Below, one piece after another: positions 1 through 64,000 of a stretch of DNA of 64,000 bases (the first letter of the stretch is position 1; every line of letters starts with the position of its first letter). The notes beneath the pieces were generated by a model, which saw only the letters and a list, made by a program, of their open reading frames with translations, was not told where the DNA came from and did not search any database. Source of the DNA: a virus (lineage: Duplodnaviria; Heunggongvirae; Uroviricota; Caudoviricetes); IMG/VR virus record IMGVR_UViG_2908567220_000002, positions 1 to 64,000 of that record; one strand, written 5' to 3'. The position numbers and the translations under genes were made by a program.

Positions 1-9614: not shown

Positions 9615-10196
9615 TCACACCGTCCCCGTGGTTGCCTGACTTGTCACCGTGCTGCCGCCGCTCTCCACACCGCTGACCGGGTGGGTGTGGATGTTGTATG
9701 CCTCCCGCAGCGCCTTCAGCGTGGTGCTGTTGGTTTCACAGTTGTCCGTGATATCCCCCGTCACCTTCAGCGACGGCGTTTCAAGGGTGACCCCGTCCGT
9801 CGCCGTCACCTTCAGCGTGGTGGCACTGTTCACCGTCACCGGCTGCCCGGAGGCCTCCACCACAATCCCGTCCTCACCCAGACGGACGAACTGCCCCCAC
9901 TGGTTGTAGACCACCACCTCACCGCTGCTCAGACCGTTAATCCGGTATGACTGATGGCCGGACGCCACCACCACCGCGCTGCTGCGGTTACCGGCAAGAC
10001 TCATCACCACCACATCCGTTCCGTCGGGCAGCACCGAGGAAAAACCAAACTGCTGAAGAACCGGCGTGTCGCTGCGTACCTCTGACGGACTCTGCACCTG
10101 CACGGTCTGCACCACACCGCTGTCATCACCCGCCGTCACGCGCCCCACGCTCAGCAGTGACACCAGACGGCGAAAAAGCACCTGTACAGGATTCAT
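9615..10196 (-). CDS. Baseplate assembly/spike protein (Mu gp45-like, gpV-like)
   Basis: 193 aa; position within the Mu-like baseplate cluster. Confidence 0.6.
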   Translation of the reverse strand: MNPVQVLFRRLVSLLSVGRVTAGDDSGVVQTVQVQSPSEVRSDTPVLQQFGFSSVLPDGTDVVVMSLAGNRSSAVVVASGHQSYRINGLSSGEVVVYNQWGQFVRLGEDGIVVEASGQPVTVNSATTLKVTATDGVTLETPSLKVTGDITDNCETNSTTLKALREAYNIHTHPVSGVESGGSTVTSQATTGTV

Positions 10197-11281
10197 GACG
10201 ACACATCCCTTCCGGCCACGCCGGAATAAAAACGGTACGGCTGCACGCTGAACGCCTCCGGCGGCATCAGGACCAGCGATGCCGTGGTCCCCGTCTCATC
10301 GTCACGGCTGAACGTCACCTCAGAGACCAGCCAGTTCAGACTGTTCGCCCCCAGTGCCGGTATGCTCACCGGCACAAAGGTGTTGGGCTGCCACAGCGTT
10401 CCCGCACTGTCACGCCAGCTGTCCACCGTGACGTTCACTGCCATGGAACGCCCGTAGCGCCGGTTCATTTCCCAGTTCACCGCCTGCTGTGCACACCCCG
10501 TCGTCATCAGCGTGCTCTCCACTATCGTCACGTGACGACGGGTGCGCATACCGGCGGCTTCCGGGTCACGGGCCGTCGCCAGCAGCACGCTGTCATAACC
10601 GGATGCCGGTGACAGCTCGCTGAGGCTGTTCACCGACACCGACAGGCCGGTGTATTCCGAAAACCGTTCATTCATGCTTCGTGTGTACTCCGCCTTCTGC
10701 AGGTTCACCCCCTGCGTCACCCCGCTGGCTGCCGACGCCGTTCCTGCCCGCGTCAGGAACAGGCTGCCATCCGGCAGGTCGTAATACAGCAGCCCCTCAT
10801 ACCGGCAGATGCGGTCGATGATTTGCTGCGACGACTCCCCCCAGTTGATGACAAAATCCGGCACCGTGGTGAAACTGTCGATGTCTGTCGTCACCGTGAT
10901 GCCGTACACCGACGCCAGTTTTCTGATGATGGCCAGCGCATCGCCGCCCTTTATCATGTTGTTCTCCCACCAGGCGGCGCAGTCCACAAGGTCCTGGCAC
11001 ATTCCCCTGCCCGTCACCCGGATATCATGCGACTGCGGCGTCAGGGTGTTCACCCACTGGTCGACATAGCCGGTCATCACCCGGTCATCACCAATGGATA
11101 TCGTGCAGTTGCTCCCCGGCGGGGCCAGCTGAAAGCCCTCCTGCGGATACCAGTCCGTCAGCGAAAGCTCAAAATCCGACGGCAGGCGCTCAATACCCCG
11201 CGTCACCCGGATATGGCTCCATCCCGACATGACGGTGTTGTTCACCTTCAGCGTCAGGGTGTCATCTGTGGTTGTACTCAT
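10193..11281 (-). CDS. Tail/baseplate hub protein (Mu gp44-like, P2 gpD-like)
   Basis: 362 aa; follows the DNA-circulation-like gene as in Mu. Confidence 0.6.
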   Translation of the reverse strand: MSTTTDDTLTLKVNNTVMSGWSHIRVTRGIERLPSDFELSLTDWYPQEGFQLAPPGSNCTISIGDDRVMTGYVDQWVNTLTPQSHDIRVTGRGMCQDLVDCAAWWENNMIKGGDALAIIRKLASVYGITVTTDIDSFTTVPDFVINWGESSQQIIDRICRYEGLLYYDLPDGSLFLTRAGTASAASGVTQGVNLQKAEYTRSMNERFSEYTGLSVSVNSLSELSPASGYDSVLLATARDPEAAGMRTRRHVTIVESTLMTTGCAQQAVNWEMNRRYGRSMAVNVTVDSWRDSAGTLWQPNTFVPVSIPALGANSLNWLVSEVTFSRDDETGTTASLVLMPPEAFSVQPYRFYSGVAGRDVSS

Positions 11282-12702
11282 GTGTTTCTCGCTGTGAAGG
11301 AAAGCGGCATGAACGCCGGATGGACGGGAGAGACCGCCTGTACCAGTTCGTCCGCACGCGAGGCGTCCTGATACAGCCGGTTTGCCAGCGCCAGCGACGG
11401 CTGCGGTGAGCGGCTGGTCACCTTCATCACGTCCTGTTGTGACAGATAATTCGTCTGCCAGTGGGTGACAAACTGCGTGTACTGCGCATTCAGCGCGTCA
11501 TAACTGTCGTCATCCGTACGGTCAGCCAGTAACAGCAGGACGGTTTCCGTCACCGTGCGGGCCTTCCGCATCACCAACACCGCGTCGTCGTGACCACGGG
11601 GGGAATACTGCATCAGCCGCCACAGCATCGCTCCGGCCCCCAGTGTGCGGATAAGGGCCTGCACCGCCGCAGAGATGGCATTTGCCGCCTCCCCTTCGTA
11701 ATACGTCCCGTCTTCCGCCGACGCAATCTCAGCCATGACGCGGATTTTCTCCGTGTCGCTGCCCGTGGCCTCCGCCAGAGTGATAATGACCGCCTGTATC
11801 GCGGACACGGCACCGGACACGGATGTGATATCCTCCAGCACCGCTGTCGCCGACTCCGCCGCCGACCGGTCCTGCACGGAGCAGGCCTGAATGGTTTCCA
11901 GGATACTGTCATCATCCGCATCCGTGGTGGCAAGCCACGTTGCAAGCGACGAGGCCGTGCTGCCCGACGGCGTGTCACTGCCCCGACAGTAACGCCCGTA
12001 ACTGTCAGGCGAATACAGGGATGACACCGTGCTGGTCATGCTGGTCACCGACGTCACCGCCCGCGAAAATATCGTCTTCCACGCGCTCACCGTGCTCTTT
12101 ATCGTTTTTACCGCGCCGGTGACACTGTTCATCTCACCGGTAATCGCCGCCAGCGTCACGGTGGCCGTTGTGGTCAGCGTCTGATACCACGTCTCCGATG
12201 ACGTGGAGGTTGTCCCCGTCACCAGTGAAAACGCTTTTTCCCCTGACTCAATGACGGTCAGCGTGAACGAAAACACACGCCCGGACTCCACGCCCTCTTC
12301 AATACGCAGACCTCCGTCCGGGACATACACCGTCATCTCACCCAGCGTCGGATGGACCAGCAGACCTCCGCCGGATGTTTCACAGGCCGCCACCAGGGCA
12401 TCCCGCTGACTGAACACATCCCCCGCGCTGTACACCAGACTGTCCTGTATCAGGAACCCGCGCAGTGTGAACTTCCGGGCGCTGCGCCCCAGGTCTTCCA
12501 CCCAGACCGTATCGCGGTACGGGTATTCATGCACCGCCACCCGGCGACCATATACCCCCTCTCCGGCAATCACGCCAAACGGCACGCCACAAAATGACGC
12601 CTGGTGAATATGCGACTGCCACTCCCACCCGCCGGAGGAAGACAGCCCCAGGGCGGATGACACCGCGTCTGTGATAATGCCCATCTTCTGCTCCTCACAC
12701 AT
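11278..12702 (-). CDS. Mu gp43-like protein (DNA circulation protein N-terminal domain family)
   Basis: 474 aa; N-terminal pattern FCGVPFGVIAGEG...GRRVAVHEYPYRD...VEDLGR; downstream of tape measure. Confidence 0.6.
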   Translation of the reverse strand: MCEEQKMGIITDAVSSALGLSSSGGWEWQSHIHQASFCGVPFGVIAGEGVYGRRVAVHEYPYRDTVWVEDLGRSARKFTLRGFLIQDSLVYSAGDVFSQRDALVAACETSGGGLLVHPTLGEMTVYVPDGGLRIEEGVESGRVFSFTLTVIESGEKAFSLVTGTTSTSSETWYQTLTTTATVTLAAITGEMNSVTGAVKTIKSTVSAWKTIFSRAVTSVTSMTSTVSSLYSPDSYGRYCRGSDTPSGSTASSLATWLATTDADDDSILETIQACSVQDRSAAESATAVLEDITSVSGAVSAIQAVIITLAEATGSDTEKIRVMAEIASAEDGTYYEGEAANAISAAVQALIRTLGAGAMLWRLMQYSPRGHDDAVLVMRKARTVTETVLLLLADRTDDDSYDALNAQYTQFVTHWQTNYLSQQDVMKVTSRSPQPSLALANRLYQDASRADELVQAVSPVHPAFMPLSFTARNT

Positions 12703-14659
12703 CCATCGCCGTGACCACCGCGCCCCCCTTCACCGTCCGGCGGGTTGTCTGCCCCGTGGCGGTGTTGGTGACGTTAATGTCCAGCCGGATTTTGTTTTCG
12801 CTGAAACCGCGACTAATTTCATCCCGCACGTCAGTCCCTGAACTGCCGGACTGCAGCATGATGATGCTGCCGCCGGATACCTGCGACATGTGCCTGAACA
12901 CCTTCGGCGCGTAGGTCTGTGTCTCCTGTGGCATCCCCTTCTGTCCGCGAAGCCAGGCGCTTATATTGCCTTCGCCCCAGTTGTACGCCTGAAAGACGCG
13001 CTGCATGTCACCACCATACTGCGCCATCAGCCCCGCCAGTTTTCTGGCCGCTGCCTCCGAGGCCCGGTAAGGGTTGAATACATCCATACCGGAAAGGCCA
13101 TACTCCCGGGCCGTCGGGTCAATGAACTGAAACATCCCCTTTGCCGTGCCGTAACGGGTGAGCGGCCCGACAGCATCCGCCCGCCCGGACGACTCCGTCA
13201 TGGCCAGACCGTACAGCGTGTTTTCCGGCAGGTTGTACTGCTTCTCCAGTGCCGCAAAATGCGCCCGCAGTTCAGGGGTGATATCACGACCACCGGCACC
13301 GTTTTTTTGTGGTGACGTGATCTGTGACAGGGCCGGAGACACCATAACTTTCGACAGATCGTCATTCAGCATCGTGGTAAGCGCATTCAGTCTGTCGGAC
13401 CGCTGACCGGACAGACGCGTGTGCATCTCCAGGAGATCTGATGTCGCGATATTGTTATCGAGATTGTATCTTTGCCGGGACGTCAGTGATTTCAGTTGCT
13501 CCGGATGGGCATACAGATAACCGCGCAGCTCTGACAGACGGTCACCCGTTTTCTGCTGACTGCTGCGCTGACCGGTCAGGACATCGGTCGCCCAGTCTAC
13601 GGAGGCGGTGACAGCATCACTGCCCAGTACCTTCGCCTTAATCCTGCCGGTGAAACCATCCCACGCGGCTGACAGACGGTTCAGGTTGCTGTTGGCCTGA
13701 ACCAGCTTCGCATTCAGACTGTCCGGCATCGACAGCCCCAGACGATCGGACTCCGCCAGCGCCGCATTCAGGTTTTTCGTTCCCCGCAGCAGCGCCAGTT
13801 GTGCATCCGACAGCCCCAGCGCGTCCGCCACCACCTTCTGCGACGAACTGTTCAGTCTCCCGAAGGCATCAATCAGGTTCTGCGTGCTCTTTTCCAGGTT
13901 CACCGTGTGGTCGCTGTTCTCCGCCAGCTTCACACCAAACTGGTTAAGAATGCCCGTGACCTCCGGTGAACGGGTGTTCAGCGCATCGTTCAGTGTCGTG
14001 AACAGTGCACCGGTCTCCGCCTGTGCCTGATCTGCCGACAGGCCCATCAGACGGAACACCCCGGCAAAGCGGCTGAACGCACTCACGCGCATTCCGGCGT
14101 TCCTTGCGTTCACATCCAGGCTGTATGCCGCTTTCGAGGCATCATAAAGATTACTGACGACCGCCTTCACCGCCATGCCACCGCCAGCGACCACAAGCCC
14201 CGCAAGACCTCCGCGCCCCAGCGCACTGAACAACTCTGATGACAGTGCCCCGACATTGCGCAGCGGCGGCACAATATCCCCGAAATGCTGTGACGTGTCC
14301 TTCCCCAGCCGGGACAGCCGTTCAAAATATCCGGACATCCTGTCCGCATTCTCCTGACTCTCCCTTCCCAGCGCCCTGTTACCCGCCCTGTCTGTGGCCA
14401 GCAGCGCGTTCATCAGTAGCGTAACCGAATCGTGGATCTGCGTTATCTTCCCGCCCAGCGCATCCGCCGCACCGGATGCCCCGTTCAGGGACGTGTCATT
14501 TACTTCACCCAGCTCCTCAGACAGACCTGACACGCTGGCCGCCGCCTGCTCTGCGTTACCTGCCAGCAGTCCTGCAGCCTCTGAGGCTCTCAGTAAAAGC
14601 GCATCCGCGTTACCCTTTGCATTCAGCTCAAAAACAAAAGCATTACCCGCCATCGCCAC
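12695..14659 (-). CDS. Tail tape measure protein with C-terminal lytic transglycosylase (SLT) domain
   Basis: 654 aa, Ala/Leu-rich helical N-terminal part; C-terminal TESSGRAD...GMFQF...AYNWG motifs typical of SLT. Confidence 0.7.
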   Translation of the reverse strand: MAMAGNAFVFELNAKGNADALLLRASEAAGLLAGNAEQAAASVSGLSEELGEVNDTSLNGASGAADALGGKITQIHDSVTLLMNALLATDRAGNRALGRESQENADRMSGYFERLSRLGKDTSQHFGDIVPPLRNVGALSSELFSALGRGGLAGLVVAGGGMAVKAVVSNLYDASKAAYSLDVNARNAGMRVSAFSRFAGVFRLMGLSADQAQAETGALFTTLNDALNTRSPEVTGILNQFGVKLAENSDHTVNLEKSTQNLIDAFGRLNSSSQKVVADALGLSDAQLALLRGTKNLNAALAESDRLGLSMPDSLNAKLVQANSNLNRLSAAWDGFTGRIKAKVLGSDAVTASVDWATDVLTGQRSSQQKTGDRLSELRGYLYAHPEQLKSLTSRQRYNLDNNIATSDLLEMHTRLSGQRSDRLNALTTMLNDDLSKVMVSPALSQITSPQKNGAGGRDITPELRAHFAALEKQYNLPENTLYGLAMTESSGRADAVGPLTRYGTAKGMFQFIDPTAREYGLSGMDVFNPYRASEAAARKLAGLMAQYGGDMQRVFQAYNWGEGNISAWLRGQKGMPQETQTYAPKVFRHMSQVSGGSIIMLQSGSSGTDVRDEISRGFSENKIRLDINVTNTATGQTTRRTVKGGAVVTAMDV

Positions 14660-14788
14660 TCCTCAGCCTGTTGATCCGCTCTGCCTGTGACGACCACCAG
14701 AGAATTTCCCCTGACGTCAGCCCCCACGCCTCGCGCGGGGACCAGTGAAAGAACCACGTCAGTTCAGCCGCCCTCGCCTGCCACTGGC

Positions 14789-15067
14789 TCAGGCCTCCAG
14801 GAAAAAACCCGTCAGGAACCGCTCACACTTTTTGTAATCGGACACCGCCATGAATTTCAGCGGGGCAGACGGCACGCCCGCCACTGCCGCAATCAGCTCA
14901 CGCATGGCCGCCATTGCGCCCAGTGAGGCGGTATTGCGGTGAAAGTCCTCCGCCTGGAACAGCACCGGCTCTTTCAGTCGCAGCTCACGGAACTCGGTCC
15001 TGGTATCCGGATCCTTCACCGGACGTTTCAGCGTCACCACCAGTTCTTCGGTCTGTTTCTCATTCAT
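14789..15067 (-). CDS. Putative tail assembly chaperone
   Basis: 92-aa ORF between tail tube and tape measure, the usual chaperone position; 129-bp gap to tape measure could hold a frameshift extension. Confidence 0.45.
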   Translation of the reverse strand: MNEKQTEELVVTLKRPVKDPDTRTEFRELRLKEPVLFQAEDFHRNTASLGAMAAMRELIAAVAGVPSAPLKFMAVSDYKKCERFLTGFFLEA

Positions 15068-15069
15068 TG

Positions 15070-15435
15070 TCAGCTCTCCGTCACTTCCCGCCCCTCAAAA
15101 CGGGCCGTAAAGGTTGCATCGTTGTTGTCTGTCTCAATCCGGCCAGTCAGCCACATGTTCTGACCGAGAATGGTCTTGCCGTTCACCAGATAGGCCGCCA
15201 CCGTCACATCCGTATATGCCGCAAAATCCTTCAGTGACAGTGAGCCGGAATCACGCACCGTCATCTCGATAAACGGCGCTTTGTACGACTCCTTAAAGCC
15301 ATGTATGCCGCTCATCCCCGTGAGCGTTTCACGCTCGATTTCACCCACGGAATATCTGAACGTTCCGGCCACATTGACCGACACGCCGTCAATCGTCACG
15401 GTACAGGTGCCCGCTAACGCGTTCTGACTCATCAT
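15070..15435 (-). CDS. Tail tube protein (Mu-like)
   Basis: 121 aa, immediately downstream of the sheath gene. Confidence 0.65.
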   Translation of the reverse strand: MMSQNALAGTCTVTIDGVSVNVAGTFRYSVGEIERETLTGMSGIHGFKESYKAPFIEMTVRDSGSLSLKDFAAYTDVTVAAYLVNGKTILGQNMWLTGRIETDNNDATFTARFEGREVTES

Positions 15436-15474
15436 CGTCTCCCGTAAAAAAGCCGCCCGCAGGCGGCATCATGG

Positions 15475-16977
15475 TTAATCGCTGCGGCTGTTCAGCCTGA
15501 ACTGGTTCAGCACCGCAAAGATGCGTAACTGGTTCATCAGGCGGCCCGGCCACACCACGTTCACGCGGTTCGGGTTGTCACTGTCACGCTCAACCACCAG
15601 TTGCTCCGCAAACGCATCCGCATTCTGCACGTAGCCGTTGCTCGCCAGCGTCCGGAACCGGGCGATCAGCTCAGCACGAATAATCGCAGGTGTGGCTATC
15701 GCAGCCCCTGCCGGAATATTCGCGTCGTCATCTGCCAGCTTCATCCGTCCAAACTTCGAGGTCACCTGTGTGCGCATGTCGCGGCATACATACATCAGCG
15801 TGTACATCGTCTCGATCTGCAGGTAGCTGTCGTCTGTCGCACCGTATCGGTTGGTCTGGTACGTGGTGATGGTATTCTCAAGCGTCACCGTATCGTCGGC
15901 CGACACCGTGAAGGTTGAGATACCGCTGTAGAGAAGCGTGTTCCGCTCCGTCAGGGTGAAACGGCTTGCCAGCGGCGGGGCCAGCACACCGGATACCGGC
16001 AGCGTCTGGGTGGGTCTCGCCGGATCGTTGCGGACCGACTGCGCCAGCGCCCCCACCATCGCGGCGGCATAGTCATATGAGGTGTTCGGACCGTCATACA
16101 CTCCCCAGAGTGTCATGTGCTGGTCGTTGCGGCGCTCTCCCTTGTCTGCCAGCTCGCCATAGCTGCCGTTTACCGCCGTGAAGGCATGGCCGTAAATTTG
16201 TTTGTCCCACGCCCAGCGACCTTCGTCATCCGACAGAAAATCCTTCATGTCGTTGAGCGATGTGGTGTCGGAATACGCCAGGACAATGAAATCAAACGTG
16301 CGGTCGCCCAGAGAGGCGAGCGCATCCGCAAGGTCCGGCGCACCCTCCCCGCCACTCATCGCCGTGATGGTCAGCGTCAGGCCGTCCGGGGTGGACTCGC
16401 CGCCGGATGACCCGAGATAGTTCAGCCGGATATCAATGGTGTTTCCCGTCTCACCGGCATTTCTGGCCGTAAGCTCAACGGTCGTGCCATCACGGGGCAC
16501 GGAGGCCGTCACCGGCAGCCCGGAGGTGGCGTTGATTCTGTCTGCCAGCAGACTGGCAATCTCTGCCCGCGTGTACGCTGGCTTCACCGTCAGGCGAACG
16601 CGGGTGCCTGCGATGTACAGGTAAATGACGCCGGATGCCGTCGGCACACTGTCAACAGATATACTGCCTGTGGCCGTCGTCATGCTGCTGTCATCATCCG
16701 CCAGCGGCAGCAGCCAGGTCTCTCCGTAGCTGTCATTTTTAAGGTAGGCCATCAGCATGGTATGCAGCATGGAGCCTTCCCCGCACAGCCCGGCAGCCAT
16801 GGAGGCCGATGAACAGCGGTATGCCGTCCCTGCCGTGGCCGTTCCCGCAGCCGTCATCTGACCAATCAGCAGCGTGCGCTGCGTCTCCGTGGCGCTGTTC
16901 GCCATTGAGTTGTCCACTTCAACATAGAACAGTGGCACACGGAGATTTGACGGGATATTGCTGAACGATACCGTCAT
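15475..16977 (-). CDS. Contractile tail sheath protein (Mu gpL-like)
   Basis: 500 aa; size and position typical of a myovirus sheath. Confidence 0.75.
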   Translation of the reverse strand: MTVSFSNIPSNLRVPLFYVEVDNSMANSATETQRTLLIGQMTAAGTATAGTAYRCSSASMAAGLCGEGSMLHTMLMAYLKNDSYGETWLLPLADDDSSMTTATGSISVDSVPTASGVIYLYIAGTRVRLTVKPAYTRAEIASLLADRINATSGLPVTASVPRDGTTVELTARNAGETGNTIDIRLNYLGSSGGESTPDGLTLTITAMSGGEGAPDLADALASLGDRTFDFIVLAYSDTTSLNDMKDFLSDDEGRWAWDKQIYGHAFTAVNGSYGELADKGERRNDQHMTLWGVYDGPNTSYDYAAAMVGALAQSVRNDPARPTQTLPVSGVLAPPLASRFTLTERNTLLYSGISTFTVSADDTVTLENTITTYQTNRYGATDDSYLQIETMYTLMYVCRDMRTQVTSKFGRMKLADDDANIPAGAAIATPAIIRAELIARFRTLASNGYVQNADAFAEQLVVERDSDNPNRVNVVWPGRLMNQLRIFAVLNQFRLNSRSD

Positions 16978-17264
16978 GCATCCCCCCCTTTCGCCGTGCT
17001 GGCAGACGTGCTGCCTGTTGCTGTCGTGGACGCGGTCACTTTGCCGGTGGCTGCCGTGGTGGCCCTGTCAGCCAGCACCACATCCCCCTGCTTCAGGCGG
17101 CGTCGCCAGAACAAATCACGATCCGGCACCTCCGCCCCCTCATCAGGCAGCAGACGTGACGGGTCGCCGGGGTAGCGCACCCTGCGCCCCGGTACAGGTT
17201 TCACAAACATGGAATTTCTCCTGTCAGGTTTCACTGCCGGTTTCATCACCGGCAGACAAATCAA
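16974..17264 (-). CDS. Hypothetical tail-associated protein (Mu gp38-like position); start uncertain
   Basis: 96-aa ORF; internal Met candidates at 17246 and 17210. Confidence 0.4.
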   Translation of the reverse strand: MICLPVMKPAVKPDRRNSMFVKPVPGRRVRYPGDPSRLLPDEGAEVPDRDLFWRRRLKQGDVVLADRATTAATGKVTASTTATGSTSASTAKGGDA

Positions 17265-17787
17265 AATGCAGGCGGAATGACGGATACACGCCGCGCACGT
17301 TCACCTCACGCAGCGGGACAATCTCAGACGGGAAGAAATCCTCCGGCCCCTGGTAGTACTCCAGATCCAGCTCCAGCACCACAATACCGGTGTGCGCTTC
17401 ACCGTCGGAATCCACGCCGATATGCGACCGGATCCTGCTGATTTGCTGAAACTTCATGCGGACGTCCGGATTACCGATGACGGCACGCTCTATCGCCTCC
17501 TTCATCGCCTCCGCCTCTTCCCACGCCACGCCTGCTGCGTTTTCCGTCTCGTCCCCGCTGTCATACGCCAGCACGCGACCGTCGATACGCAGGGTCGTGG
17601 TGGTGGTGAACTGCGGCACATGCCGCCCCTGTGACACCTTGTGTTCGGACTGCACGGACACAATGATGAGCGGGTACTGGTCCGGCATCACCGGCAGGGT
17701 GCGCGGGGAATACACCCGACCGCCAAAACCGGAACAGTCGTTCAGTGCCCGGGTGACAATTTTTCTGGCTTCTGCGGTATTCATCAC
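17224..17787 (-). CDS. Putative tail completion/neck protein (Mu gp37-like position)
   Basis: 187 aa; between the head-tail connector-like gene and the sheath. Confidence 0.5.
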   Translation of the reverse strand: MMNTAEARKIVTRALNDCSGFGGRVYSPRTLPVMPDQYPLIIVSVQSEHKVSQGRHVPQFTTTTTLRIDGRVLAYDSGDETENAAGVAWEEAEAMKEAIERAVIGNPDVRMKFQQISRIRSHIGVDSDGEAHTGIVVLELDLEYYQGPEDFFPSEIVPLREVNVRGVYPSFRLHFDLSAGDETGSET

Positions 17788-18119
17788 TTCACCCTGTTCA
17801 GTTCAAGTCGCGTGCCGCCGTGGCTGTCCGGTTGCACATCCCGCACGATATACAGCTCCCCCGTGCGCACGATGAGGAAAATATCGCCCTGCTTCGGCTT
17901 CACGCGACACGCCGCATCCCGCACGCCCAGCACGGGCAGCGTGGAGTTTGATTCCGTGCCCCCGTCCTCGCCGACAAGCTGCTGCGTGTACGCCCGGTCA
18001 AAAATCCCGGTCAGCCGGTACGCCTCACCGCCACGCGGGCGGTGTTCGCATTCCTCACCAAACACCCCGAACAACGGGGACAACAGATTTTTGTCCCAGT
18101 CAACCGGTCCGGCCATCAC
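17784..18119 (-). CDS. Putative head-tail connector protein (Mu gp36-like position)
   Basis: 111 aa; overlapping start/stop with neighbours. Confidence 0.5.
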   Translation of the reverse strand: MMAGPVDWDKNLLSPLFGVFGEECEHRPRGGEAYRLTGIFDRAYTQQLVGEDGGTESNSTLPVLGVRDAACRVKPKQGDIFLIVRTGELYIVRDVQPDSHGGTRLELNRVK

Positions 18120-18285
18120 CCTTCATCTCCGCCAGTGGAACAATCACCCCCAGACGCAGAAGACGCTGCGCCTCGCTTTCGCTCAGGGTGATCACATTAC
18201 CCTGCGCCACCCGTTGTCCGTTGTGCTGCACACAACCGCGCAGCACAACATAGTCAACCGGCGCGCCCTTTTTGCCGGACGCCAT
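18100..18285 (-). CDS. Small hypothetical head-tail region protein
   Basis: ORF 18100-18336; probable start just downstream of the capsid stop. Confidence 0.35.
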   Translation of the reverse strand: MASGKKGAPVDYVVLRGCVQHNGQRVAQGNVITLSESEAQRLLRLGVIVPLAEMKGDGRTG

Positions 18286-18286
18286 C

Positions 18287-19342
18287 TCACACCACCGACG
18301 CGCACAGGCACGCATTGACACGGGACGGGATGACAATCGGTGCCGACTGCATCATCAGGAAACGCTGTGCCGGATCCTGCTGATCCCACATTTTCGGGGC
18401 ATAGGCCATCTGGCCGTAATTAAACGCCGGATCCATGATACAGCCGAACGCGCAGGTCCCCATCAGGGCCGCCCCGGTCAGAATGACGTTGCCGTCATCC
18501 AGCATCGGTTTTTCGGTTCCGTCATCCGGATCGATGAACCAGTCGTTATACAGCCAGAGGTTGAAGTTCCCCCACCTGCCCTTGTACACCGCACCGGTGT
18601 TGATCTGCGTCCCCGGGTTCACCACGTTGCTGGTCGGGTTCAGGGCGGGCATGTTGATGGCGTTCTCACGAATGAAACTGTCGTTCATGAACGCTGTCCA
18701 GGCTGACGGCGTGAAAATCACCTCGGTCGGGTACGCACCGGATTTTTTCAGCATCAGCGTCGCCCACGCCTCAAGGCAGGAGGTCGGGATCGTGCTGCTT
18801 TCCTCAGAAGGCCAGACATCATCCCCGCTCAGTGTCACCGTCAGGTCGCTGTCACGACGAAAATCCACTTCCGTGGTCGGGTAGCCCTCACCGGCGATCG
18901 TCACCTTCGCGTACTGGAGCGCCTGTGCCGCCATCCATTCAAGACGACGGTTCAGCATGTTGATCTGGTCGGCCATCTCGTACTGGAGGTTCAGCATTGC
19001 ACGCTCTGCTGGCGTGTACTCACGCCCGCCCAGGCGTTCGCCGATCATACGGCGCACCGGACGAAGCAAATCGGGAACGCGCTTATCCTTGATGTAGGCC
19101 GGTCTGAAGGTGTTGGTCTGGTACGGCAGGGCCTCAACCATTGGTCCTTCCACCAGAGGGGAGCAGAACGGTGACATACGGCGTGCGCCCACTTCCACAT
19201 CAATGGCCACATACTCCGTATCGCTCAGCACGATATTCGGGAAAAAACTGTCCAGCAGCCAGTTCTGAGCCACAAACAGGTTCGGCACCACCTGCGCCAG
19301 AAACGCGGTGTCGTACAGCAGATTAAAGTCTTTTTCGCTCAT
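18287..19342 (-). CDS. Major capsid protein (lambda gpE family)
   Basis: 351 aa; recalled resemblance to lambda E (FRPAYIKDK vs FTPGYVKPK; C-terminal MMQSAPIVIP vs MIQSAPLMLL). Confidence 0.75.
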   Translation of the reverse strand: MSEKDFNLLYDTAFLAQVVPNLFVAQNWLLDSFFPNIVLSDTEYVAIDVEVGARRMSPFCSPLVEGPMVEALPYQTNTFRPAYIKDKRVPDLLRPVRRMIGERLGGREYTPAERAMLNLQYEMADQINMLNRRLEWMAAQALQYAKVTIAGEGYPTTEVDFRRDSDLTVTLSGDDVWPSEESSTIPTSCLEAWATLMLKKSGAYPTEVIFTPSAWTAFMNDSFIRENAINMPALNPTSNVVNPGTQINTGAVYKGRWGNFNLWLYNDWFIDPDDGTEKPMLDDGNVILTGAALMGTCAFGCIMDPAFNYGQMAYAPKMWDQQDPAQRFLMMQSAPIVIPSRVNACLCASVV

Positions 19343-19397
19343 AAAAATCCCATAAAAAAAGCCGCATCATGCGGCTGTCAGGCTGTCAGAGGGGAGA

Positions 19398-19799
19398 TCA
19401 CGGTACCGTGACCGGATTGCGCAGAAAGATTTTCTCTTTCTCCAGCGCCACGCTCAGATCATCAATGTCCCAGCTTTCATCAAAAATCACCCGGTTTGCG
19501 TTGAACTCACCCATCAGGTAGACACCGGCCAGCACATCACCGGACGAGGCATCCGCCATGTCCGCCAGAATCGCCACCGGCGTTTCGCTGCCGTCCGTCA
19601 CGCCTGCCCCCTGCTTGCAGAGGGTGTACGCCCCACTTTCCGTCATGCGCCCCAGCACCGTACCGCGCTGATACACCTCGCCACCAGTGATGGTCACAGT
19701 TTTTGTGACCACCTGAAGCGGTCCGCACAGCAGCTGGTCCGGCTGGTATGCACCGGACCAGTAACCCGGTACCGACGGGTTGTTTCCGTATGTGCTCAT
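19398..19799 (-). CDS. Head decoration protein (lambda gpD-like)
   Basis: 133 aa, immediately upstream of the major capsid gene as in lambda D-E. Confidence 0.6.
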   Translation of the reverse strand: MSTYGNNPSVPGYWSGAYQPDQLLCGPLQVVTKTVTITGGEVYQRGTVLGRMTESGAYTLCKQGAGVTDGSETPVAILADMADASSGDVLAGVYLMGEFNANRVIFDESWDIDDLSVALEKEKIFLRNPVTVP

Positions 19800-20374
19800 T
19801 GCGCTTTACCTCCCGTCGCCTCGTTGTACAGTTTCATGGCGTGCTGTGCCATCGCGTGCGCCTCCGTCGGTGCAGGGCGGACATCACGTCCGGTTCCCGG
19901 CTGTGGTACATGCTGCATACGGGCAGTCAGTCCGCCTTTCTGGCCTGCGCCCCCTGCCACCGCCGCTTTCATCACGGCTCTGGCCTGTTTCACACTCATG
20001 CGGGTGTTGAAGGCCAGCTCTGCGGCAAGGGCCGGATTTTTCGCTGCATACGGCGTGGCGAAGATGGCTGCGCAGCGATGACGTTCGCTGGCGCGGGCCT
20101 TTTCTTCGTCATCGTCGTCTTCTGCGTTTTCATCGTCGTCGTTATCGTCATCATCCGCACGGGAGCGCGCCTTACGGCTTTCGCGGCGGTCATCGTCGTC
20201 ATCCGCCTGCCCGTCGTCGTTATCGTCGTCATCCGCACGGGAGCGCGCCTTACGGCTTTCGCGACGGTCCTCGTCATCCTCCGCATTCTCCCCGTCGCGT
20301 TTGTCCTCCGGATCGTCATCCATTCGCGAACGACCGCCCATGCCTACCAGGTGCATGAAAGAAAATTTACCCAT
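19796..20374 (-). CDS. Putative capsid scaffolding protein with highly acidic tandem repeats
   Basis: 192 aa between protease and decoration genes; 78-bp unit repeated twice (20151-20306) encoding RRESRKARSRADDDDNDD. Confidence 0.45.
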   Translation of the reverse strand: MGKFSFMHLVGMGGRSRMDDDPEDKRDGENAEDDEDRRESRKARSRADDDDNDDGQADDDDDRRESRKARSRADDDDNDDDENAEDDDDEEKARASERHRCAAIFATPYAAKNPALAAELAFNTRMSVKQARAVMKAAVAGGAGQKGGLTARMQHVPQPGTGRDVRPAPTEAHAMAQHAMKLYNEATGGKAQ

Positions 20375-21227
20375 TGTTTGCTGTCTCCTTTAACAGAAAA
20401 GAAAAGGCCTCATCCGGCGACATCACGTCGTCGGCAAGCCCTGCCTGCACCCCTTCGTCAGCCCGCAACGTCCGGGCCTCAAGTGCACGCACCGCATCCG
20501 CGCTGATGCCACGGTTGCGGGCAACGGTTTCGATAAAAAGCGTGCCTGCAGCGTCAGTGTCCGCCTGAAGTGCCGCCTGTGCCGCCTCACTCAGCGGACG
20601 CAGCGGACTGGTCTCCGCCTTCCGGCTGCCGCAGGTGATGATGGTCACGTTCAGCCCCTCATCCTTCATCTGGCGCGACATGTCACAGTGCACGTAGATG
20701 ACACCGACGGATCCCACGCCGCCCGTGCGGGGGACCAGGATCCGGTCGGCGGCGCTGGCAAGGGCATAGGCCGCCGAGTACGCCGACTCCGAGAGAATGG
20801 CGTGCACCGGTTTCTGCCCGCGACAGGCAAAAATCGTGTCCACCAGGTCAAAACACCCGGCCACTTCTCCGCCGGGTGAATCGATATCAAGACAGATGCC
20901 CTTCACATCAGGGTCGTTAAGCGCCGTCAGAAAATTTCGCCGGATGCCGTCATACCCCGTCATGCCGGAGTAAGGCCGTAGCGTCCCCAGTTTCTGTACC
21001 AGGGTGCCGTGCACGGGAATGATGGCGATCCCCTCCAGAATGTCGTACCCGCTTTCAGGGGCGGGACGGCAGAAATCGTCTTCATCATCGTCATACCAGG
21101 CCCCCGTTTTTATCCGGGTGATCCCGAGTCGTTCTGCCAGTGCCGTAACAATGATTTCCGCTTTTCGCGGATGAATGGCCAGCGGCGTGTTCAGCAGGCG
21201 CTGGCTTAACAGTGCAAGTTGATTCAT
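20367..21227 (-). CDS. Head maturation protease (S49/ClpP-like, lambda gpC family)
   Basis: 286 aa, downstream of portal; S49 peptidase-like motifs. Confidence 0.75.
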   Translation of the reverse strand: MNQLALLSQRLLNTPLAIHPRKAEIIVTALAERLGITRIKTGAWYDDDEDDFCRPAPESGYDILEGIAIIPVHGTLVQKLGTLRPYSGMTGYDGIRRNFLTALNDPDVKGICLDIDSPGGEVAGCFDLVDTIFACRGQKPVHAILSESAYSAAYALASAADRILVPRTGGVGSVGVIYVHCDMSRQMKDEGLNVTIITCGSRKAETSPLRPLSEAAQAALQADTDAAGTLFIETVARNRGISADAVRALEARTLRADEGVQAGLADDVMSPDEAFSFLLKETANNG

Positions 21228-22864
21228 GAAACATCAGGCTCCTTCGGCTCTGCCGGGTCACTGCCCGTCGGTGTGGGGGCAAACTGCTCTGCCTGAAACC
21301 AGGAAGGCGGTGTCAGGCCTCTTTCCTTAAAGGCCCGCTCTTCTCGCGCCCGCTGATCGAGAATGTCCTCGAAATCTTCCCCCACGTTCTCAGCCACTTC
21401 GATTTCCAGCGTGGACATGCCGGCCTCCATCGCCAGAATCGCCCCTTTTTTCTCCGCGACCGGATCCACCCAGCCACGCCCCGGTCCCATCCAGTGGGCA
21501 CGGGTGTAAGCGGCCCGCGCCGCCAGAAAATCCGGTGCGCCTGCAGGCAGCGGCAAATCCTCTTCTTCGTGCAGCTCTTCCAGAAACGCCGTCAGCACCG
21601 GCTGGGCAAAGCCAACCGCAAACTCATCACGACGGCGGGTCAGTGTTTTCCACGCCTCAAGGAGTGCCGCGCGGGCAGAGCTGTAGTTAACGTCCGACCA
21701 GTCCTGTGTCACCTGCTGGGTGGACAGACCCAGTGCAGCGGCAATATTCCTGAGCACCGTGCCCTCGAACTCCTTAAAGTTACTGACCGGGCGGGCGGCG
21801 CTCACGGCTTTTGGCTCTTCGCCGGGGAACGTGATGGGAATACGCACGCCCGACATCGAAATCCGGTTAGTATCGTGATACTTCATGCGCGCATCCTGGT
21901 AGCCATTAATCACCTCCGCGTCACTCATCAGATCTTCTGTCAGTTTCGGGTCATAGGGCGACGTGATGAAAAAACCGAACATGGCATTGATGATGGCGGC
22001 TTCCAGCTCCACCTGGTCGTACTTGATAAGCATTTTCAGACGCTGAACCACGGGATTGAGAATACCGACACCACGATGCTGGCCCGCACGGTCATGATCA
22101 AAGTCATGCACCACCACCGGCCTTCCCCACGACGTTTCACGCGGCACGCGTTCCCAGTGCATCGTGTCACTGCCGCTCCACCAGTCCCCCATGTGTGCGG
22201 ACCGGATGTGATAGGCTACCGGCACCCCGTCCGCGTCAATTTCCACACCGCCACGAATATGCGGCATGTCAAACGCATCGTTCGGGTTACTCAGCCGGTC
22301 GGGGTCAATCACCTGTACCACCGTACCGTAACGCCCGCGACCGGGGGCTATTCTGTCCGGTCGCCAGTGGATGACCGCCAGCGCATCGCCGTCGATCATC
22401 TTGTGGCGGAATGCCAGCCGGAAAAGCTGCGGCAGGGTCTGTCTGCGTTCAAGGTCGCAGTAACACCCGGCATCACTGGCCCAGTTGCGCCAGTGTGCCT
22501 CCACACAGCGCCCGTACTCATCCGCCCAGTCTGCATCAAATGCCCGGTTGCCGGTCATCTCTGCCAGCATCCGGTAGTCAGGCTTCATCCTCGGGCGAAA
22601 AACCACCCCCATGGCATTGTCCAGCAGACGGGTGATACTGCCATTCGCCCAGCCGTCATTGCGGACAAGGTCGCGCATTCTGGCAACCATACGGTTACGC
22701 CAGATATTCACTTCATTGTCCGGTGACCACAGTACCGGGTTCCAGCCCACCACCGAACCGTGCGAGAAACCGGCAGAGTCGTAGGGGATCCGCCCGCTGT
22801 CATTCAGTGCGCGTTTTTTTTCCGTCTGTTGCGGAAAAGGTCTGCCATTTTTATCGACTATCAT
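21224..22864 (-). CDS. Portal protein (lambda gpB family)
   Basis: 546 aa; between gpW-like and protease genes. Confidence 0.8.
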   Translation of the reverse strand: MIVDKNGRPFPQQTEKKRALNDSGRIPYDSAGFSHGSVVGWNPVLWSPDNEVNIWRNRMVARMRDLVRNDGWANGSITRLLDNAMGVVFRPRMKPDYRMLAEMTGNRAFDADWADEYGRCVEAHWRNWASDAGCYCDLERRQTLPQLFRLAFRHKMIDGDALAVIHWRPDRIAPGRGRYGTVVQVIDPDRLSNPNDAFDMPHIRGGVEIDADGVPVAYHIRSAHMGDWWSGSDTMHWERVPRETSWGRPVVVHDFDHDRAGQHRGVGILNPVVQRLKMLIKYDQVELEAAIINAMFGFFITSPYDPKLTEDLMSDAEVINGYQDARMKYHDTNRISMSGVRIPITFPGEEPKAVSAARPVSNFKEFEGTVLRNIAAALGLSTQQVTQDWSDVNYSSARAALLEAWKTLTRRRDEFAVGFAQPVLTAFLEELHEEEDLPLPAGAPDFLAARAAYTRAHWMGPGRGWVDPVAEKKGAILAMEAGMSTLEIEVAENVGEDFEDILDQRAREERAFKERGLTPPSWFQAEQFAPTPTGSDPAEPKEPDVS

Positions 22865-22872
22865 CGCTCACC

Positions 22873-23124
22873 TCAGTAACGCACGCTCAGAGACCTTCTC
22901 GTCCTTATCCCCAGCGCCCGCTGGAGCGTCGCGATCAGCGCCAGCAAATCAGCACTGCTGGCCTGTGAATAAGTCACGGTGCGCGTGCCGTCTCCCTGTG
23001 CATAGGAGAAACTCACGCCACGCCGCCCTGAAAGCAGCTCAATATAGGCCGCCTGAGCTTCATTCAGTGCCGCCTTCAGTTGTTCTTTTGACATTCCGGC
23101 AAACACGCCGGGGGGATTCATCAT
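22873..23124 (-). CDS. Head-tail joining protein (lambda gpW-like)
   Basis: 83 aa between terminase large subunit and portal. Confidence 0.65.
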   Translation of the reverse strand: MMNPPGVFAGMSKEQLKAALNEAQAAYIELLSGRRGVSFSYAQGDGTRTVTYSQASSADLLALIATLQRALGIRTRRSLSVRY

Positions 23125-25100
23125 CGTCTCACTCCTGCAAGCCTCATATGCAGCGGTATTTTCTTACGGGGTGTCTCCGGTGCTTTTGCGCCCGGCATAC
23201 TTAAACTGATTTTTTCTTCCGGCTGCGCGGGAGGCGGCTCCATGAATGACAGATCCTGCGCCGCCCGTTCAGCCAGACGGTTCAGTTTCAGACCGTGATG
23301 CAGCAGCCCCTTCAGGGCCGCGTAACCGTACACCATGCAGTCCAGCGCCTCATTCGCCCGTCCGGCAGACAGCTCCCAGACACGGTACACCTGCCCGCCG
23401 TTCTCCTTACGCACCAGACGCTCAGAGAGCAGCTGACTGAAATAATGCAAATCCAGAAACGACGGAAAATGGATACAGCCTGCGGCAGGCGCGCCTGCCG
23501 GATCCGGCTCAATATGGAGCCGGTGCCTGATGTCGTCCTTCGCGGAGTTCACCCCCAGAATGACGGGGCGAAAGGATTTCCGGTTGCGGGAAGAAACACT
23601 GCGCGTCGGCCAGACGGGATTACGTTTGCCGCCAGCGGCGGACTCACCTTTTGTCGCCCAGATACGACGCCCGATACGCGCCTTCGAGAACTCATACACT
23701 TTGTTGGTGTGATGACCGCCCGAGTCATGGCAGACCGCCGAGAGCGTCAGCCCGAAACCGTCAGCCCGCCGCCAGACCTGCTTCAGATACGCATCAAGGC
23801 GCTCCCACGGCTCTTCTGTTTCAAGGTCACCAAAAATCACGTCATGCGCAATCACCCAGCATTCTTCGTTCATGCCCCAGCCGAGAACGGTGATTTCGAA
23901 GCGGTCATCCTGTGTATCCACCCCGGCGGTGAGCAGGAGCACGCCATACGGCACCTCCGCCCCCCAGACCTCAACGCGGGCGATCAGCCGCTGCTCACTC
24001 ATCGCAAACTCGCCTGCATCCTCGTAAGGCTCGCCCAGCGTGGTATTGATGAATGTCTGGCGCATCAGCGGATCGTCCTTCACCCTCAGCCATTCGGCGA
24101 CCAGATTCGGCCAGGAGGCATTTGAGTGCGGGCTGTAGCCCGTCCAGATATGAAAACCGGCATGCCCCCTGAATGGTGCACCGGCACGCCATTCGCCTTT
24201 TGCCAGCATCCCGGGCAGTTCACTGTGCACAATCACACAGCCGTGGTGACGGCACAGATAGTAAGCGGTCTCCGGCAGCCCGTTACCTTCGCTGTCCTTT
24301 TCCCACTTGATGCCGTAAGGGGTGCTTTTGCTGCCCCACTCCAGCACCTGATATTCACCGCAGTGAGGACAGGGCACGAAGTAGCGGCGCTGATCGCTTT
24401 CCAGCCAGGCTTTTTCAATACGGCTCACGCCTTTCACGGTTGGCGTTGAGCCGAGAACAATCTTGCGGTTCCAGAAGGTTTCGGAACGTTTTGTTCCCAG
24501 CGCAATCTGATCCCCTTCGGACCCTGCGCCCCCTGCCGGATACCCGTCCACCTCATCAAAAAGGATGATGCGGCATGTGATACGGCGAAAACCGCCGGGG
24601 GAGTTGGCCCCGACCAGCGTGAGGTTTGCGCCGTTGGAAAAGGTTTTGCGAAGAATGGTCTGGTTGCTGTTTTTTGCCTTCGGGTCGCCGCTGATGGCTG
24701 CCAGCACCGGCGTGTCGCGCAGCATCGGGGCAATTTCGGTTTTACTGTAGTCTTCGGCATCCTCCACCCTCGGCTGAACCACCAGGATGGGGGACGGATC
24801 ATGTGCCAGGTAATAGCCCACCACATGATCAAGAATTTTCGTGTATCCCACACGGGCTGATTTCATCACCGACACATACGTGACTGACGGGTCGGTGATG
24901 GCATCCATCATGCCGTCCTGATAGGGATAGGAGCGGAATTTCCCCGTCTGGGCACTGGTCTCACGGGACAGTACAGCGAAGGTGTTGGCCCACTGACTTA
25001 AGGATAATGGAGGCGGAGGCGCAAGATAACGCGGACACGAAAGCAGCGCATCCTCAAACTGTATCTCCGTGGGTTTCGCGCCTGTCAAATGCAAGTTCAT
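23121..25100 (-). CDS. Terminase large subunit (lambda gpA family)
   Basis: 659 aa; follows the Nu1-like gene with overlap. Confidence 0.8.
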   Translation of the reverse strand: MNLHLTGAKPTEIQFEDALLSCPRYLAPPPPLSLSQWANTFAVLSRETSAQTGKFRSYPYQDGMMDAITDPSVTYVSVMKSARVGYTKILDHVVGYYLAHDPSPILVVQPRVEDAEDYSKTEIAPMLRDTPVLAAISGDPKAKNSNQTILRKTFSNGANLTLVGANSPGGFRRITCRIILFDEVDGYPAGGAGSEGDQIALGTKRSETFWNRKIVLGSTPTVKGVSRIEKAWLESDQRRYFVPCPHCGEYQVLEWGSKSTPYGIKWEKDSEGNGLPETAYYLCRHHGCVIVHSELPGMLAKGEWRAGAPFRGHAGFHIWTGYSPHSNASWPNLVAEWLRVKDDPLMRQTFINTTLGEPYEDAGEFAMSEQRLIARVEVWGAEVPYGVLLLTAGVDTQDDRFEITVLGWGMNEECWVIAHDVIFGDLETEEPWERLDAYLKQVWRRADGFGLTLSAVCHDSGGHHTNKVYEFSKARIGRRIWATKGESAAGGKRNPVWPTRSVSSRNRKSFRPVILGVNSAKDDIRHRLHIEPDPAGAPAAGCIHFPSFLDLHYFSQLLSERLVRKENGGQVYRVWELSAGRANEALDCMVYGYAALKGLLHHGLKLNRLAERAAQDLSFMEPPPAQPEEKISLSMPGAKAPETPRKKIPLHMRLAGVRR

Positions 25101-25671
25101 TCAGCGCCTCGTAAATCAGTTCCTGCAATGCCGCCGTGAATCCCTGATCGTCTGTCATCCCCGCCAGCGCCCGCAGACGGGGACCATGTTCCGGCGCAAG
25201 GGCAACAAGGCGCGTCCTCACCCGGGTATACTCCGCCCCGACCCGCTCAATGATGGGTTTCCAGGGAAGCAGTGTTCCTTTCTTTTCGTCATACTCGAGT
25301 TTTGCCAGCAGCGCGAAGTAGTTCTCTTTCATGGTTCTGGCTTCATCGAGCGTCATCATGGCTCCGTGGCTGGCAATGAACTGTTCGACCCGTGCTTCTT
25401 TCGATACATCAGAGGAGTCATCGTACAGGGCAATGCTGTTACCTTCGTTGTTACCCGGAGTGTTACCTTCGGATGTTACCCTGTTACCTAAAGTGTTACC
25501 TTTTTGCTCATTTTTTATTCGGGTAACAGTTTTCCGGTAACGCCGGATCCGCTCGTTTGAGGCATCAACATCGATGTCCTCACCGTCCAGAACCAGCCAG
25601 CCACGGGCCTTCCACGCCGTTACCGTCTTGCGACTGACACCGTGAAGTTTTGCGAATTCCGCCTGATTCAT
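25054..25671 (-). CDS. Terminase small subunit (lambda Nu1-like)
   Basis: 205 aa; N-terminal HTH-like MNQAEFAKLHGVSRKTVTAWKARGW resembles the Nu1 N-terminus. Confidence 0.7.
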   Translation of the reverse strand: MNQAEFAKLHGVSRKTVTAWKARGWLVLDGEDIDVDASNERIRRYRKTVTRIKNEQKGNTLGNRVTSEGNTPGNNEGNSIALYDDSSDVSKEARVEQFIASHGAMMTLDEARTMKENYFALLAKLEYDEKKGTLLPWKPIIERVGAEYTRVRTRLVALAPEHGPRLRALAGMTDDQGFTAALQELIYEALNELAFDRRETHGDTV

Positions 25672-25696
25672 CTGTTACCCTCTGTTACCTGTTACC
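25438..25696. promoter_or_regulatory. Array of GTTACC/GGTAAC hexamer repeats at the terminase small-subunit start; candidate terminase recognition (cosB/R-site-like) elements
   Basis: GTTACC at 25438, 25450, 25462, 25475, 25483, 25495; inverted GGTAAC at 25522, 25536; three more at 25674, 25684, 25691 just upstream of the ATG at 25669-25671. Confidence 0.4.
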
Positions 25697-25902
25697 CAAA
25701 TTTCAAAATTTTATAGCTAGCGAAACACCGCGCTCGCGCAATGCCCGTGCAATAAGGTCTCCAGGAAGGACCCGTTACCCTGCCAGGCGACAGTGTCGAC
25801 ACCCGCTTGCGGTTTCAAAAATCTCAAGATAACGATAAATCACAATGCCATCACAAAACCCTGTGATGATTTTTTCACGACTGATGGTTTTCATATATTT
25901 CC

Positions 25903-26106
25903 TCACGTTTCATCAGACAATAACGCAACCAGATGGCAGGTCGCCTCCTTATTAAGAGGGAACACGAGCGTTTCACCTCCTGTGCGGTGGATATACAATG
26001 TCCTGCCCCCGGATTCATCTCTTTCAACATCAAGATATGAAACAACGGGGCGGCATATCGCTATGCCGCGTTCGCTAATGTGAGTTTTGTTTATGAGGTT
26101 ATTCAT
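25903..26106 (-). CDS. Hypothetical protein
   Basis: 67-aa ORF between the cos region and lysis-distal genes. Confidence 0.3.
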   Translation of the reverse strand: MNNLINKTHISERGIAICRPVVSYLDVERDESGGRTLYIHRTGGETLVFPLNKEATCHLVALLSDET

Positions 26107-26191
26107 GGGAATACTCTCCGAATTAAATACACTTCTGGAAAAGATACCACTCTGAAAAAAACTTCAGTCAGTCCCACAGGAAATAGAAGAT

Positions 26192-26383
26192 TTGAAGCGA
26201 AGAGTTGCTGAACTGGAATCGAACCATTGTTCTGCAACCAGCGCACAATTCTGTCCCAAATGCCAAAAAGCGTCTTTTCAGCTCGACAGAACTGAAAATG
26301 ATCCAACGTTTGGAGTATTAGGCCTTCAGCGGGACATTTATGTTTGCAGAGTGTGTGGTGACTCTCGCCATGAATCACGTTAA
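26192..26383 (+). CDS. Small zinc-ribbon-like protein
   Basis: 63-aa ORF with CPKC...CRVCG; opposite strand to the surrounding late operon. Confidence 0.3.
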   Translation: MKRRVAELESNHCSATSAQFCPKCQKASFQLDRTENDPTFGVLGLQRDIYVCRVCGDSRHESR

Positions 26384-26431
26384 TAAAAACGCTGCTGGCA
26401 CGTTCTTTCTTCAGGGCAGCAATGCCCTGCA

Positions 26432-27097
26432 TCACTTCGCCGTCTTTAAAGCCTGTTCAAGCGCCACACTCAGCTCCGTCTTCATGAGACGCGATGCCAT
26501 GTTGTGTGCCAGCGCCTGATAACCCAGTACCGGCGTGACCGGCAGTGCATCACCAAAACGTATCAACAGCTTTGGTGAGCGGCTTTTTTTGCGGGGAGCG
26601 CGTGTGCCATTGGGGGAGCGTTTTCTCCGCTTCCTGGTTTTTGCCACTTTTTTCGCTTTCTTACGCTGCCAGACGCCACCAACATCCTCACCATAGTTGT
26701 TCGTCACCTTACCGATGAACACATCCGGTCTGGCCTTCAGCTGTTGCAGTTTTGCCTTTGGCAGGTTGCCGTATTTGTTCAGCCGGATATTTTTCGGGTT
26801 CAGTACAGCTTTCTGCCCCTCACCGAGATAATGCAGCCCGCCCACCTCAAAGGGTTCAAGGTAAGGCACGGCGGTATCCATGATGAACACCCGACCGGTC
26901 AGATTGTCCCTTGTTGCCCCTTTTGAGCGCACCGAGTTCACGGTGAACGGCGTCGGGTTATCCAGCTTCCGGCGAAGGTTTTCTTTCTCTGCCGCTTCAA
27001 TTTTTCTCACCGTGGCAGTGATGGCGCGCGCAGTGGCAAAACGCACCTGCTTCTGCATTCCCAGAAGCTGTCTGTGAAGGTCGTTAAGGTCAGCCAT
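26432..27097 (-). CDS. Hypothetical basic protein
   Basis: ORF 26432-27112; probable start MADLNDLHRQ; lysine/arginine-rich C-terminal segment. Confidence 0.45.
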   Translation of the reverse strand: MADLNDLHRQLLGMQKQVRFATARAITATVRKIEAAEKENLRRKLDNPTPFTVNSVRSKGATRDNLTGRVFIMDTAVPYLEPFEVGGLHYLGEGQKAVLNPKNIRLNKYGNLPKAKLQQLKARPDVFIGKVTNNYGEDVGGVWQRKKAKKVAKTRKRRKRSPNGTRAPRKKSRSPKLLIRFGDALPVTPVLGYQALAHNMASRLMKTELSVALEQALKTAK

Positions 27098-27156
27098 ATT
27101 CCACCTTCTCATGCTGCATTATCGCAGCCCCTCACTGAAGGGCTGCTGTAATGCTG

Positions 27157-27456
27157 TTACTCAGTAACTACCGCACCTTCCGGTAATTTCATACCGGCAA
27201 ATACCGGACAGCCCGGATGGCGATCATCTTCTGTTGCTTCCAGCATTGACTCACCAAACCACTCCGTTGTGGCGCGACCATCAGCTGCTTTGTAGTGGAT
27301 CAAGTACTGGTTTTCGCCATCCGCATACTGCGCGCGGGCTTTAATCTCACCCCATTCATCACTGATGCGCATCTCCACCAGTTGAGACAACTCAAACTTA
27401 AACGGAGCAGCATCAGCACCAATTACAAACGGTTTGTTTTCTGTTTTTTCCATCAT
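27157..27456 (-). CDS. Hypothetical protein
   Basis: ORF 27157-27504; probable start MMEKTENK. Confidence 0.4.
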   Translation of the reverse strand: MMEKTENKPFVIGADAAPFKFELSQLVEMRISDEWGEIKARAQYADGENQYLIHYKAADGRATTEWFGESMLEATEDDRHPGCPVFAGMKLPEGAVVTE

Positions 27457-27627
27457 CGTCTCCTGATATCTAAGCCCGTCGCCGCACCGGGTACTGATCA
27501 ACATTTGAGTATTCGCGGCGACATAAAGAATTTATTTTATTGAATAACCACAAACACAGAATTTCATGCTTTCCGGTCGCTGACGCACCCTTCATTTTTC
27601 AGCAAAATATTCTGCTCTTACAGGCGA

Positions 27628-27810
27628 TCAGTTCTGCAGACACTGCCGAACATCGTCGACAATTTCACAGACCTGAGAAGCTGTATCGAAAAGCTGGCGC
27701 GCTTTATCCAGGCTGACGCATCCCACCAGGAAAAAAGGCACCAGTATCGCTACCAGTGCCCATTTCACCGCCGCTCGCGGCATTCTGTGTGTCCAGTGTT
27801 TTCTGCTCAT
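27628..27810 (-). CDS. Small lipoprotein (possible outer-membrane spanin-like lysis component)
   Basis: Positively charged N-region, hydrophobic stretch, lipobox LVGC; immediately downstream of the endolysin. Confidence 0.4.
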   Translation of the reverse strand: MSRKHWTHRMPRAAVKWALVAILVPFFLVGCVSLDKARQLFDTASQVCEIVDDVRQCLQN

Positions 27811-27824
27811 AACCCACCTGGTTA

Positions 27825-28208
27825 TCAGCGTTTCAACTGAAAATGAGGTCCGTCTTTCAGTGTTTTCCAGTCGCCGCCCCATTCGATGGCAGTTCCCAGC
27901 TCTGCGGCAGCCTGCTTAAATGCCTGCGCGATTTTCTCGTACAGAGGCCAGTCCCATGACACCTGGCTGCCAATGTAGGCCACAACATCCACCGCATCAC
28001 CGGTCAGGTGGCGGCTGTTCATGGTCTGGCTTTTTCCTTCCGCGACCAGTTGTTTCTGGCGCTCTTTCGTGCGCAGACCTTCCGTAATACCAAAATCAAC
28101 CTCCGTCAGTTCAAGGGCACGGCGAACTACAGCAACCAGCTGTGGTCTGACACACTCCAGATTTTTCTCGCTCCGGCGGCTGAATCTGAATTTACCCGAC
28201 ATATTCAC
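27825..28208 (-). CDS. Endolysin, peptidase M15-like L-alanyl-D-glutamate peptidase
   Basis: 127 aa; motifs SRHLTGDAVDV and WGGDW typical of M15 zinc peptidases. Confidence 0.7.
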   Translation of the reverse strand: MNMSGKFRFSRRSEKNLECVRPQLVAVVRRALELTEVDFGITEGLRTKERQKQLVAEGKSQTMNSRHLTGDAVDVVAYIGSQVSWDWPLYEKIAQAFKQAAAELGTAIEWGGDWKTLKDGPHFQLKR

Positions 28209-28480
28209 CTCAACAATGGAAAGATTCTTGTGACGTTCCCGCGTGCGCGTATCACCAGCACGCAGAACAGCAGATTAAAAAACACCTCCAGCCAGCCCGT
28301 TGCTAACGAGCGACCACACAGATAGCTGAGGGGGGCAAAGGCATACAGCAGCATCAGCAGCCAGGCCAGCCATGACATCAGCGGTTTGTGCCTGGAGTCA
28401 CGACGACGATAAAAAAAGAGCGTCAGCACGATAACCGTGCATAACGCCACATTCAGCAATCCGGGAAGGTTACTTAACAT
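28205..28480 (-). CDS. Holin-like membrane protein
   Basis: 91 aa, two to three hydrophobic segments; between holin and endolysin. Confidence 0.5.
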   Translation of the reverse strand: MLSNLPGLLNVALCTVIVLTLFFYRRRDSRHKPLMSWLAWLLMLLYAFAPLSYLCGRSLATGWLEVFFNLLFCVLVIRARGNVTRIFPLLR

Positions 28481-28862
28481 TGCCGCCTCCTCCGCCCCGC
28501 AGGCGCGAGAACAGACCAGACACCAGTGATGCGATATCCTGCTGGTGGATGAATGACATAATCTTTACCGACACCAGCGATACCAGCACCGCACACAATG
28601 CATCTGCAGACGTGCCGTCATAACCAGTTTTTGATGCCACCCAGGCTGAAAGCAAACGCGCACCCAGTACGCCGACGATAAATGACACAAGAAAATGTGC
28701 CGCCACCCGCCATGCTGAAAGCGCCTGCGGTATCGTTGCAACAAACAACGCCCCCGCAAATGCGCCAAACACAATCCCGAAATCCGTTCCGGTAAACAGC
28801 CCGAAAACAGTCGCCCCACCGAGCGCAGCAGCTGTGCCGGAACCGGATAAGGGTTCAGACAT
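28470..28862 (-). CDS. Putative holin
   Basis: ORF 28470-28916; probable start MSEPLSGS; several hydrophobic helices; first gene of the lysis cassette. Confidence 0.5.
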   Translation of the reverse strand: MSEPLSGSGTAAALGGATVFGLFTGTDFGIVFGAFAGALFVATIPQALSAWRVAAHFLVSFIVGVLGARLLSAWVASKTGYDGTSADALCAVLVSLVSVKIMSFIHQQDIASLVSGLFSRLRGGGGGNVK

Positions 28863-28902
28863 ACTTTTTCTCCTGTAAATTAAAAAAGGCCACCAGCGGA
28901 CC

Positions 28903-28949
28903 AAAAAAAACACCACACCAAAGACATCCGCAGATGCCTTTGTGTGGTG
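28903..28949 (-). terminator. Rho-independent terminator immediately upstream of the lysis cassette (tR'-like position)
   Basis: 13-bp imperfect inverted repeat CACCACACCAAAG / CCTTTGTGTGGTG with 13-nt loop, followed on the - strand by a T8 run. Confidence 0.55.
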
Positions 28950-29661
28950 TTATTCAGATTTGATATGTATGGGACGTGGAGCGAATACAAAAAAGCCCGT
29001 CAGAACAGGCCTCAAAAAAAAGCCAGCTCTGGGGAGGCTGGCAGGAATGAAAAATGACTCTCGAGATTATTCATCACAAAACGGATTACTTTGCGCTGAA
29101 CAGAATGCTCCTTCATCGTATATTTCTCAACTGGAGAGACTCATTTTCAGATTTTGTTATCTGTCATATTGACAGTCCCCACTTCTCCGGGGTAGTGAAG
29201 TAAGTAGCGTTTGCTTCCTGTAAATGCCCGAGGGTTATCCATGATCTCTTGTATAAGGCATTCCTCAGTGGACTAATTTCGGAGTTATCATCCCGTTCAA
29301 TTTCATCCAGGATCCCCTACTAAATAAGTTCACCATTCTTCAGGTGGCAGTTTCTTTCAGCCAACCGTGCACTCAACAGCACATTCTTGTCGGACTCAGA
29401 ATAACTCCTGCAAATGCAACAATGATGGCCGTCGCCCCAATAACCTTGTGCTGCCCGCATCCGTAAAAAGCGAAGGCCCCAAATTACCAGAATAAAACCG
29501 AGCAGATATCCGACCTTCGTTACCGCATGGACTTCATTGTCTCATACACCAGGATCAGCGAATTGCAAAGGATGAAGCACGCCCCATGAAGATTCTCCCA
29601 AAAACTATAATTGTAAAAACCAAAGTAGTGGAAGCGAGCACTTGTAACCCCGAACTTTGAA

Positions 29662-29688
29662 TAAAAAAAAACCGCCTGGAGCGGCGGT
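29662..29688 (-). terminator. Rho-independent terminator downstream of the tRNA genes
   Basis: Stem ACCGCC/GGCGGT with 6-nt loop followed on the - strand by T9. Confidence 0.6.
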
Positions 29689-30041
29689 TAATGGCATATA
29701 AAAACGCATGATTTAATTGTATTCAGAAGTGTCGGGTGCCTCCCGAAGCATCCAGCCCCACAAGGATACTGTGGTTTCCCGCTAAACCGACTCTTTAAAC
29801 CACCCTCGCACTGAGGAACACCTCTGTAGTGTTTTTACAACACCGGGATAGTGCATCATCAGCCCTGCCAGGAAATACTAAATCTCCACCGATAATGCAC
29901 CATTCCATTGGTGTAAAAAATCAGCACTGAGGCTATAACCGATCTTAAACCATAGCCTGAGGACCAAAGATGTCTTAAAACAACCTGCCCCCACGTAAAA
30001 AAACACGCCAGTGCTGTATAATTCGTGTTGCCAGAATAATG

Positions 30042-30116
<75 letters not shown>

Positions 30117-30119
30117 CAT

Positions 30120-30195
<76 letters not shown>

Positions 30196-30362
30196 CATTG
30201 GTTCCTCAGGTGTGGATGAGATGCCCGGATACATAAATTACCCTCCCTTGGAACCGACGAAGAATAATAATGAATTCCGCTCCTGTTTCAATACAAACAA
30301 TGTCAGGTATTTAAAACATAATTATACAATATTATAAAAATTAAAAAGTTCGCAAAAAAAAG

Positions 30363-31409
30363 CTAACTATTGTTTCTTATTTCATCAAACGTTTGATTAA
30401 ACCTGTCCGTTTCCAGCTCTACACCAATAGCTCTACGTTCCAGAGAGAGCGCAGCCTTTATAGTCGCCCCCGATCCCATAAAAAAGTCTGCAACCAGTTC
30501 CCCCGGACGACTGCTGGCTGTAATTATCTGCCGCAACATATCTGCTGGCTTCTCACACGGATGTTTACCCGGATAATACTGCACAGGTTTGTGCGTCCAG
30601 ACATCCGTATAAGGAACGGCAGCCGATACGGAAAAATAACGCCGCAAAGATTTATACTCTTCCAGCAGGCTGACATATTGCCGGTTCAGTTCGCTGTATG
30701 TGCTGACCAGATGGTGGTGTGGCTTTTCCAGTTCTCCGCGTTGATGTTTTTCTGCTGCAACACGCGCAAACAACGCCTGCAGCTTTCTGTAATCAGCTTC
30801 GTTCGGTAACTGCCACTGGCTGGCACCAAACCAGTGCGAAGCCATGTTTTTCTTTCCGGTGGCTTCCGCTATCTGTTTCGGCGTAATCCCCAGTGATTCA
30901 CGCGCATCACGAAAGTAAGAAATCAGCGGAGCCATGACATGCTGTTTAAGCTCGCGCCCCTTTGCCACATAGCCATCATTTTTTGGCCGATATGGCCCCT
31001 GGTAATGTTCAGCAAACAGTATGTGCTCTGTTGCCGGGAAATATGCCCTCAGGCTTTCCTTCCTGCACCCGTTCCAGCGTCCGGACGGCTTCGCCCAGAT
31101 GATATGGTTAAGCACGTTGAAACGTTCACGCAACATGATCTCGATATCAGATGCCAGACGATGCCCACAGAACAGGTAAAGACTTCCGGCGGGCTTCAGT
31201 ACCCGCCAGAACTGCGCCAGACACTGGTCCAGCCATTTCAGGTAATCATCGTCGCCCTCCCACTGGTTATCCCAGCCCTCGGGCTTCACTTTAAAGTATG
31301 GCGGGTCTGTGACTATCAGATCGACAGAATTTTCCGGTAAGGTCTGGATAAATTCCAGGCAATCAGCGTTGATTAACTCACAACTGGATATTTTTACAGT
31401 ATTGGCCAT
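30363..31409 (-). CDS. DNA N6-adenine methyltransferase (orphan, phage-borne)
   Basis: 348 aa; DPPY motif (VTDPPYFK) and C-terminal AdoMet-binding FMGSGAT motif. Confidence 0.75.
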   Translation of the reverse strand: MANTVKISSCELINADCLEFIQTLPENSVDLIVTDPPYFKVKPEGWDNQWEGDDDYLKWLDQCLAQFWRVLKPAGSLYLFCGHRLASDIEIMLRERFNVLNHIIWAKPSGRWNGCRKESLRAYFPATEHILFAEHYQGPYRPKNDGYVAKGRELKQHVMAPLISYFRDARESLGITPKQIAEATGKKNMASHWFGASQWQLPNEADYRKLQALFARVAAEKHQRGELEKPHHHLVSTYSELNRQYVSLLEEYKSLRRYFSVSAAVPYTDVWTHKPVQYYPGKHPCEKPADMLRQIITASSRPGELVADFFMGSGATIKAALSLERRAIGVELETDRFNQTFDEIRNNS

Positions 31410-31559
31410 AGATCAATAAGCACTTCTCTGATAGGCTCATACCGCTTTTGCGCAAAGCAGATGGGCCTGAGGTTTGCTTGTGACCCCAACGCATGAGCAG
31501 ATGGCTGGCAGGTGCCGCTAACACCCACCAGCCGCCCATTACCACAAATTAAAAAACCT

Positions 31560-31757
31560 TCACTGAGGAAGGCGTCTGTAACAACCGAACTGATAATCTG
31601 CCAGACCCGCCATAACAAGCTGAGTCAGTATTAACTGGCAGCGTTCGCGTGAAAGGTAAGTATTCTGCGCAATTTCCCCGACGGTCGCCGGTTCGGTGAC
31701 GCTTAATTCATTAAACACCACTCTGGCGGTTTCGGTCATATCCTGCTGTTTTAGCAT
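31560..31757 (-). CDS. Small hypothetical protein, possibly winged-helix DNA binding
   Basis: ORF 31560-31880; probable start MLKQQDMTETARV. Confidence 0.35.
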   Translation of the reverse strand: MLKQQDMTETARVVFNELSVTEPATVGEIAQNTYLSRERCQLILTQLVMAGLADYQFGCYRRLPQ

Positions 31758-31880
31758 GCCTTTTTCCCTTTTCTGGTTAACGTGACATACCAATACCTCT
31801 TGTCGAAAAAGCCAGCAAGCTGAAAGACCAGTATTCACAACTACCAGCGAGTTTAATGTTCTGTGCCGTTTTTCAGGCAT

Positions 31881-31910
31881 AAAAAAACCCGCATAAAGCG
31901 GGTTCTTTCA
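31881..31910 (-). terminator. Rho-independent (bidirectional-looking) terminator ending the ATPase/Toprim cassette
   Basis: AAAAAAACCCGC-ATAAA-GCGGGTTCTTTC; on the - strand the stem is followed by T7. Confidence 0.6.
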
Positions 31911-32039
31911 GGTGTCCATGTCTGCTATTCGCCTCGCGGTACAGCTTTGCGAAGCGTAGCTGGATTGAAACAGTTTATTGGCAAAAAATCAAGACATTTT
32001 ACAAACAAAAACAATCAACTGAACAAAAAAGAAAATAAA

Positions 32040-32573
32040 TCATCTTGTTAACCTGAAATGTTTAGAAAAAGATGACTTAAAACTTGCAACAGGCTCCAAT
32101 ACAGCATGTAAATCTCTTGTAAACCACTTAGTTTCCTGCATGCCCATTTTCAGTAACTTTGAAAGTTGATTGTTACAAGCAATAAAATCTCTCTTGAAAT
32201 CATTTATACCCGATGTTTTTTTTGCACAGAACCCAGCAATTAGTTTTTTTACAGGAATTCCGCAACACCAGGCCAACTCCTCCTCAAAATTTCTTTTCTG
32301 CTGCAAAAGATAAACTTTATGCCCTCTGTTTTTAAGGAACTTTACATTTTCAATGAATCTTGCAGATTGCTCCACTTCATCACTATCAAAGACAATTAGT
32401 ATATCACTTCCCTTCGGAATAGTAATCGCATAATTTCTTATGCTCTCTTGCCAAAAGTTTCTTTTTACAATTGATTTGGCATCAATAACTCTCTGTTGTT
32501 TCATCTTCTGAAAAAGAGAGTTTTCTGTTTCACCTTCGACAAAAATTATTCTTATTTTAGACAACCCCGCCAT
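32040..32573 (-). CDS. Small Toprim-like protein (RloB/AbiLii-like or DUF4276/DUF4435-like), predicted nuclease partner of the upstream ATPase
   Basis: 177 aa; N-terminal IIFVEGETE and downstream IVFDSDE resemble the Toprim Glu and DxD motifs; start overlaps the ATPase stop (TGATG); AT-rich. Confidence 0.6.
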   Translation of the reverse strand: MAGLSKIRIIFVEGETENSLFQKMKQQRVIDAKSIVKRNFWQESIRNYAITIPKGSDILIVFDSDEVEQSARFIENVKFLKNRGHKVYLLQQKRNFEEELAWCCGIPVKKLIAGFCAKKTSGINDFKRDFIACNNQLSKLLKMGMQETKWFTRDLHAVLEPVASFKSSFSKHFRLTR

Positions 32574-33763
32574 CAGAGTAGCTCCGATACTAATGATGTG
32601 TCAGGTAAGACACCAAAGACATCTCTCTCAACAGCGTTTCGCATGCTACGGTCATTTTTTTTAACAACTGAATTTGCTTCAACAAACTCCGAATAGTCTT
32701 TCGTTTTTTTAATAAAAATGAACGAGTGAACAGGCAGATCCAACTCAAAAATATCCATGTTATGTGTTGTATAGAAAAACTGAGTATTTTCTTTCAAATT
32801 AGATATAATCAGCGCCACAATCATACGCTCTAACTCTGAATGTGTATAAGCCAATTTCTCGTCAAGAAAATAAGTCATTGATGGTATTAGAGATTGCTTA
32901 CCTAGTCTTTCACAATCAGAGATAATAGCGCTTATAAAATGCGCTACCGTCACTGCCTCGTATGTTCCTCGAGAAAGACGGTCTGAGTTAATTATTTCAC
33001 CTTTACTGGTAACGACAAGAGAATCAGAGTTTTTAAATTTAATCAGATAAACCGCAGATGATTTATTTTCATCCCCGTCACTTTCAGACTCCAGCATCTC
33101 GGTAACTCCTATAATACTTGAATCGAAAGTGCGAATTATCCTTTCAAGAATATTTTTATTCATTCCTGAAATTGCAGTGGTACTCTCTTTAGTTTCAGAC
33201 AACAAATAGTACCATCCACCAAAAAACTTAAGTTGCTTGAAAAACTCCAATACAACTGGTTCGCTATCAGTAGCTAGTTCCTGAAAAAAATATTCTGTAT
33301 CTCCTGGGGCCCTTCCAGAAAAGAGTTGATTCAGTTTTTCTGTGGTTTTATAGCAAGAATCATTTAATGCTATTTGAACAAAACCATATTTAATTTCTTT
33401 GATTATGTGCGCTCCGCCTTCACTGGTAGCAAAGCGTACATACAAACGATGATGAAAATGTTCCTCCGTAGCAAAGTCCACTTCAAACGAAGCATCATTA
33501 TTTTTATTATTCACTCGCAGATTACTCCGCAACTCTTTGGTTCTTAGAAACACCTGAATTCCACAAAGAATTCGCCCTAGTGACGTCTTACCTGAAGCAT
33601 TCCCCCCCGTTATGATACAGACTTTTTTATAGTAAAATTTAGGCCGTCCAGCCAAAAACTCCCCATCAAGAGGCATGTTTACAGGTTTCCTTGGATAGGA
33701 CAGGTTAAGCTCTGCATCCTCAAAAGCGTACAAATTGATAAATCTCAATCGTGTAAATATCAT
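32573..33763 (-). CDS. ABC-type/AAA ATPase (AAA_15/AAA_21-like; RloA/AbiLi/AriA/OLD-like)
   Basis: ORF 32573-33853; probable start MIFTRLRFINLYAFEDAELNL at 33763 with GGAAG RBS; Walker A GGNASGKTS, Walker B-like TYFLDE, H-loop-like YTTHN. Confidence 0.7.
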   Translation of the reverse strand: MIFTRLRFINLYAFEDAELNLSYPRKPVNMPLDGEFLAGRPKFYYKKVCIITGGNASGKTSLGRILCGIQVFLRTKELRSNLRVNNKNNDASFEVDFATEEHFHHRLYVRFATSEGGAHIIKEIKYGFVQIALNDSCYKTTEKLNQLFSGRAPGDTEYFFQELATDSEPVVLEFFKQLKFFGGWYYLLSETKESTTAISGMNKNILERIIRTFDSSIIGVTEMLESESDGDENKSSAVYLIKFKNSDSLVVTSKGEIINSDRLSRGTYEAVTVAHFISAIISDCERLGKQSLIPSMTYFLDEKLAYTHSELERMIVALIISNLKENTQFFYTTHNMDIFELDLPVHSFIFIKKTKDYSEFVEANSVVKKNDRSMRNAVERDVFGVLPDTSLVSELL

Positions 33764-33852
33764 TCTTATCTTCCATATGTTGGAACTTAACGTAAGTATT
33801 GTCCAGACCTTGATGAACGTCAACAAGATTGATAGCTGATGCACTTCTATCA

Positions 33853-34410
33853 TCAGTTATCAGAAAAGCACCGAAGTGCCACGCACATTGGAAGGAAAAG
33901 CATGGTTTCAGCCATCGCCAACCAAACATCAATGCGATTTCTACAAGTTTTCAGGCTCCAGTCAGGGTGATTCTTTTTTAACTGTTCTGCCATTTTCAGC
34001 TTGCTCATTCCCAGCCCTTCATATCTTTGTCGGAGGATACAAATCAATCCCGGATGCTCTGCCAACACTTCACTAATTACCCGATCGATACATAACGCCT
34101 CGGCATCAGTACAATAAGCCAGCCCGCTCTTTTGCTTGCTGTTGATCATCTCACGCAAAAACGCTTCCAGCTCAGTTTTATCAATCCCTGATTTTTTTAT
34201 TCTGCGCAGAGCTTCATTGATCGCAGTTTTTGTAAGTGTTTTGGATGCCAGCAACTGATTGAACATATTTCCTGGTTTGCCACCACCTATGTACGACCAA
34301 CGCCCCCACATCCGTAATTTCCCCTGGATCCAGACGGCTTCCAGCGTTTTTAGACGTAAATGCTCGCCGCTTTTGCCTGTAATTTCCGGGTATATCATAT
34401 TTACGATCAC
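33853..34410 (-). CDS. Putative late-gene antiterminator Q-like protein (phage 21/82-type); identification tentative
   Basis: 185 aa directly downstream of rusA (canonical Q position); RMWGRW motif resembles the WGxW motif recalled for 21-type Q. Confidence 0.45.
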   Translation of the reverse strand: MIVNMIYPEITGKSGEHLRLKTLEAVWIQGKLRMWGRWSYIGGGKPGNMFNQLLASKTLTKTAINEALRRIKKSGIDKTELEAFLREMINSKQKSGLAYCTDAEALCIDRVISEVLAEHPGLICILRQRYEGLGMSKLKMAEQLKKNHPDWSLKTCRNRIDVWLAMAETMLFLPMCVALRCFSDN

Positions 34411-34416
34411 TCACTC

Positions 34417-34767
34417 TCAATTTTGTAAATCTTCACGCCCAGCCGCCCCCCCAGGAACGCGCTGACCGCGCACAATATTGATTTCATCAAACTGCTCGTC
34501 GTCTATGAGAAGTCCGGCATGCGTCAGCGCATCCAGTGGTGCTTTCAGAATATTGTCCAGGTCACAACGGCGCTTATCCGGTGGCTCTGCAATAATCTTT
34601 ATCGCCAGCCTTCCGGACAGGTTTAATTTCAGTCGCTGCTGGCGAACAATTAGCGCCACATCACGGCGATAACGCTCACCGGCTTTTGAAACAAAATATG
34701 TGCTGCCACGACGTCGCCAGTAGGTATTCACCGTCGGCGGGTAAGGCAAAACAAACTCTATACGCAT
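34417..34767 (-). CDS. rusA: Holliday junction resolvase RusA
   Basis: 116 aa; motifs LPYPPTVNTYW, RRCDLDN and DALTHAGLLIDD match the RusA signature as recalled. Confidence 0.8.
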   Translation of the reverse strand: MRIEFVLPYPPTVNTYWRRRGSTYFVSKAGERYRRDVALIVRQQRLKLNLSGRLAIKIIAEPPDKRRCDLDNILKAPLDALTHAGLLIDDEQFDEINIVRGQRVPGGAAGREDLQN

Positions 34768-34779
34768 CAGTAACCTCTT

Positions 34780-35829
34780 TTACCCGAGCACGCCGGTTGC
34801 AAAGGCGTGATCAAGAAAACGAAAAATTAAATCAACCTGAGAACCATGCTTTTCTTCGAACGCCAGCGGATCCGCATGAAGTTCGTTGTGATGCTCCCGG
34901 CACAGCGGTAGCGTGAAAATATCGTGAGCTTTTGTCCCCATTCCGCCCTGAGCATGACCAATCAGGTGATGGGGATCATCAGCTGGCTTACCACAGCACG
35001 AACACGGCTGTGTCTTTACCCAGCGTGTGTATTTCTCATTGACCCAACGGCGACGTTTAGGTCGTTTCATGAAAGATTCTGGAGACTCCGGATCAACAGT
35101 GATGCTGACCACCGTCTTTTTGTGAGGCGGGTTTTGTTGCTGGTAGGCGTGGCGCAGCGGCACAATATTTTTTGTGCGCTGCTTCAGTATGCTGGTGGCG
35201 CTCTGCTCTCCCGGTACGATGTCACTTTCGCGATACACCGAGTGGATTTTTTCCGCACGTAACCCCAGAGAACGACGTAATACTGCTTCCGGTAGCGCGT
35301 CCGCCACCTGATTGCAGACCGCCCACCAGGATAATTCAGCCAAAGATAATTCACGCTCCTGCGTACCGCTTATTGCGTGACCGATGACGTCAATCATCCA
35401 TGCTGACAGGTTTTGATGAGCAAGTTGCTCGAGTGATTCGGATGTCTGGTCACGCAGCTGGTTGTCGCAGTGCCAGCACAACACCATTGCGCCGGTACCA
35501 TAACGGTGAATGACGGTTTCGCTGTGATGATAATCGCCGTGTGGCCACTGGCAGGATTTAATATGGCGCAACAGCCAGTCAGACAATGCACCAGCACCAC
35601 CAGCAGCACGAATCACCCGTGCGTTACTGAAAAACGGCAGCAATGTTTTGTCTTCCACCAGCGGCTGGCGAGCGGCGGGAACAACCCCGGACGGCAGATT
35701 ACGCATGCTTTTCGGTTCCGGCTCCACCAGTACCCGGGTATTGTGGAATACCGGCATGGATTCACGGCCCGGCTTAACGATCACCAGCCCGAGTTCCGGT
35801 ACCAGAACAGGTCGAAGTAATACCCGCAC
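34780..35829 (-). CDS. ydfU: DUF968-family protein (YdfU-like) with C-terminal HNH-like Cys/His motifs
   Basis: 349 aa; C-terminal CSCCGKPADDPHHL...CREHHNELH; same position as ydfU in Qin as recalled. Confidence 0.65.
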   Translation of the reverse strand: MRVLLRPVLVPELGLVIVKPGRESMPVFHNTRVLVEPEPKSMRNLPSGVVPAARQPLVEDKTLLPFFSNARVIRAAGGAGALSDWLLRHIKSCQWPHGDYHHSETVIHRYGTGAMVLCWHCDNQLRDQTSESLEQLAHQNLSAWMIDVIGHAISGTQERELSLAELSWWAVCNQVADALPEAVLRRSLGLRAEKIHSVYRESDIVPGEQSATSILKQRTKNIVPLRHAYQQQNPPHKKTVVSITVDPESPESFMKRPKRRRWVNEKYTRWVKTQPCSCCGKPADDPHHLIGHAQGGMGTKAHDIFTLPLCREHHNELHADPLAFEEKHGSQVDLIFRFLDHAFATGVLG

Positions 35830-35830
35830 G

Positions 35831-36103
35831 TTACCTCCAGATGCGTTGCTGGAATGTGCGGGACGGACGCGGTGGGCGTTCGGAGTAAGGAAGCCTGACG
35901 GAGATTATCCAGTGACGATAATCGAGGCTGAGGGCTTTCTTAATCTCGTATCCGTGTCTGCGGTAGCACTGAATTAGCCACTCGACCTGTTCTTCAGTAC
36001 ATGGTGGGTGTTGGTACCAGTCGGTTTTAAATGCGTGTGAACGCCGCCCATGCCGGATGGCAAGGTCGGTATCAGAATTGTGAAATTTGGTTTTGTGCGC
36101 CAT
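35831..36103 (-). CDS. Hypothetical phage protein
   Basis: 90-aa ORF between the hok locus and the ydfU-like gene. Confidence 0.4.
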   Translation of the reverse strand: MAHKTKFHNSDTDLAIRHGRRSHAFKTDWYQHPPCTEEQVEWLIQCYRRHGYEIKKALSLDYRHWIISVRLPYSERPPRPSRTFQQRIWR

Positions 36104-36270
36104 CTGTTTTCTCTGCTGGCGCAGCAGGTGTCAGGTGTTCAGGCTGACGTGCGAATTGTAAACCAGAATGCCAGGAAAAAACAAAACCCGCCGAAGCGGG
36201 TTAAGTGCGGGTGCGTTGAGGATGCCTGACTCATCAGAGGTGGCGAGGGATTTCTCCCTCGCCTGGTCTC

Positions 36271-36426
36271 TTACTCCTCAGGTTCGTAAGCTGTGAAGAC
36301 AGCGACCTCCGTCTGGCCGGTTCGGATTCGTACCTCGCAGAGGTCTTTCCTCGTTACCAGTGCCGTCATTATGACGGTTAAACAGATGACGATCAGGGCG
36401 ATTAACATCGCCTTTTGCTGCTTCAT
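36271..36426 (-). CDS. hokD: Hok-family type I toxin (HokD/RelF-like)
   Basis: MKQQKAMLIALIVICLTVIMTALVTRKDLCEVRIRTGQTEVAVFTAYEPEE, near-identical to HokD as recalled; the longer in-frame ORF to 36483 may be the mok-like frame. Confidence 0.8.
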   Translation of the reverse strand: MKQQKAMLIALIVICLTVIMTALVTRKDLCEVRIRTGQTEVAVFTAYEPEE

Positions 36427-36836
36427 AGCCTGCTTCTCCTTGCCTTTCGGCACGTAAGAGGCTAACCTAGATTTGCCGTTCATAGATTGAGCCTCAGATT
36501 AATGTATAAGCGTCTTGCAGGACGCATAATGTTAACTGGGGCTTTTCTCTATCTGCCTTTGGTGTTCATGCTTGAGGCAGATAGCCTCAAGCACCCGCAG
36601 CAATTTTACTTAACTCCCCTTTTCCCACAAATCGTTTTTATCCCTACTGGTAATGTTCTCCCGATGTGGGATTCCCACATTGGAACGAATTCAATCAGTT
36701 AAAGACTCATCAGAATCTCACCTTTCTAAGTGCCCACAGGTGAGGCATTGCAATAAAAATAGCAAACGTGTATAAAAGGAGGTAATGCATGTTTTTCCAG
36801 TCTTATCAATCCATTACTGAGAGTTAAGGGGGCGCC

Positions 36837-37631
36837 GTGGATCGGTGCGGTAATTATTTACTTAAAGATGGTCGCAGTTTAGGACAAGGGAGTTTTGGCG
36901 AAGTATTTAAGGTTGATGTCTATAACTTAACCCAGACCCACATGACCACATATGCTCGCAAATACTTTTCACCTTGCCCGGACTTTGACAAGACCGCTAT
37001 AAAAGAGTTGACTGATTTAAGACAGCGTTTTTTAGTTGAGATCAAAACACAATGCACTCTCAATAGAATAAACTATGATTCAATAGCGCCAATAGTTTTA
37101 TTTAATACAAATGGTGATAAACCTTATTTTGTTATGGAATTGGCAGAGTGTAACTTATATGAAGCCATCCGCAATGGTATGAATTACGCGGAGAGGAAGT
37201 CTGCTGTTACTCAGATTTTAAAAGGAATTATCACCATACATGAAAACAACTATATACATCGTGATTTAAAACCAGGAAACATACTTTATTATGCCGATGG
37301 AAAGTATAAAATATCTGATTTTGGTCTAGTAAAAGACAGAGATACCTTACGGGCCGAAATCAAAACAAAATTTAAGCCTAATCACATGGGCACAGATGGA
37401 TATCGAGCGCCCGAAATACATGATAGCGGTCTTTTTTCTTTTCAAAGCGACATATTTGCAGCAGGTAAAATTATCACTGATATATATCCCACAGAAAGAA
37501 GTGAAAAATTAAAAAGATTGATTGCAAAATGTTGCGCACATTGGCCTGAAGAACGATATCAAAGCACACGGGAGTTACTGGAAGATTTTTTAAAAGTGAC
37601 GGGGGAGGTAAATCATGAAGAACATAATTGA
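36837..37631 (+). CDS. Hanks-type (eukaryotic-like) serine/threonine protein kinase, kinase domain only
   Basis: GTG start with RBS TAAGGGGG; glycine loop GQGSFGEV, lysine YARK, catalytic loop HRDLKPGN, DFG, APE; AT-rich versus flanks. Confidence 0.85.
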   Translation: MDRCGNYLLKDGRSLGQGSFGEVFKVDVYNLTQTHMTTYARKYFSPCPDFDKTAIKELTDLRQRFLVEIKTQCTLNRINYDSIAPIVLFNTNGDKPYFVMELAECNLYEAIRNGMNYAERKSAVTQILKGIITIHENNYIHRDLKPGNILYYADGKYKISDFGLVKDRDTLRAEIKTKFKPNHMGTDGYRAPEIHDSGLFSFQSDIFAAGKIITDIYPTERSEKLKRLIAKCCAHWPEERYQSTRELLEDFLKVTGEVNHEEHN

Positions 37632-38331
37632 AATGGCATGTTTTAGCCTAAAACAACCCCAAAAAAAAGAAAATGAAGACTTTTATTTACCGCCATCTTT
37701 TGATAGCGATTTTAACATTGTCTTTGCAGTAGCTGATGGGGTTGGTTCCTCTGAACATTCAATGCTTGCATCTCATGCAGCCATTCGTGGCATTAGACAC
37801 ACGCTAGGCACTTCCTTTTTCTCAATTGAAAGTGCATTTCATTCAGCTAAAAAAGAAATTGACAATTTAGATATTAGCACTGCCACAACCTTAACAATTG
37901 TTCAGATCAAAAAAAATGAAGTGTTAATTGGTCATTCCGGTGATTGCCGAGTATACTTCAATAAAAACAACAAACTAAATCAGTTAACCACTGATCAAAC
38001 GAGATATCAAGAACTCCTTGATTCTGGTGAACATAAATTACGTAATTTAAGAAATCATAAAGAACGGCTATCTTCAGTCCTAACGAATGCTTTATCAAAT
38101 ACAACGGATTTGAATTTTGAGTTAATGTCTTTTCCGATTAGCCAGCTAATTTATAATGGCTATCTTCAACTCTATGCAATGACTGATGGTGCCTATAAGC
38201 ATTGGGATGTCAGACCAAGGTTTTCTGAGAAGACAATGCTCTCACCAACAGCTTTTGCGAGTAGTTTAAGAAAAAGGATTGAGAAAAACATAATGGATGA
38301 TTACACTTTTATAGGCGTAAAAGTAACCTAA
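37615..38331 (+). CDS. PP2C-family serine/threonine phosphatase
   Basis: ATG with RBS GGGGGAGG; overlaps the kinase gene by 17 nt; motifs FAVADGVGS, GHSGDCR, TDG. Confidence 0.75.
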   Translation: MKNIIEMACFSLKQPQKKENEDFYLPPSFDSDFNIVFAVADGVGSSEHSMLASHAAIRGIRHTLGTSFFSIESAFHSAKKEIDNLDISTATTLTIVQIKKNEVLIGHSGDCRVYFNKNNKLNQLTTDQTRYQELLDSGEHKLRNLRNHKERLSSVLTNALSNTTDLNFELMSFPISQLIYNGYLQLYAMTDGAYKHWDVRPRFSEKTMLSPTAFASSLRKRIEKNIMDDYTFIGVKVT

Positions 38332-38485
38332 TTTTAGATATCCAAGATATTTACTCTAATTTAACCATAGTATTCCCAACCTCTTTTTATTGGGGGTTGG
38401 GTTCATTAAAGTCACCATTTTCTATTTCTTTCCCGTTAGAGGATATATTATTTCCAGATAAAGAAAGCAACTTCTTATGCAACTT

Positions 38486-38590
38486 CATATCACGCCATGC
38501 TTCCACCGCGGTAACTCTACATAGTCCATTAACAGTTCATGCCATTCTTCAAAACTGGCGTTATATTTAGTTGAAGCAAAATCAGCCATT
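38486..38590 (-). CDS. Tiny hypothetical ORF (34 aa), coupled to the upstream acidic ORF
   Basis: MADFASTKYNASFEEWHELLMDYVELPRWKHGVI; RBS GAGGAAG; start 1 nt after the stop of the 38592-38765 ORF; below the six-frame track threshold. Confidence 0.3.
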
Positions 38591-38591
38591 T

Positions 38592-38765
38592 TATTCTTCC
38601 TCTTCGTCTTTTATTTCGTGATATGAGTAATTGCAGTAGTTAAAGAAAATATCTTTTGCTTCGTCATGTATTTCATCAGGCGTCGCATCATCATCCACTT
38701 CGAATTCATCCTCGAAATCTCCACCGGCTATTCCCGTTTCAATAATTATTTTGAACTTTCGCATT
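38592..38765 (-). CDS. Small highly acidic protein (57 aa)
   Basis: MRKFKIIIETGIAGGDFEDEFEVDDDATPDEIHDEAKDIFFNYCNYSYHEIKDEEE; below the six-frame track threshold. Confidence 0.3.
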
Positions 38766-38853
38766 TAACTACCGCCCTGCCGGACAGCCTCCTGATGTTC
38801 TGAGGGCGCCCCCCTCCGGTTAAGGATTAAATTTTTAACAGTGCTAAATTTAA

Positions 38854-39210
38854 TTATTCAGTTCTTGATTTTGTCGCCCTGCGTATCCGCGCTTTCGCGT
38901 TACGCTCAATCTGAATTAGCTTTTCTATATTTTTCCGCCTTTCCTGTTCCTCCTGGAGCAATAACCTTACATCATCTGCCAGTCTGGTTTCTCTTTTCGC
39001 CACAGAGAGCATCCAGTCAAATGGCTCCACAACTGCACCGCAGATTTTACAGCGGACCTGACGCTCTTTTTCGTCAACCCGGACAGAGGCGTGATGGCAA
39101 TATGGTCTTTCCGATGGCTCATAAAGAAAATTAACCTGATTACGAGGGTCATCCTCTTTTGCCGGAAATAAAACGATATTGCTTAACTCATCTTCTGGTT
39201 TTATTTCCAT
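38854..39210 (-). CDS. Hypothetical protein with zinc-ribbon-like Cys motif
   Basis: ORF 38854-39291; probable start MEIKPEDE; CHH...CKICG. Confidence 0.45.
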   Translation of the reverse strand: MEIKPEDELSNIVLFPAKEDDPRNQVNFLYEPSERPYCHHASVRVDEKERQVRCKICGAVVEPFDWMLSVAKRETRLADDVRLLLQEEQERRKNIEKLIQIERNAKARIRRATKSRTE

Positions 39211-39907
39211 GCTCCTCTCCTTTGATGCGAATGCCAGCGGCGCGTGGCACATTAACTTCCACGATGCGCACAGTTGGTTTGTACATCTCAATCGCTGTCA
39301 GCCAGTCAGCTCCTGTCATGCGTTTTTCCGCATCGCCATTAGTCCACTGAACCGGCACACCAATAGCCTTCATCGCGATTTCTATTTCCCCGGCAATGGC
39401 GCTTTTTCCGCAACCAGTAAAACCAGATACAACGACAAGAACTTCGCCTTTGGCTGGTTTTATTTCCCGTGCTTCCAGTTCTGCTATGCGCTTACTTCCA
39501 TCCGCGATTACTCCCTCGTAATACTCACGCTGCTCGTTGAGTTTTGATTTTGCTGCTTCAAGCTCAACGCGCAGCTTCCCTACCGTTAGCGCAATCTCCT
39601 CGTTCTCCTGGTCGCGGCGTTTTATGTATTGCTGGTTTCTTTCCCGTTCATCCAGCAGTGCCAGTACGGTAGCCGGGTTAGCCTCTGCTATAAATGCTGC
39701 GTTTGCATAAGCCTGAGCATCTGTTTCAACCAGGCAGTTAGCATGACATTCTGCAATCACGCCACCGGGTTCTCCTTTCCATTTTTGACAAACAAAAACT
39801 CCTGTTAAATTGCCGTACTGGTTAACAGATGTATGCCCTACGATGTAGCTTCCTTTAGTTGCTTTTTCTGCCTTGGCACGCAGTACCTGATAGTCAATCT
39901 TGCTCAC
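39188..39907 (-). CDS. ead/Ea22-like protein
   Basis: 239 aa; N-terminal MSKIDYQVLRAKAEKATKG and central coiled-coil segment, as in lambdoid Ea22-like proteins. Confidence 0.55.
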   Translation of the reverse strand: MSKIDYQVLRAKAEKATKGSYIVGHTSVNQYGNLTGVFVCQKWKGEPGGVIAECHANCLVETDAQAYANAAFIAEANPATVLALLDERERNQQYIKRRDQENEEIALTVGKLRVELEAAKSKLNEQREYYEGVIADGSKRIAELEAREIKPAKGEVLVVVSGFTGCGKSAIAGEIEIAMKAIGVPVQWTNGDAEKRMTGADWLTAIEMYKPTVRIVEVNVPRAAGIRIKGEEHGNKTRR

Positions 39908-40388
39908 TGGTTGCCTCCTTCACAAAAATAATCCAATGTGTTTTATCGTTCTTGCCGGTGCGCTGGCTGATGATTGGTTTCGCGTCGGTTAGTGCCAATA
40001 TCTGGCGGACAGGCACTTGCGTTTCATTCCATTTAAAAATCAGAATGCCGTGTGGCCACAACACACGAAAGGCTTCTTTAAATCCCTGCCTCAAATCATC
40101 ACGCCAGGTATCTTTATTCAGCCGCCCATATTTCTTTCCCATCCAGGCGTTATCACCAACACGCTCAAGATGCGGAGGGTCGAATACAACAACCGGAAAC
40201 GATGCGTCTGCAAATGGTAATGCACGAAAATCTGCTATCAGGTCAGGGCTAATTATCAGTCGTCGTCCATCACATAATGTGTGCTCTTCCTTTCTGATAT
40301 CGCTAAATATCGCCCGGTCGTCATTCTTATCGAACCAGAACATGCGGCTGCCACAGCACATATCAAGAATGGTTGCCGGTGCACTCAC
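39894..40388 (-). CDS. Small DNA methyltransferase (DPPH motif; N6-adenine or N4-cytosine type)
   Basis: 164 aa; motif I-like ILDMCCGS and catalytic VVFDPPH. Confidence 0.6.
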   Translation of the reverse strand: MSAPATILDMCCGSRMFWFDKNDDRAIFSDIRKEEHTLCDGRRLIISPDLIADFRALPFADASFPVVVFDPPHLERVGDNAWMGKKYGRLNKDTWRDDLRQGFKEAFRVLWPHGILIFKWNETQVPVRQILALTDAKPIISQRTGKNDKTHWIIFVKEATSEQD

Positions 40389-40807
40389 TGCGCTACCTCC
40401 TGAAAATTACCCTGATAAAACGACAATATGCGCTGCATAACTTCGCTCTTCCGGCACTCACAGCAAATTATATTTTGGTGCCTGTCATAACGACGTATTT
40501 CTCCGTCTGGTAATGACCAGATAAGATCCGGATCAGCCACAGATGCTTTCTTCACTTTCGCCCTCGAGAGTTTTTTGCGGGCGTTTTGCCAGTCCTTACG
40601 CGCCTGCTCAGACGGGAATAACCCGTAACCAGAGTTGTATACATCGCCGCTGGCAACCAGCTCTCTTGCGAGAACGCTCATCAGATATCTTGTCGCACCT
40701 GTCTTGACTTCCAGTTGCCGTAACGTCTCACGCCCACTCTGGCGTACGAGTTCAACAACCTGTCCTTTAATTTTTTCCCGCTCTTCTTGTGTAAAAACTT
40801 TTGCCAC
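40385..40807 (-). CDS. Hypothetical phage protein downstream of the replication gene
   Basis: 140-aa ORF; occupies the position where a helicase loader would normally be. Confidence 0.4.
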   Translation of the reverse strand: MAKVFTQEEREKIKGQVVELVRQSGRETLRQLEVKTGATRYLMSVLARELVASGDVYNSGYGLFPSEQARKDWQNARKKLSRAKVKKASVADPDLIWSLPDGEIRRYDRHQNIICCECRKSEVMQRILSFYQGNFQEVAQ

Positions 40808-40847
40808 AAGCCCTCCTGAAAATTACCTCATGACCAGAAATTAACAC

Positions 40848-41924
40848 TTACCCCCTGAAGCCCGGCGGAATTTCGTTATCCGGTTCAGAAATATGATTCA
40901 CACAACGCTGGTTGTTCGTGCCGCTTACCGGGAGCAACCAGGGGTTCTCAAAATTCCGGTCCGGTCCAAAAAACGTCGTCGCTCGCTGAACAAATTCCGT
41001 TCCCGTTTTCCCGGTAGCCGCCAAGTATCTTGCGTAACGCCTCACGCCATCCAGCATGGCCTCTGGTGGCACCCCCTCGCGTAATCTGGCCTTCCAGGCA
41101 CTGAAAGCGGATTTCTTCGGGTTTGCCCCAGCACGCAACGGGTACTCCCGCCAGACCTGTTCGAACACATCCGGATAATCCACTCGTCCCACAGACTGCC
41201 CGGTGTTTTCCGGGACTACCCGATCGGCTTCCCGCTGAATGGCGGAATCGGCTTCGGGCTGCTGCAGTTGGTGTGATTGCTCCGGCCTTGCGGTCATCAC
41301 CTGCTGCACAGCGCCCGAATCGGCTTTCAGCGCATACGCTGAATCGGCTTCCGGTGTCGTGCCTGCTAGCTGACCAAGATTGACGGTCTGAACATCCCCT
41401 GCCTGGTTCGTGGCGTTTTTTACGCCATGGACCATAGTGTTTTGATCTTCTTGATCTGTATCTTTATCTGTATCTTTATCTGTCGTGACTCGTCGTGACA
41501 TGTGCGTGACATTTCGTGACGCGCCGTGACAATCGCCATTTTGTTCCCGCTTTCTTTCCCTCTCTCGCTGCGCCCTCTTGCGCTCTGCCGGAGATTTTGC
41601 GGTTTGCGAAATATTGCCGTTGTCCTCTTTAAGCACCTGGCGTTTTTCCCATCCAGTGATTAAATCACCATCAAGTACCCGCCCCTGCATCGTCTGCAAA
41701 ATTGAATCAATTACCTCTTCTGTCACGTCGAGCGCACTTGCCAAATCTTCTGTCGTGACATCAATGTGACCTCGCGTGACATTTCGTGACGCGCTCACCA
41801 GGAGGTGGATATACACTGCCATCACTGTTGCAATTGGCTGCCCTGACACCCTGGCAATTGTTCGCCACTTAGGGTCATTTGGCATGTCATGCCATAATCT
41901 GAGCCAGGCGTTAGCCATACTCAC
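40848..41924 (-). CDS. Replication initiation protein (lambda O-like functional analogue) containing the probable origin iterons
   Basis: 358 aa downstream of cro/cII-like genes; two CGTGAC iteron clusters inside the coding sequence. Confidence 0.55.
   Translation of the reverse strand: MSMANAWLRLWHDMPNDPKWRTIARVSGQPIATVMAVYIHLLVSASRNVTRGHIDVTTEDLASALDVTEEVIDSILQTMQGRVLDGDLITGWEKRQVLKEDNGNISQTAKSPAERKRAQRERERKREQNGDCHGASRNVTHMSRRVTTDKDTDKDTDQEDQNTMVHGVKNATNQAGDVQTVNLGQLAGTTPEADSAYALKADSGAVQQVMTARPEQSHQLQQPEADSAIQREADRVVPENTGQSVGRVDYPDVFEQVWREYPLRAGANPKKSAFSAWKARLREGVPPEAMLDGVRRYARYLAATGKTGTEFVQRATTFFGPDRNFENPWLLPVSGTNNQRCVNHISEPDNEIPPGFRG
41453..41790. repeat. Putative replication origin: two clusters of CGTGAC(A) iterons plus TATCTTTATCTG direct repeats
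   Basis: CGTGAC at 41484, 41494, 41505, 41515, 41525 (about 10-bp spacing); second cluster at 41722-41790; 12-bp unit twice at 41453-41482. Confidence 0.55.
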
Positions 41925-41989
41925 CTCTTCTGATACCGAATCTTTTTACTCACGAGTTGCCGGAAGCGATTCGATATGGCTATTGTCAG

Positions 41990-42415
41990 TCAATGTACTG
42001 CCACAGCATTTCCTGCCGGGCCACCACGGTTCATCTGATTGAAACCGGCGATTGCCACTGCGACAAAATCATCAGCGTCTCTCACCAGTCGCTCCCGCGT
42101 CTCCACCAGCTCCCGAAAATAAGCTGAACTGTGGCTGCGCATTCGGGCCACCAGCAGAGGTGGCATTGCTTTTTCGATAGCTGGTAACAACGCCTGAATT
42201 TTTTTAACCGCATCAGGGGTGTCTTTCTCCACCCAGCGGAAAATTTTCTGAGTATTGCGAGCCAGGGCTTCCGGATGGCTGTCGTCATACAGTTCCGGGA
42301 ACGTCATTCCCAGCTCGAAATACGCTTTGGTAATTTTCGCAGCCGGTACTTTTTCGCCGTCCGGATGCGCCCAGGCATTCATCGCCATGCGGATGTGTTC
42401 ATGCTTGATTTTCAT
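41990..42415 (-). CDS. YdaT-like protein (CII position)
   Basis: 141 aa immediately downstream of the cro-like gene, mirroring ydaS-ydaT in Rac. Confidence 0.45.
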   Translation of the reverse strand: MKIKHEHIRMAMNAWAHPDGEKVPAAKITKAYFELGMTFPELYDDSHPEALARNTQKIFRWVEKDTPDAVKKIQALLPAIEKAMPPLLVARMRSHSSAYFRELVETRERLVRDADDFVAVAIAGFNQMNRGGPAGNAVAVH

Positions 42416-42666
42416 GAATCAACTCCCATCAGCTTTTTCGTAGTAGTTTTATTCCTGCCAATAGTTAAAATTGCATCGGCAGAAAATAATCCGTTTGATG
42501 CAAGAGCGATTTTTTCAGCGTAATTTGTTTCGCCGGTATATTCTGTGCGAGGCAATTTTCCGTTATCCATCCATTTATAGATTGCTCTTTGGCTGACACC
42601 ACAAACGTCGGCCACAACAGCAACGCGAACAGTTTTGATTACATCTTCAAGTGTTTTCTGGTTCAT
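42412..42666 (-). CDS. Cro-like HTH regulator (YdaS-like)
   Basis: ORF 42412-42738; probable start MNQKTLED at 42666; HTH segment VSQRAIYKWMDNG; divergent from the repressor gene. Confidence 0.6.
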   Translation of the reverse strand: MNQKTLEDVIKTVRVAVVADVCGVSQRAIYKWMDNGKLPRTEYTGETNYAEKIALASNGLFSADAILTIGRNKTTTKKLMGVDS

Positions 42667-42745
42667 ATCACCCTCACAATGTGAACTTTGAGTACATGCT
42701 ATAACAGAACTGACAGTACATTCAAGAGCGAATATCATTGAACTT

Positions 42746-43165
42746 ATGGTTCATGAAGATAAAGCGCGTAAAGAGTTCGCCAGTAGGCTTGCGCTAGCCT
42801 GTGAAAACGCTGGTTATGAACAACATGGAAGGCAGGCAGAAATTGCCCGTCGAATGAAATTAACACCAAAAGCGGTTAGCAAATGGTTTAATGGCGAAAC
42901 AATTCCTCGCCGGGAGAAATTAAGGGAATTAGCAACACTAATAGGAACAACACCAACCTATCTTTTGGGAGAGGATACAGAAGAAAGTGGACAGGTACGT
43001 TTCTATCAGGAGTTAAATCCAAGACAAAAAATCATCATTGACCTTCTGGACGAGCTCCCTGACAGTGAGACAGATGAACTTTTAAAAACTCTTGAAGAGA
43101 AAAAACAGAAGTACAATGCAATTTACGAAGAGTTAGCACGAAAGAAAAAACAAAAAGCCTCTTAA
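42746..43165 (+). CDS. Prophage repressor, HTH-XRE type without peptidase domain (DicA/RacR-like)
   Basis: 139 aa; HTH segment QAEIARRMKLTPKAVSKWFNG; divergent from the cro-like gene; followed by ydfA/ydfB-like ORFs as in Qin. Confidence 0.65.
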   Translation: MVHEDKARKEFASRLALACENAGYEQHGRQAEIARRMKLTPKAVSKWFNGETIPRREKLRELATLIGTTPTYLLGEDTEESGQVRFYQELNPRQKIIIDLLDELPDSETDELLKTLEEKKQKYNAIYEELARKKKQKAS

Positions 43166-43459
43166 ACCAGCATAAATCCGGTAGCGCCTTCCTCCGGGTT
43201 TGTGCTTCACTTTATCCCATCTCATTTTTTTACACACAAAATGTACTAAAAGTACTTTACAACAATGAACGCAAAGTACATTATATGCCTGCCACCCACC
43301 CCGCCCCACAGAATGCAGGGCAATACTTCGAGTTACCAGGCAGTGGTCAGGGGGTAAGTAGCCAGCCCGAGGCGTAAGAACATGACGGCAGGGTTCAACT
43401 TTAACTATGCAGCAGGTTTTTGTTCCGCTACCCCGGCGTTAAGGGGAAATGAGGTCAAC

Positions 43460-43615
43460 ATGGATACTATCGATCTTGGCAACAACGAATCTCTGGTATA
43501 CGGCGTGTTTCCCAACCAGGACGGAACGTTCACCGCGATGACGTATGCCAAAAGCAAAACGTTTAAAACCGAATCTGGCGCGCGTCGTTGGTTGGTAAGA
43601 CATTCAGGTGAATAA
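43460..43615 (+). CDS. ydfA: YdfA-like small protein (DUF1391)
   Basis: MDTIDLGNNESLVYGVFPNQDGTFTAMTYAKSKTFKTESGARRWLVRHSGE, near-identical to Qin YdfA as recalled; RBS AAGGGGAAA. Confidence 0.65.
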   Translation: MDTIDLGNNESLVYGVFPNQDGTFTAMTYAKSKTFKTESGARRWLVRHSGE

Positions 43616-43616
43616 A

Positions 43617-43763
43617 ATGAACGAAACAGAATTAAAACACGTTATCGCTCTGCTTCTGGAGGATGCAAAACGCCTCCAGCAACTGGAACCAAATGCAGGC
43701 ACTGAAGCCCGCATCTGGCTGGCATTGTACGCTATTGAGTCAGGTCGTGATGATGAAGGTTAA
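43617..43763 (+). CDS. YdfB-like small protein
   Basis: 48-aa ORF starting 1 nt after the ydfA-like stop (TAAAATG); below track threshold. Confidence 0.4.
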   Translation: MNETELKHVIALLLEDAKRLQQLEPNAGTEARIWLALYAIESGRDDEG

Positions 43764-44044
43764 GCATCATCTAAGTTTTTTACATAGCGCCCATTAGATT
43801 CGGTAACAAGAACACCGGGATTTTTCTTAACTTTTGAGGCCACTGATTCAGCAAGGTCAGCAACAGATTCTTTGTCTTCATTCTTGCTTGAATATATATA
43901 TTCGGCATTAGGAAGACGGTAGGTGTTCCCTAAAGAGGTTGTAATCGTTCTGGAGAATCCCTTTGCTTCCATTCGTTCATGAAGCTTATCGTAATCAGCG
44001 GAACTGGAATCGCGAAGTTCGATCCTGACTGTAAATTTTGCCAT
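43760..44044 (-). CDS. Hypothetical protein
   Basis: ORF 43760-44056; probable start MAKFTVRIELRD. Confidence 0.4.
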   Translation of the reverse strand: MAKFTVRIELRDSSSADYDKLHERMEAKGFSRTITTSLGNTYRLPNAEYIYSSKNEDKESVADLAESVASKVKKNPGVLVTESNGRYVKNLDDA

Positions 44045-44404
44045 TTTATCCTCCATTTAGGTTCTGGGTTAGAAATGGAGACCAATACGGGGCTACGTGT
44101 GGTCGTGCGCCGGACACGGATAAGAATCCGGCACTGACAGTTTACTGAAAGGATATTTCCCTGAAAAGTCAGGGCATAACACGAAAGCGTACGGCGAAGG
44201 CCTTCACCTATGAGGCTTGTCGTTAATTTCTTCGACCGTGCGCTTCCGGTTGTGGCACTCCGCGAAATGGCGCGGCGGTAAGTATGGCGGGGTTATTCCT
44301 TCCCCCGTTGAGGACACCGGGTTGTCAGGTTGACCATACGCTTAAGTGACAACCCCGCCATAACTCATACTGCTATAGATATATGGGGACTAACCGGAGG
44401 AAAA

Positions 44405-44626
44405 ATGATAGTTCAATGCACAGACGGGAATAATAAGCTGCTCTGGTCATACGATACCGTCAGCCAGAAACACATAATGAATATGACTTTTATAAAGGAC
44501 GGTACTCAACAAAAAATCATTACCGCCCTTGCAAGTGCATTAACTCAGGCGACAAGCCAAATTCTGCTATCTGATAACGTTAATGGAGTATCTGATATTG
44601 GCTCGATGACCGGGAGGGAGTGCTAA
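44405..44626 (+). CDS. Hypothetical protein
   Basis: ORF 44330-44626; probable start MIVQCTDG at 44405 with strong RBS GGAGG. Confidence 0.4.
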   Translation: MIVQCTDGNNKLLWSYDTVSQKHIMNMTFIKDGTQQKIITALASALTQATSQILLSDNVNGVSDIGSMTGREC

Positions 44627-44836
44627 TACAACATTCCAGTAACCCGAGTGGGGCACGGTAATATTGGCAGGGAATCGTTCATAGAAACCGCCGTAATAGG
44701 TAAAACGCCCGCCCCGCTTGAAAGCCTGGTAATTTGAATCATCCATTAATAAAACATTAATCTGGTGTGAACATTGAACCCTGACAAGGTCACCATCATT
44801 CATGTGTTCACGACTATGTATATGGGACATAAACAC
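44567..44836 (-). CDS. Hypothetical protein
   Basis: 89-aa ORF convergent with and overlapping the 44405-44626 ORF. Confidence 0.35.
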   Translation of the reverse strand: MFMSHIHSREHMNDGDLVRVQCSHQINVLLMDDSNYQAFKRGGRFTYYGGFYERFPANITVPHSGYWNVVLALPPGHRANIRYSINVIR

Positions 44837-45155
44837 TCCTTTTTACTGTGGAAAGCTAAATCATATCACGGTCTATGAAGTAAAAAGTGAATTTCGTGAT
44901 GCGGTGAATGCGGCTCAGCGCACGCAGAACAGTTAAAAACACAAGTGTTATGGGTGAATCATCCGGCGTTAATTGCTAACTGGTTAACGTCACCTGGAGG
45001 CACCAGGCACCGCATCACAAAGTTCACTTAGGTGATGAAAGGTAGAGAAAATGTTGAATGTAGCTATTGAAAACCAGAACGGGTGGAATTATAGTGCACC
45101 TGCACCTCATAAAACGGGTGCCGGGCGTGGAAACCCGATGTTCACTAACGCGCAT

Positions 45156-45178
45156 AACCGCGCTCAGGCGGTTTTTTT
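45156..45178 (+). terminator. Rho-independent terminator within the leader upstream of the rha-like gene
   Basis: Stem AACCGC/GCGGTT, loop GCTCAG, followed by T7. Confidence 0.55.
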
Positions 45179-45347
45179 ATGCGTAATGCACAGCCACATT
45201 CAGATTATGGTGGGACGTGCAGGGCAGCCGCAAGGCTGGCCGGGTTCGTTAGTGACCGGTATTTCCACCCCTGTACGTCTCACCACCCTTATGGTCGTGG
45301 AAAACCTTGGTGGTGAGTTAATCAAATTCACTAACGAGGCTGCTATC

Positions 45348-45902
45348 ATGGCTACTATCCCTACCCTTTCTCAACCTGACGTAACCATCGAAAATGGTCG
45401 CGCTGTCACTACGTCTGTTGCGATCGCCGAGTTCTTTGGCAAACGCCACGACAATGTTATTCAAAAAATAAAATTACTGGATTGCTCCCCTGAATTCACT
45501 GCCCTTAATTTTAAGGTGAGCGAATACACCGACTCAACCGGGCGCAAACTCCCTATGTACCAAATCACCAAAAACGGCTTCGTTTTCCTGGTGATGGGCT
45601 TCACGGGCAAAAAAGCCGCAGCTTTCAAGGAAGCCTACATCGCTGAATTCGATCGCATGGAGGCAGAGTTGTACCAGCTTAATACCACTACCACAGACAA
45701 AATAATTCCTGGTGATGGTCGCACTCTCGTTGTTCACTTCGACGAACGCGGCAATATCAAATTCACCGAAACCGTTCCTGACGGCGCTCTCGTCTGTACT
45801 CTGGATACTTTCCGCTTTTATCTGGAGAAGCAGGGGTGGACTCTTGTAAACAGGAGCGCAATTAAAAATATGACCGTCGAGCAGTTGCTGAGTATTAAAT
45901 AG
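45348..45902 (+). CDS. Rha-family phage regulatory protein / antirepressor
   Basis: ORF 45051-45902; probable start MATIPTLSQ at 45348 with GAGG RBS; upstream in-frame region contains a terminator so is probably non-coding. Confidence 0.65.
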   Translation: MATIPTLSQPDVTIENGRAVTTSVAIAEFFGKRHDNVIQKIKLLDCSPEFTALNFKVSEYTDSTGRKLPMYQITKNGFVFLVMGFTGKKAAAFKEAYIAEFDRMEAELYQLNTTTTDKIIPGDGRTLVVHFDERGNIKFTETVPDGALVCTLDTFRFYLEKQGWTLVNRSAIKNMTVEQLLSIK

Positions 45903-45948
45903 TTTTCTGGAATTTTCTTAATGCGACAAATTTATTAAGGAGATAATT

Positions 45949-46170
45949 ATGATTGCTCATCACTTCGGAACTGATGATATTCCTCGTCAGTGCGTGACTC
46001 CCGGTGATTATGTTATTCATAAAGGAAGAACATATATTGCTTCGGTAAACAATATAAAAAAACACCGGCTCTATATTCGTGATTTTTCCACACAACACTG
46101 TATTAATGAAACCATGATTAAAGTCTTCCTTGATCGTGATGGTTTACCTGTAAAGGCGGAGTCGTGGTGA
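45949..46170 (+). CDS. Hypothetical protein
   Basis: 73-aa ORF between the rha-like and exonuclease genes. Confidence 0.4.
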
Positions 46171-46287
46171 GCTGTAATAAAATAACTACCCCAATACGAC
46201 ATTCAGTTTAATAAATACATCAGATTCGATTCTTATATGCCAGCAATGGCAGTGACTTGTTCACCCCTAAATCTGTAATGAGGTTTA

Positions 46288-48726
46288 TTGATGAGCACGA
46301 ATAAAGAAGTGTTTGCGCTATATTGCGAAGCTAAAAATGACAAGGTCAGAAAGCGTCTCGGTATTAAAGGTGGCTTTTTCTGGATCGAAGCCAAAAAACT
46401 TTCCGTTGCAGTTTCCCGCTGTATTGCCGCTATGGACGATGCTGGCTACGACGAAGATGATTTCAAAAAAACAGTTCGCGTCCATTTGCCTGTTCTAAAT
46501 GACCTGCCACCTGAAGGCGTATTTGATACTGATTTCTGTAACCGTTACGAAAAAGGTGGAGAAGATGGCATCACAATGATGCCGGTACCGTCCAGCAACA
46601 GCGATGAAAACAGTAACGCCGCTAATACTAACGTCAACGGCGAAGACATGATTGAGATTGAGGAGAATATTCTTCTGCCGGTTTCAGGTCAGCTTCTGCC
46701 TGTTAGATGGCTGGCACAGCACGGCAGCGAAAAACCTGTCACGCATGTTTCACGGGATGAACTGCGGGCATTACATAACGCACAGGAAGAAAAACTTCCC
46801 GCCGTTACCGCTCTGGCCATCTCAAATAAAGCAGTGCAACTCGAACCGCTGGAGATTCGGGATTTGTACAAACTGGTGCGGGACACTGACAAAGTTTTTC
46901 CCGCCCCCGTAAATTCAGACCTGGGACTGATGACTTCCTTCATCGAAGCATACCTGGACGCTGACTACACCAATCGCGATCTGCTTACAAAAGAGTGGAT
47001 GAAAGGAAATCATGTTTCGCGAATCAGCCGCACACCATCCGGCGCTAACGCTGGCGGCGGTATTCTTACCGATCGCGGCGAAGGTTTTGTACACGATGAT
47101 GCATCACTGGCGCGCGACGTAGCCACTGGCGTGCTGGCCCGTTCAATGGACGTGGACATTTATAACCTTCATCCGGCACACGCTAAACGCGTCGAGGAAA
47201 TTATCGCTGAAAATAAACCGCCCTTTTCTGTTTTCTTCAGCAAATTCATCACCATGCCGGGCCACAAGGATTTCTCCCGTGCCATCGTGGTTGCCTCCGT
47301 GAAAGAATCACCAGTTGGTATAGAGGCTATGCCCCACCGTGTCACCGAATACCTGAATAAAGTGCTGACTGAAACCGATCATGCCAACCCTGATCCGGAA
47401 ATCGTGGATATTGCCTGCGGTCGCTCCTCTGCCCCGATGCCGCAGCGTGTAACTGAAAAAGAAAAACATGATGAAGAAAAACCGCAACCATCTGGCGCAA
47501 TGGCAGATGAACAGGCAACGGCTGAAACAGTGGAACCGGATGCAACTGAACATCATCCGGACACGCAGCCGGTGGATGCTCAGCCACAGGTGAATTCTGT
47601 TGATGCGAAATATCAGAAACTGCGGGCAGAACTCCATGAAGCTAGGAAAAACATTTCGCCTAAAAATCCTGTCGACGCAAACAAATTACTGGCAGCCTCT
47701 CGCGGAGAATTTGTTGAAGGGATTAGTGACCCGAATGATCCGAAATGGGTTAAGGGGCTCCAGACTCGCGAGTCTTCGAACCAGAATCAACCAGAAGTGG
47801 AACAAACCAAGCCAGAATCGGGACAAAATAGCCAGGATGCACACCAAAATGAACCAAAAACGATACATCCGGAGCCAGCAGCGCAACATGCACAGAAAAA
47901 TCCCTGTAATGTTTGTGGGGAAACTGGCGGGGGCACATGCCCTGACTGTGCCTCAGTAATGGGTGACGCAACTTACCATGAGACATTCTGCGAGGAAGAT
48001 TCAGATGAATCTCAGGAAAAAGCTCCGGAGGAGATGGAAAACCCTGAACATCCGCATCCGGAAAATACTGACAGCAATCAGCATAACAATAGCGGTGATA
48101 AAACTGACAGGACGACAAATTCCTTAATTAATATGCACGGTCATCAGAAAAGAACATCCACCAGCAGAATGTGTCACCATCTGATGATCGACCTTGAAAC
48201 AATGGGAAAAAATCCTGATTCCCCGATTATCTCAATAGGTGCAATATTTTTCGATCCGCAAACCGGAGAGATGGGACCAGAATTTAATAAAACCATCGAT
48301 CTGGAAACTGCTGGCGGAGTCATTGATCGGGACGCGATCAAGTGGTGGCTGAAGCAATCACGCGAAGCGCAATCTGCCATTCTGACCGATGAAATCCCGT
48401 TAGATGATGCACTGCTGCAATTGCGGGAATTTATCGCCGAAAACTCCGGTGAATTGTTTGTTCAGGTCTGGGGAAATGGAGCCAACTTCGACAACGTGAT
48501 TTTGCGCCGTTCATATGAACGGCAGGGTATCCCCTGCCCGTGGCGCTACTACAACGATCGCGATGTACGCACAATCATTGAACTGGGAAAATCCATAGAC
48601 TTCGATGCCAGGACGCCTATTCAATTCGAAGGCATACGCCACAATGCGCTGGATGATGCCCGTCACCAGGCGAAATACGTTTCAGCAATCTGGCAAAAAC
48701 TGATCCCGAATCAGTCTGATTTTTAA
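46288..48726 (+). CDS. Exonuclease annotated in lambdoid prophages as exodeoxyribonuclease VIII-like; C-terminal DEDD-type 3'-5' exonuclease domain
   Basis: 812 aa; C-terminal [23 protein letters not shown]...[10 protein letters not shown]; upstream of xis-int as exo is in lambda. Confidence 0.65.
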
Positions 48727-48789
48727 TGTTCAACCCCAGTCGTCGCCCCCAGCTATAGTGGCGGCGACCATGATTAGCGAACGATACTC

Positions 48790-49038
48790 ATGGCAAGACT
48801 TATTCTGCTCACTGAGTGGGCAAAAGAGGAATTCAGCGATCCGGTCCCTACTCCGGGCACGTTAAGTAAATACGCTAAAGCCGGAATGATATTTCCTCTC
48901 CCCAAAAAAGTTGGAAGACACTGGCGAGTGGATCCGCGAGCTCGCTTTGTCGGAATGGTAAACAAGCCGGAGGTGATCGCCACAGATCACCCTGCTTTAA
49001 AGAGGATACTGGAAGATGGCACGCCCGCGAAAATATAA
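48790..49038 (+). CDS. xis: Excisionase
   Basis: 82 aa immediately upstream of and overlapping the integrase gene. Confidence 0.65.
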   Translation: MARLILLTEWAKEEFSDPVPTPGTLSKYAKAGMIFPLPKKVGRHWRVDPRARFVGMVNKPEVIATDHPALKRILEDGTPAKI

Positions 49039-50146
49039 AACCGCTGTTCCGGGATTATCTCCGTATTTTGACAAAAGAAATAACAAAGTTTACTGGCGTT
49101 ACAGGCATCCCATCACAGGTAAAAATCATGGACTCGGCAGTATTGACCAGAAACTGGCGGAAACCATTGCAGCAGAAGCGAACAGCCGTCTTGCCAGACA
49201 ACAAATGGAGCAAATGCTCAGTCTGCAGGAGAAAATTATTAGTGATACCGGCGGCGCATCAACCGTTTCCATTTTTCTGAATAATTACAGAAAAATTCAA
49301 CAGGAAAGATATGAGAACGGAGAGATCAAACTCAGCACGCTGAAGCAAAAAGCGGCTCCTCTCAGGGTGTTTGATGAACGTTTTGGAGCCAGGCCGCTAG
49401 ATGCCATAACAGTAAAAGATGTGGTATCGGTGCTGGAAGAATACAAGGCAAAGGGACATAACAGAATGGGACAAATTTTCAGGAAGGTATTGATCGATGT
49501 TTTCCGGGAGGCTCAACAAACGGGTGATGTCCCGCCAGGCTTTAACCCGGCTGAATCGGCAAAAAAACCGCAAGTGCGGATATCAAGACAGCGACTGACT
49601 TTTGATGAGTGGATGATGATTTATAACGCAGCGGAAAAGGATGGTTACTTTTTACAGCGCGGCATGCTGCTGGCACTGATGACGGGCCAGCGTCTTTCGG
49701 ATATTTGCAAAATGCAGTTTTCGGATATCCGGGATGGTTACCTTCATGTCGAACAGCAAAAAACAGGAGCCCGGATAGCCATTCCTCTGGCTCTGCGTTG
49801 CGACAAATTAAATCTTACCCTGGGTGACGTGGTGTCATCCTGTCGTGATTACATCCTTAGTCCGTGGTTATTGCACCATCATCACGCTAAGGGGATGGGT
49901 AAGCGCGGCGGGATGGTTAAACCAGCAACGTTAACAGTCGCATTTAAAAAAGCCCGGGATTCTGTGGATTACAACTGGCGTGCTAATGGCACGCCACCCT
50001 CTTTCCATGAGCAAAGATCTTTATCAGAACGATTGTTCAGAGAACAGGGAATTGATACCAAAATTTTGCTGGGCCATTCGAATCAAAAAATGACCGATGT
50101 TTACAACGATGCACGCGGTAAGGAGTGGAAAAAACTGGTCATTTGA
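49016..50146 (+). CDS. int: Tyrosine integrase (lambda Int family)
   Basis: 376 aa; N-terminal arm-binding-like region; C-terminal catalytic region LLGHSNQKMTDVY. Confidence 0.85.
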   Translation: MARPRKYKTAVPGLSPYFDKRNNKVYWRYRHPITGKNHGLGSIDQKLAETIAAEANSRLARQQMEQMLSLQEKIISDTGGASTVSIFLNNYRKIQQERYENGEIKLSTLKQKAAPLRVFDERFGARPLDAITVKDVVSVLEEYKAKGHNRMGQIFRKVLIDVFREAQQTGDVPPGFNPAESAKKPQVRISRQRLTFDEWMMIYNAAEKDGYFLQRGMLLALMTGQRLSDICKMQFSDIRDGYLHVEQQKTGARIAIPLALRCDKLNLTLGDVVSSCRDYILSPWLLHHHHAKGMGKRGGMVKPATLTVAFKKARDSVDYNWRANGTPPSFHEQRSLSERLFREQGIDTKILLGHSNQKMTDVYNDARGKEWKKLVI

Positions 50147-50157
50147 TGACCAGTTTT
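50131..50157 (+). promoter_or_regulatory. Perfect 12-bp inverted repeat spanning the int stop codon (terminator or sib-like retroregulatory hairpin)
   Basis: AAAACTGGTCAT-TTG-ATGACCAGTTTT. Confidence 0.45.
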
Positions 50158-50187
50158 GCAGAAGAGTTTTGCAGAGATTTTGCAGAG
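50154..50187. promoter_or_regulatory. Three direct integrase arm-type repeats (P'-arm-like)
   Basis: TTTTGCAGA(A/G) at 50154-50163, 50167-50176, 50178-50187, immediately after int. Confidence 0.6.
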
Positions 50188-50430
50188 AAAATTAGAAGCG
50201 GTATCCGGCAGAGAACATAAACACCCACGGATCCAGTCGTACCGCGTCTTTCACGGGGGTTCCATTAAATTTATAGCTGGCGGTTGTGTCGATATCCATG
50301 TACCACACTGGTAGGTTTCAAAAAACACAATAACCAATTGTATTTGAAGCAAAAAAACAAGACTTTGAGATGTTTTTTTGTACCTTTTTTTATGCTTTTA
50401 ACTGTCTGATTTTATTGAAATCTTTTTTAG

Positions 50431-50440
50431 TTTTGCAGAA
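50431..50440. promoter_or_regulatory. Fourth arm-type repeat (P-arm-like) on the other side of the presumed core
   Basis: TTTTGCAGAA in an AT-rich stretch about 270 bp from the first cluster. Confidence 0.4.
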
Positions 50441-50620
50441 GGAATTTTTTACTTGATTGTAACTTTTTCGTTTTTTTGGGGCTAATTGACGCGCAATGCT
50501 GGGCGGGGAGCGCACAGCCAAAAAAACCGAAATTGACCGCTAATTACTGCCAATCATCATCGCTCTGATTGAGCGTAAATCATTCAGGTTATTCAGTTCT
50601 TCCTTCTGCTCTCGCTGACG

Positions 50621-50902
50621 TCAATAAATCCCATCATTGCGATCAACCTCATCCTTAACCATTGATGCGAGCAGTTCTTCCAGTTTCTGCGCTGACAGCT
50701 TTACCTGGTGATCTTCAGCATCTTCCCGGGCTATTGTGGTTCGCGCAGTGGCTGATTTTGCTGACATCACCACAGGGGGCAGACGGACCATTGAACCATG
50801 GCCTCCGGAACAAATAAGGGCAAAAATAACAACCACTATCGAAAGCTCACAAACTAACCGCAGCACGTTCCTGCATACGACGTGTCTGCGGCATAATCCC
50901 AA
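50621..50902 (-). CDS. Hypothetical protein in the b-region of prophage B
   Basis: 93-aa ORF; its 5' end lies inside the tfa-derived repeat, so it may be non-functional. Confidence 0.3.
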   Translation of the reverse strand: MGLCRRHVVCRNVLRLVCELSIVVVIFALICSGGHGSMVRLPPVVMSAKSATARTTIAREDAEDHQVKLSAQKLEELLASMVKDEVDRNDGIY

Positions 50903-50905
50903 TGA

Positions 50906-51175
50906 TTACTCCCTGACAGGATTTGCAGGCCACTCAATATCAGGTACAGTTGATGTATCAACACGATTCAACAATACCCGATATTTATTCCATGCCTCCA
51001 GCAACGATCTTTCTTCCTCCGTTGCGATTTCCAGATCTACAGCATCCTGCAGTGGCGCAATATACTCACTGAATTCCTGGATGTAGAACTGTGTGGTGAC
51101 GGTCTTCCAGCCATTCGGCTCCTGCTGTATCGAAGCATACCAGGCTATTTCAATATCGCTATGCTGCGGCAGCAT
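50906..51175 (-). pseudogene. Tail fibre assembly protein (tfa) C-terminal fragment
   Basis: 89-aa ORF ending [22 protein letters not shown]; far shorter than an intact Tfa. Confidence 0.55.
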
Positions 51176-51231
51176 TTAACCCCTTGTAATTCATCGCCAT
51201 AATTGATTTAATTCACAAATAAAACTATAAC

Positions 51232-51900
51232 ATGGTGAAATCAATGAAAAAAAACACAGATGATGGGGCTAAAATTTACACACCACTTACCCTAAAGCTT
51301 TATGACTGGTGGGTTTTGGGAGTATCAAATCGGCTTGCATGGGGATGTCCTACAAAGGAACACCTTCTTCCACACTTTCTGGAACATGTAGGTAACAACC
51401 ATCTGGATATTGGTGTTGGAACTGGGTTTTACCTTACTCACGTACCTGAGAGTAGTCTGATATCTTTAATGGATTTGAACGAAGCTAGCCTGAACGCGGC
51501 ATCTACAAGGGCTGGGGAATCAAAAATTAAACATAAAATTAGCCATGATGTTTTTGAACCTTATCCCGCGGCGTTACATGGTCAATTTGATTCCATTTCC
51601 ATGTTTTACCTTCTTCACTGCCTGCCTGGAAATATATCTACAAAAAGCTGTGTAATACGCAATGCGGCGCAGGCCTTAACTGACGATGGAACTCTATACG
51701 GAGCCACAATTCTTGGCGATGGAGTTGTGCACAATAGCTTCGGTCAAAAACTGATGCGCATTTACAATCAGAAAGGCATCTTTTCAAACACAAAAGATTC
51801 CGAAGAAGGCTTAACACATATACTCTCAGAGCATTTCGAGAATGTTAAAACCAAGGTTCAAGGTACTGTAGTAATGTTTTCCGCTTCAGGGAAAAAATAG
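51232..51900 (+). CDS. Class I SAM-dependent methyltransferase (no DNA-MTase motif IV; substrate unknown); AT-rich cargo gene
   Basis: 222 aa; Rossmann motif I-like LDIGVGTGFY; flanked by the two tfa-derived repeats. Confidence 0.65.
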   Translation: MVKSMKKNTDDGAKIYTPLTLKLYDWWVLGVSNRLAWGCPTKEHLLPHFLEHVGNNHLDIGVGTGFYLTHVPESSLISLMDLNEASLNAASTRAGESKIKHKISHDVFEPYPAALHGQFDSISMFYLLHCLPGNISTKSCVIRNAAQALTDDGTLYGATILGDGVVHNSFGQKLMRIYNQKGIFSNTKDSEEGLTHILSEHFENVKTKVQGTVVMFSASGKK

Positions 51901-51949
51901 CATCCAACCGCAGCACGTTCTTGCTTAAGACGTGCTGCGGCATAATCCC

Positions 51950-52137
51950 AATGATTACTCCCTGACAGGATTTGCAGGCCACTCAATATCAGGTGCAGTT
52001 GATGTATCAACACGGTTCAGCAACACCCGATACTTTTTCCAGGCTTCCAGCAATGAGGTTTCTTCCTCCGTTGCGATTTCCAGCTCAACAACAGTCTGAA
52101 CGTACCGGGAACAGCCTCCTTCAGAGCTTGAAGGATA
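51950..52137 (-). pseudogene. Second tfa C-terminal remnant, in frame directly after the stf stop codon, no start codon
   Basis: Reverse-strand translation after the stf stop reads [26 protein letters not shown]..., continuing into the Tfa-like C-terminus; about 85 percent identical by eye to 50858-51060. Confidence 0.45.
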
Positions 52138-55100
52138 TCAATGTTCGCTTCCTGTTAACTGCCGGACAAGTGCAACCAGTTCGCTTACCTGATTTTCCAG
52201 AGTGCTGATCCGGGTGTCTGCTGTTGCCAGATTTTCACGTAGCGTTGTGTTTTCCTCTTCCAGCGCGGTAACGCGATCATCTGTTTCACGGGCGACCTGA
52301 ACAAGTAAACCCGTCACGGCGGCGTAGTCAACATTAAGATAGCGCGTTTCTTCGCGTAGCTCGTTGCCGTCAACGGTCGGGCCTTGCAACTCTTCACCAT
52401 AATGAGTAAACGATCCCACAGCTTCTGGTATCGCCTCCATTACTTCCTGTGCAATAACGCCAGCATAAGGCATCCCGTTTTCCCTGAGCGTGTAGGTGTA
52501 TCCGTTCATTTTACGGATTGCTTTCGTCGCGTCGCTGATAACGAGAATATCGTCTTTAAGGTCGCGGTCTGATGACTGATTCAGCGTTGTGCAATTAATA
52601 GCGCCATTTACATCAAACAACTGGCCTGCTGACGTTTTTTGCGCATAAAACAGATACGCAGCAGACGTTCCAACCTCAAAAACGTTTTGTCGAGTACTGG
52701 AACCCCACACCCTGACAGAAAACGGCAGTTCTGCATTGCCTGAGTTCTGTAAAACAAAACGATTACCAGTCCCTGATTGCTTTGTAAGGGTTAAATCAAC
52801 GGTTGAGTTAACCTCATTCTTGTTGATAGTGAGCGCCTGCGCTGTAGCCCCGTTAACAGCACCTGTTTTGAGTTGAACCGCGCCGTCATTACCATTTAAC
52901 AGTATCTCAGCTCCGCTAAAGAAATTTTTTAGCGACAGCATCTTACTTACGCCGACTGATGAACCCAACGCCCACGCGAGAGAATTACCGGTGCTATCAA
53001 ACCCACGTACAAAGCAATCCATTTTGCTATAGTCTGACGTGCTTCCAAGGACATCAATTCGCCCTCCGCCAGATTTTACCGGACTAGATGTGGTTAACGA
53101 CCTGACAGTTATATCCTGATTCCATCCGGAAACAACAACCTGACTCCACGCTGTCCAGTTTCCATTAACAACAAAGCGAACGTATATACGTTTTGTGTCG
53201 CTGTTAATCAGCGTTTGCATGTTCGCATAATCTGAATCCCTAACCTTACGAGTCGACTCTACACGGAGCAAAAAGTTACCGGTTACACCGTCAGGCTTGT
53301 TGGTGATATTTGCACCACCTCCAGAGGATGGACAACTATAGTATTTAACCGCCCCGGCATCTGACCTGATGGTCAGGTTGTTAAGATCAACCTTCTGGCC
53401 GCCAATGTTTTCAGGCTCGATGGCTCCTGCTATCCCGGCACTGAACGTAGCAGCGGCTGAAAACGCTGTCGTACCTTTGAAAGCCAGTTGACCACCAATC
53501 GTTAATCCCTTGTCGAGTTTCGCTTGCGTGATCAATTTGCTGTTTTGTTTCTGATCAGGACTCTCGCCAAAAGCCAGATCCCCATTAGTATCAATTCCAA
53601 GATACTTTTGGTTCACGTTGTCTAACTTAAACCCAATGGACACATTTTCAGAAGAACCGGAACGCGTTAAAACCAACGGCGTGTGCTGTACTCCATAGAT
53701 GCTGAGCGTAGTTGCCGATGAGTCAGTGTCGGTATTTGCAATCTCAATCGTTCTGCTTTTAATTTTATACGCTACTGTGAGATCACGGACTTCAACCCTC
53801 CCGTCGTGACGAACAACAAGATCCCCTCCTGATGTCCCCCCTGCTGTCTTTGCCCTGATGCGAACTTCGCCAAGCGAATCAGTGTTAGGACCAGCATAGA
53901 TTATGCCGCGCTCTGTGTTATCGCCAGTATAAAACCGCAAAGCGGTGACTCCACTGTCTGCCCGCAGGAAGACTGACGGTGTACCTTTTTTGATTGTCAA
54001 GTCACCGGTCATTGTATCGCCGGTTTTTTTTACCTGCGCATCGTTCGTTACGTTGCCAAGTCCAACATCCGATTTCGACGGCTTGTTTGCCGAGCCGTAT
54101 AGCTCATTGACGCTAAAAGTCCCGTTGTTAAGCCGGGCATCGGTGCCGGCATAGATCTTAATCTTCGCGGTTGAGTAGTCGATATTGATCGCTGACCACG
54201 TATCGCCGCACCGCGAGAATATACCAGAACCGTGGCTATAAATGGTCGCCGTGCTTCCGGTCGGCTTATCACCGCGCCAGAAATGACCACCTTTGTCACG
54301 CAGAGCTTTTAAGATCTCTACATCGCTCATCTTGCCGTTTGTTGATATCCCGCTACCGCCAAGACCGAAAGCGCCTGTAAGCATAGCATTAGAAAGACCC
54401 AAATCTGCTTTAGTCGGCTTGTTTAACTGGTCGTAAATCCTTACAACGGGGCTTTCAACATATCCAGAAGGCGCGGCGGTTTGCTTAACAAATCCGTCTG
54501 GAATGTATAATTCCGTGCGTGCCGTCTGCGCCAGTACCGCAACCTTTGCGCCGTTGATAAATGCGCGCTGGAAGGCCCAAACCTCAATAAAGCCATCACC
54601 TTTAACCAGGCCGTAACGCATCTGGTTGTTATCGGTCAGCCCGGTTGACCCTAAGCGGCGTATACTCAGATGACGAGAAACATTATCCGCACTAAGCAAA
54701 GAAGGCATACCGCGCGCCGAGATCTCGATAAAGTCAATGTTTCCGTAAGGGGAGCCGTAGTTACCAGCGTTAGTAACCATTAGCGTTACATGGCAATTGC
54801 CGCTTCCGGGATCGGAAAGTTTCGCGATCTTTATGTAAAAAGACTCATTACCAGTAACAACGGGCCAATCGTATTGCGTCATCGGGCTGACGAGTCCCCC
54901 GACCTTGTCGAGATATTCTTTCGCCTTGTTCTCTGACGCTTTAGCGTTGGTTTCGCTGACCTTTGCTGCTGCCTCACTATTTTTCGCGTTGGTTTCTGAT
55001 TTTTTGGCTGCTGTCGCGGAGTTTGCCGATGCAGTTTGTGAGTCTGCTGCCGCCTGTGCGCTGTTATCCGCATTCGTCTCAGACGTTTTTGCGGCCTTCG

Positions 55101-55917
55101 CGGAATTTCCTGCCGCCGTTGCCGAGGAAGCTGCACTACTGGCACTTGATGATGCGTTCGTTTCTGATGATTTCGCTGCCTCTTTTGAGGCCGCCGCATC
55201 CCGGGATGAGGTGGCAGCTTCTGACGCTTTCGTGGTCGCGGTGGATGCAGAAGTGGCTGCAGATTTTTGTGACGCTGCAGCATTCGTTTCTGACGTTTTC
55301 GCCGCACCGGCACTGGTGGCTGCCGCGCTTTTTGAAGACTCTGCGGCGGCAGCACTTTTTAATGCTTCAGTGGCCTTTGTTGATGCCGTTCCTGCGCTGG
55401 AAAAAGCCTCCTGAGCCGACGTCGCGGCCTGTCCGGCTGACGTTCTGGCTGCGCGTGCTGAGTCTGCAGCATCAGTCGCATGGGTTGCCGCCTCACGGGC
55501 TGATGTGCCGGCATCGCTGGCTGACTTCTTCGCGGCTGCCGTGTTCTGTGCCACTGCGGACGCGTTACGCGCCACCTCTGCCACCATCAGTTCAAAGCGG
55601 CGCAGTGCCTCCGGACGGGCATCATCCTCCGTCATGGCACCGAGAAAATCATTCAGCGTACCCGGTTGTGAGTCTTCATACACGGTGATGGTCCCGGCAT
55701 GCGATGGCGGGAAGCCTTCCACCAACAGAATAACGCTGTACTGACCGTACTCAACGTCCATGCTGTAACGCCCTGCTTCATCCGGATTTTCAGATGCCAC
55801 CGTGTTCACCACCACCGTGGTGCTGTTACGTTTTGCTTTCAGCTGGATTGTGCAGTTCTGTACCGGTTTACCTGCACCGTCTTTCAGTACACCTGAAATC
55901 TTTACTGCCATATTCAC
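52138..55917 (-). CDS. stf: Side tail fibre protein (lambda Stf-like) with C-terminal intramolecular chaperone (peptidase S74-like) domain
   Basis: 1259 aa; N-terminus matches lambda Stf as recalled; Ala-rich repeat region; C-terminal DRDLKDDI...YLNVDYAAVTGLL plus coiled-coil tail. Confidence 0.75.
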   Translation of the reverse strand: MNMAVKISGVLKDGAGKPVQNCTIQLKAKRNSTTVVVNTVASENPDEAGRYSMDVEYGQYSVILLVEGFPPSHAGTITVYEDSQPGTLNDFLGAMTEDDARPEALRRFELMVAEVARNASAVAQNTAAAKKSASDAGTSAREAATHATDAADSARAARTSAGQAATSAQEAFSSAGTASTKATEALKSAAAAESSKSAAATSAGAAKTSETNAAASQKSAATSASTATTKASEAATSSRDAAASKEAAKSSETNASSSASSAASSATAAGNSAKAAKTSETNADNSAQAAADSQTASANSATAAKKSETNAKNSEAAAKVSETNAKASENKAKEYLDKVGGLVSPMTQYDWPVVTGNESFYIKIAKLSDPGSGNCHVTLMVTNAGNYGSPYGNIDFIEISARGMPSLLSADNVSRHLSIRRLGSTGLTDNNQMRYGLVKGDGFIEVWAFQRAFINGAKVAVLAQTARTELYIPDGFVKQTAAPSGYVESPVVRIYDQLNKPTKADLGLSNAMLTGAFGLGGSGISTNGKMSDVEILKALRDKGGHFWRGDKPTGSTATIYSHGSGIFSRCGDTWSAINIDYSTAKIKIYAGTDARLNNGTFSVNELYGSANKPSKSDVGLGNVTNDAQVKKTGDTMTGDLTIKKGTPSVFLRADSGVTALRFYTGDNTERGIIYAGPNTDSLGEVRIRAKTAGGTSGGDLVVRHDGRVEVRDLTVAYKIKSRTIEIANTDTDSSATTLSIYGVQHTPLVLTRSGSSENVSIGFKLDNVNQKYLGIDTNGDLAFGESPDQKQNSKLITQAKLDKGLTIGGQLAFKGTTAFSAAATFSAGIAGAIEPENIGGQKVDLNNLTIRSDAGAVKYYSCPSSGGGANITNKPDGVTGNFLLRVESTRKVRDSDYANMQTLINSDTKRIYVRFVVNGNWTAWSQVVVSGWNQDITVRSLTTSSPVKSGGGRIDVLGSTSDYSKMDCFVRGFDSTGNSLAWALGSSVGVSKMLSLKNFFSGAEILLNGNDGAVQLKTGAVNGATAQALTINKNEVNSTVDLTLTKQSGTGNRFVLQNSGNAELPFSVRVWGSSTRQNVFEVGTSAAYLFYAQKTSAGQLFDVNGAINCTTLNQSSDRDLKDDILVISDATKAIRKMNGYTYTLRENGMPYAGVIAQEVMEAIPEAVGSFTHYGEELQGPTVDGNELREETRYLNVDYAAVTGLLVQVARETDDRVTALEEENTTLRENLATADTRISTLENQVSELVALVRQLTGSEH

Positions 55918-55975
55918 CCCACAAAAAAGCCCGCCTGAACCGGCGGGCTGTCATAACACTGTGTTACCTGGCTAA

Positions 55976-56575
55976 TCAGAACTTATAACCAACACCCACG
56001 ATGAACCCGTCAGTGCGCCAGTCGCCACTGCCGGAGCCTTCATAAGCGACATCAACGGCCACGGATTCGGTCGGGTTAAACTGCACGCCAGCCCCCCACG
56101 CCAGAGACATGTTGCTGTGGCGACCGTCATCACTTCCGGTCAGCACATCGTGCGTTTTCCCCTTGTTGTCAGTTACGCGGAGATAATCCCCGGAGAAAGT
56201 CGACACACGGCTGTAAGCCATACCCGCCATCGCATACGCGCTGAACCATTCATTCACGCGCACAGACGGCCCCGCCATCACGCTGAACCAGCGGTTACGC
56301 ACGGAATCTTCATGCCAGCGGGTATCGCTGTAACGGGTCAGCTGGCGATTCTTGTCTCCTGCATAGCTGAATGACGTCACCAGCCCCAGCGTATCCGTAA
56401 ACTCATAACGGTATTTCACGTTAATCCCGTTCAGATTATCGCTGCCGGGAGCGTTCGTACGGGCATGAAGATACCCTGCGCTCAGTGTGGCCTGCTGCTC
56501 AGACGCCCATGCAGGCGCACCGGATACGGCCAGACAGATGGCTGCGGACAAAATGGCTGCACAAACTTTACGCAT
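55976..56575 (-). CDS. lom: Lom-like outer membrane protein (Ail/Lom/PagC family)
   Basis: 199 aa with signal peptide and beta-barrel-like alternating pattern ending GYKF; between J and stf as in lambda. Confidence 0.8.
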   Translation of the reverse strand: MRKVCAAILSAAICLAVSGAPAWASEQQATLSAGYLHARTNAPGSDNLNGINVKYRYEFTDTLGLVTSFSYAGDKNRQLTRYSDTRWHEDSVRNRWFSVMAGPSVRVNEWFSAYAMAGMAYSRVSTFSGDYLRVTDNKGKTHDVLTGSDDGRHSNMSLAWGAGVQFNPTESVAVDVAYEGSGSGDWRTDGFIVGVGYKF

Positions 56576-56643
56576 AATTACCTCTCGCTTTTCTGCAATA
56601 AAAAAGGCGCCAGAAATGGCGCCCGCATATGGGTTATGAAAAT

Positions 56644-59600
56644 TCAGCTAATCGTGATACCTGCTGTGGATTTCTTCATCACCACAACCAGCAAATCACT
56701 GATACTGGCTGTGGGATACCAGTCATTTACCAGCCACGCTGATACCGAAAACTCCAGCGTCATGTGACCGCGACCAGCAGGCATATCAATAACACCTGTA
56801 TAAACCAGCGTATTATCCAGCGCGGTACGGTTATAAATTTCAGCACCGTTTTTCTTCACTATCAGGCGGCATGACGAATAAATATCGTTATTCTCCCGCT
56901 CATGTTTAGCGCCACGAAACGCCACCGCGGGAATAACAATCTGCCGGTCAAACGGCTGATCGTCATAAACCCTGACGGTAATGGTCCCTGATGGCCACCG
57001 CTCCGGTGCACGGGAGTCCCGGGGGAAAGCTTTGCCCACTGTTTTAACGAGATCGCCTTCAATCTGGTTCGCAGACAGTTTTCCCAGAACCCGACAGTTT
57101 TCATTTATCGTGACATTGTTGAGCGTCCCGGCGTTCGCATTCACACTGCCACTGATATCCGCATTTTTCGCCGTCAGTCGCCCGTCCGGTGTCAGGGAAA
57201 ATGCCGGTGGATTTCCACCGCTGGTAATGGTGGGGGCCGTCAGGCGTTTCAGGAACACGTCGTTCATGAATATCTGATCGCCCTGACCAACAAACATCGG
57301 TTTTGTGTTGCCATTCGCAGGATTAACCATCGCAATCCTGTCCGCCGCCAGCAGCACCTGACTCTGCATGCCGTCAGGGGTGTTCTCAATACCGGCACCA
57401 ATACCCGCGATATAAAGGCGTCCGTCCTGCATCTGCTGCAGCTTCACAGCCCACATGCTGTTCAGGTTATTATTTGTATCAACCTGAACCTTCTGTATCT
57501 GCTGAATTGCCGCACTCTGGTCTTCCAGTTTCTTATTGACGGTCTGCGTGATTTCATTGCTGACATCCGTAATGGACGTCCTGATTTCAGCCAGGTCAGG
57601 CGCAAGCTGACCGTTATCAATCTGCGTCCACAGCTCCTGAGCCAGATGGGTTTTCCCTATCTCGCCTTTGAAAAAATCCAGATAGCCGGATGCGTCATCA
57701 CTCGGCTGACCAACAGCCTCCACGAATGCCGATTTGCCAACGGTGTTCACACTGCGAACGTAAAAATAATAATTATGGCCCGGTTTGATATTGATACTGG
57801 CGGCTATCCAGTACAACGCCGTACCAAGATAGCGTGCTGTGGTTTCAACCTGCCTGATATCCGCAATCCGCTTTTCCGAGAACCAGAACTCAAACTGTAC
57901 CGTCGGATCATAAACCGCAAGATGCGGCGTGGCGGTTATCTGAAAATAGCCCGGCGTCAGCTCAATCCGCGACGGCGCTGCCGGTGCGGCAATCCGGAAC
58001 GATACCGACGCCGGATCGCCCTGCTGCCCCCACGCATTTACTGCCCGGACTGTCAGCCTGTAGTTCCCCAGAGCCAGTTGTGTGAAGCGGTAAGTGGTTT
58101 CCGTCGTCCGGGCCGTGCTGACCAGCCGCTCACTGCCGTCATCCGCTGCCACGGTCAGGCGAAGCAGGAAGCTCACGCCCTTCACCACCTTCGGCGTGTC
58201 CCAGCGGGCCAGCACCTGGTATTCCCCGCTGTCTGCGGTGACTTCTGCGGTCAGATGCTGCACTGCTGGCGGCGTGACACCATTCACCGTGCCGCTCTGG
58301 TCGCCGTCAAAGTGCGCCCCGTTATCCACGATGGCCTCTTTTTCCGGTACATGCTGCACGGCGGTGATGGCATACGTGCCGTCATCGTTCTCACGGATAC
58401 TCACGCAGCGGAACAGGCGCTGGCGCAGCGTCGGCAGCTTCAGCCCCCATACGCTGTATCCGGCAACGCCGTCAGGAACACGGCTCACTTTTACCTTCAC
58501 GCCGTCGGTGACGGACTGGACCTCCACGCCGACCGGATTGCCACTTCCGTCAACCAGGCTTATCAGCGTGGTACCGGAGGATGGCAGCGTGATTTCACGG
58601 TCGAGCGTCAGCGTCCGGGTCTGGCTGTTCACCGCCAGCACGCGCCCGCCGGTGCTGATACCGGCATAGTCATCATCGCAGATTTCAATGACATCGCCCG
58701 GTACATGGCGAAGCCCTTCAGCACCCACGCTGAAGTCCACGGTCTGCGTTTCCAGCAGCTCCGTTTTAATCAGCCACAGCCCGGCGCGGTGTGCCTGCCC
58801 CCGGCTGGTACAGCCAAAGGCATCCATCTTCGTGACGTTACGACCGTAACGGGCAATGGCCTGCGAGTCCTCCACAAGCTCTGTTGCCGTCTCCCAGCCG
58901 TTATCCGGGTCAATCCAGTTCACTTCAACGGCATTATGGCGGTCTTTCAGGGCGCTGAAGCTGTAGCGGAATGGTGCGCCATCATCCGGCATCACCACAT
59001 TACTGCGGTTATAGGTCCACACCTTATCCGATGGTCGGTCCTGCACGAACGTCAGCGTCTGCCCGTTCCATACCGGCATACAGCGCATCGCCGAGCAGAA
59101 ATCACTGAGCACATCCCACGCCTTACGTTGTGTGGTCAGGTACGCATTACAGGTGATGCGCGGCTCCGTACCGCCAAAGCCGTCCGGCACCGACTGGTCA
59201 CAATGCTGGCCGATGACATACAGCGCCCATTTGTCCACATCCGCCGCACCAAGACGTTTCCCCATGCCGTAGCGCGGATGGGTCAGCATATCCCACAGAC
59301 ACCAGGCCATGTTGTTGCTGTATGCTGGCTTAAACGTTCCGTCCCAGATACCGCTGTATTGCCGCGTCTGCGGGTTATAGTTCGACGGCACCTGCAGAAT
59401 GCGCCCGTGCAGATGATAATTACGGCTCACCTGCTGGCTGCCGAACTGCTCCGAATCCACCTGCACGCCGACCAGTGCCGTGTTCGGGTAGCACTGTTTC
59501 ACATCGATGATTTCGGTGTATGACGACCAGAGCGTTTTGTTCTGCAGCTGGTCTGTGGTGCTGTCCGGCGTCATCCTGCGCATCCGGATATTAAACGGGC

Positions 59601-60123
59601 GCGGCGGCAGGTTACCCACCACCACCGAGGCCAGATACTGCGAGGTGGTTTTGCCCTTAATGGTGATGTCTTTTTCCGTCACCCAGCCACCATTACGCTG
59701 GATCTGAACCAGCAGGCGGACTTCCGACGGATTCCTGTCCCCCTTTGAGGTGGTTTCCACCAGTGCCTGCACGCCGAAGGTAAAACGCAGTCGGTCAATG
59801 TTTGCCGACGTGATGGTCCGGGTGATCGGCGTGTCGTATTTCACTTCCGTACCCAGCACCGTCTCGGAGCCGGAGGATTCAAATCCCTCCGGCGGTGTCT
59901 GCTCCTGCTCACCGGCCCGGAACACCACCGTGACGCCGGAGATGTTGGTATTCCCCTCACTGTCCAGCACCGGCGTACTGTTCAGCAGCACGCTTTTTAA
60001 TCCATCCACCGGACCTTCAATCGGCCCTTCGCTGATGGCATCGATCACACTCAGCAACTGCGTGGACTTCAGGTTGTCCTTCGCTTCGCGCGGAGTATGC
60101 CCCTTACTGCTGCCTTTACCCAT
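56644..60123 (-). CDS. J: Host specificity protein J (central tail fibre/tip)
   Basis: 1159 aa; position after I; recalled similarity to lambda J. Confidence 0.85.
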
Positions 60124-60182
60124 TCGTCACGCTCCATAAACGACAAAACCGCCCGCAGGCGGTTTCACATAAACGTTTTTCA

Positions 60183-60830
60183 TCAGCGACCAATCACCAC
60201 AACCTGACCACCATCCCCTTCGTCTGCCGTGCTGATCTCCTGAGAGACCACCTGCGACCCCACGCGCATTTCACCGTACAGAACGGGCAGAACATTGCCC
60301 TGGGCAACCATGTTATCCAGTGAGGAGAAATAGGTGTTCTGTTTGCCGTTATCTGTACTTGCTGCCGTGGGCGTCCTGGCTTTCGGTGCCAGCATCTGCG
60401 CCACTCCGCCAAGGATCATACTGGCCCCCGCAGCATACATGCCCGATAAAGCCGCAGCTCCCAGCCAGCCTGCAGGGTTCCACCACGCCACTGCAATCAG
60501 CGCCGCACCCAGCACCGCCTGAAACACACCGCCACTTTTTGCTCCCGCCAGACGCGGCACGATGTGGATCACGGCACCATTTGCCAGCGGCTCATTAAGA
60601 CGGGCAGACAATTCGGTTTCACCTGCATCACGCCCGGCAATCCGTATCTGATACCAGCCCTCATTCAGTTTCTGACGAAACACCGGGAGCTGTGTGGCCA
60701 GTGCGCGGATGGCTTCAGCCCCCGTTTTCACACGAAGGTCGATGCGGCGGCCAAATCGTTGCAAATCCCCGTAAAGGCAGATGCGTGCCATTCCCGGTGA
60801 CGCCAGAGGGAGTGTGTGCGTCGCTGCCAT
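60183..60830 (-). CDS. I: Tail assembly protein I
   Basis: 215 aa; N-terminus MAATHTLPLASPGMARICLYGDLQRFGRRIDL as recalled for lambda I; overlaps the end of K. Confidence 0.8.
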   Translation of the reverse strand: MAATHTLPLASPGMARICLYGDLQRFGRRIDLRVKTGAEAIRALATQLPVFRQKLNEGWYQIRIAGRDAGETELSARLNEPLANGAVIHIVPRLAGAKSGGVFQAVLGAALIAVAWWNPAGWLGAAALSGMYAAGASMILGGVAQMLAPKARTPTAASTDNGKQNTYFSSLDNMVAQGNVLPVLYGEMRVGSQVVSQEISTADEGDGGQVVVIGR

Positions 60831-61471
60831 TTGTCGGTGTACCTCTCTCGTTTGCTCAGTTGTTCAGGAATATGGTGCAGCAGCTCGCCGTCACCACAGT
60901 AAATGGCGGCATGATTCGGCACCGATGAACCAAAGCAGCACAGCAGCACATCGCCCGGTTGTGCTGATGACAACGGCACCTGATACAGCCCTGTGGCCTC
61001 CAGATTATCCAGATAGAGATTCTGACCGTGACGCCACCAGTCATCCCCGCGATGAAAATCCGGCATCTCAATCCCCGCCAGATGATAAGCATCCCGGAAC
61101 AGCGTGTAACAGTCCGTCACTCCGTGCTCAAAGCGCCGCCCGGTGAGATGCGGCACACAGCGGAACTTATGAATCGTCCCCCGGCAAACCAGCCACCACG
61201 GCAAATCACTCTGCACCTGCAGCCGCCGGTCGGCCTCACTCAGCCAGGGCAGACCACCGGGGTGGCTGTGGACCAGCGCCACAATCTCACCCTGCATTTC
61301 TGCCCGCAGCCAGTCCTCCGGCGACATCCGGAAATACGCCTCCGGCTCACCGGAGATATTCACGCAGGGAAAATATCTTTCCCCTTCCGGCGTTCTCACC
61401 ACGAAGCCGCACGACTCCGCTGGCGCACATCGCCGGGCGTGCGCCAGAATCGCTGATTCTGTCTGTGTCAT
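60728..61471 (-). CDS. K: Tail assembly protein K (NlpC/P60 plus JAB/MPN-like domains)
   Basis: 247 aa; lambda K-like order. Confidence 0.8.
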   Translation of the reverse strand: MTQTESAILAHARRCAPAESCGFVVRTPEGERYFPCVNISGEPEAYFRMSPEDWLRAEMQGEIVALVHSHPGGLPWLSEADRRLQVQSDLPWWLVCRGTIHKFRCVPHLTGRRFEHGVTDCYTLFRDAYHLAGIEMPDFHRGDDWWRHGQNLYLDNLEATGLYQVPLSSAQPGDVLLCCFGSSVPNHAAIYCGDGELLHHIPEQLSKRERYTDKWQRRTHSLWRHREWHASAFTGICNDLAAASTFV

Positions 61472-61476
61472 GGGAT

Positions 61477-62175
61477 TTACTGCGAAAGTTTGTTAATGGA
61501 AAGGAAGCCGCCAAAGTTGCCGACGTTATTGCGAAACTTACAGCCGCTCAGGCATTTGCTGCATTTATCCTTCGTGATATCGGACGTCGGCTGGTCATAT
61601 TCATCCGCGACAGCCGGACCGCTATAACCGCACTCGTCACCGCGATAGGTCCAGGTGCAGGTGTTGGCCAGCATGATACGTCCCGGAAAAACAGCGCCAT
61701 CCGTTTCCGTCGGCGTGGACAGTACAAAGGAGGCACTCACCGCGCTCAGTTCGCTGCACTGCTCAATGCGCCAGCGGCTGATCACCTCCTGCTCCGGATC
61801 GGCGTAACTGTTTCCGTTGACGAAGTTCACCGCATCCAGAAAACGGGCGTAAACCTTACGCCGGACCACCGTTCCGCCGACCAGACTCTGCATATCTTCC
61901 GCCATCCCGGTGACCATACCGTACAGGTTAGAAACCGTCAGCGTGGGGCGCGTACTGGTGCCTTTGCCATTCAGTTCAAAACCGCTCCCCTGAATGGGAT
62001 ACGGCTGATACTGTCGCCCCTGCCAGGTGACCGGCTCACCTTTTTCGTTCTGCTCATTACAGAAAAAATAACGTTCTCCACCGACCTCTGTCAGGTCGAT
62101 TTCCCAGAGCACCACGCTGGCCGACTGCTCCGCACGGGTGCATTCATTCAGTGTTTCCTGCCGGATATCCTGCAT
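61477..62175 (-). CDS. L: Minor tail protein L
   Basis: 232 aa; essentially identical to lambda L as recalled. Confidence 0.85.
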   Translation of the reverse strand: MQDIRQETLNECTRAEQSASVVLWEIDLTEVGGERYFFCNEQNEKGEPVTWQGRQYQPYPIQGSGFELNGKGTSTRPTLTVSNLYGMVTGMAEDMQSLVGGTVVRRKVYARFLDAVNFVNGNSYADPEQEVISRWRIEQCSELSAVSASFVLSTPTETDGAVFPGRIMLANTCTWTYRGDECGYSGPAVADEYDQPTSDITKDKCSKCLSGCKFRNNVGNFGGFLSINKLSQ

Positions 62176-62504
62176 CAGTTCACCACCTGTTTAAACTCTG
62201 CGCTGAACCCAACACGCAACATACTGACCTGCGACGACCATTTTGCGCAGGTCACCTTTATCTGCCTGTAACCATAAGGCGGCGTCCACAGAAAGGCCTT
62301 CCAGCCCCCGTGCTCAGCCAGAAACGACTCCAGCGCCGTGGCCTCCTCACGGGAGACAGACAGCGTCACGCTGTACGTTTTCAGGTCAGCGTTCAGCCCG
62401 GCAGGCGCACGCTGGGAATAGCCATCACCAAAGCGCACCTCCCTGACGGAAGGAGCCGATGTCACATCCATCCCGGGTTTCACTTTCCAGCGGAAGGTTT
62501 TCAT
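62175..62504 (-). CDS. M: Minor tail protein M
   Basis: 109 aa; MKTFRWKVKPGMDV...FSAEFKQVVN, near-identical to lambda M as recalled. Confidence 0.85.
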   Translation of the reverse strand: MKTFRWKVKPGMDVTSAPSVREVRFGDGYSQRAPAGLNADLKTYSVTLSVSREEATALESFLAEHGGWKAFLWTPPYGYRQIKVTCAKWSSQVSMLRVGFSAEFKQVVN

Positions 62505-64000
62505 CGTCCACCTCCGGAGAACAGACCACCATCGCGCATCTGTGCCTGGATTTCATCACGGGCACCCTTGCGGGCCATGTCATACACCGCCTTCATCATC
62601 TGTGGACCTGGCAGACCATTCGTACCGTCGTTCTGAATCACCACGTTGTTGTTCTGCTCAAACCTGATACCCTCTGAACGCCGCATTTGCGCCGGACTTC
62701 CGGTGCCACCGACATAACCGCCGGTGGCATAGCCGCGCATCAGCCGGTAGAGATTTCCCACGCCAATCCGGCTGGTTGCCTCCTTCGTGAAGACAAATTC
62801 ACCACGGTGAACAATCCCCGCTGGCTCATATTTGCCGCCGGTTCCCGTAAATCCTCCGGTTGCAAAATGGAGTTTCGCCGCAGCGGCCTGAATGGCTGTA
62901 CCGCCTGACGCGGATGCGCCGCCACCAACAGCCCCGCCAATAGCGCTGCCGATACTCCCGACAATCCCCACCATTGCCTGCTTAAGCAGAATTTCTGTCA
63001 TCATGGACAGCACGGAACGGGTGAAGCTGCGCCAGTTCTGTTCACTGCCGGTCAGCATCGCCGCCATATTCTGCGCAATACCATCAAAGGTCTGCGTGGC
63101 AGCACTTTTAACCTGCGACATACTGTCCGTGGCACTCTCTTCCCACTCACTCCAGCCTGACCTGAGGCCTGCCATCCAGCTCCCGCGAAGCTGGTCTTCA
63201 GCCGCCCAGGTCTTTTTCTGCTCTGACATGACGCTATTCAGCGCCAGCGGATTATCGCCATACTGTTCCTTCAGGCGCTGTTCCGTGGCGTCCCGCGCTG
63301 CCTGCCGGTCAGTCAGCCCCCGGTTTTTCGCCTCAATGGCTGCCCGTTTTGCCCGTTGCTGCTGTGCGAATTTATCCGCCTGCTGCGCCAGCGCGTTCAG
63401 GTGCTCCTGATACGTGACCTTATCGCCAAGTGCAGCCAGCTGGCGTTTGTACTCCAGCGTCTCATCTTTATGCGCCAGCAGGGATTTCTCCTGTGCGGAC
63501 AGCTGGCGACGTTGCGCCGCCTCCTCCAGTACCGCGAACTGACTTTCTGCCTTCCACAAATCCCGGCGCTGCTGGCTGATTTTCTCATTCGCTCCGGCAT
63601 GCTTCTCCAGCGTCCGGAGTTCTGCCTGAAGCGTCAGCAGGGCAGCATGAGCACTGTCTTCCTGACGATCGCCCGCAGACACCTTCACGCCGGACTGTTT
63701 CGGCTTTTTCAGCGTCGCTTCATAATCCTTTTTCGCCGCCGCCATCAGCGTGTTGTAATCCGCCTGCAGGATTTTCCCGTCTTTCAGTGCCTTGTTCAGT
63801 TCTTCCTGACGGGCGGTATATTTCTCCAGCGGCGTCTGCAGCCGTTCGTAAGCCTTCTGCGCCTCTTCGGTATATTTCAGCCGTGACGCTTCGGTATCGC
63901 TCTGCTGCTGCGCATTTTTGTCCTGTTGAGTCTGCTGCTCAGCCTTCTTTCGGGCGGCTTCAAGCGCAAGACGGGCCTTTTCACGATCATCCCAGTAACG
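62501..64000 (-). CDS. H: Tail tape measure protein H (3' portion; continues upstream beyond the window end)
   Basis: ORF 62501-63745 called from an internal Met; coding signal continues to 64000; Ala/Gln-rich coiled-coil sequence typical of tape measure proteins. Confidence 0.75.
   Translation of the reverse strand, partial: RYWDDREKARLALEAARKKAEQQTQQDKNAQQQSDTEASRLKYTEEAQKAYERLQTPLEKYTARQEELNKALKDGKILQADYNTLMAAAKKDYEATLKKPKQSGVKVSAGDRQEDSAHAALLTLQAELRTLEKHAGANEKISQQRRDLWKAESQFAVLEEAAQRRQLSAQEKSLLAHKDETLEYKRQLAALGDKVTYQEHLNALAQQADKFAQQQRAKRAAIEAKNRGLTDRQAARDATEQRLKEQYGDNPLALNSVMSEQKKTWAAEDQLRGSWMAGLRSGWSEWEESATDSMSQVKSAATQTFDGIAQNMAAMLTGSEQNWRSFTRSVLSMMTEILLKQAMVGIVGSIGSAIGGAVGGGASASGGTAIQAAAAKLHFATGGFTGTGGKYEPAGIVHRGEFVFTKEATSRIGVGNLYRLMRGYATGGYVGGTGSPAQMRRSEGIRFEQNNNVVIQNDGTNGLPGPQMMKAVYDMARKGARDEIQAQMRDGGLFSGGGR

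Follow-up and report, generated by a model that had tools for sequence, protein, structure and literature searches.

A hok/mok/sok toxin–antitoxin locus of the HokD/HokW type in a lambda-like Escherichia coli prophage

The window (the whole 64,000-nt stretch of viral DNA analyzed here) carries, at exactly 36271..36483 on the minus strand, an open reading frame (ORF) of 70 amino acids that consists of MNGKSRLASYVPKGKEKQA followed by MKQQKAMLIALIVICLTVIMTALVTRKDLCEVRIRTGQTEVAVFTAYEPEE. The second part is Hok proper, encoded by a HokD-type coding sequence at 36271..36426 on the minus strand (51 amino acids plus stop), with its codons at 36426..36274 and its stop codon at 36273..36271. The ORF is matched by Pfam HOK_GEF over the full profile (1-42; E = 4.4e-23, 81 bits against a cut-off of 22) and by PHROG 251, 'MokW-like host killing' (E = 4e-33), scores that place the Hok match far beyond chance. 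The NCBIfam Hok-subfamily model scores 48 bits on Hok, below its strict cut-off of 73, and PADLOC, run on the window, found no model matching Hok and hence made no defense-system call. Hok is 42% identical to the Hok of plasmid R1. When aligned to K-12 HokD, it is identical at 50 of 51 residues, in agreement with the near-identity proposed by the first-pass annotation; one nucleotide and one residue are changed, V20M (ATA GTG to ATA ATG), and Met at position 20 is present in several homologues. The product would be a member of the Hok/Gef class of small (~50 aa) toxins, which have an N-terminal hydrophobic helix and a conserved C-terminal part. HokD is toxic on overexpression according to the literature, as far as this is summarized in bioRxiv 10.1101/2025.08.07.668861. 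Within the 64-kb window there is a single Hok copy (tblastn; Rfam).

Upstream of Hok, 19 in-frame N-terminal codons extend the ORF to an ATG at 36483, 57 nt 5′ of the hok ATG. This 70-codon mok-like frame (36271..36483, minus strand, from the ORF call) corresponds to the frame annotated as mokW in phage 933W. The overlapping, longer mok-like frame noticed earlier does exist, as an in-frame extension, but the interval 36271-36483, given at that time for the Hok locus, is the mok frame, and hok proper is confined to 36271..36426. The mok frame has its own Shine-Dalgarno (SD) motif (GAGG, 36492..36495, minus strand, 8 nt before the mok ATG), which is paired in the predicted full-length fold, and, at ~57 nt upstream of the hok ATG, it starts inside the target of the antisense RNA Sok described below. 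The hok SD motif, GGAG at 36436..36439 on the minus strand, was read from the sequence, and GCAAGGAGAAG at this place is common to the R1-type, 933W, and K-12 loci. Among the 48 leader-bearing segments with an intact Hok ORF (see below), an ATG at -57/-58 with an upstream GAGG occurs in 41, lying 32 times in frame with hok and 9 times in the +1 frame. What is conserved of mok is its start position and not its peptide, as expected of mok. In R1, mok is in a different frame from hok; both arrangements, in-frame and +1, occur in the family, and the window locus has the former.

The unit is larger than 36271..36483, comprising a hok mRNA that runs from 36596 to ~36176 on the minus strand and a cis-antisense Sok RNA at ~36475..36550 on the plus strand. 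The Rfam 'sok' model RF01794 matches 36596..36421 on the minus strand over its full length (1-157; 110.4 bits against a gathering score of 59, E = 3e-24), with a 17-nt insertion in the window sequence and with the consensus structure matched with few non-canonical pairs; this answers the Rfam scan for hok/sok elements that had been suggested as a check. Taken at face value, the strand of the 'sok' match would place Sok on the minus strand. We rejected this assignment, since the model ends in the hok AUG and is hok-sense elsewhere too, with the same orientation in 933W and in the R1-type IncFII plasmid locus. Given this orientation in the window, 933W, and R1-type loci, what the model represents is the leader of the hok mRNA, and Sok is encoded opposite to it, on the plus strand.

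The putative hok promoter consists of a -35 box TTGTGG (36625..36630) and a -10 box TAAAAT (36603..36608), both on the minus strand and separated by a 16-nt spacer, with TTGCGG and TAGAAT in the same places in 933W. G36596 is the seventh base after the putative -10 box and also the start of the Rfam leader model. With its 5′ end at Rfam leader position 1 and its 3′ end at an intrinsic terminator found by a terminator scan (36175..36202, minus strand; stem 36202..36185, then UUGUUUUUUC), the full-length hok mRNA would be ~421 nt long (36176..36596, minus strand). The hok promoter and leader take the sequence up to ~36630, and the ~200 bp from there to the start of a kinase gene (36837) lie outside the hok/sok locus.

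The candidate Sok promoter, placed by homology, lies on the plus strand at 36440..36468, with a -35 box TTGCCT (36440..36445), a 17-nt spacer, and a -10 box TAACCT (36463..36468); sequence and spacing are identical in 933W. Sok is predicted to start near G36475, and the RNA body to end at ~36546-36550, giving an RNA of ~72-76 nt (36475..36550, plus strand). Its position, mapped through the alignment, coincides with that of the annotated sokW of 933W, and RF01794 covers the region. In the predicted fold (-27.7 kcal/mol, z = -4.1), a 9-nt free 5′ tail, GCCGUUCAU, is followed by one long hairpin and then by GGGGCUUUUCUCU, and the tail is complementary to the mok start codon and codons 2-3. Sok would thus be a cis-encoded antisense RNA with its own promoter in the mok/hok SD region and with complementarity to the mok translation start. 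The Sok promoter had been expected in the ~350 bp upstream of the interval; this expectation did not hold, as the promoter lies inside the mok frame, with Sok ending ~65 nt beyond the interval.

A consensus promoter scan over the locus, which requires 4/6 matches in each hexamer, reported no promoter for hok or Sok. We did not take this to mean that promoters are absent, since the boxes are conserved with the 933W and R1-type loci and the scan is strict. As neither promoter passed the scan, the Sok -10 box TAACCT having only 3/6 matches, both are considered putative and are placed by homology.

The minimum-energy fold of the 421-nt RNA has an energy of -169.7 kcal/mol (z = -8.8), and none of 100 shuffled sequences folds as well. 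In this fold, nt 1-12 at the mRNA 5′ end, the tac element GGGUGCUUGAGG (36585..36596, minus strand), are paired with 36221..36209, the fbi element CCUCAACGCACCC (36209..36221, minus strand). fbi is complementary to tac with one bulged C (duplex energy -21.5 kcal/mol), the two elements covary, and the duplex starts 49 nt past the hok stop in the window locus. The GAGG of mok is paired with the ucb, or anti-SD, box AAGCCCC (36538..36544, minus strand) in the full-length minimum-energy fold. Folded without its 3′-terminal 50 nt, the RNA pairs its 5′ end with the adjacent segment GCCUCAAGCAU (36568..36578, minus strand), and the same hairpin is predicted in nascent RNAs of 57 nt and 137 nt. In the Rfam consensus and in a constrained fold, ucb pairs with tac, so that across the folds tac is able to pair with fbi, with the adjacent segment, or with ucb, depending on the RNA form. 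Forcing the tac/ucb pairing costs 11.5 kcal/mol in the full-length RNA versus 3.4 kcal/mol in the 3′-truncated RNA (constrained folds). In the truncated RNA with this pairing, the mok SD (GAGGCU) enters a hairpin with the dcb box AGCCUC (36458..36463, minus strand), with the mok AUG in the loop. The loop of this hairpin, the Sok target of the open conformation, coincides exactly with the stretch to which the Sok tail is complementary, and the dcb segment AGGWTAGCCTCTTAC is conserved with the R1-type locus.

In the R1 scheme, tac is paired with fbi and the SD is masked by ucb in the closed full-length form, whereas in the open truncated form tac is paired with ucb and the SD is in the target hairpin with dcb; a metastable 5′ hairpin forms during transcription (PMC9841398). 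The predicted folds reproduce this scheme element for element. In these models, the long-range pairing of 5′ tac with 3′ fbi would close the full-length mRNA, and the ucb and dcb boxes would permit a switch between closed and open forms, with a metastable hairpin at the 5′ end. The unconstrained fold of the truncated mRNA favors the 5′ hairpin over the published tac/ucb 'open' form by 3.4 kcal/mol, and the refolding step to the open form is therefore compatible with, and not demonstrated by, the thermodynamics. Overall, tac, ucb, dcb, the mok and hok ribosome sites, the 5′ hairpin, fbi, and the terminator can all be located in the window locus.

In a scan of one genome per species, Hok relatives were encoded at 66 loci, in Escherichia, Shigella, Kluyvera, Citrobacter, Photorhabdus, Erwinia, Pantoea, and others. 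A full-length leader was detected (nhmmer) in 50 of the 57 segments long enough to test, and the Hok ORF is intact in 48 of these 50, the window's segment being included in both counts. In nearly all leader-bearing segments, the first 13-16 nt have a potential pairing partner located 40-56 nt past the hok stop, and tac–fbi pairing with compensatory changes was found again in about 45 related loci. Across the 43 distinct tac/3′ combinations, compensatory changes are seen at tac position 4 (U-A in 30, C-G in 9) and position 12 (G-C in 28, A-U in 13), and also at positions 10 and 11. The mean energy of the tac–fbi duplex is -20.3 kcal/mol versus -11.9 kcal/mol with shuffled 3′ regions, and for the less common tac variants, pairing is better with the 3′ end of the same locus than with 3′ ends from elsewhere in the set. 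Such compensatory changes across genera point to selection on regulation.

The Sok region recurs in these relatives as well. Most have a promoter of the pattern TTGCCT/TTGACC, 17 nt, TAnnnT, and the architecture of tail, hairpin, and GGGGCUUU is found again, with many compensatory changes in the hairpin stem. The HokD/HokW clade, the window included, stands out by a hairpin that is ~20 nt longer (73-76 nt versus 52-57 nt), which corresponds to the 17-nt insertion in the Rfam alignment, and the Sok hairpin of this clade exceeds that of R1 by a similar length. The first-pass annotation had held that the lack of a Sok-like antisense element or mRNA fold-back structure would mark an inactive remnant. 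Both are present, as indicated by the RF01794 match (110 bits), the fold (z = -8.8), and the covariation. Its call of a Hok-family type I toxin locus is likewise upheld by Pfam HOK_GEF, PHROG 251, RF01794, and the tac–fbi pairing.

In comparison with the archetype, hok/sok (parB) of R1, the set and order of elements are the same in the window. Between the window and the R1-type locus, which scores 87.2 bits with RF01794, islands of conservation are found at tac GGYGCTTGAGGCTWTCTGCCTCA, at the mok SD GAGGC, at dcb and the Sok -10 box AGGWTAGCCTCTTAC, at the Sok -35 box and hok SD GCAAGGAGAAG, and at the GCTTACGAA site. The window copy is prophage-borne, whereas the R1 copy is borne on a plasmid.

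The relation to K-12 hokD (relF), in the Qin cryptic prophage, is of a different kind. With the locus of a K-12 derivative as reference, identity to the window is 97.7% from the hok SD and coding region through fbi and the terminator, and the downstream neighbors are alike (rem-like, DUF968/ydfU, and Q-type antiterminator genes). However, the homology begins only 15 nt before the hok ATG; relB-relE occupy the place of the leader; and K-12 hokD lacks tac, ucb, the mok start, and the Sok promoter and body. The upstream neighbor is relE in K-12 and the kinase gene in the window, and a search of the K-12 Qin hokD locus with RF01794 gave no match. The alignment to hokD of Qin that the first-pass annotation had suggested holds for the coding region, which is one nucleotide apart, but K-12 hokD is truncated and a poor reference, and hokW/mokW/sokW matches better as the complete form.

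Could the window locus itself be an inactive remnant of the K-12 kind, that is, a hok ORF without leader, mok start, or sok gene? The NCBI pipeline indeed names the gene 'hokD' in near-identical genomes, and its K-12 namesake has no regulatory region. This explanation is nevertheless extremely improbable, since the window has the whole leader and Sok region, K-12 homology starting only 15 nt before the hok ATG; since Rfam matches the window and not the K-12 locus; and since none of tac, ucb, the mok SD, dcb, fbi, and the terminator is missing. The marks of a K-12-type truncated remnant (leader, tac, mok start, and sok missing, with relBE upstream) are not those of the window, and at the sequence level the remnant explanation is excluded. 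K-12 hokD, by comparison, is a truncated version of the locus that stands complete in the window.

Two plus-strand ORFs overlap the locus. One, of 71 aa (36487..36702, TTG start), matches PHROG 7511 (E = 3e-29), a family of unknown function, and the other, of 59 aa (36050..36229), belongs to a PHROG family of unknown function; an NCBIfam search of both gave no match. E. coli strain 23CRST014 has a 99.6%-identical locus with the same neighbors, in which the RefSeq annotation contains only 'hokD' and two overlapping hypothetical proteins, mok and Sok being unannotated. The PHROG match, together with annotations as 'hypothetical' or 'mobile element protein' in several phage records, could suggest that the sequence upstream of hok is conserved for the 71-aa protein and not for RNA elements. 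We regard this as highly improbable: the ORF starts with TTG and is negative in the NCBIfam search, the length over which the homologous frame stays open in relatives ranges from 13 to 91 codons (26-49 in the closest), and the conservation is fully accounted for by the RNA structure that Rfam models. Both ORFs were rejected as unlikely to be real genes, their conservation being explained by the Sok/leader and 3′ UTR elements, and the two plus-strand 'hypothetical protein' calls over these regions are probably artefacts. The label 'hokD', in turn, hides the completeness of the window copy (mok/hok/sok) relative to that of K-12.

A complete relative of the window locus is found in the Stx2 phage 933W, with 92% nucleotide identity over 88% of the 501-nt window locus, and its record annotates mokW, hokW, and sokW. 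933W and the Sakai prophage Sp5 have the same tac, ucb, 70-codon in-frame mok, Sok promoter boxes, extended Sok hairpin, and fbi, and the RF01794 scores are 113.5 bits for 933W versus 110.4 bits for the window. Differences are found at the Hok C terminus (TAYEPEE in the window versus VDYESEK in HokW), in the Sok 5′ tail and mok codons 2-5 (MNGKS in the window versus MLNTC in 933W), and in the 3′ terminator region, which in 933W is unrelated to that of the window beyond fbi. The position also differs, since the window locus lies between a kinase/phosphatase pair and a Rem/DUF968/RusA/Q block, whereas the 933W locus is near the right genome end. In Sp5, Takada et al. found that HokW is toxic and is neutralized by sokW expressed from its own promoter (PMC8621323). 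The neutralization depends partly on RNase III and Hfq, and truncated RNAs are present (PMC8621323). Upon mitomycin C treatment, sokW is lost and HokW appears in a RecA-dependent manner, and deletion of the hokW-sokW locus halves phage release (PMC8621323). Sp5 hokW-sokW is thus an experimentally proven, functional type I toxin–antitoxin system (PMC8621323).

These data bear on whether the window locus, though structurally complete, is physiologically silent, causing no killing on loss or shut-off and persisting by hitch-hiking in prophages. We consider this unlikely. The window promoters are weak matches to consensus, and for the native chromosomal hokA, hokB, and hokC, earlier work found post-segregational killing absent, to the extent that it is summarized in bioRxiv 10.1101/2025.08.07.668861. 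Against this, hokW-sokW, the closest studied relative with 92% identity, is active within its own native prophage; compensatory changes across genera preserve the RNA pairings, a sign of selection on regulation; and the Hok ORF is intact in 48 of 50 leader-bearing segments. In our preferred reading, to which we assign a probability of roughly 85%, the window carries a complete hok/mok/sok type I toxin–antitoxin module that belongs to the HokD/HokW lineage and is an accessory gene ('moron') of a lambdoid Qin-like prophage. The complete module is very probably functional.

Because the locus corresponds element by element to hok/sok of plasmid R1, a mechanism can be proposed, in which we infer the transcription, processing, differential RNA stability, toxicity, and biological role of the window locus. 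A weak promoter would produce a stable hok mRNA of ~421 nt (36596 to ~36176, minus strand), whose 5′ tac would be kept in a local hairpin during transcription. In the finished transcript, tac would pair with 3′ fbi and ucb would mask the mok ribosome site, and the full-length hok mRNA would therefore be neither translated nor bound by Sok. Slow trimming from the 3′ end would remove fbi, upon which tac would pair with ucb and the mok ribosome site would enter the target hairpin with dcb. The trimmed RNA could then have two fates: either ribosomes would translate mok and, via coupling, hok, or the short, unstable antisense Sok (~36475..36550, plus strand) would bind, its free 5′ tail covering the mok start codon, and RNase III, as expected of systems of this class, would cleave the resulting duplex. 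When Sok synthesis stops, through DNA loss or prophage induction, Sok would decay first and the stored hok mRNA would be translated. The 51-aa Hok would then insert into the inner membrane, and the cell would be killed or lysed.

Among otherwise near-identical prophage copies, 36488..36469, which holds the Sok 5′ tail and mok codons 1-5, is the sole strongly variable stretch of the transcribed locus, with a mean pairwise difference of 0.38-0.43 versus <=0.17 in the flanks (13 distinct sequences). Tentatively, this divergence may reflect diversifying selection that keeps hok/sok copies of the same genome from cross-neutralizing, although we hold this to be somewhat less than an even chance. If it were true, the Sok of each prophage would protect only against its own hok mRNA.

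Read along the minus strand, the gene order around the locus is replication genes, kinase and phosphatase, hok locus, Rem-like ORF, DUF968, RusA, Q, AbiLi-like ATPase, methyltransferase, and tRNAs. The Ser/Thr kinase (36837..37631) and the PP2C phosphatase (37615..38331) lie on the strand opposite to hok. On the other side lie the Rem-like ORF (35831..36103), DUF968 (34780..35829), RusA (34417..34767), a Q-type antiterminator (33853..34410), and, further along, an AbiLi-like ATPase (32573..33853) with a 177-aa partner ORF. The setting between a nin-like region and a kinase module, as described in the first pass, agrees with this order, with kinase and PP2C on one side and Rem-like/DUF968/RusA/Q on the other, and the concentration of toxin-like or defense elements noted at 32-38 kb is matched by the kinase/phosphatase pair and the AbiLi-like ATPase.

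Sequence matching the locus is present in 4733 of 5426 complete E. coli genomes, with at least 80% of the locus covered in 3828, at a median of 2 and a maximum of 11 places per genome, and also in 78 phage records. In a survey of 44,248 Hok homologues, these were found to be enriched in prophages (bioRxiv 10.1101/2025.08.07.668861). The hok/mok/sok element is already known and nearly ubiquitous, and the window, as part of a lambda-like E. coli prophage, carries an ordinary HokD/HokW-type copy of this well-known RNA-controlled toxin–antitoxin system. The copy may serve to retain the prophage, to assist lysis upon induction, as has been reported for hokW-sokW, or to provide abortive defense. For a textbook system that is present in most E. 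coli genomes and has been annotated and tested in 933W/Sp5, the significance of this copy goes little beyond correct annotation: it adds to the toxin-type accessory genes of a prophage segment in which a kinase/phosphatase pair and an AbiL-like ATPase are also encoded.

The Rfam family named 'sok antitoxin' (RF01794) is built on a model that runs in the hok-sense orientation, with the hok AUG at its end, so that the Sok RNA is encoded on the strand opposite to an RF01794 match. In the window (36421..36596, minus strand), in phage 933W and in the R1-type plasmid locus, RF01794 matches the hok strand. Within the hok coding sequence, the Tyr47 codon UAC and the G that follows it (36285..36288, minus strand) form a UACG context, which RNA fold prediction places inside a 9-nt loop, CUUACGAAC. 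Comparison with the R1-type locus shows that GCTTACGAA is kept even there.

Two plus-strand reading frames overlap the locus: a 71-aa ORF across the Sok and hok-leader region (36487..36702), which matches PHROG 7511, and an ORF across the hok 3′ UTR (36050..36229), which matches PHROG 2947. Both appear as hypothetical or 'mobile element' proteins in some public records, and the frame of the 71-aa ORF stays open inconsistently among relatives. The two ORFs are probably gene-calling artefacts. In the scan for Hok relatives, three loci (L013, L021 and L032) are near-identical HokD-type loci on small or binned contigs assigned to Veillonella parvula (a metagenome-assembled genome), Acinetobacter idrijaensis and Xanthomonas pisi. 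Contamination by E. coli or phage DNA, or mis-binning, is the most likely source of these loci, rather than true hosts.

Bordering the hok promoter region on its upstream side, and transcribed in the opposite direction to the surrounding prophage genes, are a Ser/Thr protein kinase gene (36837..37631, plus strand; Pfam Pkinase, 1e-31; PADLOC mad6, 1e-37, PD-T4-6 and Stk2) and a PP2C phosphatase gene (37615..38331, plus strand), which overlap by 17 nt. Just 5′ of the GTG start of the kinase, inspection of the plus-strand sequence at 36748..36827 shows TTGCAA, a 17-nt spacer and TATAAA, followed by AAGGAGG, which is a strong motif, and by a tiny ORF of 11 codons from the ATG at 36785 or 12 codons from the ATG at 36789. 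This ORF may encode a leader peptide or may be a small regulatory ORF of the kinase operon.

Elsewhere in the window, a 426-aa AAA ATPase resembling AbiLi (PADLOC AbiLi, 1e-25; Pfam AAA_15 match below threshold) and an abutting 177-aa ORF without a family match (together 32040..33853, minus strand) lie immediately 3′ of the Q-type antiterminator gene, and are likely a prophage-borne abortive-infection pair. In the prophage late-gene leader region (30046..31409, minus strand), two tRNA genes (30046..30117 and 30124..30196) adjoin a gene at 30363..31409 that resembles type II DNA methyltransferases (PADLOC MTase_II, 1e-150). Furthermore, Rfam places two plus-strand C4 antisense RNA matches ~44.6 kb apart (605..688 and 45203..45290), the second preceded by a match to the Hfq-binding RNA isrK (45102..45178, plus strand). 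Each C4 match might belong to the immunity or anti-termination region of a different prophage, or the two might be copies of a repeated module.

Within the transcribed hok/sok locus itself, comparison of 13 distinct close relatives reveals a variability hotspot of 20 nt (36469..36488), which covers the Sok 5′ tail and mok codons 1-5. Mean pairwise difference among these relatives is 0.38-0.43 in this segment, but at most 0.17 in the Sok hairpin and the promoter that flank it. Because the segment is the recognition tail of Sok, its variation may set the specificity of Sok for hok between co-resident copies.

What the first reader, a model, noticed from the sequence alone, without database searches (positions are those of the whole stretch)
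36837..38331. Overlapping Hanks-type Ser/Thr kinase and PP2C phosphatase pair carried as a prophage moron
Two AT-rich genes on the opposite strand to the early-right operon, overlapping by 17 nt. The first has every canonical kinase motif (GQGSFGEV, YARK, HRDLKPGN, DFG, APE); the second has PP2C motifs (DGVGS, GDCR, TDG). A prophage-encoded eukaryotic-like kinase causing abortive infection is known from phage 933W (Stk), and Stk-type kinases act in staphylococcal phage defence; a tightly coupled cognate phosphatase suggests a built-in off-switch, so this looks like a two-component phosphosignalling defence or host-manipulation module. I could not confirm from memory that this exact kinase-PP2C architecture has been characterised.
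Basis: partly seen in the sequence, partly recalled or inferred. Interest (0 to 1): 0.8.

Follow-up and report, generated by a model that had tools for sequence, protein, structure and literature searches.

The report
Two-gene kinase–phosphatase prophage cassette
A lambdoid prophage carries a small self-contained insert encoding a bare protein kinase and a matching PP2C phosphatase. The same pair recurs in the accessory-gene slots of many phages and satellites, so it is a good but untested candidate for a minimal phosphorylation-based toxin/antitoxin or anti-phage module related to the known KKP system.

Summary
ORFs 36837-37631 (264 aa) and 37615-38331 (238 aa) overlap by 17 nt. They are a complete Hanks-type kinase (Pfam Pkinase 1.4e-31) and a complete PP2C phosphatase (PP2C_2 1.4e-10), with all catalytic residues present and confident AlphaFold models. 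They lie in an AT-rich 1.86-kb insert (36644-38499), antisense to the early-right operon, with promoter-like and terminator-like elements of their own.

New here: kinase→PP2C is a conserved, co-inherited two-gene cassette. It was found in 9/9 genome neighbourhoods and 80/80 IMG/VR loci, usually with a 4-nt ATGA overlap. It occupies the classic accessory slots: after cI, after Q, after the lysis genes, and the P4 psu–int defence hotspot.

The link to 933W Stk is weak (27% identity over the C-lobe). The closest characterised system is KKP (Guo et al. 2024), a prophage PP2C–kinase–kinase toxin/antitoxin and defence module. This cassette fails KKP's defining features: it has two genes, not three, in reverse order, with no CSD or FHA domains. 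I found no functional study of the two-gene form.

Best reading: a phospho-switch toxin/antitoxin used for defence or exclusion, with the kinase as toxin and the phosphatase as antidote. This rests on analogy and context and is not shown. It is a new variant of a known kind, of moderate interest.

The parts
36644..38499 (.). Cargo segment (moron). This 1,856 bp is present here in place of 791 bp of small ORFs found in the common version of this prophage region.
   Evidence: blastn of the window against L101 and L102 shows homology ending at 36643 and resuming at 38500. GC is 0.34-0.37.
36748..36776 (+). Promoter-like element: TTGCAA, 17-nt spacer, TATAAA.
   Evidence: Read from the sequence. 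The two hexamers and their spacing are conserved in the Pantoea P4-like satellite and in IMG/VR L022, although the surroundings are unrelated. The consensus scan missed it because the last base of the -10 hexamer is A. Function was not shown.
36826..36832 (+). Shine-Dalgarno-like AAGGGGG, 4 nt upstream of the kinase GTG start.
   Evidence: Sequence. The element is conserved in close relatives.
36837..37631 (+). Kinase gene: 264 aa, a bare Hanks-type (RD) protein kinase domain.
   Evidence: Pfam Pkinase 1.4e-31. Across the family, G18, G21, K42, E68, H141-R142-D143, N148, D161-F162-G163, D205 and R240 are invariant, and G16, K145-P146 and A191-P192-E193 are at least 90% conserved. A Thr at position 177 or 178 of the activation loop is present in 63/64 sequences. 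AF2 pLDDT is 90.2 with a kinase fold.
37604..37608 (+). GGAGG ribosome-binding site for the phosphatase, located inside the 3' end of the kinase gene.
   Evidence: Sequence.
37615..37631 (+). 17-nt overlap of kinase stop and phosphatase start, consistent with translational coupling.
   Evidence: In most of the 80 IMG/VR relatives the junction is a 4-nt ATGA-type overlap.
37615..38331 (+). PP2C/PPM phosphatase gene: 238 aa, catalytic domain only.
   Evidence: Pfam PP2C_2 1.4e-10. D22, D41-G42, G109-D110, D191-G192 and D228-D229 are invariant. AF2 pLDDT is 93.5, with TM 0.77-0.78 to M. tuberculosis PstP and tPphA.
37661..37668 (+). Poly(A)8 tract in codons 16-18 of the phosphatase gene, a frameshift-prone site.
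   Evidence: An A7 variant occurs in L096 (ETEC1730) and in IMG/VR L023, both with an intact kinase. ETEC1717 and ETEC1718 match over 1,494 instead of 1,495 bases, like ETEC1730, but were not inspected directly.
38375..38401 (+). Terminator-like hairpin (10-bp stem) 44 nt after the phosphatase stop codon.
   Evidence: RNA fold gives -21.3 kcal/mol, z = -2.2. Unrelated hairpins sit at the same place in the Pantoea and L022 cassettes. The T-run is weak, so function is not shown.

Best explanation
This is a self-contained two-gene phospho-switch carried as a prophage moron. The kinase acts as a latent toxin or effector, and the co-translated PP2C phosphatase acts as its enzymatic antidote (a type VII-like toxin/antitoxin).

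Proposed steps:
1. The cassette is transcribed from its own sigma-70-type promoter, antisense to the pR operon, so it is probably expressed in the lysogen (inferred).
2. Kinase and phosphatase are made in a fixed ratio through overlapping stop and start codons (the overlap is shown; the coupling is inferred).
3. The kinase is a complete RD-type Hanks kinase with a conserved activation-loop Thr (shown), so it probably needs loop phosphorylation to be active (family knowledge).
4. The PP2C has all its metal-binding aspartates (shown). It is proposed to keep the kinase and its substrates dephosphorylated in the healthy lysogen. This follows PfpC in KKP and, from general knowledge, the PknB-PstP pair (inferred).
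5. When a competing phage infects, a phage protein is proposed to tip the balance by inhibiting the phosphatase or activating the kinase. Broad phosphorylation of host or phage proteins would then arrest growth and abort the infection, protecting the lysogen population (inferred by analogy with KKP/T4 Gp59 and 933W Stk/HK97).

The module may also feed back on prophage regulation, as KKP does.
For: Both enzymes are intact and modelled with confidence.

The kinase→PP2C order, adjacency and overlapping junction are conserved in 9/9 genome contexts and in 80/80 IMG/VR loci. The two proteins co-diverge: Mantel r = 0.91, with 0 of 999 permutations reaching it.

The cassette moves as a unit between unrelated slots that are typical for lysogen-expressed or defence cargo:
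- immediately downstream of the cI/S24 repressor (HTH_3, Peptidase_S24 and CI_repr among upstream neighbours);
- between Q and the holin;
- between Rz and the terminase;
- the P4 psu-int hotspot in Pantoea, Klebsiella and E. coli, which Rousset 2022 defined as a defence hotspot.

The promoter-like element travels with the cassette.

Gene decay leans towards the kinase. Five independent lesions inactivate the kinase while the PP2C stays intact (L025, L030, L039, L065, L067/L068). This is the pattern expected when the kinase is the harmful partner.

The precedent is KKP, a prophage PP2C plus two kinases that acts as a toxin/antitoxin and defence system, with its phosphatase inhibited by T4 Gp59 (PMC11341870). 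The kinase domain also hits PADLOC defence kinases: mad6 1e-37, PD-T4-6 1e-32, Stk2 3e-25. The same prophage carries hok/sok and an AbiL-like pair.
Against: No experiment bears on toxicity or defence.

Neither protein has any sensor or partner-binding domain, so how a trigger would be sensed is unknown.

The phosphatase hits no PADLOC model.

The ETEC1730 genome (two sibling genomes show the same 1-base-shorter match) and IMG/VR L023 carry a frameshift in the PP2C poly(A)8 tract with an intact kinase. If these are real and not homopolymer sequencing errors, the kinase is tolerated without its phosphatase.

In several phages the pair lies in the late operon, after Q or after the lysis genes. 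That placement also fits expression during lytic growth.

The alternative cargo at this particular hokD-DUF7167 slot is two small unknown genes, not known defence systems.

The decay asymmetry rests on small numbers: 5 kinase lesions against 1-2 phosphatase lesions.
Confidence: 0.55

Rival explanations
1. The cassette is a regulatory switch for the prophage or host and not a defence system. The kinase/phosphatase balance would set the phosphorylation state of host nucleoid or regulatory proteins, or of phage regulators. This would tune lysogeny maintenance, induction or host physiology, like the MvaU arm of KKP.
For: KKP controls Pf lysogeny through MvaU phosphorylation (PMC11341870). Many relatives sit directly next to cI. 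A reversible kinase/phosphatase pair is a natural switch. The AT-rich cassette is the kind of DNA that H-NS-type silencers bind (general knowledge).
Against: The cassette hops between unrelated phage types, satellites, a mobilisable element and chromosomal islets with different regulators. That argues against a dedicated phage-specific target. It also occupies the P4 psu-int slot, which mostly holds defence cargo.
Confidence: 0.2
2. The kinase is a lytic-cycle host-takeover enzyme, comparable to T7 gp0.7. It would phosphorylate host machinery after induction or infection to favour phage development, and the phosphatase would limit or time the effect.
For: In Flotzy, phiES15 and a Yersinia prophage the pair is co-oriented with the late genes and lies downstream of Q or of the lysis genes. 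Phage kinases that act in takeover are known (summarised in PMC8008677).
Against: In this window the cassette is antisense to the early and late transcription units. In other relatives it is co-transcribed with cI, or sits in satellites and non-phage islets. It is accessory, being present in only 35 of 5,426 complete E. coli genomes, while the flanking prophage backbone occurs in more than 1,200.
Confidence: 0.1
3. The cassette is purely an addiction or stabilisation module. The kinase/phosphatase toxin/antitoxin would only stabilise the prophage or mobile element that carries it, through post-segregational killing, with no role against other phages.
For: The architecture looks like a toxin/antitoxin pair. 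It sits next to hok/sok, a classical stabilisation locus, and travels with it in a 98.4%-identical block. Kinase-only decay is also seen.
Against: An enzymatic antidote gives post-segregational killing only if it is much less stable than the toxin, and nothing supports that here. Comparable toxin/antitoxin systems in the same hotspots have turned out to give phage defence (PMC9122126, PMC11341870).
Confidence: 0.1
4. The cassette is non-functional or decaying cargo with no current role.
For: It is rare in E. coli (0.6% of complete genomes). Some copies carry lesions.
Against: Both ORFs are intact here. Every catalytic residue is conserved down to about 33% identity, across Enterobacterales, Vibrionaceae, Aeromonas, Pasteurellaceae and Acinetobacter. 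The gene junction is conserved.
Confidence: 0.03

Closest known systems
KKP (PfpC-PfkB-PfkA) kinase-kinase-phosphatase module of Pf6 and other prophages (Guo et al., Nat Commun 2024, PMC11341870)
   Same: Both are cargo of prophages and satellites (P2, P4 and others) in Gram-negative bacteria. Both combine a Hanks-type kinase with a PP2C_2 phosphatase in one operon. KKP was shown to be a toxin/antitoxin in which the phosphatase neutralises kinase toxicity, and to defend against lytic phages. That is the proposed working model here.
   Different: KKP has three genes in the order PP2C→kinase→kinase, each 300-430 aa. Its defining features are a CSD-fused PfkA and an FHA-fused PfkB. Here there are two genes in the order kinase→PP2C, bare catalytic domains of 264 and 238 aa, with no CSD or FHA. 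A PP2C-kinase-kinase module in Klebsiella phage Kp4865-2 is only 29% (kinase) and 32% over 76 aa (PP2C) identical. The kinase family here is a discrete clade: at least 136 bits, against at most 86 bits for all other kinases.
933W Stk (prophage tyrosine/Ser-Thr-like kinase that aborts HK97 infection; Friedman et al. 2011, cited in PMC8008677)
   Same: Both are eukaryotic-like kinases encoded by a lambdoid prophage as accessory genes. Some relatives of this cassette occupy the same post-cI slot as stk.
   Different: Identity is only 27% over 197 aa of the C-lobe, and no 933W record is among the tblastn matches. Stk is 348 aa and has no phosphatase partner. In this window the cassette is in the nin/hokD region, not the immunity region.
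Single-gene defence kinases: Stk2 (Staphylococcus), PD-T4-6 (E. coli) and the MADS kinase mad6
   Same: The kinase domain hits their PADLOC models (mad6 1.1e-37, PD-T4-6 1.2e-32, Stk2 2.6e-25). All are thought to act by phosphorylating many targets on infection.
   Different: The matches cover only the catalytic domain: 57% of the PD-T4-6 profile, 29% of mad6 and 40% of Stk2. Those proteins carry extra domains and have no dedicated phosphatase. Against NCBIfam MAD6 the kinase scores 70.6 bits, with a cut-off of 460.
TerY-P triad (TerY vWA + PP2C + Ser/Thr kinase fused to a Zn-ribbon or OB fold; Anantharaman 2012, Gao 2020, summarised in PMC11090510)
   Same: A kinase and a PP2C phosphatase work together in a validated anti-phage cassette.
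   Different: There is no vWA/TerY gene and no Zn-ribbon or OB fusion here. The phosphatase matches no PADLOC model at all.
Housekeeping bacterial kinase/phosphatase pairs (PknB-PstP, StkP-PhpP, Stk1-Stp1)
   Same: These are the closest solved structures and profiles: StkP 2e-31, PstP 8e-20 with TM 0.77, tPphA and Stp1. In these pairs the PP2C reverses activation-loop phosphorylation of its cognate kinase (general knowledge).
   Different: Those kinases are membrane receptors with PASTA or other sensor domains, are chromosomal and core, and usually have the phosphatase gene first. The scores here are far below the equivalog cut-offs: 88.9 against 450 for the kinase and 68 against 230 for the phosphatase.

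Membership tests
Hanks-type (eukaryotic-like) protein kinase, Pfam PF00069 | Profile score above the curated cut-off | tested here: met
   110.3 bits against a cut-off of 31.7, E 1.4e-31.
Hanks-type (eukaryotic-like) protein kinase, Pfam PF00069 | Complete catalytic motif set: G-loop, VAIK Lys, alphaC Glu, HRDxKxxN, DFG, APE, and the subdomain IX Asp and XI Arg | tested here: met
   G16xG18xxG21, K42, E68, H141-R142-D143-L-K145-P-G-N148, D161-F162-G163, A191-P192-E193, D205 and R240. Each is invariant or at least 90% conserved across 64 family members.
Hanks-type (eukaryotic-like) protein kinase, Pfam PF00069 | Bilobal kinase fold | tested here: met
   AF2 pLDDT 90.2 and pTM 0.88. Foldseek against PDB kinase domains gives E around 1e-16 and TM 0.72-0.78.
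Hanks-type (eukaryotic-like) protein kinase, Pfam PF00069 | Phosphotransfer activity and residue specificity (Ser/Thr or Tyr) | not testable with these tools
   The HRDLKPGN and G(T/S)xxYxAPE motifs are of the Ser/Thr type (sequence). 933W Stk shows that motifs alone do not settle specificity.
PPM/PP2C phosphatase (Pfam PF13672 PP2C_2) | Profile score above the curated cut-off | tested here: met
   41.5 bits against 24.
PPM/PP2C phosphatase (Pfam PF13672 PP2C_2) | Metal-coordinating Asp residues of motifs I, II, VIII and XI | tested here: met
   D22, D41-G42, D191-G192 and D228-D229 are invariant in 70 sequences.
PPM/PP2C phosphatase (Pfam PF13672 PP2C_2) | PPM beta-sandwich fold | tested here: met
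   AF2 pLDDT 93.5. TM is 0.77-0.78 to PstP (1TXO) and tPphA.
Stp1/IreP-family PP2C (NCBIfam NF033484 equivalog) | Score above the equivalog cut-off | tested here: not met
   68 bits against a cut-off of 230.
KKP (kinase-kinase-phosphatase) module | Three-gene operon in the order PP2C, kinase, kinase, each 900-1300 bp | tested here: not met
   Two genes in the order kinase then PP2C, 795 and 717 bp. The same holds in 89 of 89 relatives examined.
KKP (kinase-kinase-phosphatase) module | PfkA-type kinase fused to a cold-shock domain, stated by the authors to be the defining feature | tested here: not met
   The 264 aa are filled by the kinase domain. There is no CSD hit in Pfam at E <= 0.1.
KKP (kinase-kinase-phosphatase) module | PfkB-type kinase fused to an FHA domain | tested here: not met
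   There is no second kinase and no FHA hit.
KKP (kinase-kinase-phosphatase) module | Location in temperate prophages or satellites | tested here: met
   The cassette is found in lambdoid prophages, P4-like satellites and other mobile elements.
KKP (kinase-kinase-phosphatase) module | Kinase toxic, phosphatase neutralises it; defence against lytic phages | not testable with these tools
   Only indirect evidence exists: five kinase-only lesions against one or two PP2C-only lesions.
933W Stk-type exclusion kinase | Orthology to Stk | tested here: not met
   Identity is 27% over 197 aa, pairwise E 5e-10. No 933W record is among the 35 phage records found by tblastn at E <= 1e-3.
933W Stk-type exclusion kinase | Encoded in the immunity region downstream of cI and expressed in the lysogen | tested here: not met
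   In this window the cassette lies between hokD and the nin-type genes. The feature is met by relatives in Glaesserella and several IMG/VR prophages.
PD-T4-6 / Stk2 / MAD6 defence kinases (PADLOC, NCBIfam) | Full-length match to the system's profile | tested here: not met
   Only the catalytic-domain part of each profile matched: 16-202 of 327, 162-360 of 500 and 54-246 of 659. NCBIfam MAD6 gives 70.6 bits against a cut-off of 460.
TerY-P triad | Adjacent TerY-like vWA gene; kinase fused to a Zn-ribbon or OB fold | tested here: not met
   There is no third co-oriented gene, no such domains, and the PP2C has no PADLOC hit. The definition is taken from PMC11090510.
Moron (accessory transcription unit inserted between conserved phage genes) | Extra DNA between flanks that are conserved in related phages, with deviating base composition | tested here: met
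   36644-38499 replaces 791 bp in L101 and L102. GC is 0.35 against 0.5. The backbone flank occurs in more than 1,200 genomes, the cassette in 35.
Moron (accessory transcription unit inserted between conserved phage genes) | Own promoter and terminator | tested here: inconclusive
   TTGCAA-17-TATAAA is conserved with the cassette in three unrelated contexts, and hairpins follow the PP2C stop codon. The consensus scan did not call either, and there are no expression data.

The most novel reading that the evidence does not exclude
The bare kinase→PP2C pair is a new, minimal two-gene anti-phage / abortive-infection family, distinct from KKP. Immunity would be triggered when an invading phage disturbs the kinase/phosphatase balance, with the enzymes themselves as the sensors because no accessory domain exists. 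The family would have spread among gammaproteobacterial prophages, P4/P2 elements and small islands through every classic moron slot.
Probability: 0.4. Interest if true: 0.6.

Novelty: new variant of a known kind. Interest (0 to 1): 0.45.

Why it matters
Kinase-based phage immunity is known from only a few systems: Stk, Stk2, PD-T4-6, TerY-P and KKP. How they sense infection is mostly unclear.

A cassette made only of two catalytic domains would be the simplest experimental model. It could be used to ask how a kinase/phosphatase balance is tipped by a phage, which targets matter, and whether the phosphatase is a guarded decoy.

The cassette also occurs in Shiga-toxin-producing and enterotoxigenic E. 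coli prophages (O103, O145, O157, O45, O121 and pig ETEC). It could therefore affect superinfection, prophage induction and phage-therapy outcomes in those strains.

Current defence-finder models would either miss it or mislabel the kinase alone.

Tried and rejected
- DNA-level search of the phage collection found nothing. Protein-level search was needed to find Flotzy and phiES15.
- I considered a uORF with a strong SD upstream of the kinase (36789-36827). It is not conserved in the closest cassettes, and its SD overlaps the -10/TSS region, so I rejected it.
- I tested whether the hokD-DUF7167 slot is itself a defence hotspot. The common alternative cargo is two small unknown genes, so this slot gives no independent support.
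- I looked for CSD and FHA domains in a P2-like PP2C-kinase-kinase module (Kp4865-2) to use as a KKP reference. Pfam found none even at E <= 10, so that module could only be called KKP-like by gene order and size.
- I searched complete E. coli genomes for the e14-type and Flotzy-type variants and found no match.
- Literature searches for the RefSeq accessions, and for phiES15 together with kinase and phosphatase, gave nothing relevant.
- Foldseek ranks tyrosine kinases (FGFR2, RET) first for the kinase model. I do not read this as evidence for Tyr specificity, because the catalytic-loop and P+1 motifs are of the Ser/Thr type and the profile search ranks StkP and MAPKs first.
- phrog_5650 matches the PP2C at profile positions 273-517 of 565. 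This suggested fused kinase-PP2C proteins, but none was seen among 89 loci, so I did not pursue it.
Full report
**1. Observation**

ORF 36837-37631 (+, GTG start, 264 aa) and ORF 37615-38331 (+, ATG start, 238 aa) share 17 nt. AAGGGGG lies 4 nt before the GTG, and GGAGG lies 6 nt before the ATG, inside the end of the kinase gene.

All quoted motifs are present in the translations. GC falls to 0.34-0.37 across about 36750-38750, against about 0.5 on both sides. The neighbours are all on the - strand:
- the Q-like antiterminator (DUF1133/Phage_antitermQ, 33853-34410);
- RusA, DUF968 and hokD on one side;
- DUF7167, a Zn-ribbon protein, Ead/Ea22 and an orphan methyltransferase on the other.

So the pair is antisense to the early-right operon of a lambdoid prophage. 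An annotated near-identical copy in E. coli O103:H2 12009 sits in a prophage integrated next to ompW.

**2. What the proteins are**

The kinase:
- It scores 110 bits on Pfam Pkinase, against a cut-off of 31.7.
- In an alignment of 64 family members, G18, G21, K42, E68, H141-R142-D143, N148, D161-F162-G163, D205 and R240 are invariant. G16, K145-P146 and A191-P192-E193 are at least 90% conserved.
- It is an RD kinase. A threonine at position 177 or 178 of the activation loop is present in 63 of 64 sequences.
- The AlphaFold model is confident (pLDDT 90.2). It is a plain bilobal kinase domain with no room for anything else, and only the activation loop and the last six residues are uncertain.

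The phosphatase:
- It passes Pfam PP2C_2 (41.5 bits against 24).
- It keeps every metal-binding aspartate: D22, D41-G42, D191-G192 and D228-D229.
- Its model has pLDDT 93.5 and superposes on M. tuberculosis PstP and cyanobacterial tPphA with TM 0.77-0.78.

Neither protein reaches the equivalog cut-offs of the housekeeping Stk1/Stp1 families.

**3. A conserved, mobile two-gene cassette**

*The families.* Homologues of the phosphatase form a compact family of about 240-aa proteins. They occur in Enterobacterales, Vibrionaceae, Aeromonas, Shewanella, Pasteurellaceae and Acinetobacter. An exhaustive profile search finds only about 20-25 clusters at 50% identity that clearly belong, each scoring above 170 bits. 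The kinase homologues form an equally discrete clade of 241-285-aa proteins. They score at least 136 bits, while all other kinases score at most 86 bits.

*Conserved pairing.* A kinase of this clade lies immediately upstream on the same strand in every neighbourhood examined:
- nine genome or phage contexts;
- all 80 IMG/VR loci, most often with a 4-nt stop/start overlap.

Pairwise identities of the two proteins are tightly correlated across 51 distinct cassettes (Mantel r = 0.91, 0 of 999 permutations). This shows co-inheritance as a unit. No third gene is conserved.

*Different slots.* The cassette sits in different places in different elements:
- between Rz and the small terminase in Escherichia phage Flotzy;
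- between Q and the lysis genes, the stx slot, in Cronobacter phage phiES15 and a Yersinia prophage;
- directly after the cI-type S24 repressor in Glaesserella prophages, the rexAB/stk slot;
- between psu and int of P4-like satellites in Pantoea, Klebsiella and E. coli;
- in a small mobilisable element in Vibrio, an e14-like remnant at icd in E. coli, and chromosomal islets in Acinetobacter and Aeromonas.

A Pfam census of the dereplicated neighbours of the IMG/VR loci gives the same picture. Lysozyme/Rz, RusA/Q and HTH_3/Peptidase_S24/CI_repr lie upstream. Terminase subunits, holin and integrase lie downstream.

**4. Anatomy in this window**

Many E. coli genomes carry the same prophage backbone without the cassette. 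The right flank occurs in more than 1,200 genomes, the cassette in 35 of 5,426. Compared with that common version, window segment 36644-38499 replaces 791 bp of small ORFs.

Between this window and the O103 prophage, a 98.4%-identical block (36177-39241) contains hok/sok, the cassette and DUF7167. It is embedded in flanks that are only 85-88% identical or unrelated. The region is therefore mosaic.

A TTGCAA-17 nt-TATAAA element (36748-36776) is conserved together with the cassette in the Pantoea P4-like satellite and in IMG/VR L022, although the DNA further upstream is unrelated. Homology among the three ends at the PP2C stop codon, and each copy has its own hairpin there.

This matches the classical description of a moron. 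Promoter and terminator function remain inferred, because the simple consensus scan called neither.

**5. How it most likely works**

The closest characterised system is KKP (Guo et al. 2024, PMC11341870). [quoted passage not shown] T4 Gp59 inhibits the phosphatase, unleashing kinase activity that blocks phage production. KKP also controls Pf lysogeny through phosphorylation of MvaU.

By analogy, I propose that the cassette here is a two-gene phospho-switch with the kinase as latent toxin and the phosphatase as enzymatic antidote, triggered by a superinfecting phage. The basis for each element is:
- *Shown:* intact catalytic machinery, the conserved activation-loop Thr, the overlapping genes, and the cassette's mobility and slots.
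- *Inferred from family knowledge:* an RD kinase needs loop phosphorylation, and a cognate PP2C reverses it.
- *Inferred by analogy:* toxicity, trigger and abortive infection.

One piece of indirect support is the pattern of gene decay. Five independent cassettes have the kinase destroyed while the PP2C stays intact:
- N-terminal deletions in L025, L065 and L067/L068;
- a nonsense codon in L039;
- a frameshift in L030.

Against this, an A8→A7 frameshift in the phosphatase's poly(A) tract, with an intact kinase, was confirmed in ETEC1730 and in L023. Two sibling pig ETEC genomes show the same 1-base-shorter match. These may be homopolymer sequencing errors. If they are real, they argue that the kinase is tolerated alone. 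The numbers are small either way.

Further caveats:
- Neither protein has a sensor domain.
- The phosphatase matches no PADLOC model.
- The late-operon placement in several phages also fits a role during lytic growth.

I give the defence/toxin-antitoxin reading 0.55. The rivals are a regulatory switch without defence (0.2), lytic-cycle takeover (0.1), pure addiction (0.1) and dead cargo (0.03).

**6. Comparison with known systems**

*KKP.* The cassette may work like KKP, but it is not a member. KKP is defined by three genes in the order PP2C-kinase-kinase, with a CSD-fused PfkA and an FHA-fused PfkB. None of these features is present here. A PP2C-kinase-kinase module that I located in the P2-like Klebsiella phage Kp4865-2 shares only 29% (kinase) and 32% over 76 aa (PP2C) with the window proteins.

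*933W Stk.* It is a distant relative only: 27% over the C-lobe, and no 933W record appears among the tblastn matches. It has no phosphatase partner.

*Stk2, PD-T4-6 and mad6.* Their PADLOC hits cover only the catalytic domain.

*TerY-P.* It requires a vWA protein and a Zn-ribbon- or OB-fused kinase (PMC11090510). Both are absent.

*Rousset et al. 2022 (PMC9122126).*
- The paper defined the P4 psu-int hotspot.
- Its tables list 'Pkinase + PP2C_2' among P2 hotspot cargo and 'Pkinase | Pkinase | PP2C' among P4 cargo.
- Only a 'phosphatase + kinase + kinase' construct was cloned.

I found no paper that tests the two-gene kinase→PP2C form. The library does not cover most subscription journals, so this absence is not proof.

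**7. Verdict**

The proteins themselves are ordinary members of two very large enzyme families and are already correctly named in RefSeq.

What is not in the literature I could search is the recognition of a discrete, widely mobile, minimal kinase→PP2C cassette that occupies defence and moron slots. It is best classed as a new variant of a known kind, namely prophage kinase/phosphatase modules.

After the KKP paper it would not greatly surprise a specialist. It is, however, a clean and cheap experimental target. Interest: 0.45.

Noticed in passing
window 32040-33853 (- strand): There is a second AT-rich island (GC 0.33-0.39) directly downstream of the Q-like antiterminator. It has a 426-aa ATPase matching PADLOC AbiLi (9.6e-26) and Pfam AAA_15, plus a 177-aa partner with no hits. 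This is probably an AbiL-like two-gene defence candidate in the post-Q slot of the same prophage.
   Followed up: partly
window 36271-36600 (- strand): A hokD/sok type I toxin-antitoxin locus (Rfam sok 110 bits) lies directly left of the kinase cassette. It travels with the cassette in a 98.4%-identical block (36177-39241) shared with the O103:H2 prophage.
   Followed up: partly
window 37661-37668: A poly(A)8 tract lies at codons 16-18 of the PP2C gene. An A7 frameshift variant with an intact kinase was confirmed in ETEC1730 and in IMG/VR L023 (ETEC1717 and ETEC1718 show the same 1-base-shorter match). This is either homopolymer sequencing error or genuine slipped-strand inactivation of the phosphatase.
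   Followed up: partly
window 38591-38764 (- strand): This is a DUF7167 gene encoding a 57-aa, very acidic protein, also AT-rich. It lies at the right edge of the cassette and is widespread in E. coli prophages, in more than 1,200 genomes. Its function is unknown.
   Followed up: no
window 39894-40388 (- strand): A small orphan DNA methyltransferase (PADLOC MTase_II 1.2e-71) lies in the nin-like region. A second N6_N4 methylase is at 30363-31409.
   Followed up: no
L095 (Klebsiella phage Kp4865-2, OK490418) 3881-7072: An unannotated P2-like phage carries PP2C (364 aa), kinase (358 aa), kinase (356 aa) and an integrase. This is a KKP-like module by order and size, but Pfam detects no CSD or FHA in the C-terminal extensions even at E <= 10.
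   Followed up: partly
L025, L030, L039, L065, L067, L068 (IMG/VR): In these cassettes the kinase is deleted, truncated, frameshifted or carries a nonsense codon, while the PP2C stays full length. They look like 'orphan antidote' remnants.
   Followed up: yes
window 36181-36262 (- strand): A weak sub-threshold Rfam match to the isrK Hfq-binding sRNA (27.8 bits against a gathering score of 50, E 0.003) lies just downstream of hokD.
   Followed up: no
PHROG phrog_5650 (profile): The PP2C matches only positions 273-517 of a 565-position PHROG profile of unknown function. This hints that some phage proteins in that PHROG are longer or fused. No fusion was seen among the loci examined.
   Followed up: no

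Follow-up and report, generated by a model that had tools for sequence, protein, structure and literature searches.

Two small ORFs facing a kinase/phosphatase cassette

In the 64,000-nt stretch of viral DNA that we analyzed (the window, numbered from its first nucleotide), two very small ORFs lie tail to tail with a Ser/Thr kinase gene and a PP2C phosphatase gene. The original prediction, made from the letters of the DNA, took the ORFs for a coupled pair whose acidic first product might be an anti-restriction DNA mimic, or which might serve the kinase module. The locus therefore poses three questions: whether the ORFs are genes, whether they act together, and what the acidic product might do. 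The elements first noticed (two small minus-strand ORFs, a TAA-A-ATG junction, a GAGGAAG sequence, acidity and a convergent layout) are all present, and the interval then given for the ORFs, 38486–38765, is right except for an offset of one base, the actual positions being 38485–38764. The features of the locus are as follows.

36644–38499, plus strand: kinase/PP2C cassette, context without a functional link to the small ORFs (BLAST and profile matches)
36837–37631, plus strand: Ser/Thr kinase gene, within the cassette
37615–38331, plus strand: PP2C phosphatase gene, within the cassette
38483–38500, no strand: recombination junction inside ORF2, where similarity to the common kinase-less arrangement ends
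38485–38589, minus strand: ORF2, 34-aa remnant of a 58-aa three-helix gene of phrog_519 (profile, alignment and model)
38591–38764, minus strand: ORF1, 57-aa acidic small protein of DUF7167/phrog_1997 (profile matches; identical to RefSeq WP_001224661.1)
38771–38793, minus strand: AGGAG(G) Shine-Dalgarno-like box (38788–38793) and 7-bp hairpin (38771–38788), followed by AGUUAA and the ORF1 AUG (sequence and relatives)

The window carries a Qin/Rac-like lambdoid prophage of E. coli, and ORF1 lies in its rightward early operon. On the minus strand, this operon runs in the order cro-like gene, ydaT, replication genes, DUF977, methyltransferase, Ead/Ea22, zinc-ribbon ORF, DUF7167, the cassette, hokD/sok, DUF968, RusA and Q. 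Because the PP2C gene ends on the plus strand at 38331, 153 nt from ORF2, and both small ORFs are on the minus strand, the two sets of genes are convergent.

ORF1 is an intact gene of a widespread phage family

ORF1 (MRKFKIIIETGIAGGDFEDEFEVDDDATPDEIHDEAKDIFFNYCNYSYHEIKDEEEE) starts with an ATG at 38764 and ends with a TAA at 38591–38593 on the minus strand. The Pfam DUF7167 profile (PF23768, gathering cut-off 24.4 bits) matches residues 2–53 over profile positions 1–60 with 55.3 bits (E 7.1e-15), so that ORF1 passes the family threshold across the whole domain, and phrog_1997 (PHROG 1997) matches residues 1–57 of 57 (E 7.5e-31). Like nearly all other members, ORF1 encodes a stand-alone protein of approximately 50–60 aa that carries the E-V-[ED]-D-D-A-T...I...A motif and the aromatic [YW]-x-[WYF] of the family's conserved pattern. 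A protein of the same sequence has the RefSeq entry WP_001224661.1 under the name "DUF7167 family protein," and the E. coli genomes that encode it share the locus at 98–99% identity; the exact ORF1 sequence is found on at least 1000 contigs. The only difference from the commonest E. coli allele is a C-terminus that is shorter by three residues (QNG), caused by a CAA-to-TAA change. ORF1 is a real, intact DUF7167/PHROG 1997 gene. It is also one that RefSeq, Pfam and PHROGs have already catalogued, and the sequence feature itself is ordinary. Searches of NCBIfam and PADLOC returned no match for ORF1 or ORF2. A literature search on the DUF7167/PHROG 1997 family and WP_001224661 found no papers, and a search around the gene names of the Rac record found nothing relevant.

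The original prediction had made the case for the ORFs depend on conservation of their reading frames in related prophages. For ORF1, this conservation is extensive: when 1.84 billion cluster representatives were searched with a profile (E ≤ 1e-3), at least 234 clusters at 50% identity were recovered, nearly all of them stand-alone proteins of 50–60 aa. Temperate as well as virulent phages carry the family, and their hosts include both Gram-negative and Gram-positive bacteria; about one in three complete E. coli genomes has it, as do phages of distant hosts. E. coli members are carried by lambdoid and Stx phages, phAPEC8 and phiWec190; Klebsiella members by temperate phages and Guernseyvirinae; and others by P22-like prophages, Enterococcus Herelleviridae, Lactococcus phage 949 and a Streptomyces phage. 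In comparisons with two moderately diverged E. coli phage alleles, which differ by 8–9 synonymous and 3–5 non-synonymous changes, ORF1 has a dN/dS of 0.06–0.10. Given this low ratio, ORF1 is a real protein-coding gene that evolves under purifying selection. The original view of ORF1 as a strongly acidic gene is borne out, and the gene is both genuine and conserved.

The acidity is considerable, with 20 Asp and Glu residues against 5 Lys and Arg, a net charge of −15 and a pI of 4.07; the median net charge of the family is −11. By the column counts of the alignment, it is conserved at individual positions. The family pattern reads M-[RK]-x-h-[KR]-V-x-h-E-T-G...E-V-[ED]-D-D-A-T-x-E-E-I-E-E-x-A-[KR]-[ED]...[YW]-G-[WYF]-x-E and is followed by an acidic tail. 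The acidic fraction is 100% at column 22, 96% at column 24, 99% at column 25, 91% at column 26 and 90% at column 38, with 73–89% at columns 29–31 and 74–77% at columns 33–34. Column counts also give conserved basic positions at 2, 3, 5 and 37 and aromatic positions at 46 and 48.

Some members depart from this plan. Two lengths of tandem duplication, 129 and 105 aa, were seen, and other members are fusions, either with a YopX domain or with an N-terminal zinc ribbon and a long, acidic tail rich in proline. The fusions to YopX and DUF7446 are uninformative on function, the DUF7446-DUF7167 fusion probably being a read-through call. In Escherichia phage PhiR42_1, the DUF7167 allele is interrupted in frame by a stop codon behind residue 36 and appears in the annotation as a CDS of 36 aa, an example of decay.

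ORF2 is a remnant broken by the arrival of the cassette

ORF2 (MADFASTKYNASFEEWHELLMDYVELPRWKHGVI) starts with an ATG at 38589 and ends with a TGA at 38485–38487 on the minus strand. Its junction with ORF1 reads GAA-TAA-A-ATG, and GAGGAAG lies 6 nt 5′ of its ATG. In related phages, a 60-aa ORF1 (...DEEEEQNG) overlaps a 58-aa gene by 8 nt (ATGGCTGA), and the intact 58-aa partner protein is MADFGSTKYNVSFEEWHELLMDYAELRGGSAADAEAWRDDYEAGKTPVEAYCDEWGDE. Pfam has no family for this gene. An intact 58-aa relative matches PHROG 519 at profile positions 76–137 (E 4.5e-23); the profile has 143 positions, and longer relatives or fusions therefore exist. ORF2 resembles this family in residues 1–26 (positions 76–101, E 4.4e-06) and is otherwise frameshifted and truncated.

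We compared the window with 80 IMG/VR loci in which ORF1 is identical over its 57 residues. The 60-aa form of ORF1 is present in 74 of them and is followed by the full 58-aa partner in 69 of those 74, while a 57-aa ORF1 with an intact partner occurs in two of the 80 and the 57 + 34 form of the window in three. Relative to the common arrangement, the C-to-T change that makes CAA into TAA costs ORF1 three codons, and ORF2 has a 1-nt insertion and a 17-nt deletion, with similarity stopping at approximately 38483–38500. The conserved frame is confined to residues 1–26 of ORF2; beyond these the frame is shifted and the 3′ part is gone, so that the last eight residues derive from the frameshift and the junction and almost all conserved C-terminal positions of the 58-aa family are lost. 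A model of the intact 58-aa protein (pLDDT 78) has helices at 13–26, 35–42 and 47–55, of which ORF2 keeps the first and lacks the second and third. ORF2 is thus a dead remnant of the 58-aa PHROG 519 gene, without an intact frame over the 58 conserved residues. Of the "two coupled ORFs" proposed originally, the TAA-A-ATG junction stands but the intact pair does not, as ORF2 leaves the conserved frame after residue 26.

The cause of the damage lies in the adjoining cassette. When positions 35800–39400 were compared by BLAST with the fetched loci, 36644–38499 was present only in the kinase-bearing ones. The cassette is absent from 75 of the 80 IMG/VR loci, and in loci that lack it the flanks are 0.8–0.95 kb apart. 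From the 58-aa gene to hok/sok, this interval usually comprises the remainder of the 58-aa gene and, in the same direction, a gene of 104 aa and a membrane ORF of 72 aa. Because kinase-less loci have 0.8–0.95 kb of small genes at this place, the cassette represents an opposite-strand replacement that cut ORF2. ORF2 was broken when the kinase/PP2C cassette replaced the downstream 0.8–0.95 kb, and the locus illustrates how defense cassettes, here a putative one with a kinase and a PP2C phosphatase, swap into the lambdoid accessory region at the expense of small genes.

Each small gene is an accessory gene in its own right

We also considered whether the intact genes form an obligate coupled pair or a toxin-antitoxin-like system. 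Across the temperate and virulent phages examined, DUF7167 always lies in co-directional arrays of early, replication or recombination accessory genes, in varied company. Its neighbors in Klebsiella phages are PHROG 926, PHROG 1150 or a 454-aa exonuclease gene (PHROG 69), and in Enterococcus phages a 180-aa gene annotated as "exonuclease." In P22-like prophages, DUF7167 follows ERF and SSB downstream and has Dam on one side and a homologue of the pol III theta subunit (HOT) on the other. One metagenomic phage contig has it at the end of the replication module, where its neighbor is a late-gene sigma-like activator, and in other phage and metagenomic contigs it lies among arrays of small ORFs of unknown function. 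Conversely, Enterobacter prophages carry the 58-aa gene directly after Ead/Ea22 genes, without DUF7167. Since DUF7167 has other neighbors and the 58-aa gene occurs alone, the genes are not always found together and do not form a two-gene system; the obligate pair and the toxin-antitoxin-like system were rejected on this independent occurrence. DUF7167 and the 58-aa gene each belong to the accessory genes of early operons and are shuffled independently of each other. A search for a recurrent partner of DUF7167 across the neighborhoods examined, on the principle of guilt by association, found none; adjacency to an exonuclease gene occurs in two lineages and is not general. The 58-aa three-helix protein of the Enterobacter prophages is itself acidic, with a net charge of −12.

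A conserved hairpin upstream of ORF1

An AGGAG box lies 24 nt upstream of the ORF1 AUG in the linear sequence, with a stable hairpin between the two. In relatives, this hairpin is GCCGCCC-GAAA-GGGCGGU, with a GAAA tetraloop and 7 bp; the variant in the window has a GGCA loop and keeps all seven pairs by means of two G·U pairs. The 45 nt 5′ of the AUG are identical in 55 of 85 loci, and most of the other upstream variants also retain the hairpin. Among the 85 loci, C-to-U changes in the hairpin are confined to the 5′ arm, so that G·U pairs are kept on the ORF1 strand. The 50-nt consensus context has a folding energy of −16.7 kcal/mol (z = −3.2). Once the hairpin is folded, the distance from the AGGAG box to the AUG would shrink to approximately 6 nt.

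Hairpin-bridged ribosome-binding sites are known from T4 genes 38 and 25, in which, as in ORF1, a strong AGGAG is far from the AUG and a stable hairpin lies between. By analogy, the hairpin upstream of ORF1 may be a bridged ribosome-binding site; alternatively, it could be an RNA-stability or processing element. A promoter and terminator scan found sites to be no more numerous than in shuffled sequence, with no promoter or terminator of ORF1's own above background, and Rfam had nothing within the ORF region, its only match being sok next door. In ArgO145-type phages, a module boundary lies just 5′ of the AGGAG box.

Predicted structure of ORF1 and comparison with DNA mimics

Structure prediction of the acidic product, which had been suggested as a check at the outset, yielded a confident AlphaFold2 model (mean pLDDT 86.8, from a 70-sequence alignment) with a beta-hairpin and a helix. 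The hairpin strands span residues 2–8 and 17–23 and the helix residues 29–43; an extended aromatic segment (44–51) and the acidic tail, which varies within the family, follow. The model confidently predicts that ORF1 forms a compact, small beta-beta-alpha domain with an acidic patch that is conserved at specific positions, and it places the acidic positions on what is inferred to be the exposed side of the helix.

How does this compare with proteins that mimic DNA? Ocr is an elongated helical dimer and ArdA a three-domain protein. ORF1 shares with Ocr (T7 gp0.3) and ArdA a strong acidity (pI of about 4), an origin in mobile elements and, by prediction, early expression, but it is much smaller, its predicted fold is a beta-hairpin plus helix, and its acidic positions are individually conserved. 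Pfam searched at E ≤ 1 gave no match of ORF1 to an Ocr or ArdA family. Searches of PDB chain sequences returned nothing below E 0.1, whether the query was ORF1 itself or a profile of 70 sequences, and a fold search with the model gave no similarity to a solved DNA mimic or a characterized inhibitor among the matches listed. ORF1 therefore has neither sequence homology nor fold similarity to the Ocr or ArdA groups in these searches. The acidic composition that prompted the DNA-mimic proposal is confirmed; the kinship to Ocr, ArdA or characterized inhibitors is not, as Pfam, PADLOC, NCBIfam, PDB sequences and fold comparison all failed to provide a match.

Very small acidic phage inhibitors also exist, including T7 gp5.9 (a RecBCD inhibitor of 52 aa) and phi29 p56 (a uracil-DNA glycosylase inhibitor of 56 aa), and these show that mimicry of nucleic acid is within reach of a domain of approximately 55 aa. 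ORF1 resembles them in size class, acidity and predicted early expression, a likeness that we treat as a lead only; neither protein was among the fold-search matches listed for ORF1, and no homology was found.

Possible roles of ORF1

The explanation that best accommodates the locus as a whole, and one that we consider probable, is that ORF1 is an intact DUF7167 early gene, ORF2 is a remnant and the two genes are independent of each other. As to the role taken by itself, we tentatively suggest as the most likely one that ORF1 is an acidic inhibitor, made early, which would bind a basic surface, probably one that contacts nucleic acid, on a protein of the host or of a rival phage. We propose this because of the net charge of −15, the conserved acidic positions, the occurrence of the family in early accessory arrays of unrelated phages and the conserved hairpin. 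The early accessory region that houses ORF1 is also of a type in which anti-defense genes occur. Under such a scheme, induction or infection would lead to transcription of ORF1 from the early promoter, and the gene would be translated from the AGGAG box that the conserved hairpin brings near the AUG. The product would fold into a compact beta-hairpin plus helix domain, whose acidic patch (E22, D24–D26, D30, E31, D34 and D38) and acidic tail would bind and block a basic protein surface, and the outcome would be inhibition that serves early host takeover or anti-defense.

Extended to the whole family, and with slightly more reserve, the same idea would make DUF7167 a widespread family of acidic phage inhibitors of approximately 55 aa, whose E-V-E-D-D-A-T-x-E-E patch might mimic nucleic acid or an acidic peptide and block a universally conserved DNA- or RNA-binding protein of the host. 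If this is true, DUF7167 would be a new anti-defense or host-takeover family, with targets such as a defense nuclease or a repair or recombination enzyme. The residual interest of the locus lies in this family, which is a cheap and well-defined candidate for anti-defense or host-takeover screens.

A somewhat less probable alternative is that ORF1 works within the DNA metabolism of the phage itself, where it might, for example, be the acidic adaptor or regulator of an exonuclease, an SSB or a replication protein encoded by the phage. Several of the neighborhoods described above would suit such a role: the homologue adjoins an exonuclease gene in Klebsiella Guernseyvirinae and, by annotation only, in Enterococcus Herelleviridae, it is placed between Dam and the theta homologue downstream of ERF/SSB in P22-like prophages, and it ends the replication module of the metagenomic phage contig. 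However, the neighbors vary by lineage with no single recurring partner, and the Enterococcus 180-aa "exonuclease" has its PHROG matches in families described as RNA-binding protein or as of unknown function, and in no exonuclease family. Moreover, neither the window nor most E. coli prophages have an exonuclease or SSB gene adjoining ORF1.

It is improbable that ORF1 is a DNA mimic of the Ocr/ArdA type that blocks type I restriction-modification. Its charge density is very high (−15 over 57 aa, pI 4.07), and its early accessory region lies near an orphan SAM-dependent methyltransferase gene in the window and Dam-type ones in relatives, all of which counts in favor of such a mimic. We nevertheless give this reading little credence because every homology and fold test was negative.

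Still harder to sustain is the view that the ORFs are non-functional, with ORF1 a decaying relic and ORF2 either mere debris or, at the other extreme, a micropeptide of 34 aa with a new function. The surrounding prophage does decay, genes upstream of ORF1 being annotated as frameshifted in the closest genome, and ORF1 has lost three C-terminal codons, while the PhiR42_1 allele carries an internal stop. Yet ORF1 spans the whole Pfam and PHROG profiles, is under purifying selection and exists in its 57-aa form on at least 1000 contigs. As for ORF2 as a new peptide, its last eight residues come from the frameshift and junction, and two of the three helices are missing.

The proposal that the two ORFs are accessories of the convergent kinase/PP2C module, as regulator, substrate or antidote, draws on their adjacency and convergent orientation, seen in the window and shared by 33 complete E. 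coli genomes. It is scarcely credible, however, and we rejected it on the distribution and on the junction inside ORF2. Of 5426 complete E. coli genomes, 1909 carry the intact small-gene pair (at a coverage of 80% or more in 1750) and 33 the kinase form, so genomes that have the pair but no cassette are some 50 times more numerous, 75 of 80 IMG/VR loci likewise lack the cassette, and there is no conserved co-occurrence of the small ORFs with the kinase and phosphatase. Because the pair is found in about 1750–1909 of the 5426 genomes and the kinase form in so few, the small ORFs are not kinase accessories. They belong to an early operon on the opposite strand, homology to kinase-less loci stops inside the frameshifted and truncated ORF2, and the arrival of the cassette destroyed that ORF, all of which speaks against the accessory role suggested originally.

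The kinase/PP2C cassette and its surroundings

The kinase matches the PADLOC models PD-T4-6, mad6 and Stk2 (E 1e-38 to 1e-25), and because of these profile matches the cassette is plausibly an anti-phage module. It is antisense within the early operon, whose transcripts have to pass through it before hokD, RusA and the gene for the antiterminator Q are reached. Antisense early transcription could switch the kinase/PP2C module off during lytic growth.

Immediately to the left of the cassette, at 36271–36596 on the minus strand, are the hokD toxin ORF and the sok antisense RNA (Rfam RF01794, 110 bits). The left junction of the cassette, at 36643/36644, lies approximately 50 nt past the upstream end of the sok match.

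In NZ_CP180600.1, the closest complete genome, the zinc-ribbon ORF and the Ead/Ea22 gene upstream of DUF7167 are annotated as frameshifted pseudogenes. Their counterparts in the window (38854–39291 and 39188–39907) are open and overlap by 104 nt. Comparison of these sequences suggests ongoing decay or rearrangement of the upstream zinc-ribbon/Ead region.

A further match was to PP818812.1, a record labeled Actinobacillus pleuropneumoniae phage vB_Apl-pPE4, which shares this E. coli prophage segment at 91% nucleotide identity. Such a match is unexpected for a Pasteurellaceae host, and the assigned host may be questionable, or the record impure.

Follow-up and report, generated by a model that had tools for sequence, protein, structure and literature searches.

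The locus raises the question of whether a phage replication gene can hold the origin at which its own product acts. The first-pass annotation had proposed a probable origin inside an 'O-like' gene, marked by two clusters of the hexamer CGTGAC, and we followed this up over the whole 64,000-nucleotide stretch of viral DNA (the window). The gene in question (Table 1) has its ATG at 41918 with AAGAGGTGA directly before it; in the ORF list it begins two codons upstream, at the GTG at 41924, which gives a 358-aa ORF. Its DNA is 97% identical in Escherichia phages Tritos and Evi, and its product matches PHROG 3729, 'replication initiation protein', at E 1e-256 and the PHROG 'replisome organizer' families at E 4e-6 and 2e-4. 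A Pfam search with the 358-aa ORF at E ≤ 0.01 returned no family, and the lambda O family Phage_rep_O was not matched. PF09681 (Phage_rep_org_N) aligns over profile positions 1-119 of 121 at E 0.008 and 16.6 bits, below its cut-off of 23.3, and a scan of each protein half against Pfam at E ≤ 10 gave PF09681 and unrelated weak matches alone. The gene is thus O-like by function and not by homology.

The clusters themselves were largely as first described. All five CGTGAC copies reported at about 10-bp intervals between 41484 and 41530 are exact by direct reading and pattern search (array B; GTCACG on the coding strand), and Tandem Repeats Finder returned a period-10 array of 4.9 copies at 41482-41531. 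The second cluster, at 41722-41790, comprises three exact copies, one TGTGAC and one inverted copy. Its direct copies form array A, and the inverted copy, which is found again at gene nt 191 in many homologues, is of uncertain significance. The arrays lie further apart than the 'about 200 bp' first given, at 223 bp end to start, or 260 bp start to start in the gene direction. The hexamer occurs 59 times in the window against 36 +/- 6 in shuffled sequence, and nine copies fall within 338 bp where 0.27 are expected (Poisson P = 1.4e-11). A search of both strands of the whole 64 kb for at least three GTGAC copies at 9-12-bp spacing found just arrays A and B, leaving no second origin-like phased array elsewhere in the window. 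A group of CGTGAC matches at 10135-10570 was rejected as a second array, being unphased and on both strands; the surrounding ORFs appear from their translations to be phage structural genes (baseplate-like).

Table 1. Coordinates of the features of the initiator locus (gene nt, nucleotide position within the initiator gene).
Feature	Coordinates	Strand	Remarks
Replication initiator gene, 'phage replisome organizer' (NCBI name)	40848-41918	-	356 aa
N-terminal domain, predicted winged-helix-like, presumed iteron reader	41628-41918	-	codons 1-97
Iteron array A	41754-41790		gene on - strand; 4 direct GTCAC(G/A) copies on coding strand; exact + strand CGTGAC at 41754-41759, 41775-41780 and 41785-41790, one-mismatch TGTGAC at 41765-41770; spacings 11, 10, 10 bp; gene nt 128, 138, 148, 159
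Single inverted hexamer	41722-41727	+	gene nt 191; codons Asp-Val-Thr 64-66
Iteron array B	41484-41530		CGTGAC on + strand, GTCACG on coding (-) strand; 5 exact direct copies at 41484-41489, 41494-41499, 41505-41510, 41515-41520 and 41525-41530; spacings 10, 11, 10, 10 bp; gene nt 388, 398, 408, 419, 429
A+T-rich segment, candidate DNA unwinding element	41440-41483		contains 12-bp x3 tandem repeat
Inverted repeat	41404-41434		13-bp arms, 5-nt loop; directly past A+T-rich segment in gene direction
Helical C-terminal domain, presumed partner-recruiting module	40929-41183	-	codons 246-330
DnaT-like C-terminal tail	40851-40907	-	last 19 codons, RCVNHISEPDNEIPPGFRG
Downstream gene, DUF977 / 'Ren-like'	40385-40807	-	140 aa; Pfam PF06163 E 2e-31; PHROG 142
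cII/YdaT-like gene	41990-42415	-	upstream, same leftward operon
cro-like HTH gene	42412-42738	-	upstream, same leftward operon
cI-like repressor gene	42746-43165	+	divergent

Array B is followed in the gene by an A+T-rich segment. The tandem repeat noted beside the iterons is a 12-bp unit repeated three times (period-12 array TCTTTATCTGTA, 41449-41483, 2.9 copies by Tandem Repeats Finder), which reads (GAT AAA GAT ACA)n on the coding strand and encodes D-K-D-T. No 40-mer of the gene is less stable than 41440-41479, which has 25% G+C and stands at the 99.7th percentile of the window. The segment is likely a DNA unwinding element. Among homologous loci the 60 nt beyond array B average 60% A+T compared to 44% for the loci overall, and in 26 hosts of at least 55% G+C the Asp codons of the repeat are GAT in 64 of 67 cases (96%) versus 194 of 502 (39%) elsewhere in the same genes (p = 9e-21). 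E. coli SJC33 carries an in-frame 18-bp expansion here. A palindrome similar to the inverted repeat of Table 1 was seen by eye in the initiator gene of phiSTEC1589, whose N-terminal half is unrelated. We found no match to the DnaA box TTWTNCACA within 40848-41990, the nearest being at 40788 and 43228, so help from host DnaA cannot be invoked. DnaA boxes near iterons are common in plasmid iteron origins and not universal; their absence here is itself neutral.

To place these elements in an evolutionary frame we used initiator homologues from 58 species, with the arrays surveyed over 54 loci. Phased arrays are present at both places in 43 of the 54, at identical gene positions in hosts of 34-63% G+C; array A positions are the same in about 22 homologues, and the place equivalent to array B holds three to five copies. 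When 16 homologues from hosts of 34-63% G+C were aligned, codons with their third base in a hexamer showed no variation among the sequences in 8 of 11 columns, versus 1 of 34 outside (Fisher p = 6.4e-6). Synonymous positions never vary within the hexamers but are saturated next to them, also in a host of 34% G+C and in hosts of 61-63% G+C, and hexamer starts occupy all three reading frames, coding Cys-His, Ser-Arg or Val-Thr. This comparison places the hexamers and the adjacent A+T-rich repeat under DNA-level purifying selection. Selection of this kind shows that something reads the sites, and not that they fire replication.

The motif itself changes in a concerted manner. Distant homologues have GTAACG or CGAACGC in place of GTCACG, always with the same motif in A and B, and the motif class does not track host taxonomy, Enterobacterales members having either GTCACG or GTAACG. 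The N-terminal domain is 60-70% identical in Pseudomonas, Bordetella, Serratia and others, and is found together with the arrays in Gamma-, Beta- and Alphaproteobacteria, Acidobacteria and a planctomycete. A 21-bp (two-copy) insertion in array B sets the forms from E. coli, Salmonella and Citrobacter apart from those of other genera, and five family members (L108, L110, L122, L123 and L138) show no arrays. The module is present in 2078 of 5426 complete E. coli genomes and also in prophages of Pseudomonas, Bordetella, Serratia, Stenotrophomonas, Acidobacteria and others. A plasmid search yielded just prophage copies and two P. aeruginosa circular records of about 50.9 kb, probably phage genomes, and thus no independent sign of plasmid-type replication.

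The protein appears to accommodate the arrays where its structure permits. AlphaFold2 predicts the N-terminal domain with pLDDT mostly 86-96 (65 for residues 1-10 and 71 for residues 41-50), folded as helices 2-14, 16-25 and 29-45, a bridging strand residue at about 51, helices 56-63 and 67-77, and a hairpin at 78-88. Array A codes for aa 43-56 (A-S-R-N-V-T-R-G-H-I-D-V-T-T), mapping in the predicted structure to the end of helix 29-45 and the loop 46-55, and this loop tolerates 7-aa (21-bp, two-copy) insertions. Array B, encoding C-H-G-A-S-R-N-V-T-H-M-S-R-R-V-T, and the A+T repeat fall in a linker predicted to be disordered (pLDDT < 50), in which residues other than those coded by the array B iterons are not conserved. 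In the model the arrays sit at structurally permissive positions, loop and linker. A Foldseek search of the full-length model against the PDB gave no match at E ≤ 0.001 and only weak hits to winged-helix regulators, leaving the tie of the N-terminal domain to known origin binders weak.

At the other end of the protein, the last approximately 20 residues, VNHISEPDNEIPPGFRG, match the extreme C-terminus of DnaT (...SEPDxxIPPGFRG). The tail hits the PDB DnaT chains 6aep (E 0.003), 2ru8 and 9zbt_D with phmmer and aligns with positions 156-179 of 179 of the NCBIfam DnaT profile; by its sequence, it is a copy of the C-terminal tail of this host primosomal protein. Among initiator homologues the tail is restricted to Enterobacterales members. 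The initiator of the window has no match to PF17948, the DnaT ssDNA-binding three-helix domain, and no DnaT N-terminal domain, while PF17948 is present in sister initiators. DnaT is a restart factor, and we read the protein of the window as an origin-binding initiator instead. Neither the preprimosome paper (PMC13377028) nor the DnaT-ssDNA paper (PMC4132743) gives a function for DnaT residues 154-179.

The surroundings of the gene bear on how a helicase might be loaded. Searching the whole 64-kb window by tblastn with the DnaC-like, P-like (from L086 and L105), DnaB-like and primase-helicase proteins of relatives revealed no helicase or loader gene, in agreement with the first-pass annotation, and the profile search it had proposed for the downstream 140-aa protein identified DUF977 / 'Ren-like' and no helicase loader. 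Its suggestion that the initiation mechanism may differ from that of lambda is reasonable given the missing loader and helicase genes and the DnaT tail on the initiator. Downstream genes vary among relatives (P-like, DnaB, Toprim-DnaB_C, DnaC/IstB, or none), and the sole constant partner of the arrays is the initiator N-terminal domain. We rejected the tail as a simple substitute for a missing loader, as L104 and phiSTEC1589 carry both the tail and a DnaC-like gene. Since the initiator gene lies behind the cro- and cII-like genes in one operon, early transcription should cross the arrays.

Overall, we consider that the arrays and the A+T repeat probably form the origin for vegetative replication in a lambdoid (Rac/Tritos-like) prophage of E. 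coli, lying inside the gene of the phage's own initiator. The origin proposed at first pass gains support from DNA-level selection, co-inheritance with the N-terminal domain and concerted motif change. The locus has the general features of an iteron theta origin, namely helix-phased direct repeats, an initiator encoded in cis and an adjacent A+T-rich candidate unwinding element. It is best read, by analogy with lambda and SPP1 oriL, as an iteron origin that the initiator would bind and that includes an unwinding element, a reading we think a good deal likelier than its competitors taken together. The predicted winged-helix-like N-terminal domain would bind the GTCACG hexamers, and one direct repeat per helical turn would align protomers head to tail along a single face of the DNA, with four sites offered by array A and, 260 bp deeper in the gene, five by array B. 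The resulting nucleoprotein complex, together with supercoiling and early transcription, may then open the (GATAAA/GATACA)n tract at 41440-41483. Host proteins, recruited by the C-terminal domain and the DnaT-like tail, would then load DnaB; the phage itself encodes neither a helicase nor a loader. Two arrays 260 bp apart, with the A+T element outside rather than between them, are unlike the textbook layout, and one array could be regulatory.

The likeness to lambda claimed at the outset extends to an origin inside the initiator gene and not to the type of iteron or the two-array layout. In lambda a palindrome follows the A+T-rich region, and here too iterons in the initiator gene are followed by an A+T-rich region and then by the palindrome at 41404-41434. 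Further shared traits are that an origin-bearing part of the gene codes for a flexible inter-domain segment and that the gene stands in an early operon of the rightward type, after cro- and cII-like genes. The lambda ori is located within O and comprises a high-AT region and a single array of four 18-bp inverted-repeat (palindromic) iterons (PMC6022878). In contrast, the repeats here are direct, with a 6-bp core every 10-11 bp in arrays of four and five, one of them within the coding region of the folded N-terminal domain; the initiator lacks homology to lambda O, and a P gene is missing.

SPP1 oriL offers a second comparison, where repeats bound by G38P, an organizer without an AAA+ domain, and an adjacent unwinding element are embedded in gene 38 and suffice for replication in vitro (PMC5737612). 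The window likewise has repeats and an adjacent A+T-rich candidate unwinding element in the organizer's own gene, and an initiator without an AAA+ domain. However, the homology is remote, below the Pfam cut-off; SPP1 has its own loader G39P and helicase G40P, neither of which is in the window; and a further SPP1 binding region, oriR, lies at another place in that phage's genome, whereas here both arrays are in the gene with no third in the window. PhiR42_1 and phiSTEC1589 share the genomic slot (cro - cII - initiator - DUF977) and, by eye, the same DnaT-like tail, but their N-terminal domains are unrelated and their motifs differ. PhiR42_1, whose initiator is unrelated, has linker iterons at 23-bp spacing (CATTTTGACC-type) and, after them, an A+T-rich tandem repeat (12 bp x3). 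In phiSTEC1589 two short arrays 229 nt apart, inverted and with AAGGGGCT x2, occupy the N-terminal domain coding region and the linker, and the phage differs from that of the window in encoding a DnaC/DnaI-like loader. Literature searches on the motif, the initiator family and the named phages yielded nothing relevant. The element would thus be of a familiar kind in a very common family, with its origin undescribed in the papers searched.

Sites bound by the initiator could also serve chiefly for control, through autorepression, a transcription roadblock or handcuffing, with replication starting elsewhere or with array B and the A+T repeat as the origin and array A as a regulatory element. In P1 and other iteron replicons origin and control iterons are separate sets, and here two separate arrays share one motif, the A+T-rich element abuts just one of them, and the initiator gene that contains both is transcribed behind cro/cII-like genes. 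We nevertheless regard this as unlikely, as the conserved succession of array B, A+T repeat and, in E. coli, palindrome is a classical origin layout, and the window has no other phased array to act as the real origin; the version in which the roles are split is compatible with an origin in the initiator gene rather than opposed to it. We hold it less likely still that the hexamers are read by another protein, from host or phage, for packaging, partition or nucleoid organisation. Plasmid centromeres such as R1 parC do contain arrays of approximately 11-bp repeats, and the hexamer includes GTGA, which resembles a CRP half-site. Yet the arrays occur with the same N-terminal domain across phyla while neighbouring genes vary, both are always within the initiator gene, and the switch of motif class within host groups such as the Enterobacterales (GTCACG or GTAACG) argues against a host factor.

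The alternative that the first-pass annotation had itself named as its refutation, in which the repeats only echo a recurring peptide (SRNVT / VTT) or codon usage and have no function at the DNA level, has the least to recommend it and we give it almost no weight. ASRNVT does occur twice in the protein (aa 43-48 and 133-138), but the 10-11-bp period shifts the frame between hexamers, which then encode CH, SR or VT, the frozen synonymous positions stand among saturated neighbours, and array B falls in a disordered linker whose remaining residues are unconserved. We rejected the peptide explanation on reading frames and synonymous sites. There is also a slim chance, slightly below that of another reader, that binding site and reader are partly the same DNA, with array A encoding the end of a helix and the loop/strand of the N-terminal domain. 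One subclade has an extra hexamer copy in the codons that open the putative recognition helix, reading CGT AAC GTT in L103 and L104 versus CGT CAC GTT in L106, an Asn/His difference. If residues encoded by the iterons contact the hexamer, a mutation of the site would alter the reader too, a route to the concerted switches between GTCACG, GTAACG and CGAACGC.

For an origin within the initiator gene, the arrangement of two one-turn-spaced hexamer arrays at fixed gene positions, followed by (GATAMA)n, would provide a signature for annotating origins in thousands of prophages, and the motif classes predict at least three incompatibility or specificity classes. Based on the frozen synonymous sites, the two-iteron insertions and the placement of sites in loop and linker, the initiator family represents a clean natural case of a coding sequence constrained by an overlapping DNA code. 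Finally, the DnaT-like tail on the initiators of phages that have no loader points to a testable recruitment of host machinery.

We confirmed, by reading and pattern search, the two phased CGTGAC clusters (41484-41530 and 41722-41790) that the first-pass annotation had proposed as an origin, and Tandem Repeats Finder recovered the tandem repeat it had noted near them. Along the initiator gene the order is array A (nt 128-164), an end-to-start gap of 223 bp (previously put at about 200), array B (nt 388-434), the A+T-rich repeat and a palindrome. Nine hexamer copies lie within 338 bp, compared with 0.27 expected (P about 1e-11), and runs of at least three copies at 9-12-bp spacing occur only at arrays A and B in the entire 64 kb. 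The 40-mer at 41440-41479 (25% G+C) has the lowest stability in the gene and falls in the top 0.3% of the window. The surrounding genes are a lambdoid/Rac-like early region. The palindrome scores terminator-like on the + strand, antisense to the gene; by eye, a similar one is present in the initiator gene of phiSTEC1589 (locus L002, ~5475-5505), where the shared C-terminal module begins. Seven unphased CGTGAC copies on both strands at 10135-10570 lie within phage structural ORFs, baseplate-like going by translations alone, and we judge these copies to be chance in a G+C-rich stretch. The window thus joins a lambdoid early region to baseplate-like structural genes, the latter read from translations.

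Features of the initiator gene, its embedded repeats and its neighbours
Feature	Position	Strand	Details
Initiator gene, 356 aa	40848-41918	minus	ATG at 41918, AAGAGGTGA just before; GTG two codons upstream in the ORF list
DnaT-like tail, last 19 residues, RCVNHISEPDNEIPPGFRG	40851-40907	minus	nearly copies the very C-terminal end of host DnaT (PDB 6aep, 2ru8, 9zbt_D)
Array A, exact CGTGAC	starts 41754, 41775, 41785	+	one-mismatch TGTGAC at 41765; spacings 11, 10, 10
Single inverted hexamer copy	41722
Array B, exact CGTGAC	starts 41484, 41494, 41505, 41515, 41525	+	spacings 10, 11, 10, 10
Period-10 array	41482-41531		Tandem Repeats Finder
Period-12 A+T-rich array, TCTTTATCTGTA	41449-41483		2.9 copies; Tandem Repeats Finder
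Inverted repeat, TGGTTCGTGGCGT-TTTTT-ACGCCATGGACCA	41404-41434		13-bp arms; adjoins A+T-rich repeat
cI-like repressor gene	42746-43165	+
cro-like HTH gene	42412-42738		divergent from cI-like repressor gene
cII/YdaT-like gene	41990-42415		between cro-like and initiator genes
DUF977 / 'Ren-like' gene, 140 aa	40385-40807		downstream of initiator gene
Methyltransferase gene, then Ead/Ea22-like gene			beyond DUF977 gene

The decisive evidence for reading the element as an iteron origin is comparative. Searching with the N-terminal 174 aa of the initiator returned 1142 protein clusters, and a scan of one genome per species gave 58 loci spanning Gamma-, Beta- and Alphaproteobacteria, Acidobacteria and one planctomycete. 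In about 22 of these loci (34-63% G+C), GTCACG, the hexamer on the coding strand, is found at gene nt ~128, 138, 148, 159 and ~388, 398, 408, 417, matching its positions in the window; among the hosts are Shigella, E. albertii, Aquitalea, Entomomonas, Rahnella, Serratia, Bordetella, Pseudomonas, Gilvimarinus, Acidovorax, Stenotrophomonas and Chromobacterium. When 16 of these genes were aligned by codon, 45 columns combined an invariant amino acid with a degenerate codon. GCG TCA CGN AAT GTC ACG CGN GGT CAC ... GAT GTC ACG is conserved base for base among the 16, and flanking synonymous sites are scrambled. A single codon is used by all 16 sequences in 8 of 11 columns with the third base inside a hexamer versus 1 of 34 others (Fisher p = 6.4e-6), the lone exception outside the hexamers being the GAT of the D-K-D repeat. 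With a period of 10-11 bp, the hexamer copies fall in all three reading frames and encode Cys-His, Ser-Arg or Val-Thr, which rules out that the DNA repeat reflects a peptide repeat. Indels among homologues come in 21-bp units, or two hexamer periods, such as HMSRRVT in array B (E. coli, Salmonella and Citrobacter forms) and TCHGVSL in array A (O157 and E. albertii forms).

In more distant homologues GTCACG is absent, and a different hexamer occupies both places in unchanged phase: GTAACG in Pantoea, Enterobacter hormaechei, Marinobacter and Sphingomonas, and CGAACG(C) in many Betaproteobacteria, Acidobacteria, a Kordiimonas (Alphaproteobacteria) and a Gemmataceae genome, the latter class also with fixed synonymous positions (AAC GCA ACC GAA CGC GGN CGA ACG). 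Phased arrays were present at both places in 43 of 54 loci; the top k-mer of A and B was identical or offset by 1-2 bases in 36, and at least two more (L112 and L129) have overlapping words of one motif in the two arrays. The next gene downstream varies, being lambda-P-like (Aquitalea, Pseudomonas), DnaB (Stenotrophomonas), Toprim-DnaB_C (Serratia), DnaC/IstB-like (Enterobacter) or unrelated. Since the motif always agrees between A and B, its class is independent of host taxonomy and the N-terminal domain is the only constant companion of the arrays, the comparison points to the initiator as the reader of the hexamers.

L108, L110, L122, L123 and L138 have the conserved N-terminal domain and no detectable phased arrays; the middle part differs in L123 (weak MUG113/T5orf172-like match, E 0.004, below cut-off) and L138, and L108 carries the DnaT DNA-binding domain PF17948. 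The N-terminal domain is 69.5% identical in CP137943.1 and CP124671.1, circular P. aeruginosa records of ~50.9 kb filed as plasmids, which probably represent circular genomes of phi1/Marin-type phages. Loci L103, L104 and L106 have an extra hexamer copy at gene nt ~223, where the putative recognition helix starts. It reads CGT AAC GTT (Arg-Asn-Val) in L103 and L104 (GTAACG class) and CGT CAC GTT (Arg-His-Val) in the closely related L106 (GTCACG class), so that the A/C base distinguishing the hexamers is also an Asn/His difference in the presumed reading head. That iteron-encoded residues (loop 44-56 and, in one subclade, the Asn/His with which that helix begins) might help to read the iteron strikes us as a long shot.

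Codon usage shows selection at the DNA level on the A+T-rich repeat too. Over the 60 nt that follow array B, A+T content averages 60%, versus 44% across loci. In 26 hosts with at least 55% G+C (55-67%; homologous loci within L086-L139), Asp is GAT in 64 of 67 cases within 16 codons after array B versus 194 of 502 elsewhere in the same genes (p = 9e-21), and Lys is AAA in 65% versus 41% (p = 6e-4). The near-exclusive use of GAT suggests selection on a specific (GATAMA)n word, not A+T-richness alone; the unit at window 41440-41483 is GATAAA/GATACA. In E. coli SJC33 (L142) the 12-bp repeat has grown by 18 bp in frame (aligned to window 41453-41454), adding six residues to the D-K-D-T stretch and leaving all five array-B hexamers intact.

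Over its entire length the initiator matches PHROG 3729 'replication initiation protein' (E 1e-256); no Pfam family reached E <= 0.01. Against PF09681 (N-terminal replisome-organiser domain), its first 128 residues scored a weak full-length match that stays below cut-off (E 0.008); membership of the Phage_rep_org_N family is weakly supported, and homology did not place the protein in the lambda O family. The earlier label 'O-like' holds in function only. At the DNA level, identity to Escherichia phages Tritos, Evi, 204576 and several vB_Eco phages is 95-97.5%. Of 5426 complete E. coli genomes, 2078 carry the origin-bearing 525 bp, and PGAP annotates the gene there as 'phage replisome organizer'. 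An AlphaFold2 model built with 63 homologues predicts a confident N-terminal domain at aa 1-97 (helices 2-14, 16-25, 29-45; bridging strand residue ~51; helices 56-63, 67-77; hairpin 78-88), which we read as winged-helix-like, then helix 110-126, a disordered linker (~aa 127-245), a confident helical C-terminal domain (246-330) and a disordered tail. In this model array B and the D-K-D-T repeat code for the linker, and array A for the end of helix 29-45 and loop 46-55, the region of lowest confidence in the N-terminal domain (block pLDDT 71). No significant match came from fold searches.

As first noted, no helicase-loader gene was recognised downstream: profile searches identified the 140-aa product as DUF977, and genes resembling DnaB, DnaC, P or a primase-helicase are absent from the whole 64-kb window. 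[quoted passage not shown] Within the initiator family the DnaT-like tail is confined to Enterobacterales members, and it is also found at the end of two unrelated initiators, those of PhiR42_1 and phiSTEC1589. In DnaT, the C-terminal domain docks onto PriA and assembles into filaments on ssDNA, whereas the N-terminal domain may recruit DnaB/DnaC (PMC13377028); no role is given to the tail there or in PMC4132743. We infer that the phage would rely on host DnaB-DnaC, possibly via a host contact common to it and DnaT; of all steps in the model this is the weakest.

Array B and 41440-41483 would form the origin core, since the layout follows the logic of lambda ori, which sits within O with repeats, then an A+T-rich element, and early-operon transcription (PMC6022878), and of SPP1 oriL, within gene 38, where a 356-bp fragment with repeats and a DUE suffices for organizer-dependent replication in vitro (PMC5737612). 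Here too the repeats lie inside the initiator gene, followed by the A+T-rich element and then the palindrome, with early operon transcription throughout. Array A would act as a further loading platform or in control. Direct repeats spaced by one turn imply protomers arranged head-to-tail on one helix face; PhoB/OmpR-type winged-helix domains bind 11-bp direct repeats in this way. It is unlikely that the arrays are control sites only, or that the roles are split, array A serving regulation and array B acting as the origin. We give still less weight to the hexamers serving another binder or function, against which the taxonomic spread, the changing gene neighbours and the switches of motif all speak, and a peptide or codon artefact is barely credible, being contradicted by the reading frames and the synonymous sites.

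Sequence features of two unrelated initiators, found in the same genomic slot of related E. coli phages, support the generality of the in-gene layout. PhiR42_1 has a lambda-style origin (L003 4016-4186), in which five or six CATTTTGACC-type iterons, spaced 23 bp apart, precede three tandem copies of a 12-bp A+T-rich repeat (TATTCTCTGTAG). In phiSTEC1589, whose N-terminal domain is unrelated, two inverted pairs of AAGGGGCT lie 229 nt apart (L002 5553-5575 and 5805-5827), one in the linker, with copies 11 bp apart, and the other in the N-terminal coding region. Compared with textbook origins, the present one has direct repeats with a 6-bp core, one per turn, in two arrays about 260 bp apart, one of them inside the coding sequence of a folded domain; its family has at least three motif classes across phyla, and the phage lacks a loader but has a DnaT tail. 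No description of this origin turned up in the literature searched, mostly outside subscription journals. We consider the element to be, very probably, an iteron origin in function, embedded in its own initiator gene, a kind already known. This reading is well supported and the element very widespread, though mechanistically expected.

Follow-up and report, generated by a model that had tools for sequence, protein, structure and literature searches.

A probable IsrK-C4 RNA immunity cassette in front of a Rha-family antirepressor gene in a lambdoid prophage of E. coli

We find that the leader of the rha-like gene in the window (the whole stretch of viral DNA that was analysed, 64,000 nt) is very probably, at about 90% by our own estimate, an IsrK-C4 RNA immunity cassette at positions 45067-45347, i.e. 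the same module as the seqA/CI RNA of P4 and the c4 RNA of the P1/P7 immI operon, which is fused here to an antirepressor gene of the Rha family; the locus lies in an E. coli lambdoid prophage of the Rac/PPompW type, within its early-left operon. The feature before rha is real but ordinary and already known: IsrK and C4 are both curated Rfam families. A scan of the whole 64-kb window against Rfam at gathering thresholds gave three relevant matches, namely isrK and C4 in the leader and a second C4 at 605-688, all above the gathering score. The region 44860-45347 on the + strand, upstream of rha, splits into three parts, an inverted-repeat element, isrK and C4; it holds two separately catalogued RNA genes together with their target sites, not one attenuator. 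The features are as follows:

605-688, + strand: second C4 copy (RF01695, 58.4 bits, E 1e-8, model positions 1-87 of 87)
44885-45029, + strand: conserved structured element, a 22-bp closing stem around several hairpins, homologous to the dicF-dicB spacer of the K-12 Qin prophage
45067-45095, + strand: sigma-70-like promoter of isrK (TTGAAA, 17-nt spacer, TATAGT)
45102-45178, + strand: isrK, an IsrK-family sRNA (RF01394, 65.9 bits, gathering threshold 50, E 7e-12, model positions 1-77 of 77)
45127-45133, + strand: a1, GUGGAAA, in the loop of isrK hairpin 2
45142-45150, + strand: b1, UCACUAACG, in the isrK linker
45203-45290, + strand: C4 antisense RNA of the P1/P7 c4 and P4 CI type (RF01695, 80.3 bits, gathering threshold 45, E 4e-14, model positions 1-87 of 87)
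45247-45255, + strand: b', CGUUAGUGA, in the loop of C4 hairpin 2
45262-45268, + strand: a', UUUCCAC, in the C4 strand joining hairpin 2 to the closing stem
45291-45347, + strand: downstream target region and rha translation initiation region, holding a2, GGUGGUGAG, b2 and the Shine-Dalgarno (SD) sequence
45297-45303, + strand: a2, GUGGAAA, after C4
45328-45337, + strand: b2, UCACUAACGA, after C4 and overlapping the rha SD
45336-45339, + strand: rha SD, GAGG, overlapped by b2, 11 nt before the ATG
45348-45902, + strand: rha-family antirepressor-like gene of 184 aa (Pfam Phage_pRha, E 3e-31), the presumed regulated gene

The initial annotation, made from the letters alone, had described a long-range inverted repeat, a rho-independent terminator and a recurrence of the 3' part of the leader near 620-712, and had proposed, by analogy with P22/Gifsy-type phages, a small or cis-regulatory RNA acting on the antirepressor. 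None of this is chance, as seen from the Rfam E-values and from the count of the 9-mer TCACTAACG, which occurs 3 times in 64 kb (0.31 expected), all three occurrences lying in the leader as b1, b' (opposite strand) and b2. The terminator was placed correctly: it comprises a hairpin at 45156-45173 and a T-run up to 45178, ends 170 nt before the rha ATG and is the sole terminator-like site within 44400-46000. It is the terminator of isrK. The recurrence is equally real, with CGTCTCACCACCC at 45276-45288 and again at 674-686, and GGTGGTGA at 45309-45316 and again at 704-711; the recurring part is C4, and the proposal of a regulatory RNA is supported by both assignments.

The isrK gene would be transcribed from its own promoter. 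The promoter-like site agrees with the consensus at 10 of 12 positions, and no better candidate occurs in 44400-46000, judged by consensus match only; 6 nt separate it from the start of the Rfam match, and transcription is predicted to begin at ~45102. From there on, IsrK is composed of hairpin 1, hairpin 2 with a1 in its loop, a linker with b1, and the Rho-independent terminator 45156-45178, so that the arrangement typical of the isrK family (own promoter and Rho-independent terminator, upstream of an antirepressor gene) is found here as well. The related c4-a1b1 model of Rfam (RF03163) gives a sub-threshold match at 45089-45141 with 24.7 bits. Hfq binding and activation of the downstream antirepressor in trans have been shown for IsrK of Gifsy-1 only (PMC4825925).

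C4 starts 24 nt after the end of isrK and has the shape of its family, a 17-bp closing stem around two hairpins. This fold is supported by covariation: when the Rfam C4 structure was laid over 18 distinct sequences (the window and related loci), 99% of the cells were paired and compensatory changes were found in 12 of 27 pairs, a level that was reached by 0 of 500 shuffles, while slid controls paired in only 36-45%. The segments a' and b' each have two complementary partners on the same strand, a1/b1 inside isrK and a2/b2 after C4; the single-stranded segments of C4 are thus matched by an upstream and a downstream target set, the latter located at the ribosome-binding site. In addition, GGUGGUGAG (45309-45317) repeats the 5' strand of the C4 stem and can pair with the C4 3' strand at 45279-45287, which would put a2 in a hairpin loop.

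We compared this arrangement among relatives by a search of IMG/VR for Rha, which yielded 80 loci with 35 distinct 260-nt leaders, and added 6 more distant phage loci. The covariation analysis, which the initial annotation had suggested as a check together with the Rfam scan, shows that besides the C4 fold the target sites co-vary: across ~50 related leaders a1/a'/a2 and b1/b'/b2 change three ways in many combinations, with scaffold positions conserved and the a and b segments swapped as sets. In the 35 distinct IMG/VR leaders and 6 phage loci we count ~9 a-types and ~16 b-types, which are freely combined. For a1/a'/a2, for example, the window has GUGGAAA/UUUCCAC/GUGGAAA, and other leaders have UUUGCAC/GUGCAAA/UUUGCAC (L008), UUGCUAC/GUAGCAA/UUGCUAC (L045) or UUGGCC/GGCCAA/UUGGCC (L080). 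The mean predicted duplex energies favour cognate over non-cognate partners throughout, with -15.6 vs -6.5 kcal/mol for b'-b2 (cognate best in 11 of 11 rows), -12.7 vs -5.7 kcal/mol for b'-b1, -15.3 vs -8.6 kcal/mol for a'-a1 and -11.3 vs -6.1 kcal/mol for a'-a2, a duplex of only 7 bp for which the cognate target is best in 4 of 5 rows. At the level of sequence, the co-varying sets and the cognate energies are characteristic of an antisense RNA that pairs in trans and whose specificity can be selected, as in P1/P7 heteroimmunity. The matched a1/a'/a2 and b1/b'/b2 sets represent a natural, ready-made collection of orthogonal antisense switches, and from the table of specificities it could be predicted which prophages sharing a host are heteroimmune with respect to their antirepressors.

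Two different C4 specificities occur within the window. The second C4 copy is ~74% identical over 85 nt to the E24377A locus L001, whose C4 is 100% identical to the first copy of the window; over 44700-45889, E24377A and the window share 99.3% identity. Of isrK only the terminator T-run remains at the second copy, and homology to isrK/C4 loci starts there, at 574; the place of the isrK body is taken by the end of an ORF6N antirepressor gene (1-561). The a pair of this copy (a' GUUCCAA at 660-666, a2 UUGGAAC at 692-698) is the a-type of phiP27. Its b' loop finds a downstream match of 6 nt only (GGUUUC at 648-653, GAAACC at 725-730), and the sequence at its SD, CACUAGAGG (730-738), is the b2 of another type. 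The two copies are followed by genes of different families: a Phage_pRha gene stands behind the first, and behind the second a pseudogene whose N-terminus resembles the ORF6N gene at 1-561, with an ATG at 747 and a stop after 29 codons. The second copy is probably a decayed or recombinant cassette and, with b' and b2 poorly matched, may be non-functional. At the first copy, the conserved cassette extends beyond the start codon, as the first ~11 rha codons (MATIPTLSQPD) belong to it.

In P1 and P4, C4 is matured from a longer transcript by RNase P to give a stable RNA of ~77 nt, a repressor of the downstream gene. Sequence and comparison provide the architecture and the co-varying complementarities; promoter activity, read-through, C4 processing and repression are taken over by analogy with P1, P4 and Gifsy-1, and the cassette could accordingly be pictured as follows. 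From a constitutive isrK promoter most transcripts would stop at the terminator and give IsrK. Transcripts that read through would carry C4; released from them as a stable ~80-nt RNA, a step that RNase P performs in P1 and P4, C4 would pair with a2/b2 and block ribosome binding at rha; this pairing would probably also let Rho terminate transcription (Rho-dependent polarity). The decoy sites in IsrK could act in cis, sequestering a' and b' within the precursor, and in trans, competing with a2/b2 for C4. As the decoys would compete for C4 in this way, the ratio of IsrK to C4 would set whether Rha is made.

Alternatively, C4 might pair with a1/b1 and a2/b2 on the nascent RNA and cause an early stop of transcription in the manner of P4, at the isrK terminator or at a Rho-dependent site, instead of occluding the ribosome-binding site of rha. 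P4 carries the same pair of isrK and C4, the summary given in PMC4825925 ascribes its immunity to termination that depends on CI and works via seqA and seqC, and in the window a strong terminator directly follows a1/b1. However, every variant has the SD GAGG at the end of b2, at a distance of 11 nt from the ATG, which is the geometry of a translational block, and the fusions examined in Gifsy-1 showed transcription without translation (Table 1A in PMC4825925). We therefore regard termination as the principal mode of action as rather unlikely, although still a serious candidate; termination and a block of translation are compatible and can coexist, the block leading to Rho polarity.

Besides RNA structure, the leader contains a reading frame that is open in nearly all relatives. 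It begins within the 5' strand of the C4 stem, at the AUG 45207. This AUG shares its frame with the rha ATG and corresponds to the first start codon of Gifsy-1 orf45. From this C4 AUG to the rha ATG the frame is free of stops in 42 of 45 distinct leaders, compared to 1-6 stops in each of the other two frames, and it is also open in 5 of the 6 distant phage loci and in P4. It is maintained across all a- and b-types seen, including P4, Stx phages, phiP27 and a Salmonella phage, with a peptide that is not conserved, and in both spacing classes (-141 and -138 nt) the distance of the C4 AUG is divisible by three. Within the variable a and b modules of 74 leaders (9 leaders were missed, the window's own among them), 0 of 67 stop codons fall in the C4 AUG frame and 36 and 31 in the other two, counts that are not independent of each other. 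Taken together, the leader seems to evolve at the RNA level with selection against stop codons, which would fit the ribosome transit proposed for orf45; the evidence is only suggestive. We tentatively consider, at clearly less than even odds, that the C4 DNA doubles as a translated leader in which selection acts on the passage of ribosomes (melting the C4 and b2/SD structure or blocking Rho) and not on a protein. If this were true, the Pfam 'Ash protein family' would be a by-product of the stop-free constraint, the coupling idea put forward for Gifsy-1 'orf45' would extend to the whole P4/c4 family, and an N-terminally extended Rha isoform (+47 aa) would be predicted in this prophage.

It is very improbable that the region is protein-coding in the ordinary sense, either as the ORF 45051-45902 (283 aa) or as an 'Ash family' domain, with the RNA matches being incidental. 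The ORF is indeed open and PGAP annotates the 283-aa CDS in E24377A, annotated CDSs of 341-383 aa span isrK/C4 in Stx phages, the stop-free frame described above speaks for coding as well, and the frame-0 translation of 45051-45347 matches Pfam PF10554 Phage_ASH with 56.8 bits (E 3e-15). However, the variable columns in the leader are spread evenly over the codon positions (28/28/32, compared to 70/46/129 in rha), and the third-position excess appears only from 45348 onward. The amino-acid sequence of the leader is replaced completely where a- or b-types swap. Amino-acid-level selection on a Phage_ASH protein is thus not seen in the leader, which lacks the third-position excess and exchanges its peptide between specificity types. 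Moreover, ATG 45051 lies upstream of the predicted isrK start and the intrinsic terminator lies inside the ORF, both RNA folds covary, and in P4 the old 'cI protein' CDS that matches Phage_ASH sits over the CI RNA. In the Stx phages, the stretch of the long ORF that precedes isrK is spurious: L086 and L090 differ at 6 sites, and each of these is codon position 2 of the long ORF and the third codon position of a differently framed ORF of 59 aa. We also considered that translation from upstream bypasses the RNA switch, through the ORFs of 283-383 aa that begin after cII in Stx phages or at ATG 45051. Since the upstream part in Stx phages is non-coding and a 1-nt change in the terminator T-run breaks the long frame upstream of C4 in L019 and L072, this bypass was rejected for the part before the C4 AUG. 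PGAP and several phage records stretch the Rha/antirepressor CDS by ~100-200 codons over two RNA genes and a terminator, an annotation error, and a Pfam "protein" family overlies the same RNA.

The inverted repeat of the initial annotation is present as well, with slightly different positions: its inner 11-mers, placed at 44887 and 45013 before, are GTGATGCGGTG at 44896-44906 and CACCGCATCAC at 45008-45018, and they belong to 22-nt arms (44885-44906 and 45008-45029) that are 91% complementary and 101 nt apart. The fold of 44880-45035 has a predicted energy of -63.6 kcal/mol compared to -39.2 +/- 3.6 kcal/mol for shuffled sequences (z = -6.7), and a consensus fold of 13 sequences is multibranched, with compensatory changes in 9 of 45 pairs and a hypervariable central hairpin. 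In a search of the phage database the leader query splits into two independent modules, the first being 44884-45029. This element aligns over its full length with the K-12 Qin sequence (NC_000913) from the DicF terminator to the dicB start codon, and it also occurs on its own in HannyBb and PPompW phages. The closing stem and the hairpins are common to Qin and the window; unlike Qin, the window has no DicF (no Rfam match within the 64 kb) and carries an isrK-C4-rha insertion in place of dicB. In L019, a DicF gene (76.7 bits) lies directly 5' of the element. From the alignment, insertion of the isrK-C4-rha cassette seems to have taken place at the very start of dicB. Because the isrK promoter lies 3' of the element, the isrK/C4 transcript does not include it, and the early-left promoter farther upstream would be the only source of its transcription.

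That the whole of 44860-45347 forms one continuous leader or attenuator, with inverted repeat and terminator acting together, can hardly be maintained: among the close relatives of this rha, most do have the element ~72 nt ahead of isrK, and early-left transcripts would contain both, but the element occurs without isrK, C4 and rha before dicB (K-12), kil (POCJ13) and terB (P7), it lies ~1 kb upstream of isrK in L019 and L020, isrK/C4 occur without it in P4 and, between cII and O, in Stx phages, the isrK promoter stands between the two, and its complementarity to C4/isrK amounts to 9-nt matches at chance level at most. Of the single structured leader proposed initially, the isrK/C4 part stands and the inverted repeat at 44885-45029 has to be separated from it.

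For the inverted-repeat element itself we tried several assignments. The Rfam family STnc100 (RF02076) matches it with 33.1 bits (E 2e-5), below the gathering threshold of 47 and over positions 30-154 of 206; membership in STnc100/PasD was rejected for this partial, sub-threshold match, and only a distant resemblance is kept. Judging from the synteny described for them (bioRxiv 10.64898/2026.05.13.724894), STnc100/PasD sRNAs seem to have Q and the lysis genes as neighbours. A DicF-like sRNA was discarded given the missing DicF match in the window, and an RNase III site that matures DicF was discarded given that the mapped cut is 5' of DicF and not in the dicF-dicB spacer (bioRxiv 10.1101/2023.04.14.536235). 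The 'DicB N-terminal fragment' annotated by PGAP at ~44945-45025 (translation VLWVNHPALIANWLTSPGGTRHRITKF) was likewise set aside, as the stretch is homologous to the non-coding K-12 spacer. We found no published function for the dicF-dicB spacer.

The cassette can be compared with three known systems. The c4 and c4-a1b1 motifs were defined by Weinberg et al. 2010 (PMC2864571), and Barquist et al. 2013 explicitly equated IsrK/C4 with the seqA/CI RNA of P4 and noted IsrK-C4 in lambdoid Salmonella prophages (PMC3632133). In our scan the P4 immunity region gives the same two Rfam matches in the same order, isrK and then C4, and for this reason isrK in the window is the counterpart of the P4 seqA leader and C4 that of the P4 CI RNA. 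The seqA-CI-seqC order and the translation initiation region of P4 are both found in the window, with a shared SD GAGGCTGC(C/T)ATCATGGCTAC and ATG context and similar first ~11 codons (MATTLTPSHPE in P4, MATIPTLSQPD here). In both, the C4 AUG frame is open to the first downstream ORF and Phage_ASH matches the translation. The two differ in the downstream gene (in P4 a 65-aa ORF with the replication operon behind it, in the window the Rha antirepressor), in their a and b specificities, and in their host element, P4 being a satellite phage and the window a lambdoid prophage.

The P1/P7 immI operon, with c4 antisense RNA, a1/b1, a2/b2, icd and ant (Citron and Schuster 1990, as cited in PMC2864571 and PMC12197685), is similar in that the antisense RNA comes from the same transcript as its target and controls an antirepressor (by analogy here), and in that two recognition segments face target sets on both sides of the RNA, the downstream set at the ribosome-binding site. 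The specificity variants define heteroimmunity in P1/P7, and the window likewise has two specificities. In contrast to P1, where the icd ORF lies between c4 and ant and translation of ant is coupled to it, no icd-like ORF is found in the 57 nt from C4 to the rha ATG, the sole ORF there being the C4 AUG frame that runs into rha. The antirepressor is of the Rha family and not P1 Ant, and the upstream targets are part of IsrK, a terminated sRNA. In function the window would resemble immI; in gene content it is not an immI operon.

The closest experimental parallel is Gifsy-1, where the IsrK sRNA controls the antirepressor AnrP (Hershko-Shalev et al. 2016, PMC4825925). There, IsrK transcripts partly read through into 'orf45'-anrP, an ~80-nt RNA, STnc1160, is processed from the read-through, and orf45 is conserved in nucleotide but not in amino-acid sequence. 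IsrK activates AnrP translation in trans, and mutational analysis paired IsrK G28/G31 with orf45 C159/C162. The published model treats IsrK as an activator that acts via translation of 'orf45' and translational coupling, and assigns no repressor role to the processed RNA; IsrK toxicity was not relieved there by constitutive STnc1160 (PMC4825925). A text search of that paper finds no mention of RNase P, phage P1 or Rfam. Like the window, Gifsy-1 has an isrK-family sRNA with its own promoter and terminator (leaky in Gifsy-1) followed by an antirepressor gene. In Gifsy-1 the ORF from the C4-stem AUG ends on the anrP start (AUGA), whereas here it runs in frame into rha without a stop, and the stretch treated as a small ORF in Gifsy-1 is in the window an 80-bit match to C4. 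By our mapping, the helix between IsrK G28/G31 and orf45 C159/C162 would be the a1-a' pairing of the window. Since the Gifsy-1 'orf45' stretch corresponds in sequence to C4, the window is a member of a known and experimentally studied kind, and our analysis suggests that the mutational data for 'orf45' should be read with the C4 fold in mind.

Among the leaders of the comparison loci L005–L090, the large natural repertoire of matched antisense specificities comprises about nine types of the a segments and about 16 types of the b segments, and these are freely combined among prophages of E. coli and Salmonella. The window itself holds two a-types, GUGGAAA (45127 and 45297) versus UUGGAAC (692).

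In existing genome annotations, CDSs labelled 'peptidase', antirepressor or 'cI protein' traverse the isrK and C4 RNA genes together with the isrK terminator:

45051-45347, stretch over isrK/C4 in the window
6352-7206, CDS over isrK/C4 in E24377A (L001)
844-1995, CDS over isrK/C4 in the Stx phage L086
973-1995, CDS over isrK/C4 in locus L089
854-1999, CDS over isrK/C4 in the Stx phage L090
1169-1585, CDS over isrK/C4 in P4 (L092)

When translated, the isrK/C4 region matches the Pfam family PF10554 (Phage_ASH; 56.8 bits in the window). This region lacks a coding-type substitution pattern, so that Phage_ASH appears to be a by-product of a conserved RNA. In Stx2 phages, a 59-aa ORF (MQELNRWFRDGRGLYVH...; L086 993-1172) directly precedes isrK. 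Its variation is of the synonymous type, and it is probably the real gene at this place, masked by the mis-annotated long antirepressor CDS.

Close relatives of Rha also occur behind a different leader, found in loci L021 (1367-1456) and L042 and matching the Rfam family sRNA-Xcc1 (RF02221, 67.4 bits). By eye, this leader carries AACAGTTAAG twice, with one copy on the SD and with CTTAACTG between the two; judged in the same way, it would seem to follow the same logic as the isrK/C4 leader. The structured element at 44885-45029 corresponds to the dicF-dicB spacer of K-12 (L091 636-809), a conserved element with strong structure and a hypervariable central hairpin, which many phages, P7 among them, carry in front of dicB, kil or terB; we found no published function for the K-12 spacer.

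Further features of the prophage are:

36421-36596, minus strand, sok antitoxin RNA (RF01794, 110.4 bits)
30043-30196, minus strand, two adjoining tRNA genes, Gly-UCC and Thr-UGU
43760-44056, minus strand, 98-aa ORF, positional counterpart of an E24377A gene annotated as GhoS-type (type V) antitoxin
1441-1465, two G-runs (GGGGGGG ... GGGGGGG) within the ORF starting at 1179

The sok RNA match implies a putative hok/sok-type toxin-antitoxin locus in the prophage. No obvious GhoT-like ORF follows the 98-aa ORF on the minus strand. The G-runs could reflect either a frameshift or an artefact of sequencing.

The AUG of the C4 5' stem and the rha ATG share one frame (window 45207-45347; L005–L090 and P4). 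This frame is stop-free in 42 of 45 distinct leaders, in five of six distant phage loci and in P4, and this holds for every specificity type and for either spacing class (-141 or -138 nt); the other two frames contain 1–6 stops each. In Gifsy-1, the counterpart ORF 'orf45' stops on the antirepressor start codon, whereas in the window the frame continues into rha. The start of the regulated gene is also part of the conserved cassette (window 45336-45380 versus P4 1340-1385, minus strand): the P4 65-aa ORF following CI RNA begins MATTLTPSHPE..., window Rha begins MATIPTLSQPD..., and the two have SD, ATG context and about 11 codons in common, but beyond these codons the proteins are unrelated.
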